Source: Candidatus Poribacteria bacterium
GTDB lineage: Bacteria > Poribacteria > WGA-4E > WGA-3G
NCBI GenBank assembly: GCA_022823085.1
Contig: JAJDXV010000070.1
Location: 4,679-68,678 of the forward strand
DNA length: 64,000 bases
Reading direction: 5' to 3'
This document shows positions 1 through 64,000 of the stretch, piece after piece. The translations under genes and the position numbers were made by a program. Within the stretch, counting starts at the first letter, position 1. Each line of letters opens with the position of its first letter. The notes under the pieces were generated by a model. That model made no database searches. It saw only the letters and a program-made list of their open reading frames with translations, and was not told the DNA's origin.

Positions 1-140
1 ATGTGGATCGGTGCTTCATCGAGTTTGGCGTGTTCCGCGTTAAGTAGAGCGGTTCCATAGAACGGCTCGATATCGGTACCCATGATAAACGCGCCCTGCG
101 GAATGATAACGGTTTTGGTAGATTTTCGGTTTTGGTTCAT
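1..140 (-). CDS. FGE/SUMF1-family (formylglycine-generating-enzyme-like) protein, N-terminal fragment; gene continues beyond window start
   Basis: Open at the window edge, so absent from the ORF track. Minus-strand ATG at 138-140 gives MNQNRKSTKTVIIPQGAFIMGTDIEPFYGTALLNAEHAKLDEAPIH, the (I/V)PxGxFxMG opening typical of FGE-sulfatase domains. ATGA start/stop overlap with the upstream gene. Confidence 0.4.
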   Translation of the reverse strand, partial: MNQNRKSTKTVIIPQGAFIMGTDIEPFYGTALLNAEHAKLDEAPIH

Positions 141-922
141 CCAAGATTCCACGCTGCTGTAGCATACTTGGTTTTCACAAGCGTCTCTGCCTGTTTCCGC
201 TCTGTTGACGACATTTTTTTTGATTTAAACGCAATTCCGAGGTCGAATGTTTCAGATATTGCTTGGATGAGTGCTTTTCGCGTTATAGAACGACCGTCTG
301 TATTAATAGCCGTCGATTTTTCGTGTAGCATCTGCTGGGTATCTGGGTCTTTTGAGACGCGTGCGAGTATTTCGGGTGGCGGTATATCCAGGGCGATATA
401 GCCTTGAAACATGATCCCGTGTCGGTTCCGCCTGACGGAGACACCTGCTAATTTCCTGTTATTGTCCGACATTACATCGTGTTCAGCGGGATTTGTCAGG
501 CATATATTCGGGTTGGTTTCGGCAGTGTCTGTACAGCTGGCATAACATTGTGCTGGGATACCGAGTTTCTGGAACGCTTGGGTGAGCGATTGTCCTATCC
601 GTTGGTATGCGTTGGCGACACTGATTTCTCCGGCACTGCGTGGGAGAATAAGTGTATAGGTCAGTTCCCACCCGTGTACGACGGTGCCGCCGCCGGTCAT
701 CCGTTTAACGAGTTCGATGCCGTCTGCGCGGCAGGCGTTTATGTCAACCTCAGTGGCAATGTCTTGGAAGTAGCCGAAGCTGAATGCGGGTTGCGTCCAG
801 TCGTAGAAACGGAGCGTTGGATTCGGCTGCTCCTTCTGCGCGAGCAGGATTGCCTCGTCAATTGCCATATTCGTCGCCGCGTTATTTTTTTCCATGTTTA
901 GAAGTCTGCCGATGGTTTCCAT
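137..922 (-). CDS. Lipoate-protein ligase / octanoyltransferase family protein (LplA/LipM-like)
   Basis: ORF 137..967 trimmed to the METIGRLL ATG at 920-922 (TAATG overlap with the upstream stop). Motifs NMAIDEAIL, RMTGGGTVVHG and KLAGVSVRR fit the BPL_LplA_LipB catalytic domain. Confidence 0.7.
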   Translation of the reverse strand: METIGRLLNMEKNNAATNMAIDEAILLAQKEQPNPTLRFYDWTQPAFSFGYFQDIATEVDINACRADGIELVKRMTGGGTVVHGWELTYTLILPRSAGEISVANAYQRIGQSLTQAFQKLGIPAQCYASCTDTAETNPNICLTNPAEHDVMSDNNRKLAGVSVRRNRHGIMFQGYIALDIPPPEILARVSKDPDTQQMLHEKSTAINTDGRSITRKALIQAISETFDLGIAFKSKKMSSTERKQAETLVKTKYATAAWNLG

Positions 923-1554
923 TAGGATAGTGGGACGCGGCACACGGCTGTGGTGTGTGCGTCGCAATACCAGAAGTATCCGTCCCAGTAGGTCATTCCG
1001 TGTGGTTCGGGATGTGGTTCTGGTATCTCGATTTTGTTGAGATGTTTACCGTCTTTCGGGTCGAGATGGAAGATCGCGCGATGGTTGGTCTCGACACACC
1101 AGAGGTCGTCGCCGACCCATGCGATGCCGTGTGGTCTGTCGCCTGGGGCGGGGAGTGTGTGGATGACTTTGAAACCGTCTTCGACATCGACCTGATAGAT
1201 GGTGGCGGAGGGTGGTACTGCCAGCCAGAGTTTGTTATCACGCCATTCCAAACCGTGTGCGCCTGTCTGTCCTGCGCCGGGTGTCTCGAAAGTGGCGAGT
1301 GTATCACCGGTTTCTGGGTCGGTGGATAAGATTTCGCAACTGTAAGTCGATGCGAGCCAGAGCGTGTCGCCTGTATCGGTGATACCGCTGCCTCTGTCGG
1401 AGCCGGTGTCAAGCGTCTTTTTCACATCACCGTCGTAGGAGACGAGATGTACTTCGTTGGTCTGTTGGTCAAGTATCCAGAGTCCGTCTTCGGTGGCTTG
1501 CATTCCGTTGGGTTGTGGACCTGGAGCATCAAAAATTTTTTCGATTGTGGGCAT
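922..1554 (-). CDS. Beta-propeller repeat protein (glutamine-cyclotransferase / SMP-30-like fold), function unknown
   Basis: 210-aa ORF with GGAGG 7 nt upstream. Recurring blade-like motifs DGLWILD, DTLWLAS, NKLWLAV, DDLWCVE, GYFWYCD. Confidence 0.6.
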   Translation of the reverse strand: MPTIEKIFDAPGPQPNGMQATEDGLWILDQQTNEVHLVSYDGDVKKTLDTGSDRGSGITDTGDTLWLASTYSCEILSTDPETGDTLATFETPGAGQTGAHGLEWRDNKLWLAVPPSATIYQVDVEDGFKVIHTLPAPGDRPHGIAWVGDDLWCVETNHRAIFHLDPKDGKHLNKIEIPEPHPEPHGMTYWDGYFWYCDAHTTAVCRVPLS

Positions 1555-1677
1555 GGGATACCTCCACTTGTGGTCTGTCTTATTGAGCCTTTATTCTATG
1601 TAGTTTTTGGAGGGAAGTCAAGGAAATTTTTAGCCAAGGGGCGAGTGCTGGAGAAAGTTGCACATCAATCCAAAACT

Positions 1678-1890
1678 TCATGCGGCAATTACAGGATGGT
1701 TAATTTTTTGTGAGGCAAATTGGAGACAAGCGACAATGTCTTCGTATTCCAACAGTGGCATTTCGTCAAGAATTTCTTCAAAAGATAGCCCAGCTGCCAG
1801 CAAATCTAAAACATCTGTTACTCGAATCCGCATCCCTCGAATGCACGGGCGTCCACCGCACTGCTCTGAATTAAAAGTTATTCTATCCAT
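1678..1890 (-). CDS. DUF433-domain protein (antitoxin-like, orphan)
   Basis: 70 aa. GGRPCIRGMRIRVTDVLDLLAAGLSFEEILDEMPLLEYEDIVACLQFA matches the DUF433 signature. AGGAG RBS. No toxin-type partner ORF adjacent. Confidence 0.7.
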   Translation of the reverse strand: MDRITFNSEQCGGRPCIRGMRIRVTDVLDLLAAGLSFEEILDEMPLLEYEDIVACLQFASQKINHPVIAA

Positions 1891-2037
1891 AGCCTGTATC
1901 TCCTTTTTGGGTTAATCGAAACACATTTCGTGAGAGAATTTCAATCGAAATAGTAGATATTCCAATCTCCTCGGGTTCGTAGTAGCGCGATTCATTGCGC
2001 ATTGACACAGACGCTAAATCACCTTACTACGAACTAG

Positions 2038-2262
2038 CTAACGTTCTCTTCTTGCATAGCCTGGGCGAAAGTCGTTGATGAACCTTGTTAACCCCTCGCC
2101 TTCTTTCGCCAATTCTTTCATCTCCTCAATATCATCCTCGCCTGCGCTGTCATAAGTGTACAGATAGACACCGCCGCTCGTGAACCGGAGTCTGATGAAA
2201 TCAGCACCTACTTCATAGGCAGCGATCCCGGAGTTTCCGTGACGGTTTCCATAAGGTTTCAT
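2038..2262 (-). CDS. Small KTSC-like protein (weak call)
   Basis: 74 aa with GGAGG RBS. SGIAAYEVGADFIRLRFTSGGVYLYTY pattern resembles the KTSC domain. Confidence 0.4.
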   Translation of the reverse strand: MKPYGNRHGNSGIAAYEVGADFIRLRFTSGGVYLYTYDSAGEDDIEEMKELAKEGEGLTRFINDFRPGYARRER

Positions 2263-2408
2263 GTGCTTGCCTCCTCTGTGAATTTAATGATACCATTGTT
2301 CACAATTATAGCGTTTTTGAGAATGCTTGTCAAAATTTTTCTTTTTAGTGGACACCACTGCGAATTCGTGCTACACTTCCAAAAAGGTAAAAGGAGGTAA
2401 GCAAGCAG

Positions 2409-2756
2409 ATGAAACGGCAAAAATGGTATGAAATGGAGTGGGCACAAAAGTATTCGCAAAAATGTTCTCACAAGTATTGGGGGGCATCGAAGAAAAAAAA
2501 GAAAGAAATGAGAGAGGAATATCACCAGTACCTCCAATCGGATGAGTGGAAAGCAAAGCGAAAAAGGGTTTTACAAGCGGCAAGAGGCCGATGCCAACAG
2601 TGTGGTACAGCCGCAACGGAAGTCCACCACGAGAATTACCATGAGATTTACAGCGAATCCATCGCAAATTTAACGGCACTCTGTACGGATTGCCATCGGG
2701 AAAAACATCCAAAGAAATCAGAGTCCAAGCGGAAGCCGGAAGGCAAAATCCGTTGA
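2409..2756 (+). CDS. Small HNH-type nuclease-like protein
   Basis: 115 aa with GGAGG RBS. WKAKRKRVLQAARGRCQQCG...EVHHENY...LTALCTDCHREKH is a Cys/His HNH-like zinc-finger arrangement common in small phage/mobile HNH proteins. Confidence 0.55.
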   Translation: MKRQKWYEMEWAQKYSQKCSHKYWGASKKKKKEMREEYHQYLQSDEWKAKRKRVLQAARGRCQQCGTAATEVHHENYHEIYSESIANLTALCTDCHREKHPKKSESKRKPEGKIR

Positions 2757-2816
2757 AAAAGCGGTGGGTGCTGCTGTTTCGGGCGGGTTTGATAGCTGCA
2801 CTATCATCAAATGGTT
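2756..2816 (+). pseudogene. Relic of the argG 5' end
   Basis: 61 nt align with 3956-4015 of the intact argG (1 indel plus 8 mismatches, about 85 percent identity by eye). Translated VGAAVSGGFDSCTIIKWL vs VGAAVSGGLDSCTITKWL. Similarity ends abruptly after aaatggtt. Confidence 0.7.
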
Positions 2817-2973
2817 AGAAGGTGTTTACATTTGGTTATCAAAATCGCTGAGAAATGATGAACATCAGGTTATCTGCTGCAGATTGAATAGGTCCTTGCA
2901 GAACCATAGAGGGCTTGCCGTGACTGGATCCGGAAGTACAATCTAAACACAACCTACAAACAAGGAGATTACT

Positions 2974-3699
2974 ATGAAGAAAAGTTTAGAAAAAGTCATG
3001 TATATGGGCATTGGAGCTGTTATCGCCCTTCTCAGTTTCGGTTTGGGAAACCTCCACAGAAACACGGCAAATGCACAAGGAGAGGCACCTATCGTTGACC
3101 TCATCCGATGCAGGCAATTGGAAATTGTCAATGCAGATGGGTTAAACAACGTTATCTTAAGCTCAAATGAACAAGGCGGAAGCGTGGAGGTTTACAGTGA
3201 AGAACTTTTGTTAGGTAAAGTAAGACTTTCAATCAGTGAAAATGGAGGCGACGTGTCCGTTCACGGTAAAAATTATAAAGATCTTGCATCACTTCGTATT
3301 ATCGCCGATGGTGGAAGCGTGGCCGTTAGGAGGGAAGATGGTAAAGGCGGTGCTATGCTTAGCACCGACGAAGACGGCGGAGTGGTAAACATTATTAATA
3401 AAGAAAATAAAGGCTCAGTGTCCCTTTATAACCATAAAAACGGTGCATTCATGGATTTTTACGGTAAAGAGGGCCAAAGATTACGCCTTATTATGTCTGA
3501 TGAATTTGGAGGAGGCGTGTTGATTTCCGGTAAAGATAAGCAAAGTAGTGTATTGCTTAGTAACGATGAATACGGCGGGGGCATCGCTATCTTTAACAAA
3601 GTGGGTAAGATTGTGGGGCAATTCAGTGTTAGCGATATAGGTAGTGGTATGCTCAGTACACGCGACAAGCACGGCTACAAGACTGGAAGCGTACCATAA
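2974..3699 (+). CDS. Membrane-anchored/secreted repeat protein, unknown function
   Basis: 241 aa with AGGAG RBS. N-terminal hydrophobic anchor MYMGIGAVIALLSFGLG. At least five 20-25-aa units built around GG-x-V/I-x-V/I...K (ENGGDVSVHGKN, ADGGSVAVRREDGK, EDGGVVNIINKENK, EFGGGVLISGKDK, EYGGGIAIFNKVGK). Confidence 0.65.
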   Translation: MKKSLEKVMYMGIGAVIALLSFGLGNLHRNTANAQGEAPIVDLIRCRQLEIVNADGLNNVILSSNEQGGSVEVYSEELLLGKVRLSISENGGDVSVHGKNYKDLASLRIIADGGSVAVRREDGKGGAMLSTDEDGGVVNIINKENKGSVSLYNHKNGAFMDFYGKEGQRLRLIMSDEFGGGVLISGKDKQSSVLLSNDEYGGGIAIFNKVGKIVGQFSVSDIGSGMLSTRDKHGYKTGSVP

Positions 3700-3867
3700 G
3701 TCTTATAAAATGTTTTTTATCGTAAAACCGAAAAATAAGTTGGCCTTTTAGGAACAACATCTTTTCCTCTGCTCGTGAGATTTAAGAACCGCACCTCTAC
3801 CGGGCCTGGATCGAAAATTTAACCGAAGAATCGGAATCTGAATGGTTCTACCCACTTCAATATTGAT

Positions 3868-3896
3868 TTGCGAGTTGCACCAAAAAGTGGTATAAT
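3868..3896 (+). promoter_or_regulatory. Sigma70-like promoter upstream of argG
   Basis: TTGCGA (3868-3873), 17 nt, TATAAT (3891-3896), about 25 nt before the argG start. Confidence 0.5.
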
Positions 3897-3920
3897 TCCA
3901 CCATAATTAACCACAATACC

Positions 3921-5171
3921 TTGGAGATTACTTTGAATATTGATGCATTAAAAGGAAAAACGGTTGGTGCTGCTGTTTCGGGTGGCTTGGATAGCTGCAC
4001 GATTACGAAATGGTTGGTTGATAACGGGGTCAATGTTGTCTGTTTTACGGCGGACCTCGGTCAACCCGATGAACGGGACGTTTCCGAAATCAAGGAACGG
4101 ATGTTAGCGTGCGGTGCCGAAGAGGCGGTTATTGTAGATGCGAAGGATGCACTTGCGGAAGACGGTATCCGACTCATTCAGTGTCAAGCGATGTATGAGG
4201 GTGGCTATTGGAATACGACAGGCATCGCTCGGCACGTTACGGTGAAGGCACTTCTACCAGAGATGGAGAAACGCGGTATCTCTATTTTAACGCATGGTGC
4301 GACGGGTAGAGGCAACGACCAGGTGCGTTTCCAACTGGCTACGAATATGCTGAATCCGCACTTCTCTGTCTATGCACCGTGGCGGGATCCGGAGTTTCTC
4401 AAAGTGTTTGGCGGTAGGAAAGAGATGATAGACTTCTGCCAAGCGCGCAACCTACCGGTTACTGCGACGCATGAGAAGCCCTACTCAACCGATGCAAACC
4501 TTTTGGGACTTACACATGAAGCCGGACGCCTTGAATCTCTGAAAACGCCAGCGGGTTTTATCAATCCGGGTATGGGAGTCCATCCGAAAGACGCGCCTGA
4601 TGACGTGGAGCATTTTACTGTTACTTTTGCGCGTGGAACACCGGTTGAAGTCAACGGGAGTCCTGTTACAGCCCTTCAGAGTCTGCTGGAGGCGAACCGT
4701 ATCGGTGGTCGGAACGGGATCGGTATCGGCATTCACACCGTTGAGAACCGGTTTGTCGGGATTAAGAGTCGTGGCGTTTATGAATCTCCGGGAATGGAAT
4801 TGCTTGGGAAGTGTTACGAATATCTGCTCCAACTGATTTTGGACAGACGTGCGCGTCGCCATTTTGATAGTGTGGCACCGGTAATCGCTGAACAGATTTA
4901 TCAAGGCTACTGGTTTGATGCTGCGACGCAGGCGTTACTGTCCTCGATTCAGCCGCTGACCGATTTGGCGAGTGGGACGATTACGGTGGCACTCTACAAA
5001 GGCAATGTCGCATTTCACGCCGCAGGTGGCGCACAGCATTCGCTCTATTCCGAAGAGACCGCGTCCATGGAGGCGATCGGTGACTTTGATCATGCGGATT
5101 CGGAAGGTTTTTTAGCGGTGCTTGGCGTAGGTGCGCGGGCATCGGCTGTTGCTGGACAGACACAGGAGTAA
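3921..5171 (+). CDS. argG: Argininosuccinate synthase
   Basis: 416 aa. AVSGGLDSC N-type ATP pyrophosphatase motif and full-length argininosuccinate synthase-like sequence. TTG start at 3921 (alternative TTG at 3933, 6 nt after GGAG). Confidence 0.9.
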   Translation: MEITLNIDALKGKTVGAAVSGGLDSCTITKWLVDNGVNVVCFTADLGQPDERDVSEIKERMLACGAEEAVIVDAKDALAEDGIRLIQCQAMYEGGYWNTTGIARHVTVKALLPEMEKRGISILTHGATGRGNDQVRFQLATNMLNPHFSVYAPWRDPEFLKVFGGRKEMIDFCQARNLPVTATHEKPYSTDANLLGLTHEAGRLESLKTPAGFINPGMGVHPKDAPDDVEHFTVTFARGTPVEVNGSPVTALQSLLEANRIGGRNGIGIGIHTVENRFVGIKSRGVYESPGMELLGKCYEYLLQLILDRRARRHFDSVAPVIAEQIYQGYWFDAATQALLSSIQPLTDLASGTITVALYKGNVAFHAAGGAQHSLYSEETASMEAIGDFDHADSEGFLAVLGVGARASAVAGQTQE

Positions 5172-5174
5172 AGT

Positions 5175-6167
5175 TTAAGGGACCTCAAGTTTTGCGAACA
5201 CTTGTTTGATGATATTTTCGACATCTTGTCCATCTGCTTCCGCTTCGTAGCTGATGATGACGCGATGCCTGAGTACGTCCATACCGACAGCGTGAATGTC
5301 CTCTGGTGTGACGTAGCCGCGCTGTGAGAGGAATGCTCTTGCCCTTGCGGCGAAGGCGAGAAAGATGGTTGCCCGCGGGGATGCGCCGTATTCGATGCGT
5401 GTGCTGAGCTCGTCTAACTGATATGCTTCCGGTGTGCGCGTTGCACAGACCAAATCGACGATATAATTCTCCAACTGTTCTGCCATATAGATGTTTCGGA
5501 CGACTTTTCGGAACCGCACAATATCGTCGGGTGAAATCACTGGCTGGATGTTCTGGATCTCTTCAGTTGTCATCCGTCGGAGGATTTGTAATTCCTCAGC
5601 ATGTGAGGGATAGTCGACCTTAATCTTGAGCATGAACCTATCTACCTGTGCTTCCGGTAGCGGATAGGTGCCTTCGTGCTCGATAGGATTTTGGGTTGCC
5701 AAGACGAGGAAGGGGTCATCAAGTGGGTATGTCGTGCCGCCAATCGTGACCTGCCGTTCTTGCATGGCTTCAAGGAGTGCGCTTTGGACTTTCGCGGGGG
5801 CGCGGTTGATTTCGTCTGCGAGGATGATGTTAGCGAAAATCGGTCCCGTTTTGGTATAAAAATCGCCCTTCTGCTGATCGTAGATAAGCGTCCCGATCAG
5901 GTCGGCTGGGAGTAGATCGGGGGTAAACTGAAGACGGTTGAAGGAAGCATCGATTGTCTGCGCGAGTGCACTCACAGCGGTTGTCTTTGCGAGTCCGGGT
6001 ACGCCTTCGAGTAGGATGTGGCCGTTGCTAAGCAATCCGATAATCAGTCCTTCTAACAATGCTTTCTGACCGACGATCACTTTTCCCGTTTCTGTGAGTA
6101 TCTGCTGGACGAGCCCACTATCTGCTTGGATGCGGGCGTTCATCGCGTCTAAATCGTAGTTTTTCAA
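5175..6167 (-). CDS. MoxR-family AAA+ ATPase
   Basis: 330 aa, TTG start. Walker A GVPGLAKT, Walker B ILADEINRA, and LQFTPDLLPADLIG typical of MoxR/AAA_3. Confidence 0.85.
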   Translation of the reverse strand: MKNYDLDAMNARIQADSGLVQQILTETGKVIVGQKALLEGLIIGLLSNGHILLEGVPGLAKTTAVSALAQTIDASFNRLQFTPDLLPADLIGTLIYDQQKGDFYTKTGPIFANIILADEINRAPAKVQSALLEAMQERQVTIGGTTYPLDDPFLVLATQNPIEHEGTYPLPEAQVDRFMLKIKVDYPSHAEELQILRRMTTEEIQNIQPVISPDDIVRFRKVVRNIYMAEQLENYIVDLVCATRTPEAYQLDELSTRIEYGASPRATIFLAFAARARAFLSQRGYVTPEDIHAVGMDVLRHRVIISYEAEADGQDVENIIKQVFAKLEVP

Positions 6168-6229
6168 TTTTAATTTACCTTGCGGGAGAACAGCGTGAAT
6201 TTAGGTGCTTGACGTGTCTTCTTAAATCC

Positions 6230-6250
6230 GCCTGCGCCGTTGTTGCAGGC
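6230..6250 (+). repeat. Intergenic hairpin GCCTGC-gccgttgtt-GCAGGC (copy 1 of a two-copy family)
   Basis: About 45 nt (6217-6261) are homologous to 36423-36467. The stem differs from copy 2 by a compensatory C:G vs T:A pair. Confidence 0.6.
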
Positions 6251-6336
6251 TGCTATTTTGGTATTGCCAAGCAGACGGTCCTGTTTTAATTTTTTCTCTT
6301 GTTGGAGAACAGCGTGAATTTGGCGACTGCTGGCTC

Positions 6337-7695
6337 TTAACTAAAAAAAGCCTGTGTTTCGCCTTCTTGGAAGGATTGTTCAAGCCACGGATCCTTCGTT
6401 TTCTGCCTGAATTCAATGACTTTTCGGCGCATCTCGTTGGCGATGTCTTGTAATTCTGGTACGTCAATGAGGTTCTGCGATTCCGCAGGATCGTTCTGGA
6501 TATCAAAGAGTGCCTCACGGCTCTGTTGTATAAAATCAGTGCGCTGGCGTTCACCGAGTTGCTGGACGTTGTCGTTCCGGACTGCTGTCCATGAAATCGA
6601 ACGGAACAGGTCGCTTGGTAGGGGCGTTTCGAGTTGATACGCGAGATTTCGGACGTATTTGTACCGTCTGCCACGTAGGACACGATACGGGTAGTAGTTT
6701 GTTACTTCGTGGAAGCAGTGAGAGAAATAGGTTTCTTCCCATTCGCCGTTTCCGGGGTGTGCGCTGTCGTCTTCAAGAATGGAGAGAATTGAGTTACCCG
6801 GAAGTGCGTCATCGCCATCTGGATGCGCGACACCGCACCAGTCTAACATTGTCGGGCAGAAATCTACCCAATTGACGAGTGCTTGGTTGTGGAAGCCGCG
6901 CTTCTGTTGTATCGGGCTGGAAATAAGGAGTGGACAGTGGTGTCCGCTATCGAAACTTGATGCCTTCGCGCCGGGGAACGGCATGGCGTGATCGGTTGTA
7001 ACAAAGACGAGGGTTTCGTCTGCGCGTCCCGAAGCGTCAAGTGCTTCTAACACTGCGCCTACGACGGCATCCCAGCGTGACACGCTTTCGTAATAGTCTG
7101 CGAGGTCTTCACGGACTGCTGGTACGTCTGGCAGGAAATTCGGTACAATGATTTCATCGGGCGGATAAGAGGACGGTTCGATCCCAGCGGGAGTCTGGTC
7201 GTTTCCGAAGCCTTTGCCTGCGCGGTGCGGATGCGTACTGCCGATGTGGAGATAGAACGGTTTGTCTGCGTTCTCGTTGAGGAATTGTGTGACCTTTGTT
7301 GCCACGTCCGCGGGACTTCGAGCGTTGACTCTCGGTTCAAAATCGAAGGGATAGACAGCGTCTGGTGCGACGTGTTTTTTTCCGATACACGCTGTCGCAA
7401 ATCCGTTTGCCTTTAGGATTTTTGGTACGGATTGCATGTATTCATGTGTGCGAAATCCGTGGATTCCGTGGCAGTGTCCGTATTGTCCGTGTGTGTGGCT
7501 ATGTTGTCCGGTAAGGATGCATGCGCGGCTGACTGCACAGGATGGACTTGTGCAGAATGCGTGATCAAAGACGACACCGCGTTTGGCAAAGGCATCAATG
7601 TTTGGTGTTCGGATAACGTCATTTCCGTAACATTTTGCGATCCGGCTCCAATCGTCAGCGATGACGAACATTACGTTTTTATAAGAATTGTTCAT
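6337..7695 (-). CDS. Sulfatase (N-sulfoglucosamine sulfohydrolase / arylsulfatase A family), apparently cytoplasmic
   Basis: ORF 6337..7794 trimmed to MNNSYKNVMFVIADDW (ATG 7693-7695, GAGGAG 5 nt upstream). VIADDW metal site, active-site region FCTSPSCAVSRACILTGQ, THPH and TTDH motifs. No signal peptide. Confidence 0.8.
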   Translation of the reverse strand: MNNSYKNVMFVIADDWSRIAKCYGNDVIRTPNIDAFAKRGVVFDHAFCTSPSCAVSRACILTGQHSHTHGQYGHCHGIHGFRTHEYMQSVPKILKANGFATACIGKKHVAPDAVYPFDFEPRVNARSPADVATKVTQFLNENADKPFYLHIGSTHPHRAGKGFGNDQTPAGIEPSSYPPDEIIVPNFLPDVPAVREDLADYYESVSRWDAVVGAVLEALDASGRADETLVFVTTDHAMPFPGAKASSFDSGHHCPLLISSPIQQKRGFHNQALVNWVDFCPTMLDWCGVAHPDGDDALPGNSILSILEDDSAHPGNGEWEETYFSHCFHEVTNYYPYRVLRGRRYKYVRNLAYQLETPLPSDLFRSISWTAVRNDNVQQLGERQRTDFIQQSREALFDIQNDPAESQNLIDVPELQDIANEMRRKVIEFRQKTKDPWLEQSFQEGETQAFFS

Positions 7696-7723
7696 GGTTC
7701 TCCTCTTCACTGGGACACGCGCG

Positions 7724-8194
7724 TTATTCGTCTTCGCTATTGAGATTTTCGTTTTCCCAATCTTCTTCGGTGTAGGTAATACCATGCTTCTCACAGAACT
7801 GTTTGAAGCGCTCGAGATCTTCCTGTCGCGTTTTTGCCACTGCCTTGGGTACGGCTTCGGCTACGGCTTCGGCTACGGCTTTCTCTATGATCTCTGGCAT
7901 TTTCTTTCGCAATTCCCAATACATAATCATCCTCCTCATGTGAGGGAGTATCATAAAAAATACTGCCTCAACAAATCCAAACCTGGCTAATGAAGACAGT
8001 GTGGACCTGACCGCAACGATCTTCGATTGATCCACAAGAAACTCCCAAGTTGTAAGTCCTACTGCTGCTATACAAAAAATAATTCCGTATAACAGGAGCG
8101 ATATGTTATATTTTCTGCGCGGGATCAGCATCCCAAGCACGGACACTGTATCATCTTCCTGCATGAAATCGGAGAGCCAATCTTTATCCTTCAA
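7724..8194 (-). CDS. Hypothetical membrane protein (2 predicted TM helices)
   Basis: 156 aa, TTG start. Hydrophobic stretches ISLLLYGIIFCIAAVGLTTW and FGFVEAVFFMIL. Contains an AVAEAVAEAV repeat. Confidence 0.5.
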   Translation of the reverse strand: MKDKDWLSDFMQEDDTVSVLGMLIPRRKYNISLLLYGIIFCIAAVGLTTWEFLVDQSKIVAVRSTLSSLARFGFVEAVFFMILPHMRRMIMYWELRKKMPEIIEKAVAEAVAEAVPKAVAKTRQEDLERFKQFCEKHGITYTEEDWENENLNSEDE

Positions 8195-8239
8195 AATGTT
8201 TCCTGTTCTATTTTCGTACAGTTAATGGCAAAGACGGAG

Positions 8240-8806
8240 CTACTCGAAAAGTTGTGAGACCGGACAGGTAAACCCTGGCACGACATCTTCACCTGTGAGT
8301 GTATCTTCGCCCGTAAGCAGTGCCATATCTCTTTCGGAACGATAGACCGTCACCGTTTTGGAGCGGGGATCCAGCACCCAAACAAGGCGAGTTCCGGCGT
8401 TCAGATAGACAAACGCTTTGTCTACAACACGCCATTGAACGTCTGTCGGTGAAACCACCTCAATCGCCAAATCGGGCGGTATCGGAAAACCTCTGTTTTC
8501 GTCTCCATCCAATCGTGATGTTGAAACAAACGCCACGTCTGGTTTTAGCCCACGTTCACCCACCTGAAAAGTTGCCTCTACGTGGACCTCCCCTAATTGA
8601 TTCTCATCCACATGCCGATCCAAATACCGGATGACTTTTACACTAACCTTACTATGTATTCTCGTTGGTGGTGACATCGGCACTAATTTTCCTTTAACGT
8701 ATTCGTATCCGTCTACATCGTTCTCAAGAAATTCCGCCAACGTCATGGAGGCCTGCTCTGGTGCGCGAGTCCCTTGTGCAACTTCGTGGAGTTCTTGTTG
8801 GGTCAT
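8240..8806 (-). CDS. Uma2-family (DUF820) putative endonuclease
   Basis: ORF 8240..8881 trimmed to M26 (AGGGGA RBS). YEYVKGKLVPMSPP, KPDVAFV and PDLAIEVVSP are the Uma2 PD-(D/E)xK-like motifs. Start uncertain. Confidence 0.7.
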   Translation of the reverse strand: MTQQELHEVAQGTRAPEQASMTLAEFLENDVDGYEYVKGKLVPMSPPTRIHSKVSVKVIRYLDRHVDENQLGEVHVEATFQVGERGLKPDVAFVSTSRLDGDENRGFPIPPDLAIEVVSPTDVQWRVVDKAFVYLNAGTRLVWVLDPRSKTVTVYRSERDMALLTGEDTLTGEDVVPGFTCPVSQLFE

Positions 8807-8920
8807 GTTTTCATTCCCCTGTGCCTCTGTTCCTGAGTGCTCTGTGAGGTTTATTGTACCATCTAACGTTGTGTTTGTCAAGAGAGCGTTAGGAGGTTAT
8901 GCGTTGTGGTGCGTTTTTTG

Positions 8921-11311
8921 CTATACCAATCCGCCGCGTTTTCTTAGGAACCATTCAAATCCGAGGAGTGCGATGACGGCTCCAAAGATGAGCGGTATAT
9001 CCCAGATATCGACATCGGTTATTTTTGAGGTTGCGCTTTCGACGAGTGGTATCTGGTTGACGAGTTGGTCTGCGTCCGCCATGGCGTAATACTTCCCGCC
9101 ACTTCCTTCAGCAAGCGTTTTGAGAAGTGCGACGTTAAGTTCGGCGTTACTGAATTCAGCATAGGATGCTTTCACCTCGAAGAGGGTCTGTTGTTCACCG
9201 AGGTTTTCGCCGTCAAGGGTCCCGGTTGCGGTGACGATGTATTCCCCGTATCTGTTCGGGATAAAACGGGCGGTGTAGCGTCCATCTTCACCGAGGACCT
9301 GCTCGAGTCTTAATTCTTTGCGTTTTCCTGCTTCGTCAATGACCACGGCTCGGATTTTGGCGTTGTTCGTCAGTTGGAACTGTTCGTCTGTTGCAGTAAC
9401 CTCAATCACGACGGGTTCTTTCAGTGTGTATGCTGTTTTTGCGATGTCGAGTTGAATATGTTCTTTCGGTGCGGTTGTCAGCCATCTCGCTGTTTGTCTC
9501 CAGAATCGTTCATGGCTATCGTCTTCAAGGGGTTCCAGCATTTGCCATCGCCACGAAGTGTGCGGTGTGAAGACCATCACGCGTCCGGCGTTGTAATTAT
9601 GGATTGCGATGAGGATCCGATTTCCGAATTCGTTCCGATCGGTCGGATGTTCCGCCAAAATGAGAGCCCCCGCCTTGGCGCGTTTGACTTTGCTATAACC
9701 GATGAGCGGTACGAGGTCCGTCCAACGTTTCAGATTATCCACCGGGTTATCAGAGAGTGCCATCAAATTTTCGACCTTCCCCTCTGGTGTCAGTTGCAGT
9801 TTATATCCTCTGTTTTGGGAAGAGGTGCGTGAACCTGAGCGCAATCTGGTCCGTCGTTCGGGTAGCGGTGCGGGCGGGGGGCCGAGTTCCAATTCTATTG
9901 GTAAGCACTGGGCAATCGGTGTGTTGATATAAGATTTAGCGAGTTCGTGATTTCCCAACGAGTTTGAACCGCCTAACATAAGCAATCCGCCGCCTCGGGT
10001 GCGTACAAATTCGAGGGTGTTCTCAAGTTGCGTCGATGTAAATTCGGAGGCATCTACATTGCCGAAGATGATGGCATCAAAATCAAAGAGTGTATCTTTA
10101 TCATCAGGATAAAAACCGAAGTCGTGTGCCGTTGTGGTGCGTGTGCCCATGAAGTGTCGTCCTTCACTACTGGTGCTTGTCAAAATTCGGTCTGTTAATT
10201 GGATGTTGGGATCTTTTTTTAATGCGCGTTTTATTTGCGCAAATTCGGTACGAGGCCTGCCATCGACGAACAGGATTTTCACACGTTTGGTAGGTGCGAC
10301 CTTCAAGAGAAACGTCTTGGTGTTGTTCTGTGGTACTGCTTCTGTTTCGTCTAACGCTGCGTGTACCTCAAATTTTTGCGTGCCAGCTTGACGAGGCGTG
10401 AATTTCAGTGCGACGCGCTGTGTTTTTACGTCATTGGTTGTATCTGTTCCACCGAGTTGCGGTATCCAGGAAGAGTCTTCATCCATGTTAACGGTTTCTG
10501 TTTTCAGGATCCGTCCGTTGCTGGTGAGTTGGAGGTTCACCTTTTTTCCGTTGAACCCTTTCCGTTTTAGGGTTGCCCATATTTCAACTGGAAAGTCTTC
10601 TTCAGCGGTGCGTGGGACATCAAGTTTAACGATTTCGAGGTCTGGTGTCCCGGCTTCTGAACCGATACCGACAGTATGGATCGGCAGTTTCCGTTCTCGC
10701 ATTTGCATCGCGAATTTCGTCGTGTCGGCACCGCTTCTGTCTACGCCATCTGTCAGAAGAACAGCACCGGAAAGTGGAATGCCTTGGAGATCGTCGAGTG
10801 CTTCGTTCAAAGCCTGTGGGATGTCTGTGCTTTCGCCTTCTGCGCGGGTCAATGCCTCGTTTGGAATGCGTTTTGCTGCGGTATCAAAAGCGAAGAGTCG
10901 CACTTTGAATTTGGCGTTTAGTTGTTCGAGGAGGCCATCTCCTTGCGTAAAAAGCAGGTTGTTGACACGCTGCATCCGTGTCTCTGAATCAGCAGTGTCA
11001 GTGATTTGCATGCTCTTGGACTGGTCAACCATTACCAATAGGTAGGAGTCGTCGGGATTTGTTTGGTAGATTGTTAGGAACGGTTTGAGTAGACAGAAGG
11101 CGAGCAGACAGAGAACGACGGCACGGAGAAAGATGAGAAAACCGCGGAATCCGCGTTGGGTGCGTCCGTGTGTGGTGCGATATGACCATATCGTTGTGGC
11201 GATAAGTGCGACGAGCAGAACGGCGATTAGGAGCCCTGGCAGCGGTACCCCAAACGAGAAATTTCCTTCTCGAAAAACGTCAATGGGGTACTTCATTATT
11301 TTTTCAAACAT
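8921..11311 (-). CDS. Large transmembrane VWA-domain protein (BatA-like N-terminus, GATase1-like middle domain)
   Basis: 796 aa. N-terminal TM pair, MIDAS-like LVMVDQSKSM, region ILFVDGRPRTEF...FDAIIFGNV...GGGLLMLGG, and a C-terminal TM helix. Confidence 0.7.
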   Translation of the reverse strand: MFEKIMKYPIDVFREGNFSFGVPLPGLLIAVLLVALIATTIWSYRTTHGRTQRGFRGFLIFLRAVVLCLLAFCLLKPFLTIYQTNPDDSYLLVMVDQSKSMQITDTADSETRMQRVNNLLFTQGDGLLEQLNAKFKVRLFAFDTAAKRIPNEALTRAEGESTDIPQALNEALDDLQGIPLSGAVLLTDGVDRSGADTTKFAMQMRERKLPIHTVGIGSEAGTPDLEIVKLDVPRTAEEDFPVEIWATLKRKGFNGKKVNLQLTSNGRILKTETVNMDEDSSWIPQLGGTDTTNDVKTQRVALKFTPRQAGTQKFEVHAALDETEAVPQNNTKTFLLKVAPTKRVKILFVDGRPRTEFAQIKRALKKDPNIQLTDRILTSTSSEGRHFMGTRTTTAHDFGFYPDDKDTLFDFDAIIFGNVDASEFTSTQLENTLEFVRTRGGGLLMLGGSNSLGNHELAKSYINTPIAQCLPIELELGPPPAPLPERRTRLRSGSRTSSQNRGYKLQLTPEGKVENLMALSDNPVDNLKRWTDLVPLIGYSKVKRAKAGALILAEHPTDRNEFGNRILIAIHNYNAGRVMVFTPHTSWRWQMLEPLEDDSHERFWRQTARWLTTAPKEHIQLDIAKTAYTLKEPVVIEVTATDEQFQLTNNAKIRAVVIDEAGKRKELRLEQVLGEDGRYTARFIPNRYGEYIVTATGTLDGENLGEQQTLFEVKASYAEFSNAELNVALLKTLAEGSGGKYYAMADADQLVNQIPLVESATSKITDVDIWDIPLIFGAVIALLGFEWFLRKRGGLV

Positions 11312-11330
11312 TTTTTAATTTTTTGCCTCC

Positions 11331-11373
11331 TGGGCTGCGCTCCACTACGTTCCGCGCAGGTTTCCTGTTAATT
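11331..11373 (+). repeat. 43-bp perfect direct repeat, copy 1
   Basis: tgggctgcgctccactacgttccgcgcaggtttcctgttaatt, identical to 11461-11503. Contains CTGCGC-N13-GCGCAG with CTAC in the loop. Confidence 0.9.
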
Positions 11374-11460
11374 CTGAGGTTCTTCTTAAAATCACGTAGG
11401 TTTCTTAACGCTTCAAGACGGACACAACACGCTTTTACCGAGTGCTAACCAACGATCATT

Positions 11461-11503
11461 TGGGCTGCGCTCCACTACGTTCCGCGCAGGTTTCCTGTTA
11501 ATT
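11461..11503 (+). repeat. 43-bp perfect direct repeat, copy 2 (overlaps the stop codon of the Gfo/Idh/MocA gene)
   Basis: Identical to 11331-11373, with an 87-nt unique spacer between the copies. Confidence 0.9.
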
Positions 11504-12487
11504 TTGCACAGGGACCTTGATATACTGACCGGTATGTGCGGATTCGTGTAATGCGTCAATGGCGCGCATATTTCCGAGTGCGTCTGTTAGTGGTAGACGG
11601 GTCGGTTCGCCTGTTTCCATTGCGTGACATAAGTTCAAAATTTCAGCGGCAAAGGGGTTCACACCGTTCACTGTAACGGTTTCGCCGTTCAGAGTAAAGT
11701 GTGCCTCGCCTTCAGCATTCCCCCAAGCACTTTGAACAGAGAGCGTCCCCTCTATGCCTGTGATTTCATAAGATTCGCGCCAGGTCCACCCGAAACTACA
11801 GTCGAATTGTCCGGTAACACCGTCCCCAAAATCTAAGGTTCCGATGAGGGTTTCCCAGACGTTATTGATCGCTTCAAATTTACCAGTTGCCCAAACGGAT
11901 TGCGGTTCTCGACCGATGAGATAACGGATGATGTTGATGCAGTAGCATCCTAAATCCATGATGGCACCGCCGCCGAGGTCGCCTCTTAATCGCCAATTCG
12001 TTCTATCGGTAAGTCCTGTTGAGAAGGTGGATCGTGCGTAGCGGACCTCTCCAATTGCACCTTCTTCAACTTTCTGTTTCACGGCGAGTGTCAACGGGTG
12101 ATGTCGGTACATGAACCCTTCCATCAATAAGATATTGGCGCGTTCTGTAACTTGGATCATCTGTTCGAGCTGCGTGGATGTGACAGCGATCGGTTTCTCA
12201 ACGAGTACGGCTTTGACCGCACAACGTACTGCCTCCAACACATTTTTGAGATGGCTTGCGGGCCATGTCGCGACCACTAAGACATCGGGCTGCTGTTTTT
12301 CGAGCATCTGTCGGAGGTCGTTGTAAGTGTTTTCAACGTTGAATTCGGTGGCAAAGCGAGCGAGCGATTCAAATTTCTCGTCGCATGCGCCAACGATTTC
12401 AATCTCTGGCAGATTACGCCATGCGTTGCCGTGTGCGTGAGAGATGCCGCCGCACCCGACAATTGCCACTCGGTGTTTTTTCGCCAT
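11498..12487 (-). CDS. Gfo/Idh/MocA-family oxidoreductase
   Basis: 329 aa. N-terminal Rossmann RVAIVGCGGISHAH and an EKP motif (VLVEKPIA). Confidence 0.85.
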   Translation of the reverse strand: MAKKHRVAIVGCGGISHAHGNAWRNLPEIEIVGACDEKFESLARFATEFNVENTYNDLRQMLEKQQPDVLVVATWPASHLKNVLEAVRCAVKAVLVEKPIAVTSTQLEQMIQVTERANILLMEGFMYRHHPLTLAVKQKVEEGAIGEVRYARSTFSTGLTDRTNWRLRGDLGGGAIMDLGCYCINIIRYLIGREPQSVWATGKFEAINNVWETLIGTLDFGDGVTGQFDCSFGWTWRESYEITGIEGTLSVQSAWGNAEGEAHFTLNGETVTVNGVNPFAAEILNLCHAMETGEPTRLPLTDALGNMRAIDALHESAHTGQYIKVPVQN

Positions 12488-12566
12488 AAGACTTTCTTAT
12501 ACGCCTTCCGTTATTGTGTCATCGTTTTTCGCGTCAAATTCAGCACCTATTTTCGGTATTTGTGCA

Positions 12567-13538
12567 TTATAATGAGGCGATCTCTACGGGTCTGTTTTCT
12601 TGTGCGGAGAGGTTTGCTGCGAGCGATATTGCGAGCGTTTTGACGGCATCGGTGTATGGACTCAAAATCTGAGAACCATCACCGCTACGGACTGCGTCTA
12701 CAAAGACTTGGTCAATCGTTGGTCCGGGTTCTGTTTTGTCCACCCATTCGCCATTTTCATGTACCGAGACTTTTGATGGATTCCAGTTCAAGAGTTCTTT
12801 TTCATAGAGGATATCCAAGATGTTGGCGTTTGACCAGTCGCCTGCGTATGCCCAGGCTGCTGTGAGTGAACCGACGGCACCATTGCTGAATTGGAGGCTA
12901 ACGCTGTTGCTGTCTGGGCAATCGATCTCTTTCAACACGCGATTCGCCTGCATGGCGTAAACCGCTTCCACTTCGCCGACGAGATTACGCATCATATCGA
13001 TTGTGTGTGTCGCTTGTTCGACCAACTGACCGCCAGATTTGTTCATTTGTCGTAGCCAACCGTCTGGGCTACCGATCCCGGTGCCGCACCAATATTTGCC
13101 GACGACCATGTTAATTGTCTTGTCCTTCAGGATTTCTTGTGTGATCCGAGTTGAACCGAGATAGCGAAGTTGGTAACCGACACAGGTTATCAGCCCCGCT
13201 TTTTTGACAGCTGCTTCGATTTCATGCGCGATATCCATATTGATAGCGACCGGTTTTTCAACGAGGAACGGTAAGCCGCGTGCGATAACGTCAAGTTCGG
13301 GTTGCCCGTGTACAAAAACTGGCAGACTCAGGTAGATTGCATCTAAATCGTCGCGTTCGAGCAGGTCTTGGTGAGCAGTGTAGGGGTCCGCGTTATGTCG
13401 TTCCGCTGCGTTTTGTGCGCGCGCTGGATCAATGTCGCATATACCGACGATGCGGGCACCTTCAATTCCGGCTAATTGGTTCATGTGCCCACTTGCATTA
13501 CCACCAGCACCGATGAACCCTATTTTAACTTCTTTCAT
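12567..13538 (-). CDS. Gfo/Idh/MocA-family oxidoreductase
   Basis: 323 aa. KIGFIGAGGNASGH and FLVEKPVA. Confidence 0.85.
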   Translation of the reverse strand: MKEVKIGFIGAGGNASGHMNQLAGIEGARIVGICDIDPARAQNAAERHNADPYTAHQDLLERDDLDAIYLSLPVFVHGQPELDVIARGLPFLVEKPVAINMDIAHEIEAAVKKAGLITCVGYQLRYLGSTRITQEILKDKTINMVVGKYWCGTGIGSPDGWLRQMNKSGGQLVEQATHTIDMMRNLVGEVEAVYAMQANRVLKEIDCPDSNSVSLQFSNGAVGSLTAAWAYAGDWSNANILDILYEKELLNWNPSKVSVHENGEWVDKTEPGPTIDQVFVDAVRSGDGSQILSPYTDAVKTLAISLAANLSAQENRPVEIASL

Positions 13539-13555
13539 TTCTACCTCTATCCTAT

Positions 13556-13622
13556 AAGACTTACGTATTATTTTCGTAGGCGAGGCTTATAACCCCGCTT
13601 GCAAAGGGGTTGCGTAAGTCTT
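13556..13622 (+). repeat. 67-bp element with AAGACTTACG / CGTAAGTCTT termini (short relative of the 119-nt family)
   Basis: 10-bp terminal inverted repeat related to AGGACTTACGCA. Interior holds GTAG and the hairpin AACCCC-gcttgcaaa-GGGGTT. Confidence 0.6.
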
Positions 13623-13669
13623 GTTTTTTATAGATTTGAACAGAACTGTTGTTGAACAGTTCGTGAAAT

Positions 13670-14881
13670 TTAGCGTGCTTTAAAATTAACTTGCAGTGCT
13701 TTTTCGATGTCATCGCGTGGATGTACACCAAACTGTGCTTCAAAGTTTCGGTCGAACGCCTCCTCTTCAGCGGGGTCAGCTTCAAGAGGGAGTTCAACGG
13801 GTTGTCGGTTCACCTGGATGGATCGATGTGCGGCGATCACCATTTCCTGATCGGCTCTGCCCATCTCTCCTGTCCATAACGGTTTTGTATCCTCTCGTAC
13901 GGCGCGTGCGATACCGTCAAGCATTGTTGCCAAAGAGATACCGCTTTCTGCTATTGTCGTTCCGTGATAGGGATTTATCCATTCAACGGTCCCGCCTAAC
14001 GATGCTGGGAGTTCGACAAATATCCGTCGTAGTATACCATTTTCACTGTATTCTCTTTGGAATTCATAAGTCTGTGCTTTTCCGCCGTTTAGTAGGTCTT
14101 CATCTGTGCAAACGTTGACTGTCTCACCGCCGGTGGCACTCTGATTTCCGTTAGTGATGATTGTGCCGCGCTCACCGCAGGTCTCAAAACCGACGAGTTT
14201 GTTCCGTCCGAGACAGCCGTTTTTGTTCCCGACCATGGCGATGCCGAGTCCGCCGTTGTCAAAATCTACGGCATAAAATTCGAGGTTTTCGCGATTGAAA
14301 TCTCGCTTTGCTCGGTCAACGTAGGGCGTAACGGGCATTGTATGTCCGACACTACTGACAGCTCTCGGATTGGCATCCATCCGGCACCGTATCGCGGCGA
14401 GTCCGTGGTAGCCGGTTGTCGAAAAGAGCCGATAACACTTGTGGACGTTCCCAATGACCCCTTCTTGAATGAGTTTACAGACGAACTGTTCGACAGGGAC
14501 AAACGGGAAGTTCTCGGATGTCTGGAGTTTCACACTGTTTTCGGTGGCATCGGCGATCATCATATCCATTAGACCGAGCGTCGGTGCAAGTCCTGTCTCC
14601 ACGTTGTGTGGTATACCGCGTCGGGAGAGGTAGCACGAGACGATGTGATGTAGTTGGACAGGTACGACGACATCACAGACATCGGGTGCGATTTCATCAA
14701 CCATTTTTCGGACATCGGTGTAGGCTTTAACACCGAGTTTCGCTGCGCCTGCCTCTGCGGATTCTGGGTGTGCGTCACACACGGCGACGACCTCAAAAGC
14801 GTCCTTTAATGTTGCGGCTGTTGACAGGTGCGCTGCACCGCGTCTGCCGTGGCCGATCAAAGCATATTTTAGACGTGACAT
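13670..14881 (-). CDS. Gfo/Idh/MocA-family oxidoreductase (long form)
   Basis: 403 aa. KYALIGHGRRGAAH Rossmann opening. Family-level call only. Confidence 0.7.
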   Translation of the reverse strand: MSRLKYALIGHGRRGAAHLSTAATLKDAFEVVAVCDAHPESAEAGAAKLGVKAYTDVRKMVDEIAPDVCDVVVPVQLHHIVSCYLSRRGIPHNVETGLAPTLGLMDMMIADATENSVKLQTSENFPFVPVEQFVCKLIQEGVIGNVHKCYRLFSTTGYHGLAAIRCRMDANPRAVSSVGHTMPVTPYVDRAKRDFNRENLEFYAVDFDNGGLGIAMVGNKNGCLGRNKLVGFETCGERGTIITNGNQSATGGETVNVCTDEDLLNGGKAQTYEFQREYSENGILRRIFVELPASLGGTVEWINPYHGTTIAESGISLATMLDGIARAVREDTKPLWTGEMGRADQEMVIAAHRSIQVNRQPVELPLEADPAEEEAFDRNFEAQFGVHPRDDIEKALQVNFKAR

Positions 14882-14983
14882 TTCGTCCCTCCAACTTCAG
14901 TTATCGGGTGAGTTGACCGTGAAGAACATCCGAGCAAAACAGCTTACGGTTAACGTCCGTTTGTCTTCAAAGTAGATGAAGCA

Positions 14984-15931
14984 TTAGTGAACGCATTGGT
15001 AGCCGGTTGCTTCAAGATTTGCTCGAATTTTGTCTATTTCGGTTTTCGAGAGTTGACGGAGCGGTCGGCGCATTGTCATTGACGGGAATCTGCCCATTAG
15101 CCAGCGTGCACATTTCATTCGCTGGTGTGCGTCGCTGCTCGGTTCACCGAAGTTGTAAACAATCCGTGCGAGTGCGTCTACTTGACTGCGTGCTTTCCGT
15201 GCGCCGATGAGATCATTATTGAGTGCGGCGTGGACGACATCCACCATAAGTTCAGGTACAAATCCAGCGAATCCGATGAGTGCGCCGTCACTGCCTTCGA
15301 GGAGCGAAGCGAGCAGATATTCATCGTGGCAGGTCAAGACTGGGACCTCCGGTGCGGCTGCTTTGAGTTGTTCGTAATCCCATCGCCAGCGTGCCATATC
15401 GCGGGTGCCCATTTTGATACAAACGACTTGTGGGATTTTGACCATCTCCAACATCTCTTCGAGGCTGTAGCCTGCTTTTGTCCATGCGGGATATTGGTGT
15501 ACGATGATCGGTATATCCGCGCCTTCGGCGACATCTTGAAAGAAACCGACTGCGGTTTCCGGTGTTCTCCCGAAGCGTAACCAATGATGTGCGGGCATCA
15601 ACAGAATGGCATCTGCGCCGGCTTCTTTCGCTGCGAGTGCGTCGTCAATTGCTGGAAGGCTGCCTTCTGCACTCACCCCTGAGACGACTTTGACTCGGTC
15701 CGCAACTGCTTCGGCGGTCATCCGCGTTACGTGTTGTCTTTCATGGAGGCGGAGTGACATGATTTCACCGGTGTGTCCGTTACAGACAACCCCTTTTATG
15801 CCTGGAACCCTTGCGAGTTCCTGCATGTACTCGCGCAATCCGGCTTCGTCAATGGATTCATCTTCATGAAACGGGCAGAGCGTTGCCGGAAATACACCTG
15901 CCCATGGATGGTGTTGCCAATTCAGTTTCAC
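14984..15931 (-). CDS. DapA/DHDPS-family class I aldolase
   Basis: 315 aa. GVVCNGHTGE (GxTGE-like), Schiff-base Lys context VVCIKMGTRD. Substrate not assignable. Confidence 0.7.
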   Translation of the reverse strand: MKLNWQHHPWAGVFPATLCPFHEDESIDEAGLREYMQELARVPGIKGVVCNGHTGEIMSLRLHERQHVTRMTAEAVADRVKVVSGVSAEGSLPAIDDALAAKEAGADAILLMPAHHWLRFGRTPETAVGFFQDVAEGADIPIIVHQYPAWTKAGYSLEEMLEMVKIPQVVCIKMGTRDMARWRWDYEQLKAAAPEVPVLTCHDEYLLASLLEGSDGALIGFAGFVPELMVDVVHAALNNDLIGARKARSQVDALARIVYNFGEPSSDAHQRMKCARWLMGRFPSMTMRRPLRQLSKTEIDKIRANLEATGYQCVH

Positions 15932-16023
15932 AACTCTTTCCTCTTGTTTGTGATCTTGTTACGGATTTTGCAAGGCGCGTTGGATTATAAAATTCCGTAA
16001 GATTTTCATTTACTGCTATTTTA

Positions 16024-16049
16024 ACTTGATTTTGCAAGTAAAATCAAGT
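16024..16049. promoter_or_regulatory. 26-bp palindrome in the divergent promoter region (candidate operator)
   Basis: ACTTGATTTT-gcaagt-AAAATCAAGT, perfect 10-bp arms, between the divergently transcribed dapA-like gene and ccmE. Confidence 0.4.
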
Positions 16050-16117
16050 ATTATTTTAAATAGAAGAATTCAGTCCGCCGGTACGGTCGGAAAATCAGTC
16101 TACGGATTCGCGTTTAA

Positions 16118-16582
16118 ATGGAGGGTGTGCAGGTGAAAAAACAGAACAGGTTCAAAATCGTCGCTGCGAGTGTCATGTTGCTGGGGGGTATGGTTTTTTT
16201 GGTGGTCGCTATGACGAGAAGTACAAGTATGCGGTATTTTACGCCAGCCTTGCTTGTGGCAGATGGCAGCAGCGCAGATAAGCAACAGGTCCAAGTTGAT
16301 GGGCTCATTGCAGAGGGCAGTTCTAAATGGGATGCTGCTAATTTTGTGCTGACTTTCGCTATCCGGGACCGGGAGACCGATGCAACGGTCAATGTAATCT
16401 ATAAGGATCAACTTAAACCGGATAACTTTACGGATGGTGGTAGCGTTTTCGTCGAAGGTGAGTATGATGCATCGCAGAACCTTGTTGTGGCGACGAAACT
16501 CATGACGAAGTGTGCCTCGAAATACGATGGTGCAGAAAGTGCTGTGCCTACAGATGAAACTTCTTACAATTCTTCAGAGTGA
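16118..16582 (+). CDS. ccmE: Cytochrome c maturation heme chaperone CcmE, Cys (CxxxY) variant
   Basis: 154 aa. N-terminal TM anchor and OB-fold-like body. Tail LMTKCASKYDG aligns with E. coli LAKHDENY, with Cys in place of the heme-binding His. Confidence 0.8.
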   Translation: MEGVQVKKQNRFKIVAASVMLLGGMVFLVVAMTRSTSMRYFTPALLVADGSSADKQQVQVDGLIAEGSSKWDAANFVLTFAIRDRETDATVNVIYKDQLKPDNFTDGGSVFVEGEYDASQNLVVATKLMTKCASKYDGAESAVPTDETSYNSSE

Positions 16583-16646
16583 GAAAGACAGAGTGCTTGG
16601 TACTATTTTCTTTCAACAATACTTTATTTAGGAGACACATAAACGC

Positions 16647-18665
16647 ATGACTGCGGAAATCGGACAAGCCGCTATATTCCTTTCTGTGCTTTCGTGTTTG
16701 TGGGCGATCGCGTTTCTGAGCGTCGGGTTACGGACGCGAAATCCGCATGCTATCCAGAGCGGTCGGAACGCTGTTATTGCGACCTTCATTCTTATCAGTA
16801 TTTCGACGGGTGCGTTAATCTACGGTTTTTTGACGGATGACTTCTCAATGCGCTATGTTGTTGAAGTATCAAGCGCAGCGCAGCCGTTATTTTATAAAAT
16901 CACTGCACTCTGGGGACGGATGTCCGGCTCCCTCCTTTTCTGGCTCTGGATTCTTACGGTTGTAGGTGCTGTTGTTGTCTGGCAGAGCCGTCAGCGCAAC
17001 GAGGATGCACACGATACGTTAGCAGACCATGCGCTGATTCCAATCGTTGTTGTCCAGCTTTTCTTTACGATTCTTGTCACAGGTTTAATCGAAGGGATTT
17101 ATAACCCGCTTGCTCGGTTTCCGAATGGACAGGTAGCAGCTGACGGACAAGGAATGAACCCACTTCTCCAGACCCCGCTGATGGCGATTCATCCCCCAAC
17201 CTTATATGTCGGATGGATAGCTCTGACGGTGCCGTTTGCGTTTGCAGTTGGCGCGCTTACATCGGGTAGAGTGGGAAGTGATTGGATACTGCGTACCCGG
17301 CGGTGGACGCTTTTCTCTTGGATTATCTTGACGCTCGGTATCGCGCTTGGCGGTAATTGGGCATATAAAGAACTTGGCTGGGGTGGCTACTGGGCATGGG
17401 ACCCTGTTGAGAACGCATCATTTATGCCGTGGCTCTTGGGTACTGCATATTTACACTCCGTGATGATCCAAGAGAAGCGGAACATGCTTAAATTGTGGAA
17501 CATCCTCCTGATTACGCTTGCGTTCCAATTCACGTTATTGGGGACTTTTATTACGCGTAGCGGTATTATCACATCGGTGCATGCCTTCGCGCAATCTGAT
17601 ATTGGTGCGTATTTCCTCGGTTTCATTTTAACTTCAACTGCCGGCGTTATTGGACTTATTATTTATCGTTGGAAACGTCTTAAGAGTGCGAATCGTCTTG
17701 AATCGCTTCTCTCGCGTGAGAGTGCGTTTGTGCTGAACAATTGGCTCCTTGTAGGTTTAACTCTGATTATACTCTGGGGTACGTTGTGGCCGGTTATCTC
17801 TGAGGCGATTAACGGCGAAAAATCCTCTGTTCCTGAATCCTTTTTCAATAAAGTTGTTATTATTCCAGGATTGCTACTTCTGTTCTTGACGGGTGCTGGT
17901 CCAATTATCTCATGGAAGAAGATTACGGCGAATAATTTCAGACGCCTGTTTGTGTTTCCGCTTTTGATCGGTTTAGTTGGGGGGGCTTTGACATGGGGGT
18001 TTCTGGCTTTAAAAGGATATACTTTTCCGTTGTACTCGGTGCTGTGTAGTTTTGCAGCCGTTTTTGTGTGTGTAGCGATCTTTGCGGAATTTTATCGAGG
18101 TGCGAAACTCCGCGCCAAACGGCAGGAGACCTCTTTCCTCAATGGGTTGAACCTGCTTATTCAGCGGAATAAACGGAGGTATGGTGGCTACATTATCCAT
18201 ATCGGTATCGTTATCCTCTATATAGGGATTATGGGGTCGAAAGGTTACTTTCTACTTGAGTCTGAACCGTTAGCCATTGGTCAATCGATGCAGGTCGGTA
18301 GGTTTGAACTCACAATGAAAGACTCGTTTAAAAAAGAGTACGCGAACTATCGTCGGACGGGTGTTATATTTGATGTTAAAAAGGATGGTAAGCATATAGG
18401 GACAATGGAGCCAGCACTCCATCTCTACCATAAAACTGGACAAGGTGAACCGGAGACGAAAGAATCAGCGATCCGACATTTTGGTATGAACGACCTATAT
18501 ATTGCTTTGGGGAATGTGCCACCAGACATCATGACTGGAGGATTAGCAAACGTGCAAGTGTACCACAACCCTCTCGTCGGTGTTGTCTGGCTCGGTATTG
18601 CTGTGATGGTGTTGGGCGGAATTGTTGCGATAGCCGAGAAATCTGACCGGAGCCGAGAGGCTTAA
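16647..18665 (+). CDS. ccmF: Cytochrome c heme lyase subunit CcmF
   Basis: 672 aa, polytopic. WGGYWAWDPVENASFMPWL (WWD domain). Confidence 0.9.
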   Translation: MTAEIGQAAIFLSVLSCLWAIAFLSVGLRTRNPHAIQSGRNAVIATFILISISTGALIYGFLTDDFSMRYVVEVSSAAQPLFYKITALWGRMSGSLLFWLWILTVVGAVVVWQSRQRNEDAHDTLADHALIPIVVVQLFFTILVTGLIEGIYNPLARFPNGQVAADGQGMNPLLQTPLMAIHPPTLYVGWIALTVPFAFAVGALTSGRVGSDWILRTRRWTLFSWIILTLGIALGGNWAYKELGWGGYWAWDPVENASFMPWLLGTAYLHSVMIQEKRNMLKLWNILLITLAFQFTLLGTFITRSGIITSVHAFAQSDIGAYFLGFILTSTAGVIGLIIYRWKRLKSANRLESLLSRESAFVLNNWLLVGLTLIILWGTLWPVISEAINGEKSSVPESFFNKVVIIPGLLLLFLTGAGPIISWKKITANNFRRLFVFPLLIGLVGGALTWGFLALKGYTFPLYSVLCSFAAVFVCVAIFAEFYRGAKLRAKRQETSFLNGLNLLIQRNKRRYGGYIIHIGIVILYIGIMGSKGYFLLESEPLAIGQSMQVGRFELTMKDSFKKEYANYRRTGVIFDVKKDGKHIGTMEPALHLYHKTGQGEPETKESAIRHFGMNDLYIALGNVPPDIMTGGLANVQVYHNPLVGVVWLGIAVMVLGGIVAIAEKSDRSREA

Positions 18666-18683
18666 TAAGTGAGGATTGGGACT

Positions 18684-19253
18684 ATGAAGACGCAAAGATT
18701 TTTGCACAGTGCCTTGTCCGACAAATTTGTTGTCCATAATCTGGTTCGGTTTATTCTGATTTTCGTTGTGTGTAGTTTTATGATTACTGGACACGCGGAG
18801 ACAGAAACGGGTCTGAAGACCGTAGAAGATCCTGCATTTGCGTCCAATTTGGAGGAGTTGCTAACGACGGTCTACTGTCACTGTGGCTGTACGCGGGAGA
18901 CCATCAAAGTTTGTGTGTGCGGCACGGCACTCGCGATTGAAGCCTCCTTTAAAGATGAACTTACTAAAGGTAAAAGTGTTGATGAAATTCGCGCAGCGTA
19001 TCTTGAACAATATGGTCCCCAGTTTTATGCGGTTATGCCAGCGGAGGGTATTAACGTACTCGCTTATGTTATGCCTGCGGTTATACTTGTCCTCATCGGT
19101 GGTGTCGTTTTCGTCGTGCTTCGGAGGTCAACCCGTTCAGTGCAGGGAGCGTCAATAACATCGGACGCGTCCGATAAATCGGAGTCACAGGTTTCTGATG
19201 CTGCTGTGAAACAGGTTGAGGCTGAACTCGAAAGATACAAACGAGGAAACTAA
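18684..19253 (+). CDS. ccmH: CcmH/NrfF-like cytochrome c biogenesis protein with atypical Cys motif
   Basis: ORF 18669..19253 trimmed to the MKTQRF ATG (GAGGA 8 nt upstream). Colinear with E. coli CcmH (GKSVDEIRAAYLEQYG, C-terminal TM), but YCHCGC replaces LRCxxC. Confidence 0.7.
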   Translation: MKTQRFLHSALSDKFVVHNLVRFILIFVVCSFMITGHAETETGLKTVEDPAFASNLEELLTTVYCHCGCTRETIKVCVCGTALAIEASFKDELTKGKSVDEIRAAYLEQYGPQFYAVMPAEGINVLAYVMPAVILVLIGGVVFVVLRRSTRSVQGASITSDASDKSESQVSDAAVKQVEAELERYKRGN

Positions 19254-19317
19254 GCACATCAAATTTTTCGTGCGGAATAGATTTTGTGTCTGTGCTTCAC
19301 AAGGTAGTGTGTTCAAT

Positions 19318-19665
19318 ATGTCTTTTCTTGTGCTTTTATGGATGATAATTCTTGGCGTTGCTCTCCTTGTCTATCTGGGTATCCCAATTTTTTCAAAAAC
19401 GGGTGTGCAACCTGTGGCGACTTCAGAAGATATTATTTTGGAACGACAGCGAACACTCTCTCAAGAACGCGAGCGCAGCTACGCCGCATTGGCGGACCTC
19501 GACGAAGATTACGAAACGGGGAAACTCTCAGAAGCCGATTATCAAGAATTGCGCGAGGAACTTTTACAAGAGACGGCACAAATCATAGTGCAGCTTGAAA
19601 GTGAATCGCAATCTGATGTAGAAGCAGAGATTGAGCGATTTAAACAGCAACAACGTGGAACATAA
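19318..19665 (+). CDS. Small CcmI-N-terminal-like membrane protein
   Basis: ORF 19216..19665 trimmed to MSFLVLLWMIILGVALLVYL. One TM helix followed by LADLDEDYETGKLSEADYQELREELL, as in the N-terminal module of CcmI. Confidence 0.55.
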   Translation: MSFLVLLWMIILGVALLVYLGIPIFSKTGVQPVATSEDIILERQRTLSQERERSYAALADLDEDYETGKLSEADYQELREELLQETAQIIVQLESESQSDVEAEIERFKQQQRGT

Positions 19666-19666
19666 C

Positions 19667-20992
19667 ATGCATACGAGCAAATTTTCATTCAGTATTTTGA
19701 GGGGCAACTCACAATATTGCGATCTCACCGAATGGTGTATGTGCAGTTTGTTGGGAGTTGTCCTGATTTTTTTCTGGCTTCCGACCTCTCCTGCCCAAAC
19801 GACGAAATCTGGCAATATCGTAGGTACAGTTGTTGACAGAAAGCTTGAGAAGCCACTTGTCTCACATTCAGTGACGCTGACGATTCATAGGACTGAGGGA
19901 ACTGAAACTGAGCAGGCGTTGACGGATGAAGATGGTAATTACCGTTTTGCAGGTCTACCGCTTGATCCAACGGTTCATTACACCGTTTCAACTGTTTATG
20001 AAGACACAGATTATAGTGAGGCGGATGTGGTTTTGTCGACTTGGGCGCCGGATATAACGATTGATTTCAACATCGGTGCATTTACGAATGACAAGACCGA
20101 AGTCCGGATTAAAACGCATTCCTTTATCATTGGACCGCCGCCTGAAGGACATGCCCCGGACGGTGCTGTTACAATTATTGAGGCCGTCGGCGTTGAGAAC
20201 CGTAGTGATCTGCCTTTCCAAATAGAGCGCGGCGCGCAGAAGGTCGGGTTGTATCTGACGCTTCCGAAAGGTACGGAAGGGTTTGAATCCCGTTCATCGA
20301 CTGCCTTCACGATGCGTCCTGGCACCGATGAGGTGGTTCTGAAAACGCCGCTACCGCCTGGGGAGTTGCAGTTAGGTTATACTTATATTTTTCACGTTGA
20401 GAGAGATGGGTTGAATTTATCCCGCCGTTTGGATTTTGATACGGCGCAATTCATGTTTTTTATTCCTGATGGTATCGGTTTGGTACCGAATGCAAAATTT
20501 TTCGGTGCGCCGAGACGCGAACAAATTCATAACAATATTTATCTTATTTATCAGAGTGCGCCGGATCAAGTTTTTGAGGCGGGTACGACGATTGATTTAG
20601 CACTTAAGGTCAACATGGGGGCGACCGGTGGTGCTGTTCCCGGTCAGAGCTCTAATCTCGGACAGTTGATTCTTATTGCTGTTGCGGCGGCATTGACTGG
20701 CGGATTTTTTGTCGCTGCACTTTTCAAACTCCGTGCGGCGAACAATAGCACGGCATCTGATACCGATGATACTTCTGATACTTCAATATTACGAGATGCG
20801 GGCTGGCTTCGTAAACTGGATCCGGACGACCTTGAGCATGCCCGTGTTGCGAGGCTTGAATTTATTACGCATCTTGATGATAAGTACGAGAGGCAGGAGA
20901 TCTCGGCGCGCGTTTATAAACGGTTGCGCGGAGAACAGACAGACCGCCTCACCGCACTCTTAGAACAACAGAAAAGGGGAAACAATGCATAG
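19667..20992 (+). CDS. CarboxypepD_reg-like domain protein with C-terminal TM helix and CcmI-like tail
   Basis: ATG 1 nt after the preceding stop (alternative start MCSLLGVV at 19739 gives a signal peptide). GNIVGTVVD...DEDGNYRFAGLP. TM LILIAVAAALTGGFFVAALF. Tail YKRLRGEQTDRLTALL. Confidence 0.6.
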   Translation: MHTSKFSFSILRGNSQYCDLTEWCMCSLLGVVLIFFWLPTSPAQTTKSGNIVGTVVDRKLEKPLVSHSVTLTIHRTEGTETEQALTDEDGNYRFAGLPLDPTVHYTVSTVYEDTDYSEADVVLSTWAPDITIDFNIGAFTNDKTEVRIKTHSFIIGPPPEGHAPDGAVTIIEAVGVENRSDLPFQIERGAQKVGLYLTLPKGTEGFESRSSTAFTMRPGTDEVVLKTPLPPGELQLGYTYIFHVERDGLNLSRRLDFDTAQFMFFIPDGIGLVPNAKFFGAPRREQIHNNIYLIYQSAPDQVFEAGTTIDLALKVNMGATGGAVPGQSSNLGQLILIAVAAALTGGFFVAALFKLRAANNSTASDTDDTSDTSILRDAGWLRKLDPDDLEHARVARLEFITHLDDKYERQEISARVYKRLRGEQTDRLTALLEQQKRGNNA

Positions 20993-21380
20993 CAAACACC
21001 GCATCGCTGATTTGATAGTTATGTTAGGTCATGTTGACGAAAACGTTCGGGACACAGCGAAGGCAGAATTGATTGCGATAGGTGAACCTGCGATTCCACA
21101 ACTCATCGATGTCCTTACCCAAGAGTGTTGGCATATATCCGGGTATGGTGCTGAGTTCTACACTCATATAGAGGAGTCTGCGATTCCAGTTTATATGGAA
21201 CAGATGGCGAATAACGCTTCGGAGGTCTTGGCAGAGATCGGCGAATCCACTGTCCCGGCACTGACGGCAGAGCTGACCAGAGCCGAGCGCGAGTTTTCGG
21301 AATGGTTTTACAAGTACTTGCGTCCCGAGCAGACAGACCGTCTGATCACAATGTTGGCGTATGTTAAGAAAGGCGAGTAG
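20985..21380 (+). CDS. HEAT-repeat protein
   Basis: 131 aa. 8-nt overlap with the upstream gene. VRDTAKAELIAIGEPAIPQLIDVL HEAT-like units. Confidence 0.65.
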   Translation: MHSKHRIADLIVMLGHVDENVRDTAKAELIAIGEPAIPQLIDVLTQECWHISGYGAEFYTHIEESAIPVYMEQMANNASEVLAEIGESTVPALTAELTRAEREFSEWFYKYLRPEQTDRLITMLAYVKKGE

Positions 21381-21995
21381 ATGGACAACGAGAGCATTAT
21401 AGCCGACTTAATCTATGATTTGGCGGAGTTCGATGACGATGTCCGCGAGGCTGCGAGAGCAGAATTGGTTGCGATGGGTGAACCTGCGATTCCGCAGCTC
21501 GTTGAGGCACTCGCTGATAATCTTGGGGATGTGGTTGAACAAGCCGCTGATGTTTTGGCTGCGATAGGTGAACCGGCCATACCTGCCCTTATTGATGAGA
21601 TGGCGATCGCTGAGCGGTATCATGCGCTGGCTCTGGGTGATACGCTGAGCCGTATCGGTGAACCGGCAGTCCCGGCTCTGGTTGAAGCATTATCCGATAA
21701 ACTCAATGAAGAGTTCCGGGAATATGCGGCTCGTTCGCTCAACCTGATGGGAGTTTCGGCAATTGGTGCGCTGCCTGCGCTTATTGAGGCTTTGAGCGAT
21801 CCGTCGGAGGATGTTCGTTCTTATGCTGCGTACACGTTTGCCAAAATGGAGGGAGCGGCAGCGGAGGCGGTCCCTGCGCTTATCAAGGTGCTTGCTGATG
21901 AATCCGAAAGGGTCCAGAATCGTGCAGCTTTTGCATTAGAAAAAATTGGAACTCCGGAAGCGAAACAAGCACTTGAAGCATTCAGCCAATCTTAG
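21381..21995 (+). CDS. HEAT-repeat protein
   Basis: 204 aa. ATG directly abuts the preceding TAG. Six or so IGEPAIPAL / VR..AA.AL repeats. Confidence 0.7.
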   Translation: MDNESIIADLIYDLAEFDDDVREAARAELVAMGEPAIPQLVEALADNLGDVVEQAADVLAAIGEPAIPALIDEMAIAERYHALALGDTLSRIGEPAVPALVEALSDKLNEEFREYAARSLNLMGVSAIGALPALIEALSDPSEDVRSYAAYTFAKMEGAAAEAVPALIKVLADESERVQNRAAFALEKIGTPEAKQALEAFSQS

Positions 21996-22257
21996 TGGGT
22001 ATATAGCCGCATCGCGTGTCCTTTATATTCTTTCCTGATTTCTCCAGCAGGCTTTTCCGCATCACTTGTGTCCTTGCTTCAACACTATCAGAGACGCGAT
22101 GTGCTGGAATATCATTGGGAGCCCGGAAACTTGCCTCGACAGGTGATTGTGGCGGAGTGGGAGATGGCGACTCATCATCTCAACAGACACACAATGATAG
22201 GTGGTGTAGGTTTGTAAAATCTGCTGTATAATGCCTTCCGTTGAGACTTAAAAAAAC

Positions 22258-22286
22258 TTGAAAAAATCACTCAAATATCGTATAAT
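22258..22286 (+). promoter_or_regulatory. Sigma70-like promoter with about 185-nt leader upstream of korA
   Basis: TTGAAA (22258-22263), 17 nt, TATAAT (22281-22286). Confidence 0.5.
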
Positions 22287-22475
22287 TAAAAAAAGTAGAA
22301 TGTGATGTGTGTTTATGAAGATTAAAAAAAAGGTGCAAATATCGCAATGTAATTAATAAACGAATCAATTTGCTTATTTGTCCATCCATCTGATGTCGCT
22401 GCATTGCTTGAACCGAACTGTGTTGTATTTGCGGTATCAGAATGGAATACAAAAAATTATTAGAAGGGAGCCAAG

Positions 22476-24260
22476 ATGGCAAAGTACGATTTTGCAATCG
22501 CTGTAGGAGGGGCACCCGGGCAAGGTATCGAAACTGCAGGCAAAAGTATCAGCCAAATCTGTGCCCGGTATGGGCTGAACGTTTTTACTTACACCGCCTA
22601 TCAATCGCTCATCCGCGGCGGTCACTCCTTCCTGACTATCCGAATCAGTTCTGAACCTATTGCGAACCACGGTGACAAGATAGACCTGATTATTGCTCTT
22701 GACCGAAATAGCGTAGAGAAGCATCTGCCACATGTCGCCCCCGGTGGTGCTTTAATCTATAATACGGAGCATGTGAGAGAGGTTCCAGAACGAGATGACA
22801 TCCAATTGTGTCCTATCTCCTATAAAGAGCTTACCAACGATCCAGACAGAAAAGCTACTATGCTCAATACCTGTATGTCCAGTGTAGCTCTGAAATTGGT
22901 AGGGATAGAGTTAGACGTGCTTGAAGAAATCATCGTTCTGGCACTACTCAAACGCAAAGGTCAAGCGGTAGTGGATGCGAATATTGCTGCTGCGCGTGCA
23001 AGTTACGATTACGCTGCTGAACACTTCACACCGTTTGATGTCCAATTTGAGAAACAGGATACTCCATTGGCGTTCGGTAGCGGTAATACCTTGATGGCAA
23101 TGGGTGGTGCGGCAGCCGGTGTCAAATTTTATGCTGCCTATCCGATGAGTCCATCAACAGGTATTCTCCACTGGATGGCCCCGAATGCTCGGGATCTCGG
23201 TATTATCGTCCGGCAATGCGAAGATGAAATTAGCGTTGTCAACATGGTCATCGGTGCTGCACACGCTGGTGCCCGTGCGATGTGTGCGACGTCGGGTGGC
23301 GGTTTCGCACTCATGTCGGAAGCGATTGGCAGTGCGGGTATGATGGAAATTCCGATTGTTGTTGTTAATGTTCAACGCGGAGGTCCTTCGACAGGTTTAC
23401 CTACGAAAACCGAGCAGGGCGATTTATGGCAAGTTCTCGGTGCGAGCCAAGGTGATTTTCCGAAAATTGTTGTTTCACCTACCAGTATTATGGACGGATT
23501 TAATACGATACCTGAAATTTTTAACCTCGTTGACAAGTTTCAATGCCCCGGCATGGTACTCACGGATTTGTCGTTGGCGGAAGGTCACACGACATTCGTG
23601 CCGGATTCTATCAACTGGCGGCCGGAAATTGACCGTGGTGAATTAATCAGCGAACCTGGACAGATAGATGGTGAATATCTGCGTTACCAAATCACAGACA
23701 GCGGGATTTCGCCCCGTGCTATTCCTGGCACGCCTGGTCACGTGCACGTTGTTGCTACTGACGATCACGATGAAGATGGGGGTCTGATTAGTGATGAGTT
23801 CACGAATCCGCACAAACGTCGTGATATTATGGAGAAACGGCAGCGGAAAATGGAAGGCATCGCTGAACGCCTCCCGCCCCCGACGCTTGAGGGACCAGAA
23901 GATGCAGAAGTTACGTTGATTGGCTGGGGGTCCACACATGGTGTGATTAGTGAAGCGGTGCAGCAGTTGACCGAAGCAGGCATTTCCACCAACCATATCC
24001 ACTTCAAGTGGCTCTATCCGTTGGATGAAGATGCTGTCAACGAAGTGCTTTCAAAATCTGCCCACGCCATTATCGTTGAGTGTAACTATACGGGTCAATT
24101 CGCTCGGTTCTTACGGGGCGAGACCGGCTTTAAGGCGGACGGACACATTCGCAAATACGACGGTGAACCGTTTATGCCGCACCACGTTGCTGATGGTGTC
24201 CGTGAACTTTTGAACAGTAAAACGGATCTTTATGTCCCCTACCAAGAGATTGTTGTTTAA
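22476..24260 (+). CDS. korA: 2-oxoacid:ferredoxin oxidoreductase, alpha subunit (gamma-alpha fusion)
   Basis: 594 aa. N-terminal GGAPGQGIETAG (gamma-like domain) followed by the alpha core AYPMSPST...GGGFALM...QRGGPSTGLPT. Confidence 0.85.
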   Translation: MAKYDFAIAVGGAPGQGIETAGKSISQICARYGLNVFTYTAYQSLIRGGHSFLTIRISSEPIANHGDKIDLIIALDRNSVEKHLPHVAPGGALIYNTEHVREVPERDDIQLCPISYKELTNDPDRKATMLNTCMSSVALKLVGIELDVLEEIIVLALLKRKGQAVVDANIAAARASYDYAAEHFTPFDVQFEKQDTPLAFGSGNTLMAMGGAAAGVKFYAAYPMSPSTGILHWMAPNARDLGIIVRQCEDEISVVNMVIGAAHAGARAMCATSGGGFALMSEAIGSAGMMEIPIVVVNVQRGGPSTGLPTKTEQGDLWQVLGASQGDFPKIVVSPTSIMDGFNTIPEIFNLVDKFQCPGMVLTDLSLAEGHTTFVPDSINWRPEIDRGELISEPGQIDGEYLRYQITDSGISPRAIPGTPGHVHVVATDDHDEDGGLISDEFTNPHKRRDIMEKRQRKMEGIAERLPPPTLEGPEDAEVTLIGWGSTHGVISEAVQQLTEAGISTNHIHFKWLYPLDEDAVNEVLSKSAHAIIVECNYTGQFARFLRGETGFKADGHIRKYDGEPFMPHHVADGVRELLNSKTDLYVPYQEIVV

Positions 24261-24278
24261 CAAAGGAGGCTGAATCAG

Positions 24279-25193
24279 ATGGCAAGAAGAGAGAGAAGAG
24301 AGAGAAGAGAAAGACCTATTCAAGGTGCGCCGACAGCGCGAGATTTTAAAGGTGATGTTAATCCCGATTGGTGTCCGGGTTGTGGTGATTTTAGTGTGCT
24401 GAATGCGCTACAAAACGCTTATGCGAAACTCGGTCGTGGCAACCATGATCATCTGACTGTAAGTGGGATCGGTTGTTCCTCTAATCTTCCTGGTTATGTC
24501 AGAACTTATGGGATGCATACGCTGCACGGTCGCGCTTTGGCGGTTGCAACGGGTGCTAAATTTGCCAATCACGAGTTGAATGTTGTCGTCACGGGTGGCG
24601 ATGGTGATGGTTACGGTATCGGCGGAAATCATTTTATTCATACGATGCGAAAAAATATTGATCTCCTCTACATCGTCATGAATAACGAGACGTATGGCTT
24701 GACAGTCGGACAAGCCTCACCAACGACTATAGTAGGAGAACAGACGAAAAGTACGCCGTTCGGTAATTTAGAGACCCCTCTGAATCCGGTAGCGATGGCG
24801 ATTGTTTCAGGTGCGACTTATGTCGCGAGAGCATTTAGTTCTGAAGGAAAACAACTCGCGGAATTGATGTATAACGGAATGCAGCACAAAGGTTTTGCGT
24901 TCATTGACGTTATCAGTCCTTGTGTGACCTGGAAGAAAGAGAAGATGGAGATTTTCGACTATTGGAAAGAGCGGGTTCAGTTTCTTGAAAATCATGACAC
25001 AAGTGACAGAGCCGCTGCACTTGCCGCAGCGGTCAAGACGGGTCATGAAACGCAGCTTGGGTTGTTCTACCACGATACGAGCCGGCAATCACTGAATGAT
25101 ATGGAACCTGTTTTGGAAAACGGTCCTATAGCACATCAACCGCTTGGCATCAGTCAAGAACAAGGCGATGCGATCATCCAGAGGATGATGTAA
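24279..25193 (+). CDS. korB: 2-oxoacid:ferredoxin oxidoreductase, beta (TPP-binding) subunit
   Basis: 304 aa. WCPGCGDF, GIGCSS, GGDGDGYGIGGNH. Confidence 0.85.
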   Translation: MARRERRERRERPIQGAPTARDFKGDVNPDWCPGCGDFSVLNALQNAYAKLGRGNHDHLTVSGIGCSSNLPGYVRTYGMHTLHGRALAVATGAKFANHELNVVVTGGDGDGYGIGGNHFIHTMRKNIDLLYIVMNNETYGLTVGQASPTTIVGEQTKSTPFGNLETPLNPVAMAIVSGATYVARAFSSEGKQLAELMYNGMQHKGFAFIDVISPCVTWKKEKMEIFDYWKERVQFLENHDTSDRAAALAAAVKTGHETQLGLFYHDTSRQSLNDMEPVLENGPIAHQPLGISQEQGDAIIQRMM

Positions 25194-25216
25194 GCTCTCG
25201 TAAAAAAATGAAAAAT

Positions 25217-25276
25217 TGGAAGACTGGAAGACTGGAAGGTTGCGTGCAACGCTTCTTCCATCTTCCCACCCTTCCA
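25217..25276. repeat. Long imperfect inverted repeat (TGGAAGAC units) around palindrome GTTGCGTGCAAC
   Basis: tggaagactggaagactggaagg / gttgcgtgcaac / cttcttccatcttcccacccttcca, between the korB stop and the ccmA start. Confidence 0.6.
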
Positions 25277-25330
25277 TTCAAGCCCTTCCCTTCTTCACCT
25301 TTCATTATTGGTTAGGAAATCGTTCACCCC

Positions 25331-26032
25331 ATGCGTCTTCGTGCTTCGCACCTCACCAAGGAATTCGGACACCGCGCGATTGTCAAAGATGCCACGTTTT
25401 CGGTTCACCCCGGTGAAGTGGTTACAATTTTCGGTCCGAACGGTGCTGGTAAAACGACGCTCATCAAAATTCTTGCGACGCTCCTGAAACCGACATCTGG
25501 GGGTCTTGAGATTGAAGGGACAGATGCGATTTCGGATTTCTTAGATGTGCGTAGTGCCTTGGGGGTCGTTATCCATGAGATGCTTGCTTATCCGGCGTTT
25601 ACGCCTTATGAGAATCTGAAGTTTTTTGGACAGATGTACGGCGTTAAGCAGTTAGAAGATCGCGCGACAACACTCCTTGCTGAAGTCGGTTTGCAACGGT
25701 TTGCCCACGAACCTCTGCACATCTTTTCACGTGGCATGACGCAGCGTTTTATGATTGCCAGAGCCCTTCTTCATCATCCTTCAGTGTTATTATTCGACGA
25801 ACCTTTCTCTGGATTAGATGCTTCTGCGAAGCAGTTTGTTTTACGGCGTGTTGCGGGGGAACAACAAAACGGCAAAGGCATTGTCATCACGACACACAAT
25901 ACGGAGTTAGGCTATCTCATCGGAACACGTTTTTTCTTTATGATAGATGGGAAATTGGAAGAGGTTGCCCAGAAAGACGAGATTACTGCGGAGACCTTAC
26001 TGCTTATGTATGAGGCGCGGCTCGCGCTTTGA
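25331..26032 (+). CDS. ccmA: ABC transporter ATP-binding protein, CcmA-like (heme exporter)
   Basis: 233 aa. Walker A GPNGAGKT, signature-like FSRGMTQR, Walker B LLLFDEP. Followed by a CcmB-like permease. Confidence 0.7.
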   Translation: MRLRASHLTKEFGHRAIVKDATFSVHPGEVVTIFGPNGAGKTTLIKILATLLKPTSGGLEIEGTDAISDFLDVRSALGVVIHEMLAYPAFTPYENLKFFGQMYGVKQLEDRATTLLAEVGLQRFAHEPLHIFSRGMTQRFMIARALLHHPSVLLFDEPFSGLDASAKQFVLRRVAGEQQNGKGIVITTHNTELGYLIGTRFFFMIDGKLEEVAQKDEITAETLLLMYEARLAL

Positions 26033-26120
26033 TGATAGGGTTTTCGCTCCGTTTTCCTTCATCAGAAAGGTTTCTGTGGACAGATGACTAACAGGTATTC
26101 TGGTAGAAATTGAGACAAAC

Positions 26121-26813
26121 ATGCAGGCACTTCGTCAAATTGGCACACTGGTTCGCAAGGACCTCGAACTTCAATTCCGTTCAAAAGAGACGCTGGTTCT
26201 CATTTTCGTTTTCAGTGTGTTGGTTGTCCTCATTTTTGCTTTTGCGTTTGGTCCGATTTTTCCGGAGAGAGCGGAACGCGGCAAATTGGCTGCGAGTGTG
26301 CTCTGGACGGCATTTGTTTTTGCAGGAATTATCATCTTGAATCGTTCATTCGTCGTGGAACGTTCCGATAGTGCTTTGCACGGCATTCGGCTGACCGGTG
26401 TTGACGCGAGTAATCTCTATCTTTCTAAAGTTGTTAGCAATGTTGTGTCCCTATTTCTGTTGGAAATTGTTATTACGCCCATTGCGCTTCAATTTTTGGA
26501 TCTGCTTAATGTGGTGCCGGTGGGTGTATTACTGAAACTGCTCGGCGTACTAAGTATCGGTACGCTTGGATTTTGTGCTGTCGGTGTGTTGTTGGCTGGG
26601 ATGTCTACAAGCACAAGCGGCGGCGAAAGCCTGCTCTCCGTTGTTCTACTTCCCGTTGTCGTTCCAATTATTATTGGTGGTGCGAAATGCACCGTTTCGC
26701 TTTTGGTGACGGGGGTAGTGGATAACTGGTTTTGGCTGAATTTGCTTATCGGATGTAGTTTAGTTTTTTTTGCATCCGCGTATTTACTTGCGGGTGTGGT
26801 TATTGAAGAATAG
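26121..26813 (+). CDS. ccmB: CcmB-like heme exporter permease
   Basis: 230 aa with six hydrophobic segments. LVRKDLELQFRSKE opening typical of CcmB. Confidence 0.65.
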   Translation: MQALRQIGTLVRKDLELQFRSKETLVLIFVFSVLVVLIFAFAFGPIFPERAERGKLAASVLWTAFVFAGIIILNRSFVVERSDSALHGIRLTGVDASNLYLSKVVSNVVSLFLLEIVITPIALQFLDLLNVVPVGVLLKLLGVLSIGTLGFCAVGVLLAGMSTSTSGGESLLSVVLLPVVVPIIIGGAKCTVSLLVTGVVDNWFWLNLLIGCSLVFFASAYLLAGVVIEE

Positions 26814-26907
26814 CGTGTCAGTTATCAGTCGTTAGTTGTCAGTTAAGAGCGGTCTGATTGTGTTAGACGCAGTGAAATTTAGACCCTGAAACCAACTTTA
26901 CCTTCAC

Positions 26908-28348
<1,441 letters not shown>

Positions 28349-28413
28349 GTTAGAACATTTGTATAGGACAGTCGCTGTGTTGTCCGAAACCCCGCTTTTC
28401 AGAGGTATATTTT

Positions 28414-28701
28414 ATGCGTGTTTTTCGCCCTATCCTATTCCTGATTGCGCTCGGTTTACTTTTGGTGAGTGTCAGGCAATTCATGAAAGGTTACGACGAC
28501 TGGCAACAGGCGCAGCAGGCTGAGGATGCCTATCGTGGAGAGATACAGGAGTTGGAGGCTGAGCGCGATCGGCTTAAACAACGCGTCGAAATGCTGAAAA
28601 ATGACGAACTAACGAAGGAACGGCTTGCGAAGAAACGGCTCGGTTACGTTAGACCCGGTGAACGCAAGTTTAAGGTGGTTAAACCTGATACTGTTAGGTA
28701 A
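28414..28701 (+). CDS. ftsB: Septum formation initiator FtsB/DivIC family
   Basis: 95 aa. N-terminal TM, coiled coil, KKRLGYVRPGE. Conserved position downstream of eno. Confidence 0.75.
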   Translation: MRVFRPILFLIALGLLLVSVRQFMKGYDDWQQAQQAEDAYRGEIQELEAERDRLKQRVEMLKNDELTKERLAKKRLGYVRPGERKFKVVKPDTVR

Positions 28702-28933
28702 TTTATAATTGCGTTCAATTTTGTTTTACTTTTTTCTTTCTTCTGCTATAATGGTGGAGAATATGGCATAATATACGATGGTTTCTGTTATGCCGAGGCT
28801 ATTCACCTATTAAATCTTTATTATTGCTGAACACAAGTTTTGACTAACAATCTATGTAAACAGGCAATGATGTCTGTTATATTGATGATACCGACCTATT
28901 ACGCAATGTTCAAAGTAAGGGAGGGAAAACAGA

Positions 28934-29380
28934 ATGTTCAGAAGAAGGAAAACAGCAATGATTCCGACAATTAGTTCCGGAGTTGCAGGCCCGCTTGGGG
29001 TGTTGCATCTTCCACGATTCTGGTCGAAAGTGCTGATGGATGCTAAAGGTGTACTCCATGCAGATTATCCGGCATGCGGTGCAGGCTTCGATCAGATGGT
29101 ATTGGATGGACTCGGACTGGATAAGGACGCTACGCTGGCATACATTGGCGACGATTTGCCGACTTATCCACAGTTTGAAGCGTGGGTTTCGGAAAACGGG
29201 AGTTTTGACCAAGCGGCAGTCGATGAATTGAACGCTGCAATCACAGGTTACAATCACGACGACGATACCCGCGGAGGTATCCTGGGTGCCAGTGGTATTG
29301 AGGACGACGGCTCTATCTTGGACGCAGTTAATCTTAACAATCTTGATGACTGGTATGAATTGCACGCCAATTTAGATTAA
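28934..29380 (+). CDS. Hypothetical protein (possibly DUF5069-like)
   Basis: 148 aa. GPLGVLHLPRFWSKVLMDAKG segment. Followed by an intrinsic terminator. Function unknown. Confidence 0.5.
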   Translation: MFRRRKTAMIPTISSGVAGPLGVLHLPRFWSKVLMDAKGVLHADYPACGAGFDQMVLDGLGLDKDATLAYIGDDLPTYPQFEAWVSENGSFDQAAVDELNAAITGYNHDDDTRGGILGASGIEDDGSILDAVNLNNLDDWYELHANLD

Positions 29381-29416
29381 ATAGGACTTACGCAATTCTA
29401 TAGGTATTTGATGTGT

Positions 29417-29449
29417 CAGGCGGGGTTGCAAACCCCGCCTGCATTTTTT
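29417..29449 (+). terminator. Rho-independent terminator
   Basis: CAGGCGGGGTT-gca-AACCCCGCCTG (11-bp stem) followed by caTTTTTT. Preceded at 29383-29397 by a solo AGGACTTACGCAATT terminus of the 119-nt family. Confidence 0.7.
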
Positions 29450-29483
29450 ACGGATTACGGTAATTTCTTCGGTTTTCCCAATA

Positions 29484-30542
29484 CTACTGACCCGCTTCTG
29501 TTGTTAATTCAATCGCGCGACCTGTTTCGGAGGATTTAAGTCCTGCGAGTAGGATTTCTGTGGCGTGCCGCGCCGTATATACGTTAGAGAGCGGTGGTTG
29601 TGTTCCTGCCCGGATATGCTCGGCGAAGTGTGCGTGCATTCCGCTCGGTGCAGCATCTGAGCAGTCGATTGTTTTCACATCAACAGGTGCGTGTTCACGT
29701 GTGTAAGATGTAGGAGTCCATTGGCTGAGTGTTGCGCCATCTTTTCCGGGCATTGTGAATTTGCCTGCTGTTCCGTGGACGCTTGCTTCACCTGTGCGTG
29801 CTGGGTCACACCAACTTGTCTCTGCGGTGACAATTCCGCCTGATTGCATCTCAAGTACAAGTGTGGCGACATCTTCTAATTCTGTGGGTTTATCGAAAGT
29901 CGAAACGAAACCGGTCACGCGTTTGAAGGTGCCGAGCATTGCGACGAGGCCGGAGACGGCGTAAACGCCCATATCGAAAAGTGCGCCGACGCTTGCCTGT
30001 TTGGCATCGAAGAACCAGAGGTCGTCTCCTGTTTCGCCGAATATGTCTCGGATCTCGGCGTAATAGATTTCTGGGCCGCCGTGGCTGCTCCGCATCCTTG
30101 CGCCGGACACGCGTCCGATTGCCTCTTCCGCGATGAGTTGGCGGATTTTATAGATAGCGGCGTTGAAGTGTGGGAGGCACATGACTGTTTTACCACTCGC
30201 TTCGGCTGCTGCGACGAATTGGTTGGCTTCGTTCATATCGCCACAGAGCGGTTTCTGCATGAGGACGTGCTTACCGGCTTCGAGTGCTTTGACACCCCAC
30301 GAGACATGCAGCGGGTGTGGTGTGCCGACGAGGATGGCGTCCAATGTGTCGTCAGCGATGATGGCATCGTAATCTTGTGTCCAGCGGGGTATATCGAATT
30401 CTTGGCACTGGTGTTTGAGGCGGTGTTCGCGTCTGCCGCTGATGACACTGACTTCAAAGTCGGTGCCTTTTGTGAGGTCGGGGAGGTGTAATCGGCAGAC
30501 GATGCCGCCTGCGCCGATAACACCAAGTTTAAATTTCTGCAT
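29484..30542 (-). CDS. Gfo/Idh/MocA-family oxidoreductase
   Basis: ORF trimmed to MQKFKLGVIGAGGI (ATG 30540-30542). VLMQKPLC (EKP-like motif). Confidence 0.8.
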   Translation of the reverse strand: MQKFKLGVIGAGGIVCRLHLPDLTKGTDFEVSVISGRREHRLKHQCQEFDIPRWTQDYDAIIADDTLDAILVGTPHPLHVSWGVKALEAGKHVLMQKPLCGDMNEANQFVAAAEASGKTVMCLPHFNAAIYKIRQLIAEEAIGRVSGARMRSSHGGPEIYYAEIRDIFGETGDDLWFFDAKQASVGALFDMGVYAVSGLVAMLGTFKRVTGFVSTFDKPTELEDVATLVLEMQSGGIVTAETSWCDPARTGEASVHGTAGKFTMPGKDGATLSQWTPTSYTREHAPVDVKTIDCSDAAPSGMHAHFAEHIRAGTQPPLSNVYTARHATEILLAGLKSSETGRAIELTTEAGQ

Positions 30543-30695
30543 ATTTTTAAATGTTCCTTGCGGTTCGGTTAGGATCAATGATTCATAAAGTTGGTTTCCG
30601 TATATCCGTCCTCCATTTCATTACGGACTACGTTTTTTGAAGGGTTAGGAGTTCAAAAATGGGTAGTCCGCATGGGAGACCTATTTTTGTGAAAG

Positions 30696-30878
30696 TCAGG
30701 AACGGAGCGGTGGTAAACGTTTCAAGAAAACATTGCGATAGGCAACAGGGCCGTGGTCACCCTGCAAGAGCAGTGGGCCGGTGGTGGCTTCGTCTTCAAA
30801 CATTGCGCCGCGTGCGAGCCAACCGTCCATATTTTTCCCGTTGAAGAGGTTTTTTCTACTTTCGGATTGAGACATCAA
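30696..30878 (-). pseudogene. Internally collapsed DUF1080 (3-keto-disaccharide hydrolase-like) remnant
   Basis: The 60-aa ORF joins the N-terminal motif LFNGKNMDGW directly to the C-terminal motif GPLLLQGDHGPVAYRNVFLKRL. The roughly 130-150 aa normally between them are missing. Confidence 0.5.
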
Positions 30879-30949
30879 AATCCCTCCATTTTTTTTCGAT
30901 TGTGTGAAATGTTAAAAGCACAGTCTACAGTTTCCTTGACTAAAAAGTG

Positions 30950-30978
30950 TTGACATATTTCGTCGAATCGGTTATGAT
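30950..30978 (+). promoter_or_regulatory. Sigma70-like promoter upstream of the multiheme cytochrome gene
   Basis: TTGACA (30950-30955), 17 nt, TATGAT (30973-30978). Confidence 0.55.
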
Positions 30979-31057
30979 ATTTACCATCAAGGGTTATCAG
31001 GCAAGCGACATAACCGTAGCGAACGAAACAGAAATTGTGTAAGGATAATAGACACTT

Positions 31058-31963
31058 ATGAAACAGGTTTTCTTATTTTTAGGCCTATCCGTCCTGATGG
31101 GTACGATTGTGCTCTTCACGCTTTGTAGTTACGACAGAGTTGCGGTACTTCACGCGGCACCTGTAGAGGCTGAAACATCTGGCACGAAAACGCCGTTTGC
31201 TGAGGGCTGCGATAAGTGCCACGGGAGCGAACCTGCTTACCAAGAATGGCAACACGCGGGACACTCACACGCGCTTGTTAACCTGATTGAGGGGCCTTAT
31301 GAGCTCCGCACTTCCTGTCTGAGTTGTCACTCTGGTGGCTATGAAGTCTTCAGCGAGCGCGTCTATCCGGGACATACTTATAACATAGAGACAGCGGTGA
31401 ATGCTGTTTCTTGTTCTTCGTGCCATTCGCACACGAGCAGAACGGAACATTTGTTGGTGCAACCTGCCAAGAAATTGTGTGTCAGCTGCCATAAAATGGA
31501 CTGCGGTTGTGCGGGTGCTGGTATTGTTCACCAATCGCAGTCCGAGATGTTCCTTGGACGCGAGGGTGCCGGCGTTAAACGGAGGCCGTCGCCCCATGTG
31601 CGTGTGATGAAGAAGCGTTGTGTGCAATGCCACATGGCAAAAGAGGATCCTGAGACGGTGGCGAAACACGGTGGTCATACGTTTATCGCCGATATGTCGG
31701 TATGCAGTACTGCGGGTTGTCACGATAGTGCGGATAACAGTATGGAGACGAAGTTGCCGCAGTATCGTGCTGAGATAGAAGCGAAGATGAAGGCGGTCAA
31801 GGCGATGCTTGATGCTGCGCCTGACAAAACTTCGCAAGACTATCTCGACGCGAAGTTAAACTACGACATGGTTAAAGGCGATAGCGGTTATGGCCTCCAC
31901 AATATGCCGTACGCGAATGCACTGCTCGATTATAGTCTATCCCTGAAAAGCAAGCTTGAATAG
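31058..31963 (+). CDS. Secreted multiheme c-type cytochrome (five CxxCH plus one CxxxxCH)
   Basis: 301 aa with a signal peptide. CDKCH, CLSCH, CSSCH, CVSCH, CVQCH and CSTAGCH. Confidence 0.8.
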   Translation: MKQVFLFLGLSVLMGTIVLFTLCSYDRVAVLHAAPVEAETSGTKTPFAEGCDKCHGSEPAYQEWQHAGHSHALVNLIEGPYELRTSCLSCHSGGYEVFSERVYPGHTYNIETAVNAVSCSSCHSHTSRTEHLLVQPAKKLCVSCHKMDCGCAGAGIVHQSQSEMFLGREGAGVKRRPSPHVRVMKKRCVQCHMAKEDPETVAKHGGHTFIADMSVCSTAGCHDSADNSMETKLPQYRAEIEAKMKAVKAMLDAAPDKTSQDYLDAKLNYDMVKGDSGYGLHNMPYANALLDYSLSLKSKLE

Positions 31964-32002
31964 TGCGTGGCGTACAATTTCGCTGTAGATATTGTCGATT
32001 TG

Positions 32003-32839
32003 TTACGCCTCCGAACCGAGTTCAGCGCGCAGCGGTACATCTTGGTCTTTCGGTATATAATAACTCAACGGATCGCTAACGACTCCGATTAATTGTTTTT
32101 GAATCGGGTTGCATTTTGCAACCAGTTCGTCAGGCATCGTGATATAGTCCATCGGTTTGACCCAACGATAGGCGTAGCCCATAAAGATTGTTTTTCGGGG
32201 TATGCTGGACCAGTTGTGTCCGATCCCGTGCCAAGTGCGTTGTTCAAAGAGGAATGCGTCTCCTGCGTTGATATTCATAGAGATTGCCCCGCGTGCGCGT
32301 CCGGTTTCGGGATCGACTGCCGGTCTGCCTTCTAATCGGTTGCTTCCGGGGACCAGAACTGTCGCACCGGAGGCGGGGTCAGATTGGTCGCTGATGGCGT
32401 AAGCTATCTTGAGCATGATACGCGGATGCGGTTCCTGCATTTCTCGGTACGAGCTGCCGCCGTCTCGATGTAGACCGATGCGGTTCTTGACTTCATCCGG
32501 CGGTTCTTCTTTTGGTGGTAACACTATCAAGTGCGATGTAATCATCTGGACGTTCCAATTCAGTACGCCGTAGGCGAGTGGTACCGTCTTCTGCCAATCA
32601 AGAAGTTGGAGAAATGCTTCGTGGTGTACGAGGCAGTTCCGTAGGTTCAGTTTACCATTTGCTTCAAGTCGTCCTGCGGCTTCCTCTTTCGCGTAGACTT
32701 CGTCAACAGCGGCATCGATTTCCGCGACGACATCGGGCGGTAAGGCGTTGTTAATTAAGAGATACCCGTTGTTTTCGACAAATTCTTTGTGCTGTGGTGT
32801 AAACACGGCTGCTTCGGCAGCATCGGTGATAGTATCCAT
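32003..32839 (-). CDS. Phytanoyl-CoA dioxygenase (PhyH) family Fe(II)/2OG oxygenase
   Basis: ORF trimmed to MDTITDAAE (AAAGGA RBS). HRDGG...WHGIGHN facial-triad context. Confidence 0.7.
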   Translation of the reverse strand: MDTITDAAEAAVFTPQHKEFVENNGYLLINNALPPDVVAEIDAAVDEVYAKEEAAGRLEANGKLNLRNCLVHHEAFLQLLDWQKTVPLAYGVLNWNVQMITSHLIVLPPKEEPPDEVKNRIGLHRDGGSSYREMQEPHPRIMLKIAYAISDQSDPASGATVLVPGSNRLEGRPAVDPETGRARGAISMNINAGDAFLFEQRTWHGIGHNWSSIPRKTIFMGYAYRWVKPMDYITMPDELVAKCNPIQKQLIGVVSDPLSYYIPKDQDVPLRAELGSEA

Positions 32840-33158
32840 AAGGTTTTTCCTTTTAGTGATATTGAGAGTTGCCACGATTTGTAGATCGGGATCCTAATCG
32901 TGCTATACATTATACAAGACATAGGGAAAAAATTTCAAAGCAATTTTATTTCCCTCTATGGCTATCTAAGGAACTCCGTCGTGAAGCGTTGGGAGCCGAT
33001 AGCCTTGAAATATTTAGACAGATGCTGCTGGAAGATGAAAATTAAAGCGATCGATAGCCAGCAATGCGCCGTTCTTCTCAAAAGTCCGCGGTGTCGTTAA
33101 AAATCGCCTGTTAAACACACGCCCATTTACGTGTCGTGAAGAGGAAGCACCACGCAAT

Positions 33159-35105
33159 TTGAATAGCCAATTGACTTCAGAACCTTATAGATTTAGAGAT
33201 TCTTCGGAAAACAACAGTCGAAGTACGCGATTTGGGGCATCGTGGCGCGCCATTTTACTCGGGACTGCTCTGATCGTTCCGAATATGTACTGGATTTTGG
33301 ACTCTGCCGGACAGGGCTACCCGACGACTATTTCCCTCTATTTTAACGTCATTTTCTGTGTTTTTGTGATCACCGGTGCTAATCTCGTATTGGTACGGAT
33401 GGTGCCTCGTGTTGCGCTGCAGCAAGGCGAGTTGTTGACGATTTACGTCATGTTAGCGATCGCTTCTTCATTGGCGGGACACGATGTGCTTCGCGTTTTG
33501 ATCCCGATGATACCTTATGCGTTCTGGTATGCAACGCCGGAAAATGACTGGGCAGATCTGTTTCATCGGTATATCCCGGATTGGATGGCTGTCAAGGATA
33601 GGACGTTTTTAACGGCGTATTATCGCGGCGAAACGACGCTCTACGAGTGGGAAACTGCACAGGGATGGCTGACGACGACTGTTGCTTGGGGCGGTTTCCT
33701 TTGTGCGATGGTATTCCTGATGGTGTGTATCAATAGTCTCGTCCGAAAGCAGTGGACAGAACATGAAAAACTGAGTTACCCGATTATCCAGTTACCGCTT
33801 GAATTGACAAGTGGTGGTAGAAGAAATTTATTAACGAACAAATTGATGTGGCTTGGGTTCGGGATTGCTGGCGCGATTGACATCCTTAACGGGCTCCATC
33901 ATCTGTATCCGACTGTTCCGAGTTTAGGCGGTAGACTCTATGATTTGCGTCCGTTTTTTACACAGAAACCGTGGAGTGCTGTGGGGTGGACTCCTGTTGC
34001 TGTTTTCCCCTTCGCGGTGGGTATGGCGTTTTTTATTCCGCTTGATCTGTCGTTTTCGTGTTGGTTTTTCTATCTTTTCTGGAAGGTAGAGCGAATTTTC
34101 GGCGATGCTCTGGGTGTGCGAGGTATGCCGAACTTCCCGTTCACGGATGAACAGTCTTTCGGCGCGTATCTCGGTCTGTTTGTTATTGCGATTGTGGCGA
34201 CGCGGAAACACCTTGCACAGGTTGGACGTAAGTTGTTCAGGAATGACCAAAGCGTTGACGATTCAGATGAGCCGATGTCCTATCGAGCGACGACCTTGGG
34301 CCTCATTGCAAGCCTTGTCTTTATCGTTGGGTTCTGTAAAGCTGGGGGTATGTCTATCTGGGTGGTTCTTGTGTTTTTCGGTATCTATTATGCGATCTCT
34401 ACTGCGGTGACTCGAATGCGAGCGGAACTCGGTTCGCCGGTGCATGACTTGCACTTTATTGGTCCTGATGAGATGATGCCTCGTATCTTTGGAACGCGAC
34501 TGCTGGGGCCGCACAACTTAACGATAATGGCGTATCTGTTCTTTTTTAATCGTGCGTATCGCGGGCATCCGATGCCGCACATCTTGGAGGGGTTTAAGTT
34601 AGCGGAACGGACGCGGATTTCGAATCGGCGGTTGCTGATTGCGATGTGCCTTGCGATTGTTATCGGGACATTTGCTTCGTTCTGGGCGTTCTATCATATT
34701 TCCTATATTGAAGGCGCACGCGATTGGTTCGCGGGGCGACCGTTCAATCGGCTTCAGAGTTGGTTGGCTTCGCCGAGGGCACCAGATGTGCCAGCGATTG
34801 TCGCGATGTGTATCGGTTTTGTTATCACCGGTTTCCTGATGATTATGCGGATGCGTCTTTTTTGGTGGCCCTTTCATCCGGCGGGGTTCGCTATCTCGAG
34901 CAGCTGGTCGATGAACGTGTTTTGGTTTTCGATCTTGGTGAGTTCCGTAATTAAGTGGATTATCCTTCGGCACGGTGGTGTGAGTGCACACCGAAAGCTT
35001 ATTCCCTTTTTCCTGGGGCTAATCTTAGGCGAATTTATCGTCGGTGGTATATGGAGTCTTATAGGTATCACAACGAATCAGCCGATGTACCGGTTCTTGT
35101 TTTAA
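33159..35105 (+). CDS. Large polytopic membrane protein, unknown function
   Basis: 648 aa, TTG start, at least 12 hydrophobic segments. No motif I can assign. Confidence 0.6.
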   Translation: MNSQLTSEPYRFRDSSENNSRSTRFGASWRAILLGTALIVPNMYWILDSAGQGYPTTISLYFNVIFCVFVITGANLVLVRMVPRVALQQGELLTIYVMLAIASSLAGHDVLRVLIPMIPYAFWYATPENDWADLFHRYIPDWMAVKDRTFLTAYYRGETTLYEWETAQGWLTTTVAWGGFLCAMVFLMVCINSLVRKQWTEHEKLSYPIIQLPLELTSGGRRNLLTNKLMWLGFGIAGAIDILNGLHHLYPTVPSLGGRLYDLRPFFTQKPWSAVGWTPVAVFPFAVGMAFFIPLDLSFSCWFFYLFWKVERIFGDALGVRGMPNFPFTDEQSFGAYLGLFVIAIVATRKHLAQVGRKLFRNDQSVDDSDEPMSYRATTLGLIASLVFIVGFCKAGGMSIWVVLVFFGIYYAISTAVTRMRAELGSPVHDLHFIGPDEMMPRIFGTRLLGPHNLTIMAYLFFFNRAYRGHPMPHILEGFKLAERTRISNRRLLIAMCLAIVIGTFASFWAFYHISYIEGARDWFAGRPFNRLQSWLASPRAPDVPAIVAMCIGFVITGFLMIMRMRLFWWPFHPAGFAISSSWSMNVFWFSILVSSVIKWIILRHGGVSAHRKLIPFFLGLILGEFIVGGIWSLIGITTNQPMYRFLF

Positions 35106-35141
35106 GGTGCGTTTCTTCTGGTTTGGATTCAGATGTCGTTC

Positions 35142-35170
35142 TTGAAATATCTGTGAATATTTGCTATAAT
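35142..35170 (+). promoter_or_regulatory. Sigma70-like promoter upstream of trpD
   Basis: TTGAAA (35142-35147), 17 nt, TATAAT (35165-35170). GGAGGAG RBS before the GTG start. Confidence 0.55.
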
Positions 35171-35206
35171 TGTTGTAAGCATTATAATTTTTAGGAGGAG
35201 TACAGC

Positions 35207-36250
35207 GTGATTCGTGAAGCAATTGAGAAGGTTGTGGCAGGAGATAACCTCACCGAAACAGAGATGGTTGGAACGATGAACGAGATCATGGAGGGTGAGA
35301 CGACAGACGCACAGATCGCCTGTTTTTTGACTGCGCTGCGGCTGAAAGGAGAAACAATAGAAGAGCTGACAGGTGCAACGCGTGCGATGCGCGCCAAATC
35401 TACGCCTGTTCCCACACGTTATGAACCTGACTCACAAGGGACATCGAAAGTCCCACGACTTGTGGATACATGTAGCACAGGCGGTACCGGTTTAAACCAT
35501 TTCAATATTTCGACGACTTCGGCTATCGTTACTGCTGGCGCGGGTGTGCCGGTGGCGAAGCATGGAAACCGAGGTGTAACCCGACAAAGTGGGAGCGCGA
35601 ATGTCCTGATGGCGTTGGGCGTGAACATAGAAATCGGTCCTGAACACGTCGGACGCTGCGTTGATGAGGTCGGCATCGGTTTTCTGTTCGCGCCAGCGCT
35701 GCACGGTGCGATGAAATATGCTATTGGACCGCGGCGAGAAATCGGGATTCGCACGATTTTCAATGCTATAGCACCGTTGACCAACCCCGCCGGGCCGCAA
35801 GCACAAGTAATTGGGGTCTATGCGCCAGAACTGACTGAAGCGCACGCAAATGCTCTCAAAAATCTTGGGTGTCATCACGCGTTTATTGTGCGTGGGGATG
35901 ACGGCTTAGACGATATTACGACGACGACAACGACGCGTGTCTCGGAACTCCGAAACGGTGTCGTTGAAACGTATACACTTGATCCGACGACGCTCGGGAT
36001 TCCGAAAGCGAAGCCTGAAGCCCTCCTTGGCAGCACGCCGGAGAAGAATGCTGAGATCATTGTCGATATACTGAAAGGCGAGGGGGGTCCGAAGCGCGAT
36101 ATTGTTGTGCTAAACGCCGGTGCTGCGATTGTTGCAAGCGGGAAAGCGGATAGCCTTGCGGCAGGTATTGAACTTGCGGCGGCATCTATTGATTCTGGCG
36201 CGGCCCTCGAAAAGTTAGAAGGACTCAAGAGAGTCTCAAATAATTTTTAA
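35207..36250 (+). CDS. trpD: Anthranilate phosphoribosyltransferase
   Basis: 347 aa, GTG start. VDTCSTGGTG, NISTTSAIV, KHGNRGVT. Confidence 0.9.
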   Translation: MIREAIEKVVAGDNLTETEMVGTMNEIMEGETTDAQIACFLTALRLKGETIEELTGATRAMRAKSTPVPTRYEPDSQGTSKVPRLVDTCSTGGTGLNHFNISTTSAIVTAGAGVPVAKHGNRGVTRQSGSANVLMALGVNIEIGPEHVGRCVDEVGIGFLFAPALHGAMKYAIGPRREIGIRTIFNAIAPLTNPAGPQAQVIGVYAPELTEAHANALKNLGCHHAFIVRGDDGLDDITTTTTTRVSELRNGVVETYTLDPTTLGIPKAKPEALLGSTPEKNAEIIVDILKGEGGPKRDIVVLNAGAAIVASGKADSLAAGIELAAASIDSGAALEKLEGLKRVSNNF

Positions 36251-36289
36251 TTATTCGCAAGGCGTTAAGTAAAGCGATTTGTTTAATAC

Positions 36290-36409
36290 AGGACTTACGC
36301 AATTTTTGACTGTAGGCGGTTGTGTTAGATGAAAGTTTTCTGGGAACACGACGTTTTTGCGTCACAAACTAACAGTTTGTGGTACAAAAGAGCGTCATGC
36401 GTAAGTCCT
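36290..36409 (+). repeat. 120-nt TIR-bounded intergenic element, copy B
   Basis: Same termini as copy A, about 10 differences from copy D. Lies between trpD and trpC. Confidence 0.85.
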
Positions 36410-36435
36410 ATAATAGATGTTTCTGCTTCAGATCC

Positions 36436-36456
36436 GCTTGCGCCGTTGTTGCAAGC
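36436..36456 (+). repeat. Intergenic hairpin GCTTGC-gccgttgtt-GCAAGC (copy 2)
   Basis: Homologous to 6230-6250 with a compensatory stem change. Followed at 36547-36558 by CCGCAAGGTAAA, a 12-mer that also precedes the moxR TTG start. Confidence 0.6.
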
Positions 36457-36566
36457 TGCCGTTTTGTCGGGGCGCGGTCTCGCGTCCGTTAAAGTGTTCC
36501 TCGACTCGGACACGAAAATCTTCAAAGTACAAACCCGGTCGCTTGTCCGCAAGGTAAAATAAAAAA

Positions 36567-37343
36567 TTGATACTTGATACTATTATTGCACAGAAAAAGA
36601 AAGAGTTGGTGACTGACCAGACACAAGTCTCGCTTACGGAATTGGAGGCACAGGTTTCAAACCTTCCACCGACACGGGATTTTCGAGATGCCATTACAGG
36701 TCGCGATGCCGTCAAACTCATTGCGGAGGTAAAGAAAAAGTCGCCCAGTAAAGGCGTTATCCGCGAAGATTTTCATCCGGTGTCAATTGCCGAGACCTAC
36801 GTCGAAAATGGGGCGGCTGCTATCTCTATACTTACAGATAGACATTTTTTTGCGGGTGAACTCGCCTATCTACGCGCAATTCGGGATGCAGTTGATGTGC
36901 CGTTGTTAAGGAAAGATTTCACGATTGATCCGTATCATATCTATCAGGCGCGTATTGCGGGGGCGGATGCGATCTTACTGATTGTTGCGGCGTTGACAGC
37001 AGCACAGTTACGGACATTCATGGGTATTGCAGCATCGTTATCGTTGTCGTGTCTGGTGGAGGTGCATACACGTGAGGAGTTGGTTGTTGCGTTGGACGTG
37101 GATGCCCAGATTATCGGTATCAACAACCGGGACTTGCGGACGTTTCACACGGATATTGCGACAACGTTTGCGTTACGTGAAGCGATTCCAGCGGATAGAG
37201 TTGTGGTGAGCGAAAGCGGTATTTACTCACGTGAGGACGTGGTAAGGTTGCAAGAAGCCGGTGTTGATGCGATGCTTGTCGGTGAATCGTTGATGCGGAG
37301 TCCGGATATTGGCGAACAGGTTCGCCGCCTTTTAAATTATTAA
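36567..37343 (+). CDS. trpC: Indole-3-glycerol-phosphate synthase
   Basis: 258 aa, TTG start. IAEVKKKSPSKG, LRKDF, LVEVH, GINNRDL. Confidence 0.9.
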   Translation: MILDTIIAQKKKELVTDQTQVSLTELEAQVSNLPPTRDFRDAITGRDAVKLIAEVKKKSPSKGVIREDFHPVSIAETYVENGAAAISILTDRHFFAGELAYLRAIRDAVDVPLLRKDFTIDPYHIYQARIAGADAILLIVAALTAAQLRTFMGIAASLSLSCLVEVHTREELVVALDVDAQIIGINNRDLRTFHTDIATTFALREAIPADRVVVSESGIYSREDVVRLQEAGVDAMLVGESLMRSPDIGEQVRRLLNY

Positions 37344-37520
37344 ATCTGGGCACCGTTCCACTTCGTTTCACGGTGGTTTTCGATTATAGTAGATCCTGTA
37401 ATTCCTTATACACTTAGCATCGGTGCGGTTGGAATGCAGATCGCATTTGGGCGTGTACGCCGCAAAACCGCACCTACCGGGGGTTGGAAGTGTGTATTTA
37501 TTTTTGGAATTTACTATAAC

Positions 37521-37639
37521 AGGACTTACGCAATTTTGACGATAGCCAGTTTTTTTCGCGGATATTTCTCGGAAAACACAACGTTCTTGGGGCACAGACT
37601 AACAGTCTATGCTACAAAAGAGAAGCATGCGTAAGTCCT
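37521..37639 (+). repeat. 119-nt TIR-bounded intergenic element, copy C (most diverged)
   Basis: Identical termini, but the left half of the interior is replaced. The internal hairpin is kept with covarying bases (CACAGACT-aac-AGTCTATG). Confidence 0.8.
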
Positions 37640-37688
37640 ATATAATTCAATGCTTCTGTTAGGCAGTGGCTGCTTTTCTTTAAGCGGA

Positions 37689-38126
37689 TTACATGGAGGC
37701 CACAGTAATGCCGTGTCGTTTCAGGAGCGCGGTGGTTACGCCGTCACCAGATGTGAGTGTGCCTGAGAAGGTGCCGTCGTAGATGTCTCCACAGCCGCAA
37801 GATGGACTTCTCGCCTTGAGGATGACGTGCGTTGCTCCGTGTGATTGTGCGACTTTTAAGGCGTGGTGCGCGCCTTTCAAATATGCCTCCGTCACATCTG
37901 TGCCATCAACAGTCATGACTTTTGCTTTGCCGTCGAGGACATCATCACCGTCTCCACCGACGATCTCTGCTGGAGGTCGCGGTGTCGGTAATCCACCCGC
38001 CTCTTCCGGACAGACTGGAATCAGTTGGTCCGTCTCCTTTAGTTTTATGGCTGCTTCGTTTCGGCTGTCGCCCCCGTCATATCGGCAGCGAACTCCCAAC
38101 AGACAGGCACTCATCACTACTTTCAT
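37689..38126 (-). CDS. DUF523-family protein
   Basis: 145 aa. SACLLGVRCRYDGG...CPEEAGGLPTPRPPAEI...SPSCG. Confidence 0.75.
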   Translation of the reverse strand: MKVVMSACLLGVRCRYDGGDSRNEAAIKLKETDQLIPVCPEEAGGLPTPRPPAEIVGGDGDDVLDGKAKVMTVDGTDVTEAYLKGAHHALKVAQSHGATHVILKARSPSCGCGDIYDGTFSGTLTSGDGVTTALLKRHGITVASM

Positions 38127-38778
38127 CTTCGCGTAATTCCTCGAATTGCTTCATGATTAAATCCGTTTCGCCTGCTTTCAGCTGCAGATAGGTGTCCTCT
38201 AATTCCGCGAATATCACCTGTAACAGCGAACCGCGACAGATTTCGGTATCCTGATTTTCTGCGTGTGCGGATGCTATCTTAAGAGACGTTGCGATTTCGC
38301 GTAAATCTGGTGGCAAATCCGCTAAGGTGATATTGACATTCACACCGAAACCTAAGACGAAAAACGATTGTTGCTCTGTGTCGTAGGCGAGTTCTGTTAG
38401 CAGGCCTGCCACCTTCTTTTTTTTGATACGGACATCGTTAGGTGGTTTAATCCGTGCATCAAGTCCGTGTGTTGTCCGAATTGCGCTCGCAATCGCGATG
38501 GCACCGATAAGGTTCGGAATCGGAACTTGGTCTTGCAGCAACCGGTGTCTAAGCACAACTGACACGAGTAAGCATTTTCTGGGTGGTGCCTCCCATCTCC
38601 TCCCGTATCTTCCGCGCCCTGCGGTTTGATGTTCCGCGATGACGACTGTTCCCTCTGGTGCGCCTACTTTTCCACGTGCGATGGCAATATCATTGGTCGA
38701 AGCGACTTGTGTATGAGACTCGATTCGATGTCCGATAAATTCAGTCTGAAGCGTTGCGCTGAAACCCTTAATATCCAT
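38077..38778 (-). CDS. birA: Biotin--[acetyl-CoA-carboxylase] ligase (class I, no HTH), possibly C-terminally truncated
   Basis: 233 aa. GRGRYGRRWEAPP and KPPNDV..KKKKVAGLL. The 3' end overlaps the DUF523 gene by 50 nt. Confidence 0.75.
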   Translation of the reverse strand: MDIKGFSATLQTEFIGHRIESHTQVASTNDIAIARGKVGAPEGTVVIAEHQTAGRGRYGRRWEAPPRKCLLVSVVLRHRLLQDQVPIPNLIGAIAIASAIRTTHGLDARIKPPNDVRIKKKKVAGLLTELAYDTEQQSFFVLGFGVNVNITLADLPPDLREIATSLKIASAHAENQDTEICRGSLLQVIFAELEDTYLQLKAGETDLIMKQFEELREDESSDECLSVGSSLPI

Positions 38779-38783
38779 AGGTG

Positions 38784-41771
38784 CTACTGGCGCAAATGTT
38801 CTTCTGCCTCAATTTTCCACTGTTCTGGTGGGTCTAAGTCGAGGAAACGTTTCCATTGTGTTTGCGCCTGCTCGTATTTTTCCGTATACTCGTACATCAA
38901 GGCGAGGTTATAGTTTGCTGTCAGGTTCCTCGGTTCGAGTTGTATGACGCGTTCAAATTGTTCCGCTGCGGCACCGAGCAGGTCCATGCTGAAGAGGTTG
39001 TTCCCGTAAGTGAGCAGTGTCGGTACATGTGTGTCATCTAAATCGAGTGCTTTCTCTAACGTCTCTTTTGCTTTATTGTAATCTAAGGCGTGAGCGTAGT
39101 AGAGATCGCCGAGGCGTTGATACGTCTGGATGGCGATGCTGTCCTCTTTTTCTGGGGGTTGTTGGATAAGTGCTTCTTCAGCTTCGTAGTGTCGGATCGC
39201 CTCTTTCCATGCCTGTTCCCATTCTGCGATTTTTCCGAGGTGCAACTGGATTCCTCTATATTTCGGTGCATAAGAGAGCATACGTTTAAATGTCTCTTTT
39301 GCGGGGCGGTGTCGGTCAATTTCGAGGTAGATAACACCGATGTTGTAGTTTGCGAGAAGGTTTCTGGGTTGCATTTCAGCCACCTGTTTGAAATCCTCTA
39401 AAATTTGGCTATAACGATAAAGATTTTTGCCAATTTGCCGATAGCGCAGTGTGAGCGTTCCTCGGTAGAAATAGGCATCTACATAGTCTGGATTTAAGGA
39501 GATGGTTCTGGTATATTCGGTGACAGCCATCTCAGCGTGTTTATGATAGTCCTCTCCGAGGGTTTCGGCATGCTGATCGAGGAGTCGTGCGTAATTGTAG
39601 TGCCAGTCGAAGTTATCAGGGTTGTAGTGGTTCGCCAGTCCGTAGTATCGGATTGCGTTCTCTCGCTCGTCCGTTTTGTTTTCTACGTCGTCTTGCGCGC
39701 TGCGTTTTTCAAAGATAACCGCGAGAAGATGGTGGAGTTCTGGGTGTTCAGGTTCAATCTCTAGTGCGGGTTGATAAACACGAATGATGTTATCTTCATC
39801 GTTACGTTGGCGATAGATTGCGCCGAGTCGGAAGAAGGGTTCTACTTCTGTCGCTTTGATCCCGGGCAGAGGGGTTTGTAGGCTCCGTCCTGTATCGCTT
39901 TCAATTAAGGTCGTATCGAGTGCAATCGTTTTTTCATAATGTTCAATGGCGTTGTCTATTTCGCCGTTTTGTTCAAACAGGATTGCGGCGTGATAGTGTG
40001 CTGCGACATCATCAGGGCGCAAACGGACAGTTTCAAGAAAGGCGGAGAGTGCGTTGTCCGGCTGCTTTAGCGAAAGATAGGAGAGTGCCATTAGGTAATG
40101 TGCTTCGGTGGTTTCCGGCGCGATTTCAATAATTCGTTGTAAGGTGTTGACTGCCTGTTGATGTTCGTCTTGTGCTCGATAGAGATAGACCATTTTGAAA
40201 AGCACATCGGGACGTTGTGGGTCTAATGTCAAGGTGCGTTCATAAAAGCGGATTGCGCTGTCGGCATCGCCGGTTGCTTCGTAGCTTTGTCCGAGGAGAT
40301 AGTTGGCACTCACATCTTCAGGAAACAGCAGCAGGTGAATATTTAGAGGCTCAATGGCGTTTTGATAGTTCGCGTTGTCAAAAGCGTGTTGCCCCTGCGT
40401 GATGAATCTATCTGTCATCTCTGGGTTCAACTCGAAGGCACGTCTGAAGTAGCGGACGGCTGTGTCTATATCTCCCTGCTGGTGATGAAGTTCACCGAGT
40501 TTGAGGTAAACGTCGTTGAAATTCCCGAGTGGGAGTTCAGTCTGTAAGTGCCTTGGGTCGGCTTCGATGATTTCGAGTGTCTTTTCGTAGTGTTTGATGG
40601 CTGCTTCAAGGTTGCCCGCGTCGGTTTCAATGGCACCTGCATAAAAGTAGGTGCGTGGGTCGTCGGGAAGGACGAACATCGCTTTCTCTAAAATTGGCAT
40701 CGCTTGATCGGGTGTCATCAGTCCAGCGAAGTAGGGTTCCAAGGGTTCGTAAAAGGTATCCTTGATGCTTGGCATAAGCGATAGTGCTTGTTGGTAGTGG
40801 TGTAGAGCGGTTTCGGTATCGCCGCTGGCGTAGCGGCTTTCAGCAAGTGCGAAATGCGATTGGACGTGCGTCGGTTGGATTTCAATTGCGCGTTGGTAGA
40901 GTTGAACAGCACCATCGGTATCGCCTTTTTCGTCAAAGATCACTGCGAGGTCATAAACATCTTGTGCGGCGTAGTTTTGGTATTGCGATGCTTTGGCGTA
41001 TTCTGTGAGTGCGTCATCGAAGAAGCCTTCTGTGGCGAGCACTTGTCCGAGTTTAATATAGGCGGGTGCGAACTTTTTCTTTTGATGCGTAAGATTTTCA
41101 AATGCTTCGCGCGCACGGTCGGTCTCACCTTGTGCGAGATAGACGAGCCCGATGCCGTATTGTGGGTATTCCCATTTCCGATTTAGTTTTCGAGAAGTCT
41201 CAAAGGCTTGGAGTGCTTCTATGTAATTCTGCTGTTTGAGGTGAATTTCGCCCATGCGGTAGTAGACTGGGTAATAATTTGGGTTCAAACGGATACAGGT
41301 CTCAAATTCGGCAAGTGCTGATGCGTCTTCGCCTTTTTGTTGGTAGATGCCGCCGAGGTTGAAACGTGCCCAAAACATGTCTGGTTCCATCTCAAGTGCG
41401 TGTTGGAGATAGGAGATTGCAGTATCAAAGGGAGCTTCGGTATTCGTAGCCTCAAGTGCGTGTAGGTAGCCTAAACCGTAATAGAAAGCGGACTGCATAT
41501 TTGGAGCAGATAACTGCTCGGCTTGTGCGTTCTCTTTTGCTGTTTCATAAAGCGTCAAGAGTGTAGAAAGTTGTCCCTGTTCCTGCCATTTGGTGATGAG
41601 TTCGCGGTGTTTCTCGGCGGGTCTTTTCTTTTCTTGCAGGACTTTTGCGAAGTCTTTTCTCATGTTCGCTTCCCATTTTTCTTCAGCCGTAGAAACCTGT
41701 GAAAAAGATATATTGAACATTAAGTTCATAATTAGTACTACAAATATGGGATTTAGCGTCGCTTTTTTCAT
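38784..41771 (-). CDS. Giant TPR-repeat protein with N-terminal signal/anchor
   Basis: 995 aa. More than 20 recognisable A-x-x-Y/F-x-x-A-L-x-x-x-P TPR units. Confidence 0.8.
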   Translation of the reverse strand: MKKATLNPIFVVLIMNLMFNISFSQVSTAEEKWEANMRKDFAKVLQEKKRPAEKHRELITKWQEQGQLSTLLTLYETAKENAQAEQLSAPNMQSAFYYGLGYLHALEATNTEAPFDTAISYLQHALEMEPDMFWARFNLGGIYQQKGEDASALAEFETCIRLNPNYYPVYYRMGEIHLKQQNYIEALQAFETSRKLNRKWEYPQYGIGLVYLAQGETDRAREAFENLTHQKKKFAPAYIKLGQVLATEGFFDDALTEYAKASQYQNYAAQDVYDLAVIFDEKGDTDGAVQLYQRAIEIQPTHVQSHFALAESRYASGDTETALHHYQQALSLMPSIKDTFYEPLEPYFAGLMTPDQAMPILEKAMFVLPDDPRTYFYAGAIETDAGNLEAAIKHYEKTLEIIEADPRHLQTELPLGNFNDVYLKLGELHHQQGDIDTAVRYFRRAFELNPEMTDRFITQGQHAFDNANYQNAIEPLNIHLLLFPEDVSANYLLGQSYEATGDADSAIRFYERTLTLDPQRPDVLFKMVYLYRAQDEHQQAVNTLQRIIEIAPETTEAHYLMALSYLSLKQPDNALSAFLETVRLRPDDVAAHYHAAILFEQNGEIDNAIEHYEKTIALDTTLIESDTGRSLQTPLPGIKATEVEPFFRLGAIYRQRNDEDNIIRVYQPALEIEPEHPELHHLLAVIFEKRSAQDDVENKTDERENAIRYYGLANHYNPDNFDWHYNYARLLDQHAETLGEDYHKHAEMAVTEYTRTISLNPDYVDAYFYRGTLTLRYRQIGKNLYRYSQILEDFKQVAEMQPRNLLANYNIGVIYLEIDRHRPAKETFKRMLSYAPKYRGIQLHLGKIAEWEQAWKEAIRHYEAEEALIQQPPEKEDSIAIQTYQRLGDLYYAHALDYNKAKETLEKALDLDDTHVPTLLTYGNNLFSMDLLGAAAEQFERVIQLEPRNLTANYNLALMYEYTEKYEQAQTQWKRFLDLDPPEQWKIEAEEHLRQ

Positions 41772-41817
41772 TTTATTTTTCCTTTGATGGATTGCCCAAT
41801 GTAATTTTTTGTTGTTT

Positions 41818-41895
41818 AGGATTTATGCTGCGTATATGTTCGGACGAGGAGACCTCGTCCCTACGTTGAAGGTTTGTTGGAAATGTGTAAGTCCT
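41818..41895 (+). repeat. 78-bp element with degenerate AGGATTTATGC / GTGTAAGTCCT termini
   Basis: Interior holds the REP-like unit GGACGAGG-aga-CCTCGTCC followed by CTAC (41842-41864). Confidence 0.5.
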
Positions 41896-41903
41896 ACTGT
41901 TTT

Positions 41904-42851
41904 TTATTTTTTTGATTTTAGTAGGCGTTCAATCTTCGTGCGTGTTGGCATGGACGGCGTTGCGCCGATAACCGTGACGGCTGCTGCGCCTGCGGCGTTT
42001 GCGAATTCGACTGCTGATTGTAGATTCTCGCCGCTTGCCAAGGCGGTTGCGAGTGCGCCACAGAAGGCGTCGCCTGCACCGGTTGTATCTACGGGTTGGA
42101 CAGGCAGCGCGGGTACAAGTTTTGATGTCGTCTCTGTCAACATCAAGGAACCTTGTGCGCCGAGCGTTAGCACGATAGCACTGTTTTCGGTGTCTACCAT
42201 GCGTCCACGTAGCGTCTCCGCCGCGCGACGTGCTGCGTCGTGGCTGTTAATCTGCATCCCTGACAACAATGCCGTTTCGGACTGATTTGGGGTGAGAATA
42301 TCGACATACCGCAAAAGACTGTCCGGTAGCGGTTGCGCAGGTGCGGGATTTAGGACCACTCTGGTTCCGTGTTGTTTGGCAATTGCTGCGGCGTGTTCAG
42401 ATGCCACCATCGGTGTTTCTAATTGTAGAAGGAGTGCATCTGCGTCTGCGATGCAGTCAGCGGCAGCGTCTATATCAGCTGTTGTGAGTGCCATGTTTGC
42501 GCGCGGTACAACGATAATACTGTTATCGCCGTCCGGTTCGACAACAATCGTCGCTATACCGGTGCCGATGTCTGTCCGTCTTGTGATGAACTTGCTGTTG
42601 ATGTTTTCCTTTTTTAGTGCAGTAAGTAAGAGGTCTCCGAAAGGTCCCGAACCGACGCTTCCGACGAGTGCGACTTCTGCGCCTAACCGTGCTGCTGCGG
42701 TTGCCTGATTAAAACCTTTTCCGCCCGTGAAGATGTCAAAGGCATCACCGATGATCGTTTCGCCTTTGTCTGGTCTCCGAATTGCGTGGCAGACGAGATC
42801 AATATTCAGACTGCCGACGACGGTAACTTTCGGTGTTGCACGGTTCATCAC
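41904..42851 (-). CDS. rbsK: Ribokinase (PfkB family)
   Basis: 315 aa. GGKGFNQA and DTTGAGDAF. Confidence 0.8.
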   Translation of the reverse strand: MMNRATPKVTVVGSLNIDLVCHAIRRPDKGETIIGDAFDIFTGGKGFNQATAAARLGAEVALVGSVGSGPFGDLLLTALKKENINSKFITRRTDIGTGIATIVVEPDGDNSIIVVPRANMALTTADIDAAADCIADADALLLQLETPMVASEHAAAIAKQHGTRVVLNPAPAQPLPDSLLRYVDILTPNQSETALLSGMQINSHDAARRAAETLRGRMVDTENSAIVLTLGAQGSLMLTETTSKLVPALPVQPVDTTGAGDAFCGALATALASGENLQSAVEFANAAGAAAVTVIGATPSMPTRTKIERLLKSKK

Positions 42852-42952
42852 AACTTGCTCCTGCCTTTTTGCGGTGTAAACGCTCAGATGCGACCTGCAT
42901 CGGCGTAGCTTGCAAGCTAAAACTTGCTATTATTAAAGAACGATTTTTGACA

Positions 42953-42982
42953 ATTATAGTTGACATGAAGTACCGTTGTCAA
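42953..42982 (-). promoter_or_regulatory. Near-consensus sigma70 promoter for rbsK
   Basis: The minus strand reads TTGACA (42982-42977), 18 nt, TATAAT (42958-42953). The 14-bp palindrome TAGCTTGCAAGCTA (42906-42919) lies in the predicted 5' UTR. Confidence 0.55.
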
Positions 42983-43141
42983 GGGTTATCGGAAACCGTT
43001 GGAATCTGAACTGTGATTTCTGTGATTGATATGATTTTTGATGATAAGGTGTTTGTGCTGATGTTTATTGAAATTGTCGTGTATGGTCTATTTCTGGGAA
43101 GAAGGGTGCGGGGTCCTAACTAACCAAGCGCAAAATTTGTG

Positions 43142-44191
43142 TTAATCCCAATGCGCTATTGGTTGTTTTGAGTGTACGACGTGCATCCCCGCCTCCGAAG
43201 CCTTGGCAAAAGCAGCGTTAGCCGGTTCTGTGTAGTCCACCACTCCGGGGACGACAACCGGGGAGGTCAGGTCGTCCACCAGATAGATTTTCTTGGCGAA
43301 TTCGGTATCGGTCTGCTGAATTTCTGTGAGTAGGTCGCTGACAGTCCATGCGACGCAGTGGCTCTTCGCCTGTCCGGCGATAATCACACGATCGTATCCG
43401 AGCAGCGTTTGAAGAAAAGTGTTATTTTTTTCAGCAATCGGTTTCCCATCGGCATCGTTGAGGACTTCCGGACGTAAGACTGAATAGTTTTCAGTTAGCG
43501 GGTTCTGTCCTTTGATCTCATAGTGTGTCTGGGTTTTACGGGTGATCGTGTGGAAAAAGCAGGCTTCATCGACGGCAGAGACAACGGCATGTCCGATCCC
43601 CCCGAGCATTGCGTGGTAGGGCCAGATCGCCAAGGGATATTTTCCGTCCGCAGTCAAGGTCTTAACGTAGTGTTCGCTGTATGCCTTGAGCCATGTGTAT
43701 GGATCGGATTCTGAAACCTGACTTGATAGATTTAGGCTACTGACAATAGCAGGGTTGACGCGCCATTTCCCTGATTCAATATCTCCTTGTGTCATCAAGG
43801 TCTGTAGCGGTAAAGGGTGTTCACCGGCATCGTTGATCCAGAAGATTTCGTGGAATATTTGCATCGCCGTATGCGTATCCATTGTACAAGCGATTTTGGT
43901 GATCTGCGAAAGGTTGCGATAAATGAACTGACAGAGACGCACGTTGTCTTCAACTGCCCCGTTTCCCGACCTTCCAGCGACGAACAGTTCATACCCCGGA
44001 ATACAGAACGTATTCTGGACATCGACAAGGAGCAGACAGGTCCGAAAATTGTCTTCGGATGCCGGCGGTATTGAATGTTGTGCTGCCCATGCGAGTGCTT
44101 CACTTTGACGTTCTTGGTACGGGATTCGCCAGACTTGGTCTACCTGGGTGGCATCAAAATGTTGGGGGAGTGGAAGTTGTGGTGTAGACAT
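43142..44191 (-). CDS. Isochorismatase-family cysteine hydrolase (nicotinamidase-like, long form)
   Basis: 349 aa. LLLVDVQNTF (Asp) and GQAKSHCVAWT (catalytic Cys context). Confidence 0.65.
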   Translation of the reverse strand: MSTPQLPLPQHFDATQVDQVWRIPYQERQSEALAWAAQHSIPPASEDNFRTCLLLVDVQNTFCIPGYELFVAGRSGNGAVEDNVRLCQFIYRNLSQITKIACTMDTHTAMQIFHEIFWINDAGEHPLPLQTLMTQGDIESGKWRVNPAIVSSLNLSSQVSESDPYTWLKAYSEHYVKTLTADGKYPLAIWPYHAMLGGIGHAVVSAVDEACFFHTITRKTQTHYEIKGQNPLTENYSVLRPEVLNDADGKPIAEKNNTFLQTLLGYDRVIIAGQAKSHCVAWTVSDLLTEIQQTDTEFAKKIYLVDDLTSPVVVPGVVDYTEPANAAFAKASEAGMHVVHSKQPIAHWD

Positions 44192-44361
44192 CGTATCGCT
44201 CCTATTTAGGTTGTAGCCTATTTTTCGTCAAGTTTATATCATATTTCAGTTTTTATCAAGAAAAAATAATTGGAATCTGTTCCGGATATATGATAGAATA
44301 GTTTAATATTGATCGGTTCGTATTATTTAGCACCGAAAATTCTGTAGAGGCAACATATCAG

Positions 44362-44946
44362 ATGAACAAACTTTTTAAGCCGCAACCGGATTTGGAAGAG
44401 AGACTTGATCAAGTCAACGAGCGGATACGACGGACTCAGCGGACGCTCGATTGGCGAGCTCGGGAAGCGCGTAGTGCGCTCACTGTTTCAGAAAATCATA
44501 ATATCTCTGAATTGCAAGGCGAGGTGCTGGTACTTTCACGTAGCGGGGAGCTACAAGACAAGGTGCGGGATCTCGTCCGTTCGGAAGGCTATGGATGTGA
44601 TGCGACAGGCGGTAGGAGCACCGCGATCGGTATGCTGAAAATGAAGAAATACCGTCTGGTAATTACCGACTACACCAGCCGGCGACGCGGACGGTTCTAT
44701 GCATATATCAGGCGGTATCAGCCACACGTGAAAATTATCTCAGTTGTCCGCAACAACGATGAGGGACGACAGGTCATGAGAGCGGGCTGCTACAGTTACC
44801 TGTTAGGTCGTGGTTTTGACCCAGAGCAGCTGCGCACGTGTCTTGTCAGCGGACTAAAGTTGCAGAATGATGTCTGTTGGTTGTTGGCAAATGGTGAACG
44901 CTGCAATCGATCCTGTGTAGATAACTTTGAACCTGAAGGTCAATAA
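44362..44946 (+). CDS. Receiver-like (pseudo-REC) domain protein with coiled-coil N-terminus
   Basis: 194 aa. VLVLSRSGE...LVITDY...KIISVV...YLLGRGFDPEQL follows the CheY-fold spacing but lacks the acidic pair and the conserved Lys. TTGGAA-18-TAGAAT at 44270-44299. Confidence 0.5.
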   Translation: MNKLFKPQPDLEERLDQVNERIRRTQRTLDWRAREARSALTVSENHNISELQGEVLVLSRSGELQDKVRDLVRSEGYGCDATGGRSTAIGMLKMKKYRLVITDYTSRRRGRFYAYIRRYQPHVKIISVVRNNDEGRQVMRAGCYSYLLGRGFDPEQLRTCLVSGLKLQNDVCWLLANGERCNRSCVDNFEPEGQ

Positions 44947-45146
44947 CCCCCTGCTAAAGCATGGGGGCTTGTGCGAAGCGTATACCAAACGTTCACTCCA
45001 CAAGTTAAACTATTTTCTACAGTAAAATATCGCAGTATCTTGGTATGGTAGCCAGACCTATATTTCGGATGCTCCCCAAGTCTGATTTCTCTTGGATATT
45101 GCGATCTGGAAGGGGCAATACAAACTCCATTGGAGACTTACAAACT
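44947..45146 (+). ncRNA. Candidate omegaRNA of the IsrB-type nuclease (boundaries approximate; may extend 5' into the upstream gene and 3' into the ORF)
   Basis: Position immediately 5' of the isrB-like ORF. Several nested hairpins (44947-44967; 44982-88 with 45040-46; 45011-29; 45076-95; 45125-35). No plausible coding content. Confidence 0.45.
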
Positions 45147-46175
45147 ATGTTTGTTCCTGTTGTTGATAAAAACCAAAATCCACTTATGCCTACGAAACCT
45201 TCACGGGCAAGGAAATGGATTAGAGATAAGAAGGCGACACCTTTTTGGAAAAATGGTGTATTTTGTGTCCGTCTTAATGTTGACCCGTCTGATAGATATT
45301 TTCAAGATATTGCTGTTGGTGTTGACCCCGGCAGTAAGAAAGAGGGCTTTACTGTGAAGTCCGAGTCTCACACCTATCTTAATGTGCAAGCAGATGCTCA
45401 TAGCAAAGTCGGTAAGAAAGTAGAAAAGCGTCGTGAGTTGAGGAGAGGGCGTCGGTCTCGAAAGTGTCCTAACCGAAAGAACCGCATGAATAGACTTGCG
45501 AATAAGGTTCGTATTCCGGCAGGCACGCGTGCGAGATGGGACTGGAAACTACGGATACTTGACTGGCTCTCTAAACTCTATCCGATTACCCATATCTGTG
45601 TTGAGGACATCAAAGCCCGGACGATAGAACGCGCTAAGAAATGGAACACCTCATTTAGTCCGCTTGAAGTCGGTAAACAGTGGTTCTACGCTGAAATCAA
45701 AAAACGTTGGCAGCTGCGAACCCTCCAAGGGTGGGAAACCAAAGAGATACGCGATCGGTTAGGCCTGAAAAAGTCGTCAAAGAAACTATCAGAAACCTTT
45801 GATGCCCACTGCGTTGATAGTTGGTGTCTCGCATATCATACTGTTGGCGGTTCAGATATACCGGATAACACGGATATATTCTGTATATCGCCTATACCGA
45901 TACAGCGAAGGGCGTTACATAGAGAGCAACCGAAAAAGGGTGGGATACGTTCAAGATATGGTGGAACGGTGTTGGCGAACGGACTCGTCAAGAACACGCT
46001 CGTCAAGCACGCGAAGTATGGGCTTACCCGTCTATCAGGTATCAATGCGAAAGGCTTATTTGCTCTCTACAACCTTGACGGGAAACGATTAACAACTGGC
46101 ACGAAGCGAAACAGTTTTAGAGTTCTAACACGGCTCAATTTCAACTATAGGAGCGGTGTTTCCTCTCCCCGCTGA
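45147..46175 (+). CDS. isrB: IsrB-type OMEGA nuclease (IscB homologue lacking the HNH insertion)
   Basis: 342 aa from the internal ATG of ORF 45045..46175. PLMP motif NQNPLMPTKPSRARKWI, RuvC-I VGVDPGSKKEG, RRxRR stretch RRELRRGRRSRK, RuvC-II ICVEDIKA, RuvC-III FDAHCVDSW. About 65 aa between RuvC-II and III with no HNH. Basic C-terminal domain. Confidence 0.75.
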   Translation: MFVPVVDKNQNPLMPTKPSRARKWIRDKKATPFWKNGVFCVRLNVDPSDRYFQDIAVGVDPGSKKEGFTVKSESHTYLNVQADAHSKVGKKVEKRRELRRGRRSRKCPNRKNRMNRLANKVRIPAGTRARWDWKLRILDWLSKLYPITHICVEDIKARTIERAKKWNTSFSPLEVGKQWFYAEIKKRWQLRTLQGWETKEIRDRLGLKKSSKKLSETFDAHCVDSWCLAYHTVGGSDIPDNTDIFCISPIPIQRRALHREQPKKGGIRSRYGGTVLANGLVKNTLVKHAKYGLTRLSGINAKGLFALYNLDGKRLTTGTKRNSFRVLTRLNFNYRSGVSSPR

Positions 46176-46256
46176 AGCGTGGGAGTCTCCACACCGAAGA
46201 TTTTGATGAATATAGGATCATTGAGTGAGTCTTCCATAGACGACAATATTAAAAAT

Positions 46257-46375
46257 AGGACTTACGCAATTTTGACTGTAGACTGTTCTGTTAGAAGAAA
46301 GTTTTCTGGAAACACGGCGTTTTTGCGTCACAAACTAACAGTTTGTGGTACAAAAGAGCATCATGCGTAAGTGCT
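46257..46375 (+). repeat. 119-nt TIR-bounded intergenic element, copy D
   Basis: Starts 81 nt after the isrB stop. Three differences from copy A, two of them a compensatory pair. Right terminus is GTGCT instead of GTCCT. Confidence 0.85.
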
Positions 46376-46415
46376 AAAAAATAGGAAGAACCTTCGCCCG
46401 AAAACGACAGAAAAA

Positions 46416-46967
46416 ATGGCAACAAATTTAGAATTCAAAGCACGGTGTGAGTCGCTTGAAGACCTTTACCGAAGATTGGTTGCGCTAAATGCGCAACATC
46501 GTGAAACCGTCCATCAAATTGATACGTATTTTTCTATGATGACAGACGCAGCTGCTTCAACACAGAAAGACTGCAAACCGCGTCTTAAATTGCGTGAGAT
46601 TGATGAGATAGGTGAAGCGTGGCTTATCTATTATGAGCGTCCGAATCAGAATGAATCTCGCTATAGTCAGTATCACCTCAGCAAAATCAACGATCCATCA
46701 ACCCTCAAAACGTTGCTAACCGCTGCTTTAGGCATCGAAACGATTGTCGAAAAACAACGAGAACTCTGGATGTTCAAGAATACACGTATCCATCTTGATA
46801 CGGTTGCCGGTTTAGGGGAATATATCGAATTGGAAACGGTATTTCAGGGGCAAACTGAAGCCGAAGCGATAGCGGAACATCAACATGTTAAAGATATACT
46901 TCATTTAGACACTGCCGAGCCGGTTGCTGTTTCTTATAGCGACCTGATTATGCAAAAAACGTCATAA
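46416..46967 (+). CDS. CYTH-domain protein (class IV adenylate cyclase / CyaB-like)
   Basis: ORF trimmed to MATNLEFKAR. HQIDTYF, LKLREI, LDTVAGLGEYIELE are colinear with CyaB-type CYTH proteins. The first Glu of ExExK is Asn (NLEFK). Confidence 0.65.
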   Translation: MATNLEFKARCESLEDLYRRLVALNAQHRETVHQIDTYFSMMTDAAASTQKDCKPRLKLREIDEIGEAWLIYYERPNQNESRYSQYHLSKINDPSTLKTLLTAALGIETIVEKQRELWMFKNTRIHLDTVAGLGEYIELETVFQGQTEAEAIAEHQHVKDILHLDTAEPVAVSYSDLIMQKTS

Positions 46968-47005
46968 CCGATTGCGGCGGCACCTGCCCACATAGGAGAA
47001 ATTAA

Positions 47006-47203
47006 ATGAATTACTCAATATATCAGAAAATATTAGAAGAGAGTGGGGACATGGATCGTGCCAAACGGAGCAAACTGCTCAGAATTTATTTGCATATCCC
47101 ATCGCTACCCAAATTACGCGCGATCCGAAAATCGTTAGTCGAACTAAAAGCAGCGTGGAGACAGAGAAACGGTTCACGGCTCGGCTATCCAAACGGAAAA
47201 TAG
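47006..47203 (+). CDS. Small hypothetical protein
   Basis: 65 aa with AGGAG RBS 7 nt upstream. No recognisable motif. Confidence 0.4.
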   Translation: MNYSIYQKILEESGDMDRAKRSKLLRIYLHIPSLPKLRAIRKSLVELKAAWRQRNGSRLGYPNGK

Positions 47204-47217
47204 TCTAACACCGAAAC

Positions 47218-48138
47218 CTATAGACGCGAAAGGGTCGCCTGCACGAGCAGCGGGATCATCAACTCATGATGTCCTGTGAAGGTATAGCCCTTCCCCCCCC
47301 TCTCTGTCGGACGTTTGACGACATTCTCTATAGGACGATATTGCTGGTTCATATCGAAATTCGCAGCGGTGAAGTTGGCGACAGTGTTCCCCAAGTTCCG
47401 TGCGATCGTCAACGCCTTCAAGAAAACCTCTGGCAAAATCACAGCCGATCCGAAGTTCAACACGACACCTCCATCTTCTAAATCTTTTACTACCGCTGTC
47501 AAGAGTCGGAAATCGGTGAAACTTGCTGCGCCGATAGCGGCACCGTCTGCGCTCGGATGCTGATGGATAATATCTGTACCGATGGCGACATGCACCGTGA
47601 TCGGTATATCGTATTGAATCGCTGCTGCAAGGAGACTATATCCATTATAGGGGGCATCCATTTCTATCAGTTGCTGACCCAACGCCTCGCCCATCCCGAT
47701 GCCTGTATTCGCAGCGTTCTGGATGGCTGTGTTCATTAAGTGCCCAGTCTCCTCCCACATCCCGAATTGCCCGTTCTGAAGATAGGCAGAGACATCCTCG
47801 GAAGTCTCGCCGATGAGTGCGATCTCGAAATCGTGAATACTGCTTGCACCGTTGAAGGCAAAGCTGGTAATCACGCCACGTTTTGCCAAGGCTATCAAAA
47901 GCGGACTCAGCCCACACTTGATGACGTGTCCGCCCATCATCACAATGACAGGTTTCTTTTTTTGATGTGCGGCAACAATGTCGTCAACGAGTGCCGGGAA
48001 TTCCGACCCTTTGAGGATCTTTGGGAGACTCGCTAAGAACGGCGACAGATCGGTCTCTGAGTCTGGTAGCGTCGCAAAATCGTGAACGGAGACTTTGTTG
48101 ATACGCTCCTGAAGCGGATAAGTGGTCACAGCGGACAT
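47218..48138 (-). CDS. Hypothetical protein (Rossmann-like, possibly deoxyhypusine-synthase-like fold)
   Basis: ORF 47218..48168 trimmed to the MSAVTTYPL ATG, 1 nt after the upstream TAA. KPVIVMMGGHVIKCG...FNGASSIHD. Function not assignable. Confidence 0.55.
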   Translation of the reverse strand: MSAVTTYPLQERINKVSVHDFATLPDSETDLSPFLASLPKILKGSEFPALVDDIVAAHQKKKPVIVMMGGHVIKCGLSPLLIALAKRGVITSFAFNGASSIHDFEIALIGETSEDVSAYLQNGQFGMWEETGHLMNTAIQNAANTGIGMGEALGQQLIEMDAPYNGYSLLAAAIQYDIPITVHVAIGTDIIHQHPSADGAAIGAASFTDFRLLTAVVKDLEDGGVVLNFGSAVILPEVFLKALTIARNLGNTVANFTAANFDMNQQYRPIENVVKRPTERGGKGYTFTGHHELMIPLLVQATLSRL

Positions 48139-48139
48139 A

Positions 48140-49708
48140 TTAACCGGTTTCCAAGGTTTCTTCATCATTTTTGTCCTTCAATCGTTTAAAATAAAAAATT
48201 ATACCGACAATAAACCAGAACAGCAGGACTGTGCGTTGGTGTAGGATGTTATCTGCGAGTCCATAAATAAGAGCAGAAATCAGGAAACCGCTTGCACCGA
48301 TGAAAGTGCCACTGCCCCAAAAATCGGTGGCACGTCTTATGCGGTAAACCTGCTGACAGATAATTATCACCATCCATAGAAACAGCAGAAGCGACGGGAT
48401 GCCGTGTTCAACTGCAATATGTAGATAGATATTGTGTGCGTGGTACGGGATGTTATATTGTTCAGGCGGTCCGCTATGTTGATATTCATAACGAAACCGC
48501 CCCAATCCGATGCCTGTTAATGGATACTTTTTGATGAGTTCCAGCGAGGTCTGCCACCACTGTGGACGTTCACCCATAAATCCGATAGGTTGTTCAACCA
48601 TCGTTTGGAAACGTGCCTTGATATGCTGCGGCATCAGAAATAACGACACGCCTATAACCACGATGCTTACAGCGGTGCCTAACAGAATCCGTCTTCGTAA
48701 TCCGCTTGAAGATTCGAGACTCCGTAGGGAGGCGGCGACCTCGCCTCTATAGGTACCCCGGTTTCTCCTCCGAACGATGAGATAGACACCGAGACAGACA
48801 GTCGCGAAGGTAACGCTCACCCAAGCGGCACGTGTCAGCGTTAGTACGAGGTTCGCACTCATCAGTATTACAACCGTACCGAGAACCCAAATTATCCGTA
48901 TCCTGTTCTGCTTCTGTTTCGGGTACCTCCGGCAACCCGCGAAAAAATAACCGATCACAAACGGCAGCCCGAGTGTGAGATAGGCACCGAGATCATTCGG
49001 CATCTTAAAGGTCCCCGTGAGCCGCTGTTCAATCATGTAGACCCTGAGATGTGTTTCATCTTTGCGAACGACGTAGCGTCTCTGGCGTGCGGGGTCATCA
49101 ATCCGCCATTCGTCTGGCTGTTTTGAAGGCGAAATTGTTGCGGTTTCGGAGAGCGGTACACTGCATTCCCGTAGTTCGGCCCGTAATTCATCTGAAAACG
49201 TTTTTCCTATATCAAATTCTTCCTGAAATTGTACCCCGATCCGCCCCATAAAGTCAATTGCTAAACGGGTATCATTGGCGTAATACCAGAGTCCGAGTGC
49301 GGAAGATATACCCGCTGCGGCGATAAAAACGATCACGATATGCTGCCATCGATCCTGCAATCGACTCTGAATAACGGCATAAAAGAGCAGAATCGCACGG
49401 AGCAGTTTCCAAAAATAGCCGAGGCTACTTCTTGCAGGATGCGGTGCGAAGAGACAGGCGATCAGCGATAGTCCTAAAAATAGAACGATGGGTAGATCAA
49501 GCGGGGTACGTTGCCACGCCAATTTCCGTTCAGAAATCATCCGCCCTACCCATCCGAGTAGCACAAACGACAGTCCGATATTGAGGAAGATCGTCGAATA
49601 ACCGAAAGGTAAAGCGAGGACGAAAATAAGGAATCCGATGTAGGTAGCGGCATCAAATATCGCTTCAGAGGTGATGCGTGAAAGGGGTCCCGGTTTCAGT
49701 TTTAACAT
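48140..49708 (-). CDS. O-antigen ligase (Wzy_C) family membrane protein
   Basis: 522 aa, polytopic. YHAHNIYLHIAVEHGIPSLLLF matches the Wzy_C signature. Confidence 0.7.
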   Translation of the reverse strand: MLKLKPGPLSRITSEAIFDAATYIGFLIFVLALPFGYSTIFLNIGLSFVLLGWVGRMISERKLAWQRTPLDLPIVLFLGLSLIACLFAPHPARSSLGYFWKLLRAILLFYAVIQSRLQDRWQHIVIVFIAAAGISSALGLWYYANDTRLAIDFMGRIGVQFQEEFDIGKTFSDELRAELRECSVPLSETATISPSKQPDEWRIDDPARQRRYVVRKDETHLRVYMIEQRLTGTFKMPNDLGAYLTLGLPFVIGYFFAGCRRYPKQKQNRIRIIWVLGTVVILMSANLVLTLTRAAWVSVTFATVCLGVYLIVRRRNRGTYRGEVAASLRSLESSSGLRRRILLGTAVSIVVIGVSLFLMPQHIKARFQTMVEQPIGFMGERPQWWQTSLELIKKYPLTGIGLGRFRYEYQHSGPPEQYNIPYHAHNIYLHIAVEHGIPSLLLFLWMVIIICQQVYRIRRATDFWGSGTFIGASGFLISALIYGLADNILHQRTVLLFWFIVGIIFYFKRLKDKNDEETLETG

Positions 49709-49807
49709 AAACGTGAAGAAATTAAATAGTTCTTGAAAAATTTACGAAAAATGTAATACAATACTCGTTAACCAACACCATCCATAATGTATAAAGGGGA
49801 TTCCACC

Positions 49808-51007
49808 ATGCGTTTTACACACAATTTCGTTGCTCGATTTCTCGTATTCTGTCTGATCGGTTCGCTATTCACAGTATCTGCCTCCGCCTTTATTGAGCGA
49901 GAATATACGACTCGTGAAGTGCTTGATGCTTGTACGAACATCGTTTTCGGTAAAGTCAAAAGTGTTGATCGTGCGCGTTTGCGCGGTGTCGTTACTGTCG
50001 AAGAAGATGTCAAAGGTAAGAGCGGTCTCAAGGAAATCAAGATGAACTTCGCCACCGGACATTACAAGCGAAACACCTCTCCAGAAAAACTGGCGAAATT
50101 GCTCAAACCTGGGATGCCGATCATTGTTTTCTATCGTGAACATTACGGTATCGACAGTATGTGCTTTGTTGATAATACGTGGTTTCAGATGCGTGCGTAT
50201 CGTGGTGGATATAACAGTGCGTGGTGGACATTCACACACATTGATCCGATGATGTCGCGGACGTTTGATGGCAAGACGAAGGCGTTTCAAAAGATTGTTC
50301 GCGACCTGTTAGCCGGTAAAATGTGGGTCGCTGCACCAAAGAATGCCGCGAAAGTCTTAGTCCTGACCGGAAATAGTACATATCCGACATGGAGCCAAAC
50401 GCCTGTCTATACGAACGCTGCAACTTATGAATATCAGGCATTGCGGTCTGTAAAAGAGGGGCGCAAACGTCCGATCGTTTATGAACTCACCAAAGAACAG
50501 ACGCTGCCGCATCTGGAGAAAGCCGATATCCTCTGGATCGGCTATGAAGAGATTTCGAGTGACGGACGCTATCTCCTTTCGGATGAAACTGAGGCAAAGA
50601 TTAAGGCGTTCGTGAAGAACGGCGGTATCGTTGTTGTTGCGGGGCAAGACAGTCGTGCCGAGAAGCCGTGTGGCACTGGGTGGCTGCAAGGCGGCAAGTT
50701 GAAAGGCGTTGAAAGTCCACCGTCACAGAATTTTACCATCACCGAAACAGGAAAATCTGTGTTCTCTACCCCTAACAAGATTTTGTCTGGCAAAATCTTC
50801 GTTGATGATGCCTGGGTCAATTGGGATCGGCGGGATGAAGTGTTCGCGACGACCGAAGATAAAAAAGAACTCGTTGTCGGTGCGAGACGACACGGCAAGG
50901 GGTTATACATTATCACCAGCCTTCGTAACGATAGCCAATATACAACTGAAATAAACAAAGCACTCATAGAAAATATTATGTACTATGCTGTGAGCCAACT
51001 CAAGTAG
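49808..51007 (+). CDS. Secreted hypothetical protein with GATase1/ThuA-like C-terminal half
   Basis: ORF trimmed to MRFTHNFVARFLVFCLIGSLFTVSASA (signal peptide). ADILWIGYEE...FVKNGGIVVVAGQD. Confidence 0.55.
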   Translation: MRFTHNFVARFLVFCLIGSLFTVSASAFIEREYTTREVLDACTNIVFGKVKSVDRARLRGVVTVEEDVKGKSGLKEIKMNFATGHYKRNTSPEKLAKLLKPGMPIIVFYREHYGIDSMCFVDNTWFQMRAYRGGYNSAWWTFTHIDPMMSRTFDGKTKAFQKIVRDLLAGKMWVAAPKNAAKVLVLTGNSTYPTWSQTPVYTNAATYEYQALRSVKEGRKRPIVYELTKEQTLPHLEKADILWIGYEEISSDGRYLLSDETEAKIKAFVKNGGIVVVAGQDSRAEKPCGTGWLQGGKLKGVESPPSQNFTITETGKSVFSTPNKILSGKIFVDDAWVNWDRRDEVFATTEDKKELVVGARRHGKGLYIITSLRNDSQYTTEINKALIENIMYYAVSQLK

Positions 51008-51071
51008 GGGCAGGTGCTATGTCGCGCTAAGGATAAAGATCGCGAGCACAGCTCGCTCCTACAAAAGCGGG

Positions 51072-52268
51072 TTACATGAACTTCGCGACGACTAATGTGA
51101 TGTCATCACTGGTGCTTTCGCCGCGCTGATATGCCTGAAGGTCGTTCAGGATTTCCGCTTTGATCTCTGTTGGTGTTAGGTGCCGCTTTTCGGAGATGAG
51201 TGCTTTGAAACGTTCCAAACCATACATTTCAGTCTCCGGGTTGAACGCCTCGGTGATGCCGTCTGAATAAAGCACTAACAGATCCCCTGGGTACCATTTG
51301 ACTTCGGTGCTGTCGTATTGTGTGGGTCCATTGAACTTTGGGAAACCGGCTGGCATAAACCCTGACTCTAATTCAATCGGGTCGTCCGTATCGTTTTCGT
51401 GTTCGGCCCGATAGAGCAGCATTTGGGGATGACCGGCATTGGCGAACTCGAACCGATTGTCGGGGTGTATGATAAGATAGCAGCAGGTCATATAGATAAA
51501 GGCTTGTGAATCTTCTTCTACGACTCTGGCAACCGCTTTCATCACTTCAGGCACGGATGCATCAAAACGGATCTGTGTTTGCAAGCAGCTTTTGGTCATC
51601 GCTGCGACCATGGCTGAATGGTAGCCGTGTCCCATCACATCCCCAATAAAGATAGCGACGCGGTTGTCAGGGAGACTTAAATAGTCATAATAATCGCCGC
51701 CGACACTATTTGCTGGTTGACAATAACCGGCAGAAGATATAGAGGGATGCGAAATCTCTTGGTCTGGAAGGATAGACTGTTGGACCGCAGCGGCGAGTCG
51801 CATGGATTCTTGCTGTGCGACTTCTTTGCGGATTGCACTCATCTGGATTTCAAGGTCGCGTCGGATTTTATCGTTTAGAACGCGGAACATGCCGCTACCG
51901 ATCCGTGGTTCACGCGCCATTGCGTTGTAAAAATCGGCTCTCGTGATCCTGAGGAACTGTGTCGGTTTTACTGTTTTGACGGTTGCGCTCCGAGGTTTGT
52001 TGTCAATCAAAGCGATTTCACCGAGGCAGTAGCCTTTCTCGTTAAAGAAGAGGACCTCTGTGCCTGCTTTGATAATGCTAACTTCACCTTCGACGAGCAG
52101 GTAGAGCGAATCGCCGTCGTCGCCCTCCTCAAATAGTGTTGCATCAGCAGGATAAGCGACTTCGCTTGTACGCTGACAGATCAATTTTAGTTCGGTCTCT
52201 GGAAGCTCCGCGAAAAGTTCTGTCTGCTGTAAAAACCTTATTTTATCTTCATCTGCTAACATTATCAT
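51072..52268 (-). CDS. cNMP-binding domain / PP2C (SpoIIE-RsbU type) serine phosphatase fusion
   Basis: 398 aa. FEEGDDGDSLYLLVEGEV...GEIALIDNKPRSATV, then GDYYDY...GDVMGHGYHSAM...YSDGITEA. Confidence 0.8.
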   Translation of the reverse strand: MIMLADEDKIRFLQQTELFAELPETELKLICQRTSEVAYPADATLFEEGDDGDSLYLLVEGEVSIIKAGTEVLFFNEKGYCLGEIALIDNKPRSATVKTVKPTQFLRITRADFYNAMAREPRIGSGMFRVLNDKIRRDLEIQMSAIRKEVAQQESMRLAAAVQQSILPDQEISHPSISSAGYCQPANSVGGDYYDYLSLPDNRVAIFIGDVMGHGYHSAMVAAMTKSCLQTQIRFDASVPEVMKAVARVVEEDSQAFIYMTCCYLIIHPDNRFEFANAGHPQMLLYRAEHENDTDDPIELESGFMPAGFPKFNGPTQYDSTEVKWYPGDLLVLYSDGITEAFNPETEMYGLERFKALISEKRHLTPTEIKAEILNDLQAYQRGESTSDDITLVVAKFM

Positions 52269-52383
52269 TTCAGCCTTTGACTTTTTGTAGAAATTGTGTT
52301 ATCTTTAATTCTTAATAGTTGTCAGTTATCAGTACGATTTTTCTACGAAAAATCTTTCAGTTTTCAGTTAAGAGGACTCTTGT

Positions 52384-52418
52384 AACTGATAACTGTTAAC
52401 TGTTAACTGTTAACTAAT
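52384..52418 (+). repeat. Tandem heptamer array AACTGNT x5
   Basis: aactgat aactgtt aactgtt aactgtt aactaat, nested within the inverted repeat AGTTGTCAGTT (52317-27) / AACTGACAAC (52421-30). Confidence 0.85.
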
Positions 52419-52475
52419 TCAACTGACAACGCGTCCTCACCTTGGAATACTTATTATGCCACAGAAAAGGGAATT

Positions 52476-55400
52476 ATGTCAATAACTGATTTTTTTCGCG
52501 GGAAAGTTCTGCTTATTACTGGTGGTACCGCATTTTTGGGGCAGCCGCTAATCGCAAAGATTTTGACGGCGCTTCCCGATGTCGAAAAGATTTATCTGCT
52601 CATCCGAAGCCGTACCGATACCTCTGGCAAACGCACGTCTGCCCAAGAACGGTTGGAAAATGAACTTCTCGCCTCGGATGTCTTTGCTTCGCTCCGCCGT
52701 TTGCACGGTACCAACTTTAGTACATGGGCACTCCAGAAACTTGTAGCCGTTGAAGGCGAACTCACTGACGAAAACCTCGGCTTCAGTGCTCCGGATTACC
52801 AGCGCCTCCAGCGCGAAGTCCAGGTTTTTATTAACGTCGCTGGTCTCGTCGATTTCGATCCGCCTTTTGATGATTCTTTATGGGGTAACGCGCTCGCTGC
52901 GAAGCACGTCGTCAACTTCGCAAAGGGCTGCGCAGATGCGGTGTTCCTTCATGTTTCAACGGCTTACGTCTGCGGGAACAAGCCTGGGCATGTCCCCGAA
53001 GCGTTACCGATCCCATACGAGCAATACGTCGCATCGCATCGCGAAAAGACGGGTGTCTCTATCCCAGAAACACTTTCAGAAGAGATTGAGGGGTTACTCT
53101 CTCTAAGTGCTACGATTCGCGCGGAAGCGGACACACCGGAGACCCTCGCACGTTTGCAGCAAGAAGCAGAACGGCAGAAAAAAACGACACGTAAAGGGAT
53201 TGACGCGCACGTTGAAGAATTAAAATCAGATTGGCTTGAGGAACGCTTGATTGAAGAGGGGCTGAAACACGCCCGCTCGCGCGGCTGGAATGATACTTAT
53301 ACCTACATGAAATTCCTCGCCGAGCAGATGATCATGGAACTGCGTGGTGAGCTCCCGACTGCTATTGTCCGTCCCTCAATTATCGAAAGCAGTTTTGATG
53401 AACCTGAACCGGGTTGGCTCGGTAAGTTTCGGATGTCTGAACCGTTGATCGTCGGGTTCGGAAAGGGACGCCTTCCAGATTTTCCGGCGGACCCGGATAT
53501 AATCTTGGACATTATTCCGGTTGATTTCGTTGTTAACGCTATGCTGGCAGCTGCTGAAGCGACAGCAAAACGTGGCGGTATCGAGGTCTATCACGTGGCA
53601 ACAGGCACACAGAACCCGCTCTACTTTCGCGGTATCTTCGAGGCGACCCACGATTATTTTGTCGAGAATCCGATGTTGGAAAACGGGAAACCGGTCGCCG
53701 TCCCGGTGTGGCAATATCCGAGCATGGAAGAATTCCAGCGGAAGCTCGATAGCCGAATGACCCTCCTTGACCTTACCATCCAAGTGCTTGATAAACTGCC
53801 AATCCGCGCAGCGAAACGGAAACGTCGTCAACTTGCGCTGAAACAGAGCGGTATCAAGGCACTCCTACATTATATCAGGATTTACGCGCCTTATACGCGG
53901 ACGAGTTTTGAGTTTGAGACGCGAAAGATGCAAGGACTTTACGAAGCGCTCTCGCCGACGGAACAGCAACGGTTTAACTTCGATGTCTCACAGATCCATT
54001 GGAGACGGTATTTCCAAGAGATCCATATCCCCGGTATCAAGAAGCACGTCCTGAAAATTGAGGGTAGTACAGCGAACGACTCGGAGACAGATGGTGCGCG
54101 TGCGTCTGCTACCAAACAGGGGCGAACAGGTGCGGAAGACGAATCAGAGGAGTCTGTCGCGGCACCTGAACGGATTGATCCGGAAACGATTGTAGACCTG
54201 ATAAAGACGCAAGCCTCGCGAATTCCGGATAGGGTTGCCTTGCAAATGGCAAGCGAGGATGCGTGGGAACAGTATACCTACGCGGAAACCTATAGGTTAT
54301 CACGCCAAGTTGCGTGGCAGTTATGGCAGAGCGGTTTAGGTAAAGGTGACCGCGTTGTACTCGTCTCGGAAAACCAGCCGGGGTGGTGTATCGCGTATCT
54401 CGCCGCCGTCCAGATCGGCGCGGCAGTCGTTCCACTTGATGCCCAGACCCCTACCGCCGAAATCTTGGCAATCGCCGAGTTCACCGATGCCAAATCGATT
54501 TTAGCGTCTGAAAGTGTATTAGAAAAAGCTGGTGCTGCCCTGTCAGCGGCAGGTTCAACGCTGCACAACATCAATAAGAGCTGTGCAGTGGTCGGTGCTG
54601 ACAATGGGCGTAGTGGGAACGGGGTAGCCCAGCCCGAACAGATACCGGACGATTTCCCGAATGTAGAGATTACGCCGGATACCGTTGCGTCTATTATCTT
54701 CACGATGGGTACGACAGTAGAGGCAAAGGGTGCGATGCTCACGCACGGTGGCTTCATCTCTAACGTGCAAGCGGTTGCGAAAGCACTCCCGCCGACAGAT
54801 ACAGAACGCATCCTATCCGCCCTCCCGTTGTATCACGCTTTGAGCTTCTCTTGCAGCTTGTTGATGGCACTCTACAGCGGCACCACGGCGACTTATGTCA
54901 ACGCACTCCGTCCGACAACGCTTCTGAAAACGATGCGTGCGTTGAAGACGACGGCTTTTATCGGCGTACCGCGTCTATTTCAGATGCTTCAGGGTACGAT
55001 TGAAAGACAGGCGGCCCGAGAAGAGACACCGGGGACGACGTTACCAGAGAAGGTGCAGGCTGTTATGGGGGGTGAGATTCGTGTCCTCGTTAGTGGCGGT
55101 GCTTCACTGTCAGATTCGGTTTACGACGGGTTCCAAAAGTTCGGTATGGTGCTTTACCAAGGCTACGGCATGACAGAGACGGCACCGGTGCTGAGCGTTA
55201 ATCCGTACCGCAAGAGCAGACGCGGATCGGTTGGGCCGGCGGTGGAAGGCGTAGAACTTCGGATTGAGAACCCGGATAGCGACGGCATCGGTGAAATCAT
55301 CGCGAAGGGCCCGAGTACGATGCAGGGATATTATCAGAACCCCGCGGCGACAACGCAGGCGATCCGAGACGGATGGCTTTACACGGGGGATCTCGGTTAT

Positions 55401-56810
55401 ATCGACGATGACGGCTATCTTTATCTGACGGGTCATTGTAAAAACATCATCGTCCCGGCTTCTGGTAAAAACGTCTATCCTGTCGAGCTGGAGGCACTTT
55501 ATGGGAACAGTCCGGCTATCGCTGAAATATGTGTTGTCGGTATCCCTTACGAAGACGGATCGGATACAGCCATTCATGCGGTCATTGTGCCGACAGATCA
55601 GGACGAGACTACGCAAACAGAGATTCAGGAACACCTTCAAGCGTGCGCGAAAGCGTTGCCGAGTTATCAGCAATTTCACAAACACCATCTCTGGAAGGAC
55701 GCACTGCCGAAAACTGAAGACGGCAGTATAGATCGGGTCGGTTTGAGACGTAACTTAGCGGCGCATATTAAAGAGATGGAGCAGATTCAGACAGATGCCG
55801 AAAAAGGGGTAGAAAGCGAAGCGTCTGGTACGCCGAGAACGGATGTTCCCGAAGAAATTCTATCTACGCTCGTTCGGTTGGCACGTATGCCGGCACACGA
55901 GATTCACAGCGATAGCCGTCTGGATACCGATTTAGGACTTGATTCGCTCACACGGCTTGACCTGTTGTTAGTCCTTGAAAACAGACTCGGTGAAACAGTT
56001 CCAGATGCGATGCTCGCTAACTTGGAGACGGTTGGCGACGTTGTTGCATTGATTGAGACCTTCCATACAGACGGAAAGCGCGAAAAACTGGAACACACCG
56101 AAACAGAAAAGCTGGAATTCAGACAGGTACCACACTGGTACGCGCGTGCCTTTCGCGCCGTGATGACTAAGATTTATAAACACTATTTCTCGCTCGAATG
56201 CCACGGACTTGAGCATATTCCGCAGGGGAAACCGTATATTATTATGCCGAATCATACGAGTCACCTTGACACACTGACAGTGATTACGGCGCTCGGAACG
56301 AAGGCGTATCGACTCTGGACGCTCGCTGCCCGTGATTATTGGTTCGCGACACGATTCCAAGGTTGGTTCGCTCGGACATGTCTCAACGCGCTCCCGATAG
56401 AACGCGAAGGCAATTTTACGGAGTTCCTACAGGACCTCCGGCTTGCAAACGAAGTGATGGCACAACATAACGGACTGCTCATTTTCCCCGAAGGCACACG
56501 CTCACTTGATGGCAACCTTCAACCCTTCAAACCGGGGGTGCTGAGTCTGCTCATCTACGGTCCCAGTGTCCCGATTATACCGGCTTATATTGATGGCACT
56601 TATCACGCGTTGCCGAAAGGTCAGAATTTTCCAAAGCGGCATCCGGTGCGTATCATTTTCGGAGAGCCGATCACCTTTGCGATAGATGAACCTTGGAACA
56701 CGCAAGACGGGGCACCGATTGACCCAGATAGATACCAAGCGTTCTTGGACTTGGCAGAGAACCGTGTCGCAGAACTCGGCGAAATTCTAAAACAACGGCA
56801 ACGCGCTTAG
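52476..56810 (+). CDS. Multidomain lipid-biosynthesis enzyme: fatty acyl reductase (NAD_binding_4) / AMP-dependent acyl ligase / ACP / PlsC-type acyltransferase
   Basis: 1444 aa. LITGGTAFLG and YTYMKFLAE (reductase), TMGTTVEAKG, YGMTET, TGDLGYIDDDGYLYLTG (adenylation), DLGLDSL (Ppant Ser), NHTSHLD and FPEGTRS (HxxxxD acyltransferase). Confidence 0.85.
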   Translation: MSITDFFRGKVLLITGGTAFLGQPLIAKILTALPDVEKIYLLIRSRTDTSGKRTSAQERLENELLASDVFASLRRLHGTNFSTWALQKLVAVEGELTDENLGFSAPDYQRLQREVQVFINVAGLVDFDPPFDDSLWGNALAAKHVVNFAKGCADAVFLHVSTAYVCGNKPGHVPEALPIPYEQYVASHREKTGVSIPETLSEEIEGLLSLSATIRAEADTPETLARLQQEAERQKKTTRKGIDAHVEELKSDWLEERLIEEGLKHARSRGWNDTYTYMKFLAEQMIMELRGELPTAIVRPSIIESSFDEPEPGWLGKFRMSEPLIVGFGKGRLPDFPADPDIILDIIPVDFVVNAMLAAAEATAKRGGIEVYHVATGTQNPLYFRGIFEATHDYFVENPMLENGKPVAVPVWQYPSMEEFQRKLDSRMTLLDLTIQVLDKLPIRAAKRKRRQLALKQSGIKALLHYIRIYAPYTRTSFEFETRKMQGLYEALSPTEQQRFNFDVSQIHWRRYFQEIHIPGIKKHVLKIEGSTANDSETDGARASATKQGRTGAEDESEESVAAPERIDPETIVDLIKTQASRIPDRVALQMASEDAWEQYTYAETYRLSRQVAWQLWQSGLGKGDRVVLVSENQPGWCIAYLAAVQIGAAVVPLDAQTPTAEILAIAEFTDAKSILASESVLEKAGAALSAAGSTLHNINKSCAVVGADNGRSGNGVAQPEQIPDDFPNVEITPDTVASIIFTMGTTVEAKGAMLTHGGFISNVQAVAKALPPTDTERILSALPLYHALSFSCSLLMALYSGTTATYVNALRPTTLLKTMRALKTTAFIGVPRLFQMLQGTIERQAAREETPGTTLPEKVQAVMGGEIRVLVSGGASLSDSVYDGFQKFGMVLYQGYGMTETAPVLSVNPYRKSRRGSVGPAVEGVELRIENPDSDGIGEIIAKGPSTMQGYYQNPAATTQAIRDGWLYTGDLGYIDDDGYLYLTGHCKNIIVPASGKNVYPVELEALYGNSPAIAEICVVGIPYEDGSDTAIHAVIVPTDQDETTQTEIQEHLQACAKALPSYQQFHKHHLWKDALPKTEDGSIDRVGLRRNLAAHIKEMEQIQTDAEKGVESEASGTPRTDVPEEILSTLVRLARMPAHEIHSDSRLDTDLGLDSLTRLDLLLVLENRLGETVPDAMLANLETVGDVVALIETFHTDGKREKLEHTETEKLEFRQVPHWYARAFRAVMTKIYKHYFSLECHGLEHIPQGKPYIIMPNHTSHLDTLTVITALGTKAYRLWTLAARDYWFATRFQGWFARTCLNALPIEREGNFTEFLQDLRLANEVMAQHNGLLIFPEGTRSLDGNLQPFKPGVLSLLIYGPSVPIIPAYIDGTYHALPKGQNFPKRHPVRIIFGEPITFAIDEPWNTQDGAPIDPDRYQAFLDLAENRVAELGEILKQRQRA

Positions 56811-56821
56811 GAAGATTTATC

Positions 56822-57505
56822 ATGTCAGAAACCTCAACCCCGAAAAAGAGGGTCGCCTTTTTTGATGTAGACGGCACGCTATTGAAATCTACGATTGTGC
56901 ATTACTACATCTATCTGCGTTCTGCGCAGATGCCGTTTCTGCTAAAGTATTTCTGGCTGATCGCGTTTTTGCCGAAAACTGTCTATTATCTGATTTTGGA
57001 CAGTATCAGTCGAACCCGCTTTAATCGGGTATTTTATCGTAGTTATCGCGGCATGGATGGCGTTGAAGTTAAGGCGTTATCAGCGGAAATGTTTGAAACG
57101 TCGCTCCGTCCAAAAATTTATGCCGAAGCGGTGTCTCAAATTCAAGAACATAAGGAAGACGGGACTGCTGTGGTCCTTGTAACTGGATCACTCGATTTTA
57201 TTGTGCAACCGATTGCGGATTATCTCGGTGTTGATGCTGTATTGGCACCGCAGCTTCGTGAAGAGAACGGACGATTTACGGGTGAACTGACGACTGTCCC
57301 GCTCATCGGTGAGGAGAAGGCGAAAGCGGTACGCAGTTACGCAGATCAACACGAAATTTCACTTGAAGAGAGTTATGCTTACGGTGATAGCGGATCCGAT
57401 CTACCGATGTTGGAATGTGTCGGGAATCCGGTCGCCGTGAATCCAGGCAAAAAGTTCCGCCAGAAAGCACTTGCATCTGGTTGGGAAATACACGAATGGC
57501 TTTGA
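56822..57505 (+). CDS. HAD-IB family hydrolase (SerB-like)
   Basis: 227 aa. FFDVDGTLL, VTGS, GDSGSDLPML. Starts 11 nt after the preceding gene. Confidence 0.75.
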   Translation: MSETSTPKKRVAFFDVDGTLLKSTIVHYYIYLRSAQMPFLLKYFWLIAFLPKTVYYLILDSISRTRFNRVFYRSYRGMDGVEVKALSAEMFETSLRPKIYAEAVSQIQEHKEDGTAVVLVTGSLDFIVQPIADYLGVDAVLAPQLREENGRFTGELTTVPLIGEEKAKAVRSYADQHEISLEESYAYGDSGSDLPMLECVGNPVAVNPGKKFRQKALASGWEIHEWL

Positions 57506-57535
57506 ATGGCTGACGGCTAAAAAAGGAGAATATAT

Positions 57536-57742
57536 ATGAATGTGAGACGTTATTTTGAATCGTTATCCGAACCGAACGATACGATGTTCGTTGAAATAGA
57601 CGATAGACACCGGTTTACGCGCCGTGGCGACGATTGGATTAAGTTCCGCACTGACCTAATCGAACTATTAGAGCAGACGATTTCTGAGGAGTTGTCGCAG
57701 GCATTCGAGGCAGCGACAGCGGATTGGATTTCGGAGGCATAG
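57536..57742 (+). CDS. Small acidic hypothetical protein
   Basis: 68 aa with AAGGAGA RBS. Confidence 0.45.
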   Translation: MNVRRYFESLSEPNDTMFVEIDDRHRFTRRGDDWIKFRTDLIELLEQTISEELSQAFEAATADWISEA

Positions 57743-57948
57743 TGACTCCTCTGGCTACTGAAACAAAACAAGAGACCTAAAAACCGGAGGCATTAGGAGT
57801 TGCGAAGAAAAAATGTGGACAAATCCGATATTTTGTGTTATCATTAAGTACACATATTTTGAATAATTATCAGTGGAAGACGGGGTTCCAAACCCCGCCT
57901 GCAAAAGTGTCTATTTATTGGTTTTAGTATAATAAAGGAGTTTGCGTT

Positions 57949-58221
57949 TTGCATCGACAATCTGCAAAAAAACACGCGCGCGCGGACAAGGCGAAACAGA
58001 TACGCAACCGCCACCGCAAAGCGACACTAAGAACAGCACTCAAACAGACAGAAGCCGCACTTGCGGCAGGCAACGTTGAGACGGCACAAGAATTGTGCAA
58101 AACGGTGGTGAGTCTTTTAGACCGTGCTGCCGGTAAAGGTGTTATCAAAAAAGGCACAGCAAATCGTCAGAAGTCTCGGCTTACCCGCAAATTGCATGCG
58201 CTCACCGAAGCGGCAGCGTAA
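57949..58221 (+). CDS. rpsT: 30S ribosomal protein S20
   Basis: 90 aa, TTG start after AAGGAG. SAKKHARADKAKQIRNRHRKATLRT. Confidence 0.85.
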   Translation: MHRQSAKKHARADKAKQIRNRHRKATLRTALKQTEAALAAGNVETAQELCKTVVSLLDRAAGKGVIKKGTANRQKSRLTRKLHALTEAAA

Positions 58222-58277
58222 TCTTCCGTCTCTACCGAATGCGTAAGGGTTAGGTAACTTAACCTCTACCGAATAGA

Positions 58278-59711
58278 ATGGAACTCGCGAGGTATCGGAA
58301 CCGTAAACGGCGAAACCTCGCGTTATCGCGAATGACGAACGCTCGCAAAGTCGCCTTAGCGTGTCTGCTAACCCTTTCACACAGCAGCGCATCAATAGCA
58401 TCAGTCGTTGATAGCGCATTCAACCGATGGAAGGTTGCTGGTCGTGAACGTCGCCTCATTAATGGGCTCGTCTACGGCGTTATCCGTTGGCAGCAACAAC
58501 TCGATTGGGTGCTGGATCAGTTTATTAATCCAGGGTTCGAGTTAGATGCCCGGCACCGCAATATTCTAAGGCTTGGTGCGTTCCAACTCTTACACCTCGA
58601 TGGCATCCCCGCACACGCTGCTATCTTTGAAACGGTTCAACTCGCGACTTCACACTTACCGCGCGGCAAAGGACGTAAAACTGCAGGGTTCATCAATGCG
58701 GTCCTCCGCTCTGTGCAACGTGAAGGTGCGACGCTCACTTATCCGCAGCTTGAGACGCATCCGGCTGAACACATCGCATTTTCGCTCTCCTACCCGACGT
58801 GGCTGGTCCAGCGGTGGCTTGAGACGCGCGGCGTTTCTTGGACGTTGGCGTTCTGTCGCGCGAGTAATCAGATCGCACCGCTCACACTCCGTGTGAATAC
58901 CCTCCTAACCAAACGTGAAGATGTTTGCCAATCGTTAGCAGCGAACGGCATCGTCGCGACTGCCTCCGAAATAGCACCCGACGGGATAGCCTTCGGACAT
59001 CGCGCGACCACCGCTTTTGATAGCACCGGTGAAGAGACCTTGAAGGATATCCTCAACCGACGGGACATCTATGTTCAAGATGAGAGTGCGATGTTGGTTC
59101 CGTATCTGCTCTCGCCAGCAGACGCAACATTCATCGTGGATTTATGTGCCTCGCCGGGTGGCAAGACGACGCATCTGGCGCGTCTTATGGGCAACGCTGG
59201 TAAGATCGTCGCCGTGGACATTTCGGCGGAGAAGATCGCTTTGCTGCAAAAGAACTGCCGACGTGTCGGCGCACGGAATGTTGAAACACAGGTCATGGAC
59301 GCAACGAAAGCGGATCTCGGATTTATGCGTCAAGCGGATGCTGTGCTGATTGATGCGCCGTGTTCAGGTTTCGGGACACTTCGGCGACATCCGGACATCC
59401 GATGGAATAAGACTTTAAAACAGTTACGCGCCCTCAGCGAAATACAATACAGCCTGTTAAGAAACGCAGCACAACACATCAAACCGGGCGGTGTCCTTGT
59501 CTACAGCACCTGCAGCATCGAACCGATAGAGAACGAAGCGGTCGTCCAGCGGTTTTTGAGAGATTTTCCGATGTGGACAGTAGAAAATGCACAACAATTT
59601 CTACCCGAAGTACCACCAAGTATTATAACACCACAAGGCTTCTTTCAGACATTCCCGCATGAACACGGGGTTGATGGCGCGTTCGCTGCACGTCTCCGGA
59701 AAAAAGTTTAG
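58278..59711 (+). CDS. rsmB: 16S rRNA (cytosine967-C5)-methyltransferase RsmB/Sun
   Basis: 477 aa (possible true start MTNARKVA at 58332). DLCASPGGKT, DAPCSGFGTLRRHPD, YSTCS. Confidence 0.8.
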   Translation: MELARYRNRKRRNLALSRMTNARKVALACLLTLSHSSASIASVVDSAFNRWKVAGRERRLINGLVYGVIRWQQQLDWVLDQFINPGFELDARHRNILRLGAFQLLHLDGIPAHAAIFETVQLATSHLPRGKGRKTAGFINAVLRSVQREGATLTYPQLETHPAEHIAFSLSYPTWLVQRWLETRGVSWTLAFCRASNQIAPLTLRVNTLLTKREDVCQSLAANGIVATASEIAPDGIAFGHRATTAFDSTGEETLKDILNRRDIYVQDESAMLVPYLLSPADATFIVDLCASPGGKTTHLARLMGNAGKIVAVDISAEKIALLQKNCRRVGARNVETQVMDATKADLGFMRQADAVLIDAPCSGFGTLRRHPDIRWNKTLKQLRALSEIQYSLLRNAAQHIKPGGVLVYSTCSIEPIENEAVVQRFLRDFPMWTVENAQQFLPEVPPSIITPQGFFQTFPHEHGVDGAFAARLRKKV

Positions 59712-59773
59712 AAGTGTGCGAAAGTTAGGAAGTTAGACTTTTCCAACGCGCTCCGTCGTAAAAGCACATAAAC

Positions 59774-60403
59774 ATGCTCGATTTCAAACTATACGCCATT
59801 ACCGACAGGCATCAATGCGCCCCGACACCGTTAGTCGATGTCGTCTCTGAATTGCTGGATGCGGGAATCACGGCTATCCAGTTGCGCGAGAAAGATTTAG
59901 GTGGGATAGAGTTGGTTGAATTGGCGCGACCGATTGCTGAATTATGCCGGAATTACGAAGCGAAACTTTTCATCAACACAAGCACGGAGATTGCACTTGA
60001 AATCGGTGCGACAGGGGTACACCTCCCAGAAAATGCAGCACCTGTAACCGCAGTGAAGGCATATAGCGGCAACGCTCTCTATGTCGGGTGTTCCGTCCAC
60101 AGTCTCGACGCAGCAGAGAGGCGGGAAGCAGAAGGTGCGGATTTCGTAACCTACAGTCCTATCTATCCGACAACCAGTAAACCGGGATACGGTCCCGCGG
60201 TCGGTATAACGTCGCTCGCTACGGTAGCAGAAGGCGTTAAACTCCCCGTCTTCGCGTTAAGTGGGATTACACCGGCACGCGTCGCGGCGTGCTTAACTGC
60301 TGGTGCCTTCGGTGTCGCAGTGATGTCAGGCGTTATGTCTGCTACAAGTGCGGGGGAACAAGCGAAACGCTATCTTGATGCATTAGGGACAGGAACTCTA
60401 TAA
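59774..60403 (+). CDS. thiE: Thiamine-phosphate synthase
   Basis: 209 aa. LYAITD, IQLREKD, GVHL and TSKPG motifs. Confidence 0.85.
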   Translation: MLDFKLYAITDRHQCAPTPLVDVVSELLDAGITAIQLREKDLGGIELVELARPIAELCRNYEAKLFINTSTEIALEIGATGVHLPENAAPVTAVKAYSGNALYVGCSVHSLDAAERREAEGADFVTYSPIYPTTSKPGYGPAVGITSLATVAEGVKLPVFALSGITPARVAACLTAGAFGVAVMSGVMSATSAGEQAKRYLDALGTGTL

Positions 60404-60415
60404 CAGGCGAAAAAT

Positions 60416-61210
60416 ATGAAACAGATTTTAACAATTGCAGGCTCGGATTCAGGTGGTGGTGCCGGTATACAGGCGGATATCAAGGCGATCTCGGCGAATG
60501 GCGGTTTTGCGATGTCGGCGGTTACATCCGTTACGGCACAGAACACGGTAGCAGTGACCGACGCGTTCGATCTGCCGATTTCACTGATTGAGGCACAGTT
60601 AGACGCGGTCTTTACGGACTTCGATGTCGCCAGCGTTAAGACGGGGATGCTCTCCTCATCAACGATTGTTGAGGCGGTCGCCGGGAAGTTACGGGCGTAT
60701 ACACCCCCCGCCACCGTTGTGGATCCTGTGATGATCTCTAAAAGCAAATTTCCGTTGTTAAAAACGGAAGCGATTGATAGCCTCAAAACAGTGTTGATCC
60801 CACTCGCGACGGTAATTACGCCGAATATCTATGAGGCGGAGTTACTTTCAGAACAAAACATCCGGAATATAGATGACGCGAAACGTGCTGCGAAAACGAT
60901 TGGAGGACTCGGTTGCCACGCTGTCCTTGTCAAGGGCGGACATCTGCTCGGTGAAAACGCAACCGATGTGCTCTATTGCAATGACGAGTGGACGCTCTTC
61001 GATGCGGAACGTGTGGAGACAGAAAACACACACGGCACGGGTTGTACCTATTCAGCGGCGATTGCGACCCAATTAGCGCGCGGTAAGGACTTAATTGATG
61101 CTGTCAGGACAGCGAAATTGTATATTACGGGTGCCATCCAACACGCCTTGGATATTGGGAGTGGTCACGGTCCGACGCACCATTTTTTTCGGGCGCGGGG
61201 ACTCGGTTAA
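60416..61210 (+). CDS. thiD: Hydroxymethylpyrimidine / phosphomethylpyrimidine kinase
   Basis: 264 aa. IAGSDSGGGAGIQADIKA, VKTGML, TPN, GTGCT. Confidence 0.85.
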   Translation: MKQILTIAGSDSGGGAGIQADIKAISANGGFAMSAVTSVTAQNTVAVTDAFDLPISLIEAQLDAVFTDFDVASVKTGMLSSSTIVEAVAGKLRAYTPPATVVDPVMISKSKFPLLKTEAIDSLKTVLIPLATVITPNIYEAELLSEQNIRNIDDAKRAAKTIGGLGCHAVLVKGGHLLGENATDVLYCNDEWTLFDAERVETENTHGTGCTYSAAIATQLARGKDLIDAVRTAKLYITGAIQHALDIGSGHGPTHHFFRARGLG

Positions 61211-61217
61211 CCAGCCC

Positions 61218-61598
61218 TTACAACGGCTGCCGTCCGTCGAACCCATCGTCAATTTCGTGCCAGTAGCGGATCTCGTTTTCACCCATCTGCCAACAGAGAT
61301 AGACCTCTCTGCCTTGACGGAGGTGCGGGAAATCGACCAATCCGGGATCAAGTCCTTTCAAGTGACAACCGCGTGCTGCAATTCGGTCCAAGACCTCCTG
61401 AAATCGGGCAGTTGCTTTCAGTAACTCAGGTGTGTGCCGACTCCCCCCGTTCGAGGAAACCACCTCTAAGAGGGGTGTAATCATTGCATGGAGTCCTGCG
61501 AGTTGGGCTCTTATCGCTCTTAAGAGTGAAATCTCATCCATTAATTCAGGGATACATTCGTTGGCTTCTTCGACGGTAAAATATCGTTTTTTTTGCAT
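61218..61598 (-). CDS. DUF2203-family protein
   Basis: 126 aa. FTVEEANECIPEL...VDFPHLRQGREVYLCWQMGE..IRYWH. Confidence 0.65.
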   Translation of the reverse strand: MQKKRYFTVEEANECIPELMDEISLLRAIRAQLAGLHAMITPLLEVVSSNGGSRHTPELLKATARFQEVLDRIAARGCHLKGLDPGLVDFPHLRQGREVYLCWQMGENEIRYWHEIDDGFDGRQPL

Positions 61599-61704
61599 TT
61601 TGGGTTTCCTTTTTTTAAAGTTTCTTTAAGTTTACAAGAATATACCCAAAATGTCAATTTATTAGTTTTCAGTGAATTAGCCGACAGCCGATAGCCAGTA
61701 AAAA

Positions 61705-63348
61705 ATGGAAAATGAGACAAAAACCACAGCGCAACAGCATCAGAGCGTCACCCGTGCAGTTGGCATTGTCAGCGTCGCTGTCATGGTATCTCGTGTGTTG
61801 GGTCTCGCTCGCGAAACGGCGATAGGGTACTATTTTCGGTCGAAAGGGAGTGCGGACGCTTTTTATCTCGCTTTCCGCATTCCGAACTTCCTACGCGATA
61901 TGTTCGGCGAAGGTATCTTGAGCAAGGCGTTTATTACAACCTTCCTTGCGACAGAGGCTGAAGATGGTGAATCGGCAGCGTGGAACCTCGCGAATCGTAT
62001 TTTTAACCTGACCTTCCTCATTTTAATCGGTATCACAGCACTCGGTATCGTTTTCGCGCCTATCGTGGTCGATGTTCTGGCACGAAACAATTTTAACGAA
62101 AGTTTAGACACCGTCGCACACTTTGGATTTGAAAATAAAGTCGAACTGGCGATTTATCTCACGCAGTTGATGTTTCCGTATCTACTGTTTGTGTCGTTCG
62201 CAGCGATTGCGATGGGGTTGCTGAACAGCAAGGGACGGTTCGGCATTCCGGCTTATGCGTCCACTTTCTTTAATATAAGTTCTCTCGCTGTCGGGATCGG
62301 TGGCTACTATCTGGGTCCGACGCTTGATATCCACCGTGTAACGGGTATGGCGATCGGTGTCATTGTGGGTGGTATCCTACAGTTCCTGATACAGGTGCCG
62401 TCTATGTACCGCGTCGGGTTCCGGTATCGTCCGCTGCTGAGTTTTCGGGATCCCCGGGTGCTTCAAGTTGTGCGTCTCATTGGACCCGCCGTTTTAGGGG
62501 TTGCGGCGGTGCAGGTGAACCTATTGACGAACACGTTTTTTATCACCTCAGATTCTGGGTGGTTGACGTGGATTACGAGAGCGTATCGCGTTATGCATCT
62601 CCCGATCGGGATATTCGGCGTGGCGATTTCGACAGTGGCGTTGCCGCAACTCGCGCGGCTTGCAACGGCGGGTGAGACAGAGAACTTTCGCAACGCACTC
62701 GCTTACGCGCTCCGATTAATGTTTATCCTGACGATCCCCGCTGCGATCGGGTTGATGATGTTATCGGAACCGATCTGTCGCTTGCTTTACGAATGGGGTG
62801 AAACGGTCGAAGCGGATACATTCGGGACAGCGGGTCTCCTGTTCGTCTATGCGTTCGGTCTGTGCGGGTTCTCAACATTGAAGATCGTCACAGATGGATT
62901 TTACGCTTATAAAGATATTCGCGCGCCTGTTATCGTCAGTATCTGCGCCGTCGTGCTCAATATCTGCCTCAACTATCTGTTCATCTACCGAGGCTTCTTT
63001 TTCGATCCGCGTGCCGTGGTATTCTCAACGGTTTTGACGGTGACACTCAATTGTTCGGTTTTACTGCTGCTGCTGCGCCGTAAGGTGGGCGGATTGGGAC
63101 TGCGATCGGTTGCACCGCTGACCCTTAAAATCCTGATTGCCTCGGCGGTGATGGGGTGCATCTGCTGGTTAACGAACGGTGTCATCGAAGGCGATTTGAT
63201 CGGCACGGAGGGGATCGTTCCGCGTGTTATCGGTGTGTTCGTTCCGATCGGGTTCAGCCTGCTGACACTCGCAGCGATGTATAAGTTTCTGAAGGTTTCG
63301 GAATTCGATGACATTTTGAACATTTTTAAACAGCGACTCGGAAAGTAG
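61705..63348 (+). CDS. murJ: Lipid II flippase MurJ
   Basis: 547 aa, polytopic. SRVLGLARETAIGYYF...DAFYLAFRIPNFLRDMFGEG. Confidence 0.85.
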   Translation: MENETKTTAQQHQSVTRAVGIVSVAVMVSRVLGLARETAIGYYFRSKGSADAFYLAFRIPNFLRDMFGEGILSKAFITTFLATEAEDGESAAWNLANRIFNLTFLILIGITALGIVFAPIVVDVLARNNFNESLDTVAHFGFENKVELAIYLTQLMFPYLLFVSFAAIAMGLLNSKGRFGIPAYASTFFNISSLAVGIGGYYLGPTLDIHRVTGMAIGVIVGGILQFLIQVPSMYRVGFRYRPLLSFRDPRVLQVVRLIGPAVLGVAAVQVNLLTNTFFITSDSGWLTWITRAYRVMHLPIGIFGVAISTVALPQLARLATAGETENFRNALAYALRLMFILTIPAAIGLMMLSEPICRLLYEWGETVEADTFGTAGLLFVYAFGLCGFSTLKIVTDGFYAYKDIRAPVIVSICAVVLNICLNYLFIYRGFFFDPRAVVFSTVLTVTLNCSVLLLLLRRKVGGLGLRSVAPLTLKILIASAVMGCICWLTNGVIEGDLIGTEGIVPRVIGVFVPIGFSLLTLAAMYKFLKVSEFDDILNIFKQRLGK

Positions 63349-63372
63349 TGTCTTTCCGAGGGGAGGGGATTT

Positions 63373-64000
63373 TTGTTAACCAAACGTATAATTCCGTGCT
63401 TAGATGTGCGTGCTGGGAAGGTTACGAAAGGCATCGCTTTTCAGGGGAACGTTGATGTCGGTGATCCGGTTGAGATGGCACGCTTTTATTATGAAGGCGG
63501 TGCCGATGAACTCGTCTTTTACGACATTACAGCAAGTAATGAACGGCGCGATATAATGATTGATGTCGTCTCTGCCGTCGCCGCCGAGATTTTTATACCG
63601 TTTTCTGTCGGTGGCGGCTTGCGGACGCTTGAAGATATGCGCCGCGCGCTCCTCGCAGGTGCGGAGAAGGTGAGTATAGATTCCGGTGCCGTTCGGAACC
63701 CTGAACTTATTGCGGAAGGTGCGCGAGCGTTCGGCAGTCAGTGTGTCGTGTTGAGCATGCAGGTGAAACGCGTCCCGAAAAGCGAAGAAATCCCAAGCGG
63801 CTATGAGATTTACATAGACGGCGGCAGGAAACCGGTCGGCTGGGATGCGTTGGAATGGTCAGCCCGCGGTGTTGACTTAGGTGCAGGCGAAATCGTCGTC
63901 AATAGCATCGACGCAGACGGCACGAAAGCCGGATATGAACTCGAATTGACGGGTGCTATCGCGGATTTGGTGCCGGTGCCGGTGATCGCTTCTGGTGGTG
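63373..64000 (+). CDS. hisF: Imidazole glycerol phosphate synthase cyclase subunit HisF (3' end beyond window)
   Basis: Not in the ORF track (no stop in the window). TTG after GGGAGGGG gives [20 protein letters not shown]...[13 protein letters not shown]...SVGGGLR...[10 protein letters not shown]. Confidence 0.85.

Follow-up and report, generated by a model that had tools for sequence, protein, structure and literature searches.

The segment 44939-46205 of the 64-kb stretch of Candidatus Poribacteria DNA analysed here (the window) is very probably a non-autonomous insertion sequence (IS) of the IS200/IS605 family whose sole cargo is an OMEGA system, i.e., an omegaRNA and an isrB gene, and which may work by the mechanism proposed below. 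Members of the IS200/IS605 family possess subterminal imperfect hairpins and a short insertion motif, lack terminal inverted repeats and produce no target-site duplication.

Limits and insertion site of the element

The element and its host flanks are as follows:

44939-46205, plus strand: whole non-autonomous IS200/IS605-type element, 1267 bp, delimited by an empty site and homology breaks; the junction is ambiguous by one G
44919-44938, plus strand: predicted guide-encoding flank AGATAACTTTGAACCTGAAG, host DNA directly 5' of the omegaRNA scaffold, in the 3' end of a response-regulator-like gene
46206-46209, plus strand: ATGA, predicted target-adjacent motif (TAM) and insertion-site motif in host DNA outside the element; TCAT on the minus strand

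Homology among 76 copies ends exactly at 44939, upstream of which the sequences are unrelated between copies, and in the alignment of element copies homology breaks at the same positions in at least 60 of them. At an orthologous empty site (L081), the joint 3077|3078 reads ..GAACCCGAAG|ATGAATAT.. and exactly 44939-46205 is absent, while the flanks are 87% and 92.7% identical to those in the window over 300 nt each. This precise empty site indicates that the element is mobile. Six more orthologous loci (L082-L087) are all without the element, and no target-site duplication is seen when empty and filled sites are compared. The insertion point lies between ..CTGAAG and ATGA.., eight codons ahead of the stop of the response-regulator-like gene, which has the same orientation as the element. 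Position 44939, the start of both the conserved RNA and the element, falls inside the last codons of this upstream ORF, whose stop codon is TAA at 44944-46, within the element. An earlier note on this DNA had placed the RNA start at 44947 and the end of the locus at 46256; these limits are corrected to 44939 and 46205, respectively.

The four bases after the element end, compared in 64 copies, are A (56), G (7) or T (1), followed by T (59), G (59) and A (61), and the next base is A or T. At no fewer than 60 independent insertion sites the motif is RTGA, which reads TCAY on the transposon strand and agrees with the published IsrB TAM: DtIsrB recognises NTGA and carries a 20-nt guide on the 5' side of its scaffold (PMC9581776). 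The 20-nt guide length assumed here is that of DtIsrB; in L081 the same 20 nt (19/20 identical) are directly followed by ATGA. Read in the orientation of the transposon, the TAM of GstIscB and its TnpA is TTCAT (Meers et al. 2023, bioRxiv 10.1101/2023.03.14.532601). The upstream gene and the element share a strand in 44 cases and lie on opposite strands in 15, an orientation bias that has already been published (Meers et al. 2023). A search for a convincing promoter found none (five sigma-70-like sites versus 3.1 expected), and a terminator scan was likewise uninformative.

No tnpA or Y1 transposase was found in the 64-kb window by tblastn, in line with the remark of the earlier note that none is adjacent, nor was a second copy of the element found there. 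For members of this family it is usual to have no transposase next to them; ~1.5% of iscB genes are near tnpA (Meers et al. 2023). The same note had offered two readings, non-autonomous or domesticated, of which the first stands. The second would have IsrB fixed here in the service of the host, for example as an RNA-guided regulator or as a means to form the 3' end of the upstream gene. In its favour, the copy lies in the 3'-terminal part of a host gene of like orientation, which takes its stop codon from the element. This reading is nevertheless very improbable, because orthologous loci lack the element, precisely so in L081, because hundreds of copies with the ends of a transposon are inserted next to a shared target motif at sites unrelated to one another, and because what fills the guide position is, in every copy, flank sequence unrelated to that of the others. 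With an empty site, at least 318 copies and sharp ends, 44939-46205 is best interpreted as a non-autonomous mobile element and not as a domesticated gene.

The IsrB protein and its omegaRNA

The protein-coding part of the element comprises:

45147-46175, plus strand: isrB gene, 342 aa, with ATG at 45147 and stop at 46173-46175
Residues ~1-55: PLMP domain
Residue D60: RuvC-I
Residues ~94-116: arginine-rich bridge helix
Residue E153: RuvC-II
Residues H221/D224: RuvC-III
C-terminal part with R314: phosphate-lock, WED and TAM-interacting regions

The reading frame proposed earlier, from the ATG at 45147 to 342 aa, was recovered together with all the quoted hallmark motifs of the IscB family: PLMP at residue 12, VDPG with D60, RRGRR at residue 99, VEDIK with E153 and DAHCVD with H221 and D224. 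Homologues, 340-344 aa in length, use this Met as their start, so the 34 in-frame codons ahead of it are non-coding, as had been suspected. By phmmer against the PDB, residues 3-318 match chain P of 8DMB, the structure of DtIsrB (Hirano et al. 2022, PMC9581776), with an E-value of 2.4e-36, and residues 3-156 match Pfam RRXRR (PF14239) with an E-value of 7.9e-34. The best Foldseek match is also 8dmb_P (E 1.1e-21, TM 0.52-0.54, 335 aligned columns); the AF2 model queried is mediocre (pLDDT 62) and was therefore used for the top fold match only, not for residue-level claims. The predicted catalytic residues D60, E153, H221 and D224 have their aligned counterparts in the DPG, TED and H..D motifs of DtIsrB, and R314, the predicted TAM-reading residue, has its in R323. 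All five are invariant in 75/75 copies, as are L13, M14 and P15 of the PLMP motif.

The absence of HNH inferred in the earlier note was corroborated: the 342-aa protein has no Pfam match to an HNH domain, and the interval between RuvC-II and RuvC-III is indeed short, measuring 67 aa (E153-H221) where ~65 aa had been given. We also considered an IscB/Cas9-type double-strand nuclease, or a component of a CRISPR locus, which is scarcely credible. The PLMP, RuvC and bridge-helix regions are common to IscB, but neither the 67-aa interval nor the lack of an HNH match agrees with such a nuclease. Only positions 3-157 of 314 in the NCBIfam IscB model are matched (96 bits against a cutoff of 175), as is expected for a protein without the HNH domain. 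A CRISPR array near isrB was ruled out, as no spaced direct repeats occur within 30 kb, and no Rfam families were found at gathering score across the whole window. [quoted passage not shown] The Poribacteria isrB family is under purifying selection: the ORF is intact (~340 aa) in 71/76 loci, and pN/pS relative to the window copy has a median of 0.19 and ranges from 0.10 to 0.25 across all relatives.

The RNA part of the element comprises:

44939-45146, plus strand: omegaRNA scaffold, ~208 nt, from HEARO match and covariation
44939-44/45012-17: stem P1
44947-54/44959-67: helix H1
44968-73/44999-45004: helix H2
44975-81/44989-94: helix H3
44983-87/45046-50: loop-loop pseudoknot
45041-44/45051-54: helix H4
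45020-22/45106-08 plus 45029-39/45095-105: helix H5
45065-70/45080-85: helix H6
45072-75/45112-15: possible pseudoknot
45125-28/45132-35: Shine-Dalgarno (SD) hairpin CTCC-att-GGAG

The leader had been proposed to be an omegaRNA, and two results agree with this. A permissive search matched Rfam HEARO (RF02033) at 44939-45148 over model positions 1-211, i.e., full length, with 25.3 bits and an E-value of 0.016, which is below the gathering score of 83, so that by the Rfam cutoff the leader is no HEARO member but a relative in architecture; the alignment start coincides exactly with the homology boundary at 44939. Across 51 copies, a 63-pair pseudoknotted structure has 89% of its cells paired, compared with 33-45% when the partners are slid, and 30/63 pairs change on both sides, as much as which is reached in 0/500 shuffles. 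The central pseudoknot pair, for instance, is AU in 22 copies and GC in 19. Leader identity between copies is 75-93%, and synonymous sites of the ORF differ at pS 0.43-0.85. The single-sequence folding energy (z -1.70, 9/200 shuffles equally good) is marginal, so that the strong evidence for the omegaRNA is comparative. Taken together, the 200-nt leader is, by these comparisons, a real omegaRNA whose transcription is predicted.

RNAalifold on the raw MAFFT alignment yielded just 28 pairs and missed the pseudoknots, and a brute-force scan for covarying columns, in which G-U pairs were tolerated, was too noisy; the structure was therefore built by hand and then tested on the 51 copies. It retains only part of the secondary structure drawn earlier. 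The hairpin 44947-44967 (counted as helix 2) and the SD hairpin CTCC-att-GGAG at 45125-45135 (helix 12) both exist and covary, with 5/8 and 3/4 pairs, respectively, changed on both sides. By contrast, the three middle helices of the earlier note, ATACCAA/TTGGTAT, TATTTT-N7-AAAATA and CCAAG-N10-CTTGG, fared no better than shuffled controls, being 71.9% paired versus 72.9% over 51 leaders, with 3 double-changed pairs versus 4.9. What the TACCA loop (44983-44987) really pairs with is TGGTA at 45046-45050. For GCTCC/GGGGC, 4/5 pairs are possible but invariant across copies, hence without covariation signal. A hairpin TATTGC/GCAATA suggested by the cmscan alignment was rejected, as GCAATA is near-invariant and its partner varies without compensation. 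In the window copy, stem P1 carries two mismatches (U-U and C-U), at positions that are unpaired in 19-30/51 copies; all other helices and both element ends are intact.

Element ends, candidate transposase and proposed mechanism

The end structures are as follows:

44947-44967, plus strand: subterminal imperfect hairpin CCCCCTGC-TAAA-GCA(T)GGGGG, the first stem-loop of the omegaRNA and presumed TnpA-binding hairpin; RE in the TnpA convention
46154-46196, plus strand: compound subterminal stem-loop, LE in the TnpA convention, with outer stem CGGTGT 46154-59 / ACACCG 46191-96
46165-46185, plus strand: LE inner hairpin CTCCCCGC-TGAA-GCG(T)GGGAG, with the isrB stop codon (46173-75) in its loop

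The hairpins at 44947-67 and 46165-85 each have a bulged T and a 4-nt loop. The former covaries between copies (CCCAAGTC/GACTTGGG, CACCCTGC/GCATGGGTG and CCCAACCC/GGGTTGGG), as do the outer stem of LE (CGGGCA/TGCCCG, CGGATT/AATCCG and CGGGCT/AGCCCG) and its inner stem; the minus-strand DNA fold of LE has a z of -2.74. The reverse complement of the hairpin 44947-44967 resembles the hairpins of Poribacteria IS605 tnpA-tnpB elements, and the left-end architecture T(T/C)AT|CAAA.TCTTCGGTGT-hairpin-ACACCGC is homologous between the element and TnpA-bearing IS605. The tblastn query for TnpA was an IS608 sequence, and its single strong match, in L076, was confirmed by Pfam as a Y1_Tnp gene (E 4.5e-39) that occurs together with tnpB. 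Poribacteria, IsrB-rich genomes among them, contain at least 45 tnpA+tnpB loci. From the homology of their ends, these IS605 tnpA+tnpB elements are candidate trans-mobilisers of the element.

Drawing on the established biology of IsrB and the IS200/IS605 family, we propose the following mechanism. The RNA would have its 5' end in the host flank, probably because transcription of the upstream gene reads through, and would consist of ~20 nt of flank as guide fused to the omegaRNA scaffold. IsrB would bind this omegaRNA, with its PLMP domain contacting the terminal hairpin that holds the Shine-Dalgarno sequence, and the complex would target guide-matched DNA followed by NTGA (read by R314), of which RuvC would nick the non-target strand. 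A guide match with a TAM would exist solely at the element-free joint (..GAAG|ATGA); where the element is resident, GTCA follows the guide match instead, which would spare that copy from targeting. TnpA (Y1), provided in trans by an IS605 tnpA-tnpB element with homologous ends, may catalyse single-stranded DNA excision and insertion beside TCAT/ATGA, and recombination at nicked empty joints would help to restore the element there, i.e., homing or retention.

The family in Poribacteria and its likeness to known systems

At least 318 relatives in Poribacteria genomes were confirmed by tblastn, of which the best 80 were inspected; 12 of these 80 are on OZ244616.1 and 10 on OZ253447.1. ORF-less mini-derivatives of the element also exist. 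The window copy may instead be a structurally intact but now inactive relic, with a non-functional protein or RNA or no compatible TnpA in its genome. The two mismatches in P1, the lack of tnpA in the 64-kb window, closest relatives that are only 92% identical, so that no identical sister copies are seen, and a many-copy genome (OZ244616.1) that is not among the top TnpA loci are all consistent with this reading. We consider it unlikely, as the ORF is intact with all catalytic and TAM-reading residues kept, pN/pS is low (0.10-0.25) against every relative, the remaining helices and both ends are intact and related genomes, with flanks 87-93% identical, differ in whether they carry the insertion. 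Returning to a mobile element, a further proposal is possible though doubtful: the Poribacteria elements could stem from a burst, specific to this lineage and still in progress, of a compact IsrB subfamily (~208-nt scaffold, mesophilic host, ATGA TAM and read-through guide transcription), in which the nickase sustains retention or homing of a trans-mobilised IS. If so, small programmable nickases of mesophilic origin could be drawn from them, and they would offer a natural test case for how a nick-only OMEGA system benefits its transposon.

Nothing here is conceptually new, as IsrB, omegaRNA, the NTGA TAM and the non-autonomous IS200/IS605 lifestyle have all been published before, the IsrB OMEGA nickase with its omegaRNA reportedly by Altae-Tran et al. 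in 2021. What is new are the limits of the 1267-bp unit, its empty site, ATGA flank and guide position, its at least 318 relatives and the candidate trans-mobilisers. Public records label the proteins of the Poribacteria IsrB family only 'RRXRR domain-containing' or 'hypothetical', and a limited literature search found no paper tying Poribacteria to IscB, IsrB or TnpB. The value of the element lies in its being a cleanly delimited natural example, with ends known to within one base, an empty site that displays the target and the predicted TAM as they were before insertion, an RNA structure backed by covariation that sits under the Rfam threshold and a plausible partner transposase with homologous ends. 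It belongs to a large, selectively maintained family in uncultured sponge symbionts, which could supply compact nickases from a mesophile and serve as a data set on what a transposon gains from a guide-RNA nuclease that only nicks.

Compared with DtIsrB, the protein is similar in size (342 versus ~350 aa) and has the same domain order (PLMP, RuvC-I, bridge helix, RuvC-II, HNH-less short linker, RuvC-III and TAM-interacting C-terminus), a counterpart of R323 (R314) and an NTGA-type TAM, here ATGA. In both systems the gene is directly preceded by the omegaRNA, which starts with the guide and has the Shine-Dalgarno sequence in its terminal hairpin. The two differ in that identity is only ~30%, the scaffold is ~208 nt here and 262 nt there, the counterpart of phosphate-lock N265 is Q (N or Q across the Poribacteria family) and the host, a sponge symbiont, is a mesophile and not a thermophile.

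The IscB-type omegaRNA HEARO (RF02033) aligns over its full length from the transposon boundary. Common to HEARO and the window leader are the CCCC..UAAA..GGGG hairpin that comes first, the stem CUUG/CAAG, the hairpin UCGGAU..GUCUGA and the long enclosing stem. However, the 25 bits of the match against a gathering score of 83 are below the Rfam annotation level, and the cmscan alignment is partly mis-registered relative to the covariation-supported structure.

The non-autonomous IS200/IS605 elements of the ISGst family that encode IscB (Meers et al. 2023, bioRxiv 10.1101/2023.03.14.532601) differ in their cargo, which is IscB and not an HNH-less IsrB nickase, and mobilisation by TnpA is suggested here from end homology only. 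The nucleases assayed by Meers et al. 2023 are double-strand cutters whereas IsrB is a nickase, so the re-installation route is less clear than there. In other respects the elements are alike. In both, the transposon end bounds the omegaRNA, the guide is derived from the flank and one motif serves both as TAM and as transposase target (TTCAT in the IscB elements, T-TCAT on the minus strand in the window element). Both also lack an adjacent tnpA, have the same orientation as the upstream gene and reside in the same genomes as autonomous tnpA-tnpB elements with related ends.

The IsrB protein and its relatives

Within the open reading frame at 45045-46175, an internal ATG at 45147 starts a protein of 342 amino acids. 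Every motif that the earlier note had quoted for this protein is found in the translation: PLMP at residues 12-15, VDPG with D60, RRGRR at 99, VEDIK with E153 and DAHCVD with H221 and D224. Homologues in the databases measure 340-344 amino acids and start at the methionine that corresponds to ATG 45147, so the 34 in-frame codons before it are not coding, as had been suggested. Pfam searches find RRXRR (PF14239; E 7.9e-34) and no HNH domain in the 342-aa protein, and the NCBIfam IscB model matches the N-terminal half alone (96 bits versus a cutoff of 175), as expected of an HNH-less relative. In a sequence search of PDB chains, residues 3-318 match 8DMB, a construct of the Desulfovirgula thermocuniculi IsrB (DtIsrB), with an E of 2.4e-36, and IscB structures rank far below it. 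In the 8DMB alignment, D60, E153, H221 and D224 land on the RuvC motifs of DtIsrB and R314 lies opposite R323, the residue that reads the target-adjacent motif (TAM) in the structure paper (PMC9581776). The top PDB fold match of an AlphaFold2 model of moderate quality (37 sequences, pLDDT 62) is also 8dmb_P (E 1.1e-21, TM 0.52-0.54, 335 columns), followed by IscBs and then RuvC resolvases. The RRXRR match, the missing HNH domain and the 8DMB sequence and fold matches identify the protein as IsrB, the assignment first made from the sequence.

Its nearest proteins (80-92% identity) are from Candidatus Poribacteria and, where named, are called 'hypothetical' or 'RRXRR domain-containing'. Scanning one genome per species yielded at least 318 tblastn-confirmed relatives; among the best 80 of these, 12 copies are on OZ244616.1, 10 on OZ253447.1 and seven on a third chromosome. 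The ORF is intact (~340 aa, ATG start) in 71 of the 76 loci with full flanks, D60, E153, D154, H221, D224 and R314 do not vary in 75/75 copies, and comparisons with the window copy give pN/pS values of 0.10-0.25 (median 0.19, n=71).

Element ends, empty site and target motif

Features of the insertion locus and related loci (window coordinates unless a locus is named)
44362-44946: upstream host gene, 194 aa; weak Response_reg (receiver domain) match, E 6e-4, below cutoff; conserved Cys-rich C-terminus
44947-44967: first-end hairpin, imperfect, with bulged T and 4-nt loop
46165-46185: second-end hairpin, nested in covarying stem 46154-59/46191-96
46371-46967: downstream host gene, CYTH-domain protein, E 4e-12
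46256-46376, 26908-27027, 36290-36410 and 37521-37640: MITE-like repeat copies, 78-100% identical
L081 3128-3248 and L034 241-361: MITE-like repeat copies elsewhere
L076 2792-4054 and 4055-5710: IsrB element inside an IS605 tnpA-tnpB element; same region as L096

In BLASTN and MAFFT comparisons of flanks, similarity between copies starts sharply at 44939 (GTCAATAACCCCC...), the nucleotide that aligns to position 1 of Rfam HEARO, and stops at ...GAAGATTTTG, after which ATGA comes next. Orthologous loci were fetched using the upstream gene 44362-44946, which together with 46371-46967 forms a gene pair syntenic in several Poribacteria genomes. In the closest of them, L081, the left flank abuts the right (..GATAACTTTGAACCCGAAG joined to ATGAATATCGGATCATCGAGTGA..); exactly 44939-46205 is missing, and over 300 nt per side the flanks share 87% and 92.7% identity with those of the window. 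The element is also absent from six more orthologues (L082-L087). Comparison of the empty L081 site with the window therefore puts the element at 1267 bp (uncertain by one G at the junction) and shows that it made no target duplication; its ends are defined and its insertion is polymorphic. An imperfect hairpin, capped by a 4-nt loop and carrying a bulged T, is present at each end, and the isrB stop codon sits in the loop of the second hairpin.

The insertion point is eight codons ahead of the host gene's original stop; the C-terminal tail DEYRIIE* of that gene becomes GQ*, with the element's own TAA (44944-46) as the stop. The TAA in the conserved start GTCAATAA thus provides an immediate stop, in one frame, for insertions in gene 3' ends. 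In several other copies (L009, L014, L036, L047, L049, L052, L059, L061 and L071; left junction near 2793), an upstream same-strand frame also continues into the element and ends within ~13 nt of its start.

The host bases right after the element, ATGA, are its target motif: in 64 copies the four positions are A56/G7/T1, T59, G59 and A61, with mostly A or T after them. This motif fits NTGA, the published TAM of DtIsrB (PMC9581776). ATGA comes directly after the guide-matching 20 nt (19/20 identical) in the empty allele; at the occupied locus GTCA comes after these 20 nt (44919-44938), so the resident copy is without a TAM.

The window holds four copies of a MITE-like repeat of 121 bp that has an internal palindrome and 13-nt terminal inverted repeats (TAGGACTTACGCA / TGCGTAAGTGCTA); in L082-L087 the corresponding intergenic region lacks it.

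The omegaRNA

No Rfam match to the leader passes the gathering score; in a permissive search, HEARO (RF02033) matches at full length over 44939-45148 with 25.3 bits (E 0.016; gathering score 83). Folded alone, the sequence does slightly better than its shuffles (z -1.70). Strong comparative evidence for a predicted structure, built by hand with 12 helices (63 pairs) and two pseudoknots, comes from aligning 51 distinct leaders: 89% of cells are paired versus 33-45% with partners slid by 1-3 columns, both sides change in 30 of the 63 pairs (224 cells), and 500 shuffles all fall short on each of five measures. A long-range 11-bp stem (45029-39/45095-105) is 96.6% paired, with both-side changes in five pairs, and in the loop-loop pseudoknot TACCA/TGGTA (44983-87/45046-50) the second pair (44984/45049) is A-U in 22 copies and G-C in 19. 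The Shine-Dalgarno sequence lies inside the terminal hairpin CTCC-ATT-GGAG, matching the description of SL7 in the DtIsrB omegaRNA. Among the hairpins drawn in the earlier note, the first and last are right, while the three middle helices are indistinguishable from shuffled controls; the GCTCC/GGGGC pairing is invariant in 4/5 pairs and thus carries no covariation signal either way.

Leaders are 75-93% identical between copies, whereas synonymous sites of the adjacent ORF have diverged (pS 0.43-0.85), an independent sign of constraint on the non-coding part. The leader is an omegaRNA, and both it and the IsrB protein are under selection. Two leaders are aberrant: in L006 (~2950-3003) the first hairpin (CAATAACCCCCACTAAAGTAGGGGCT) is joined almost directly to the ORF and most of the omegaRNA is deleted, and in L018 (2788-3003) the 5' part differs.

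A candidate trans-acting transposase

No Y1 transposase (TnpA) is found in the 64-kb window, and none adjoins 75 of the 76 full-flank copies. A missing neighbour is normal, since ~1.5% of iscB genes are near tnpA (bioRxiv 10.1101/2023.03.14.532601). Of the two options proposed for this copy, the evidence supports a mobile, non-autonomous element, and domestication is rejected. ORF-less miniatures of ~270-390 bp, consisting of omegaRNA fragments and the right end, occur in L056 (~1095-1361, minus strand) and L060 (~5395-5783) and are similar to the non-coding, PATE-like derivatives of IS200/IS605 elements.

In L076 an IsrB element is inserted exactly at the ATGA forming the start codon of a tnpA (Pfam Y1_Tnp, E 4.5e-39), with a tnpB (OrfB_IS605 and Cas12f1-like_TNB) next in order; the insertion leaves tnpA cut off from its own left end and its presumed promoter. 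At least 45 loci in Poribacteria genomes, some of them rich in IsrB copies, have a TnpA of this type. The left end of these elements (TTAT followed by CAAATTCTTCGGTGTCAAAACCCCCTTGCTTTAGCTGGGGGATGTAGACACCGCC) and the reverse complement of the IsrB-element right end (TCAT followed by CAAAATCTTCGGTGTGGAGACTCCCACGCTTCAGCGGGGAGAGGAAACACCGC) share a common architecture. From these sequence features, we infer that L076-type TnpA proteins may move IsrB elements in trans.

By analogy with published IsrB, IscB and IS200/IS605 work (PMC9581776; bioRxiv 10.1101/2023.03.14.532601), read-through transcription from the upstream gene would be followed by RNA-guided nicking of the empty joint, through which IsrB may contribute to transposon retention. 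Read-through would fit the upstream genes, which are mostly on the same strand as the element (44 versus 15 opposite). Read on the other strand, the window motif is TCAT, close to the TTCAT common to TnpA and IscB in Geobacillus elements (bioRxiv 10.1101/2023.03.14.532601).
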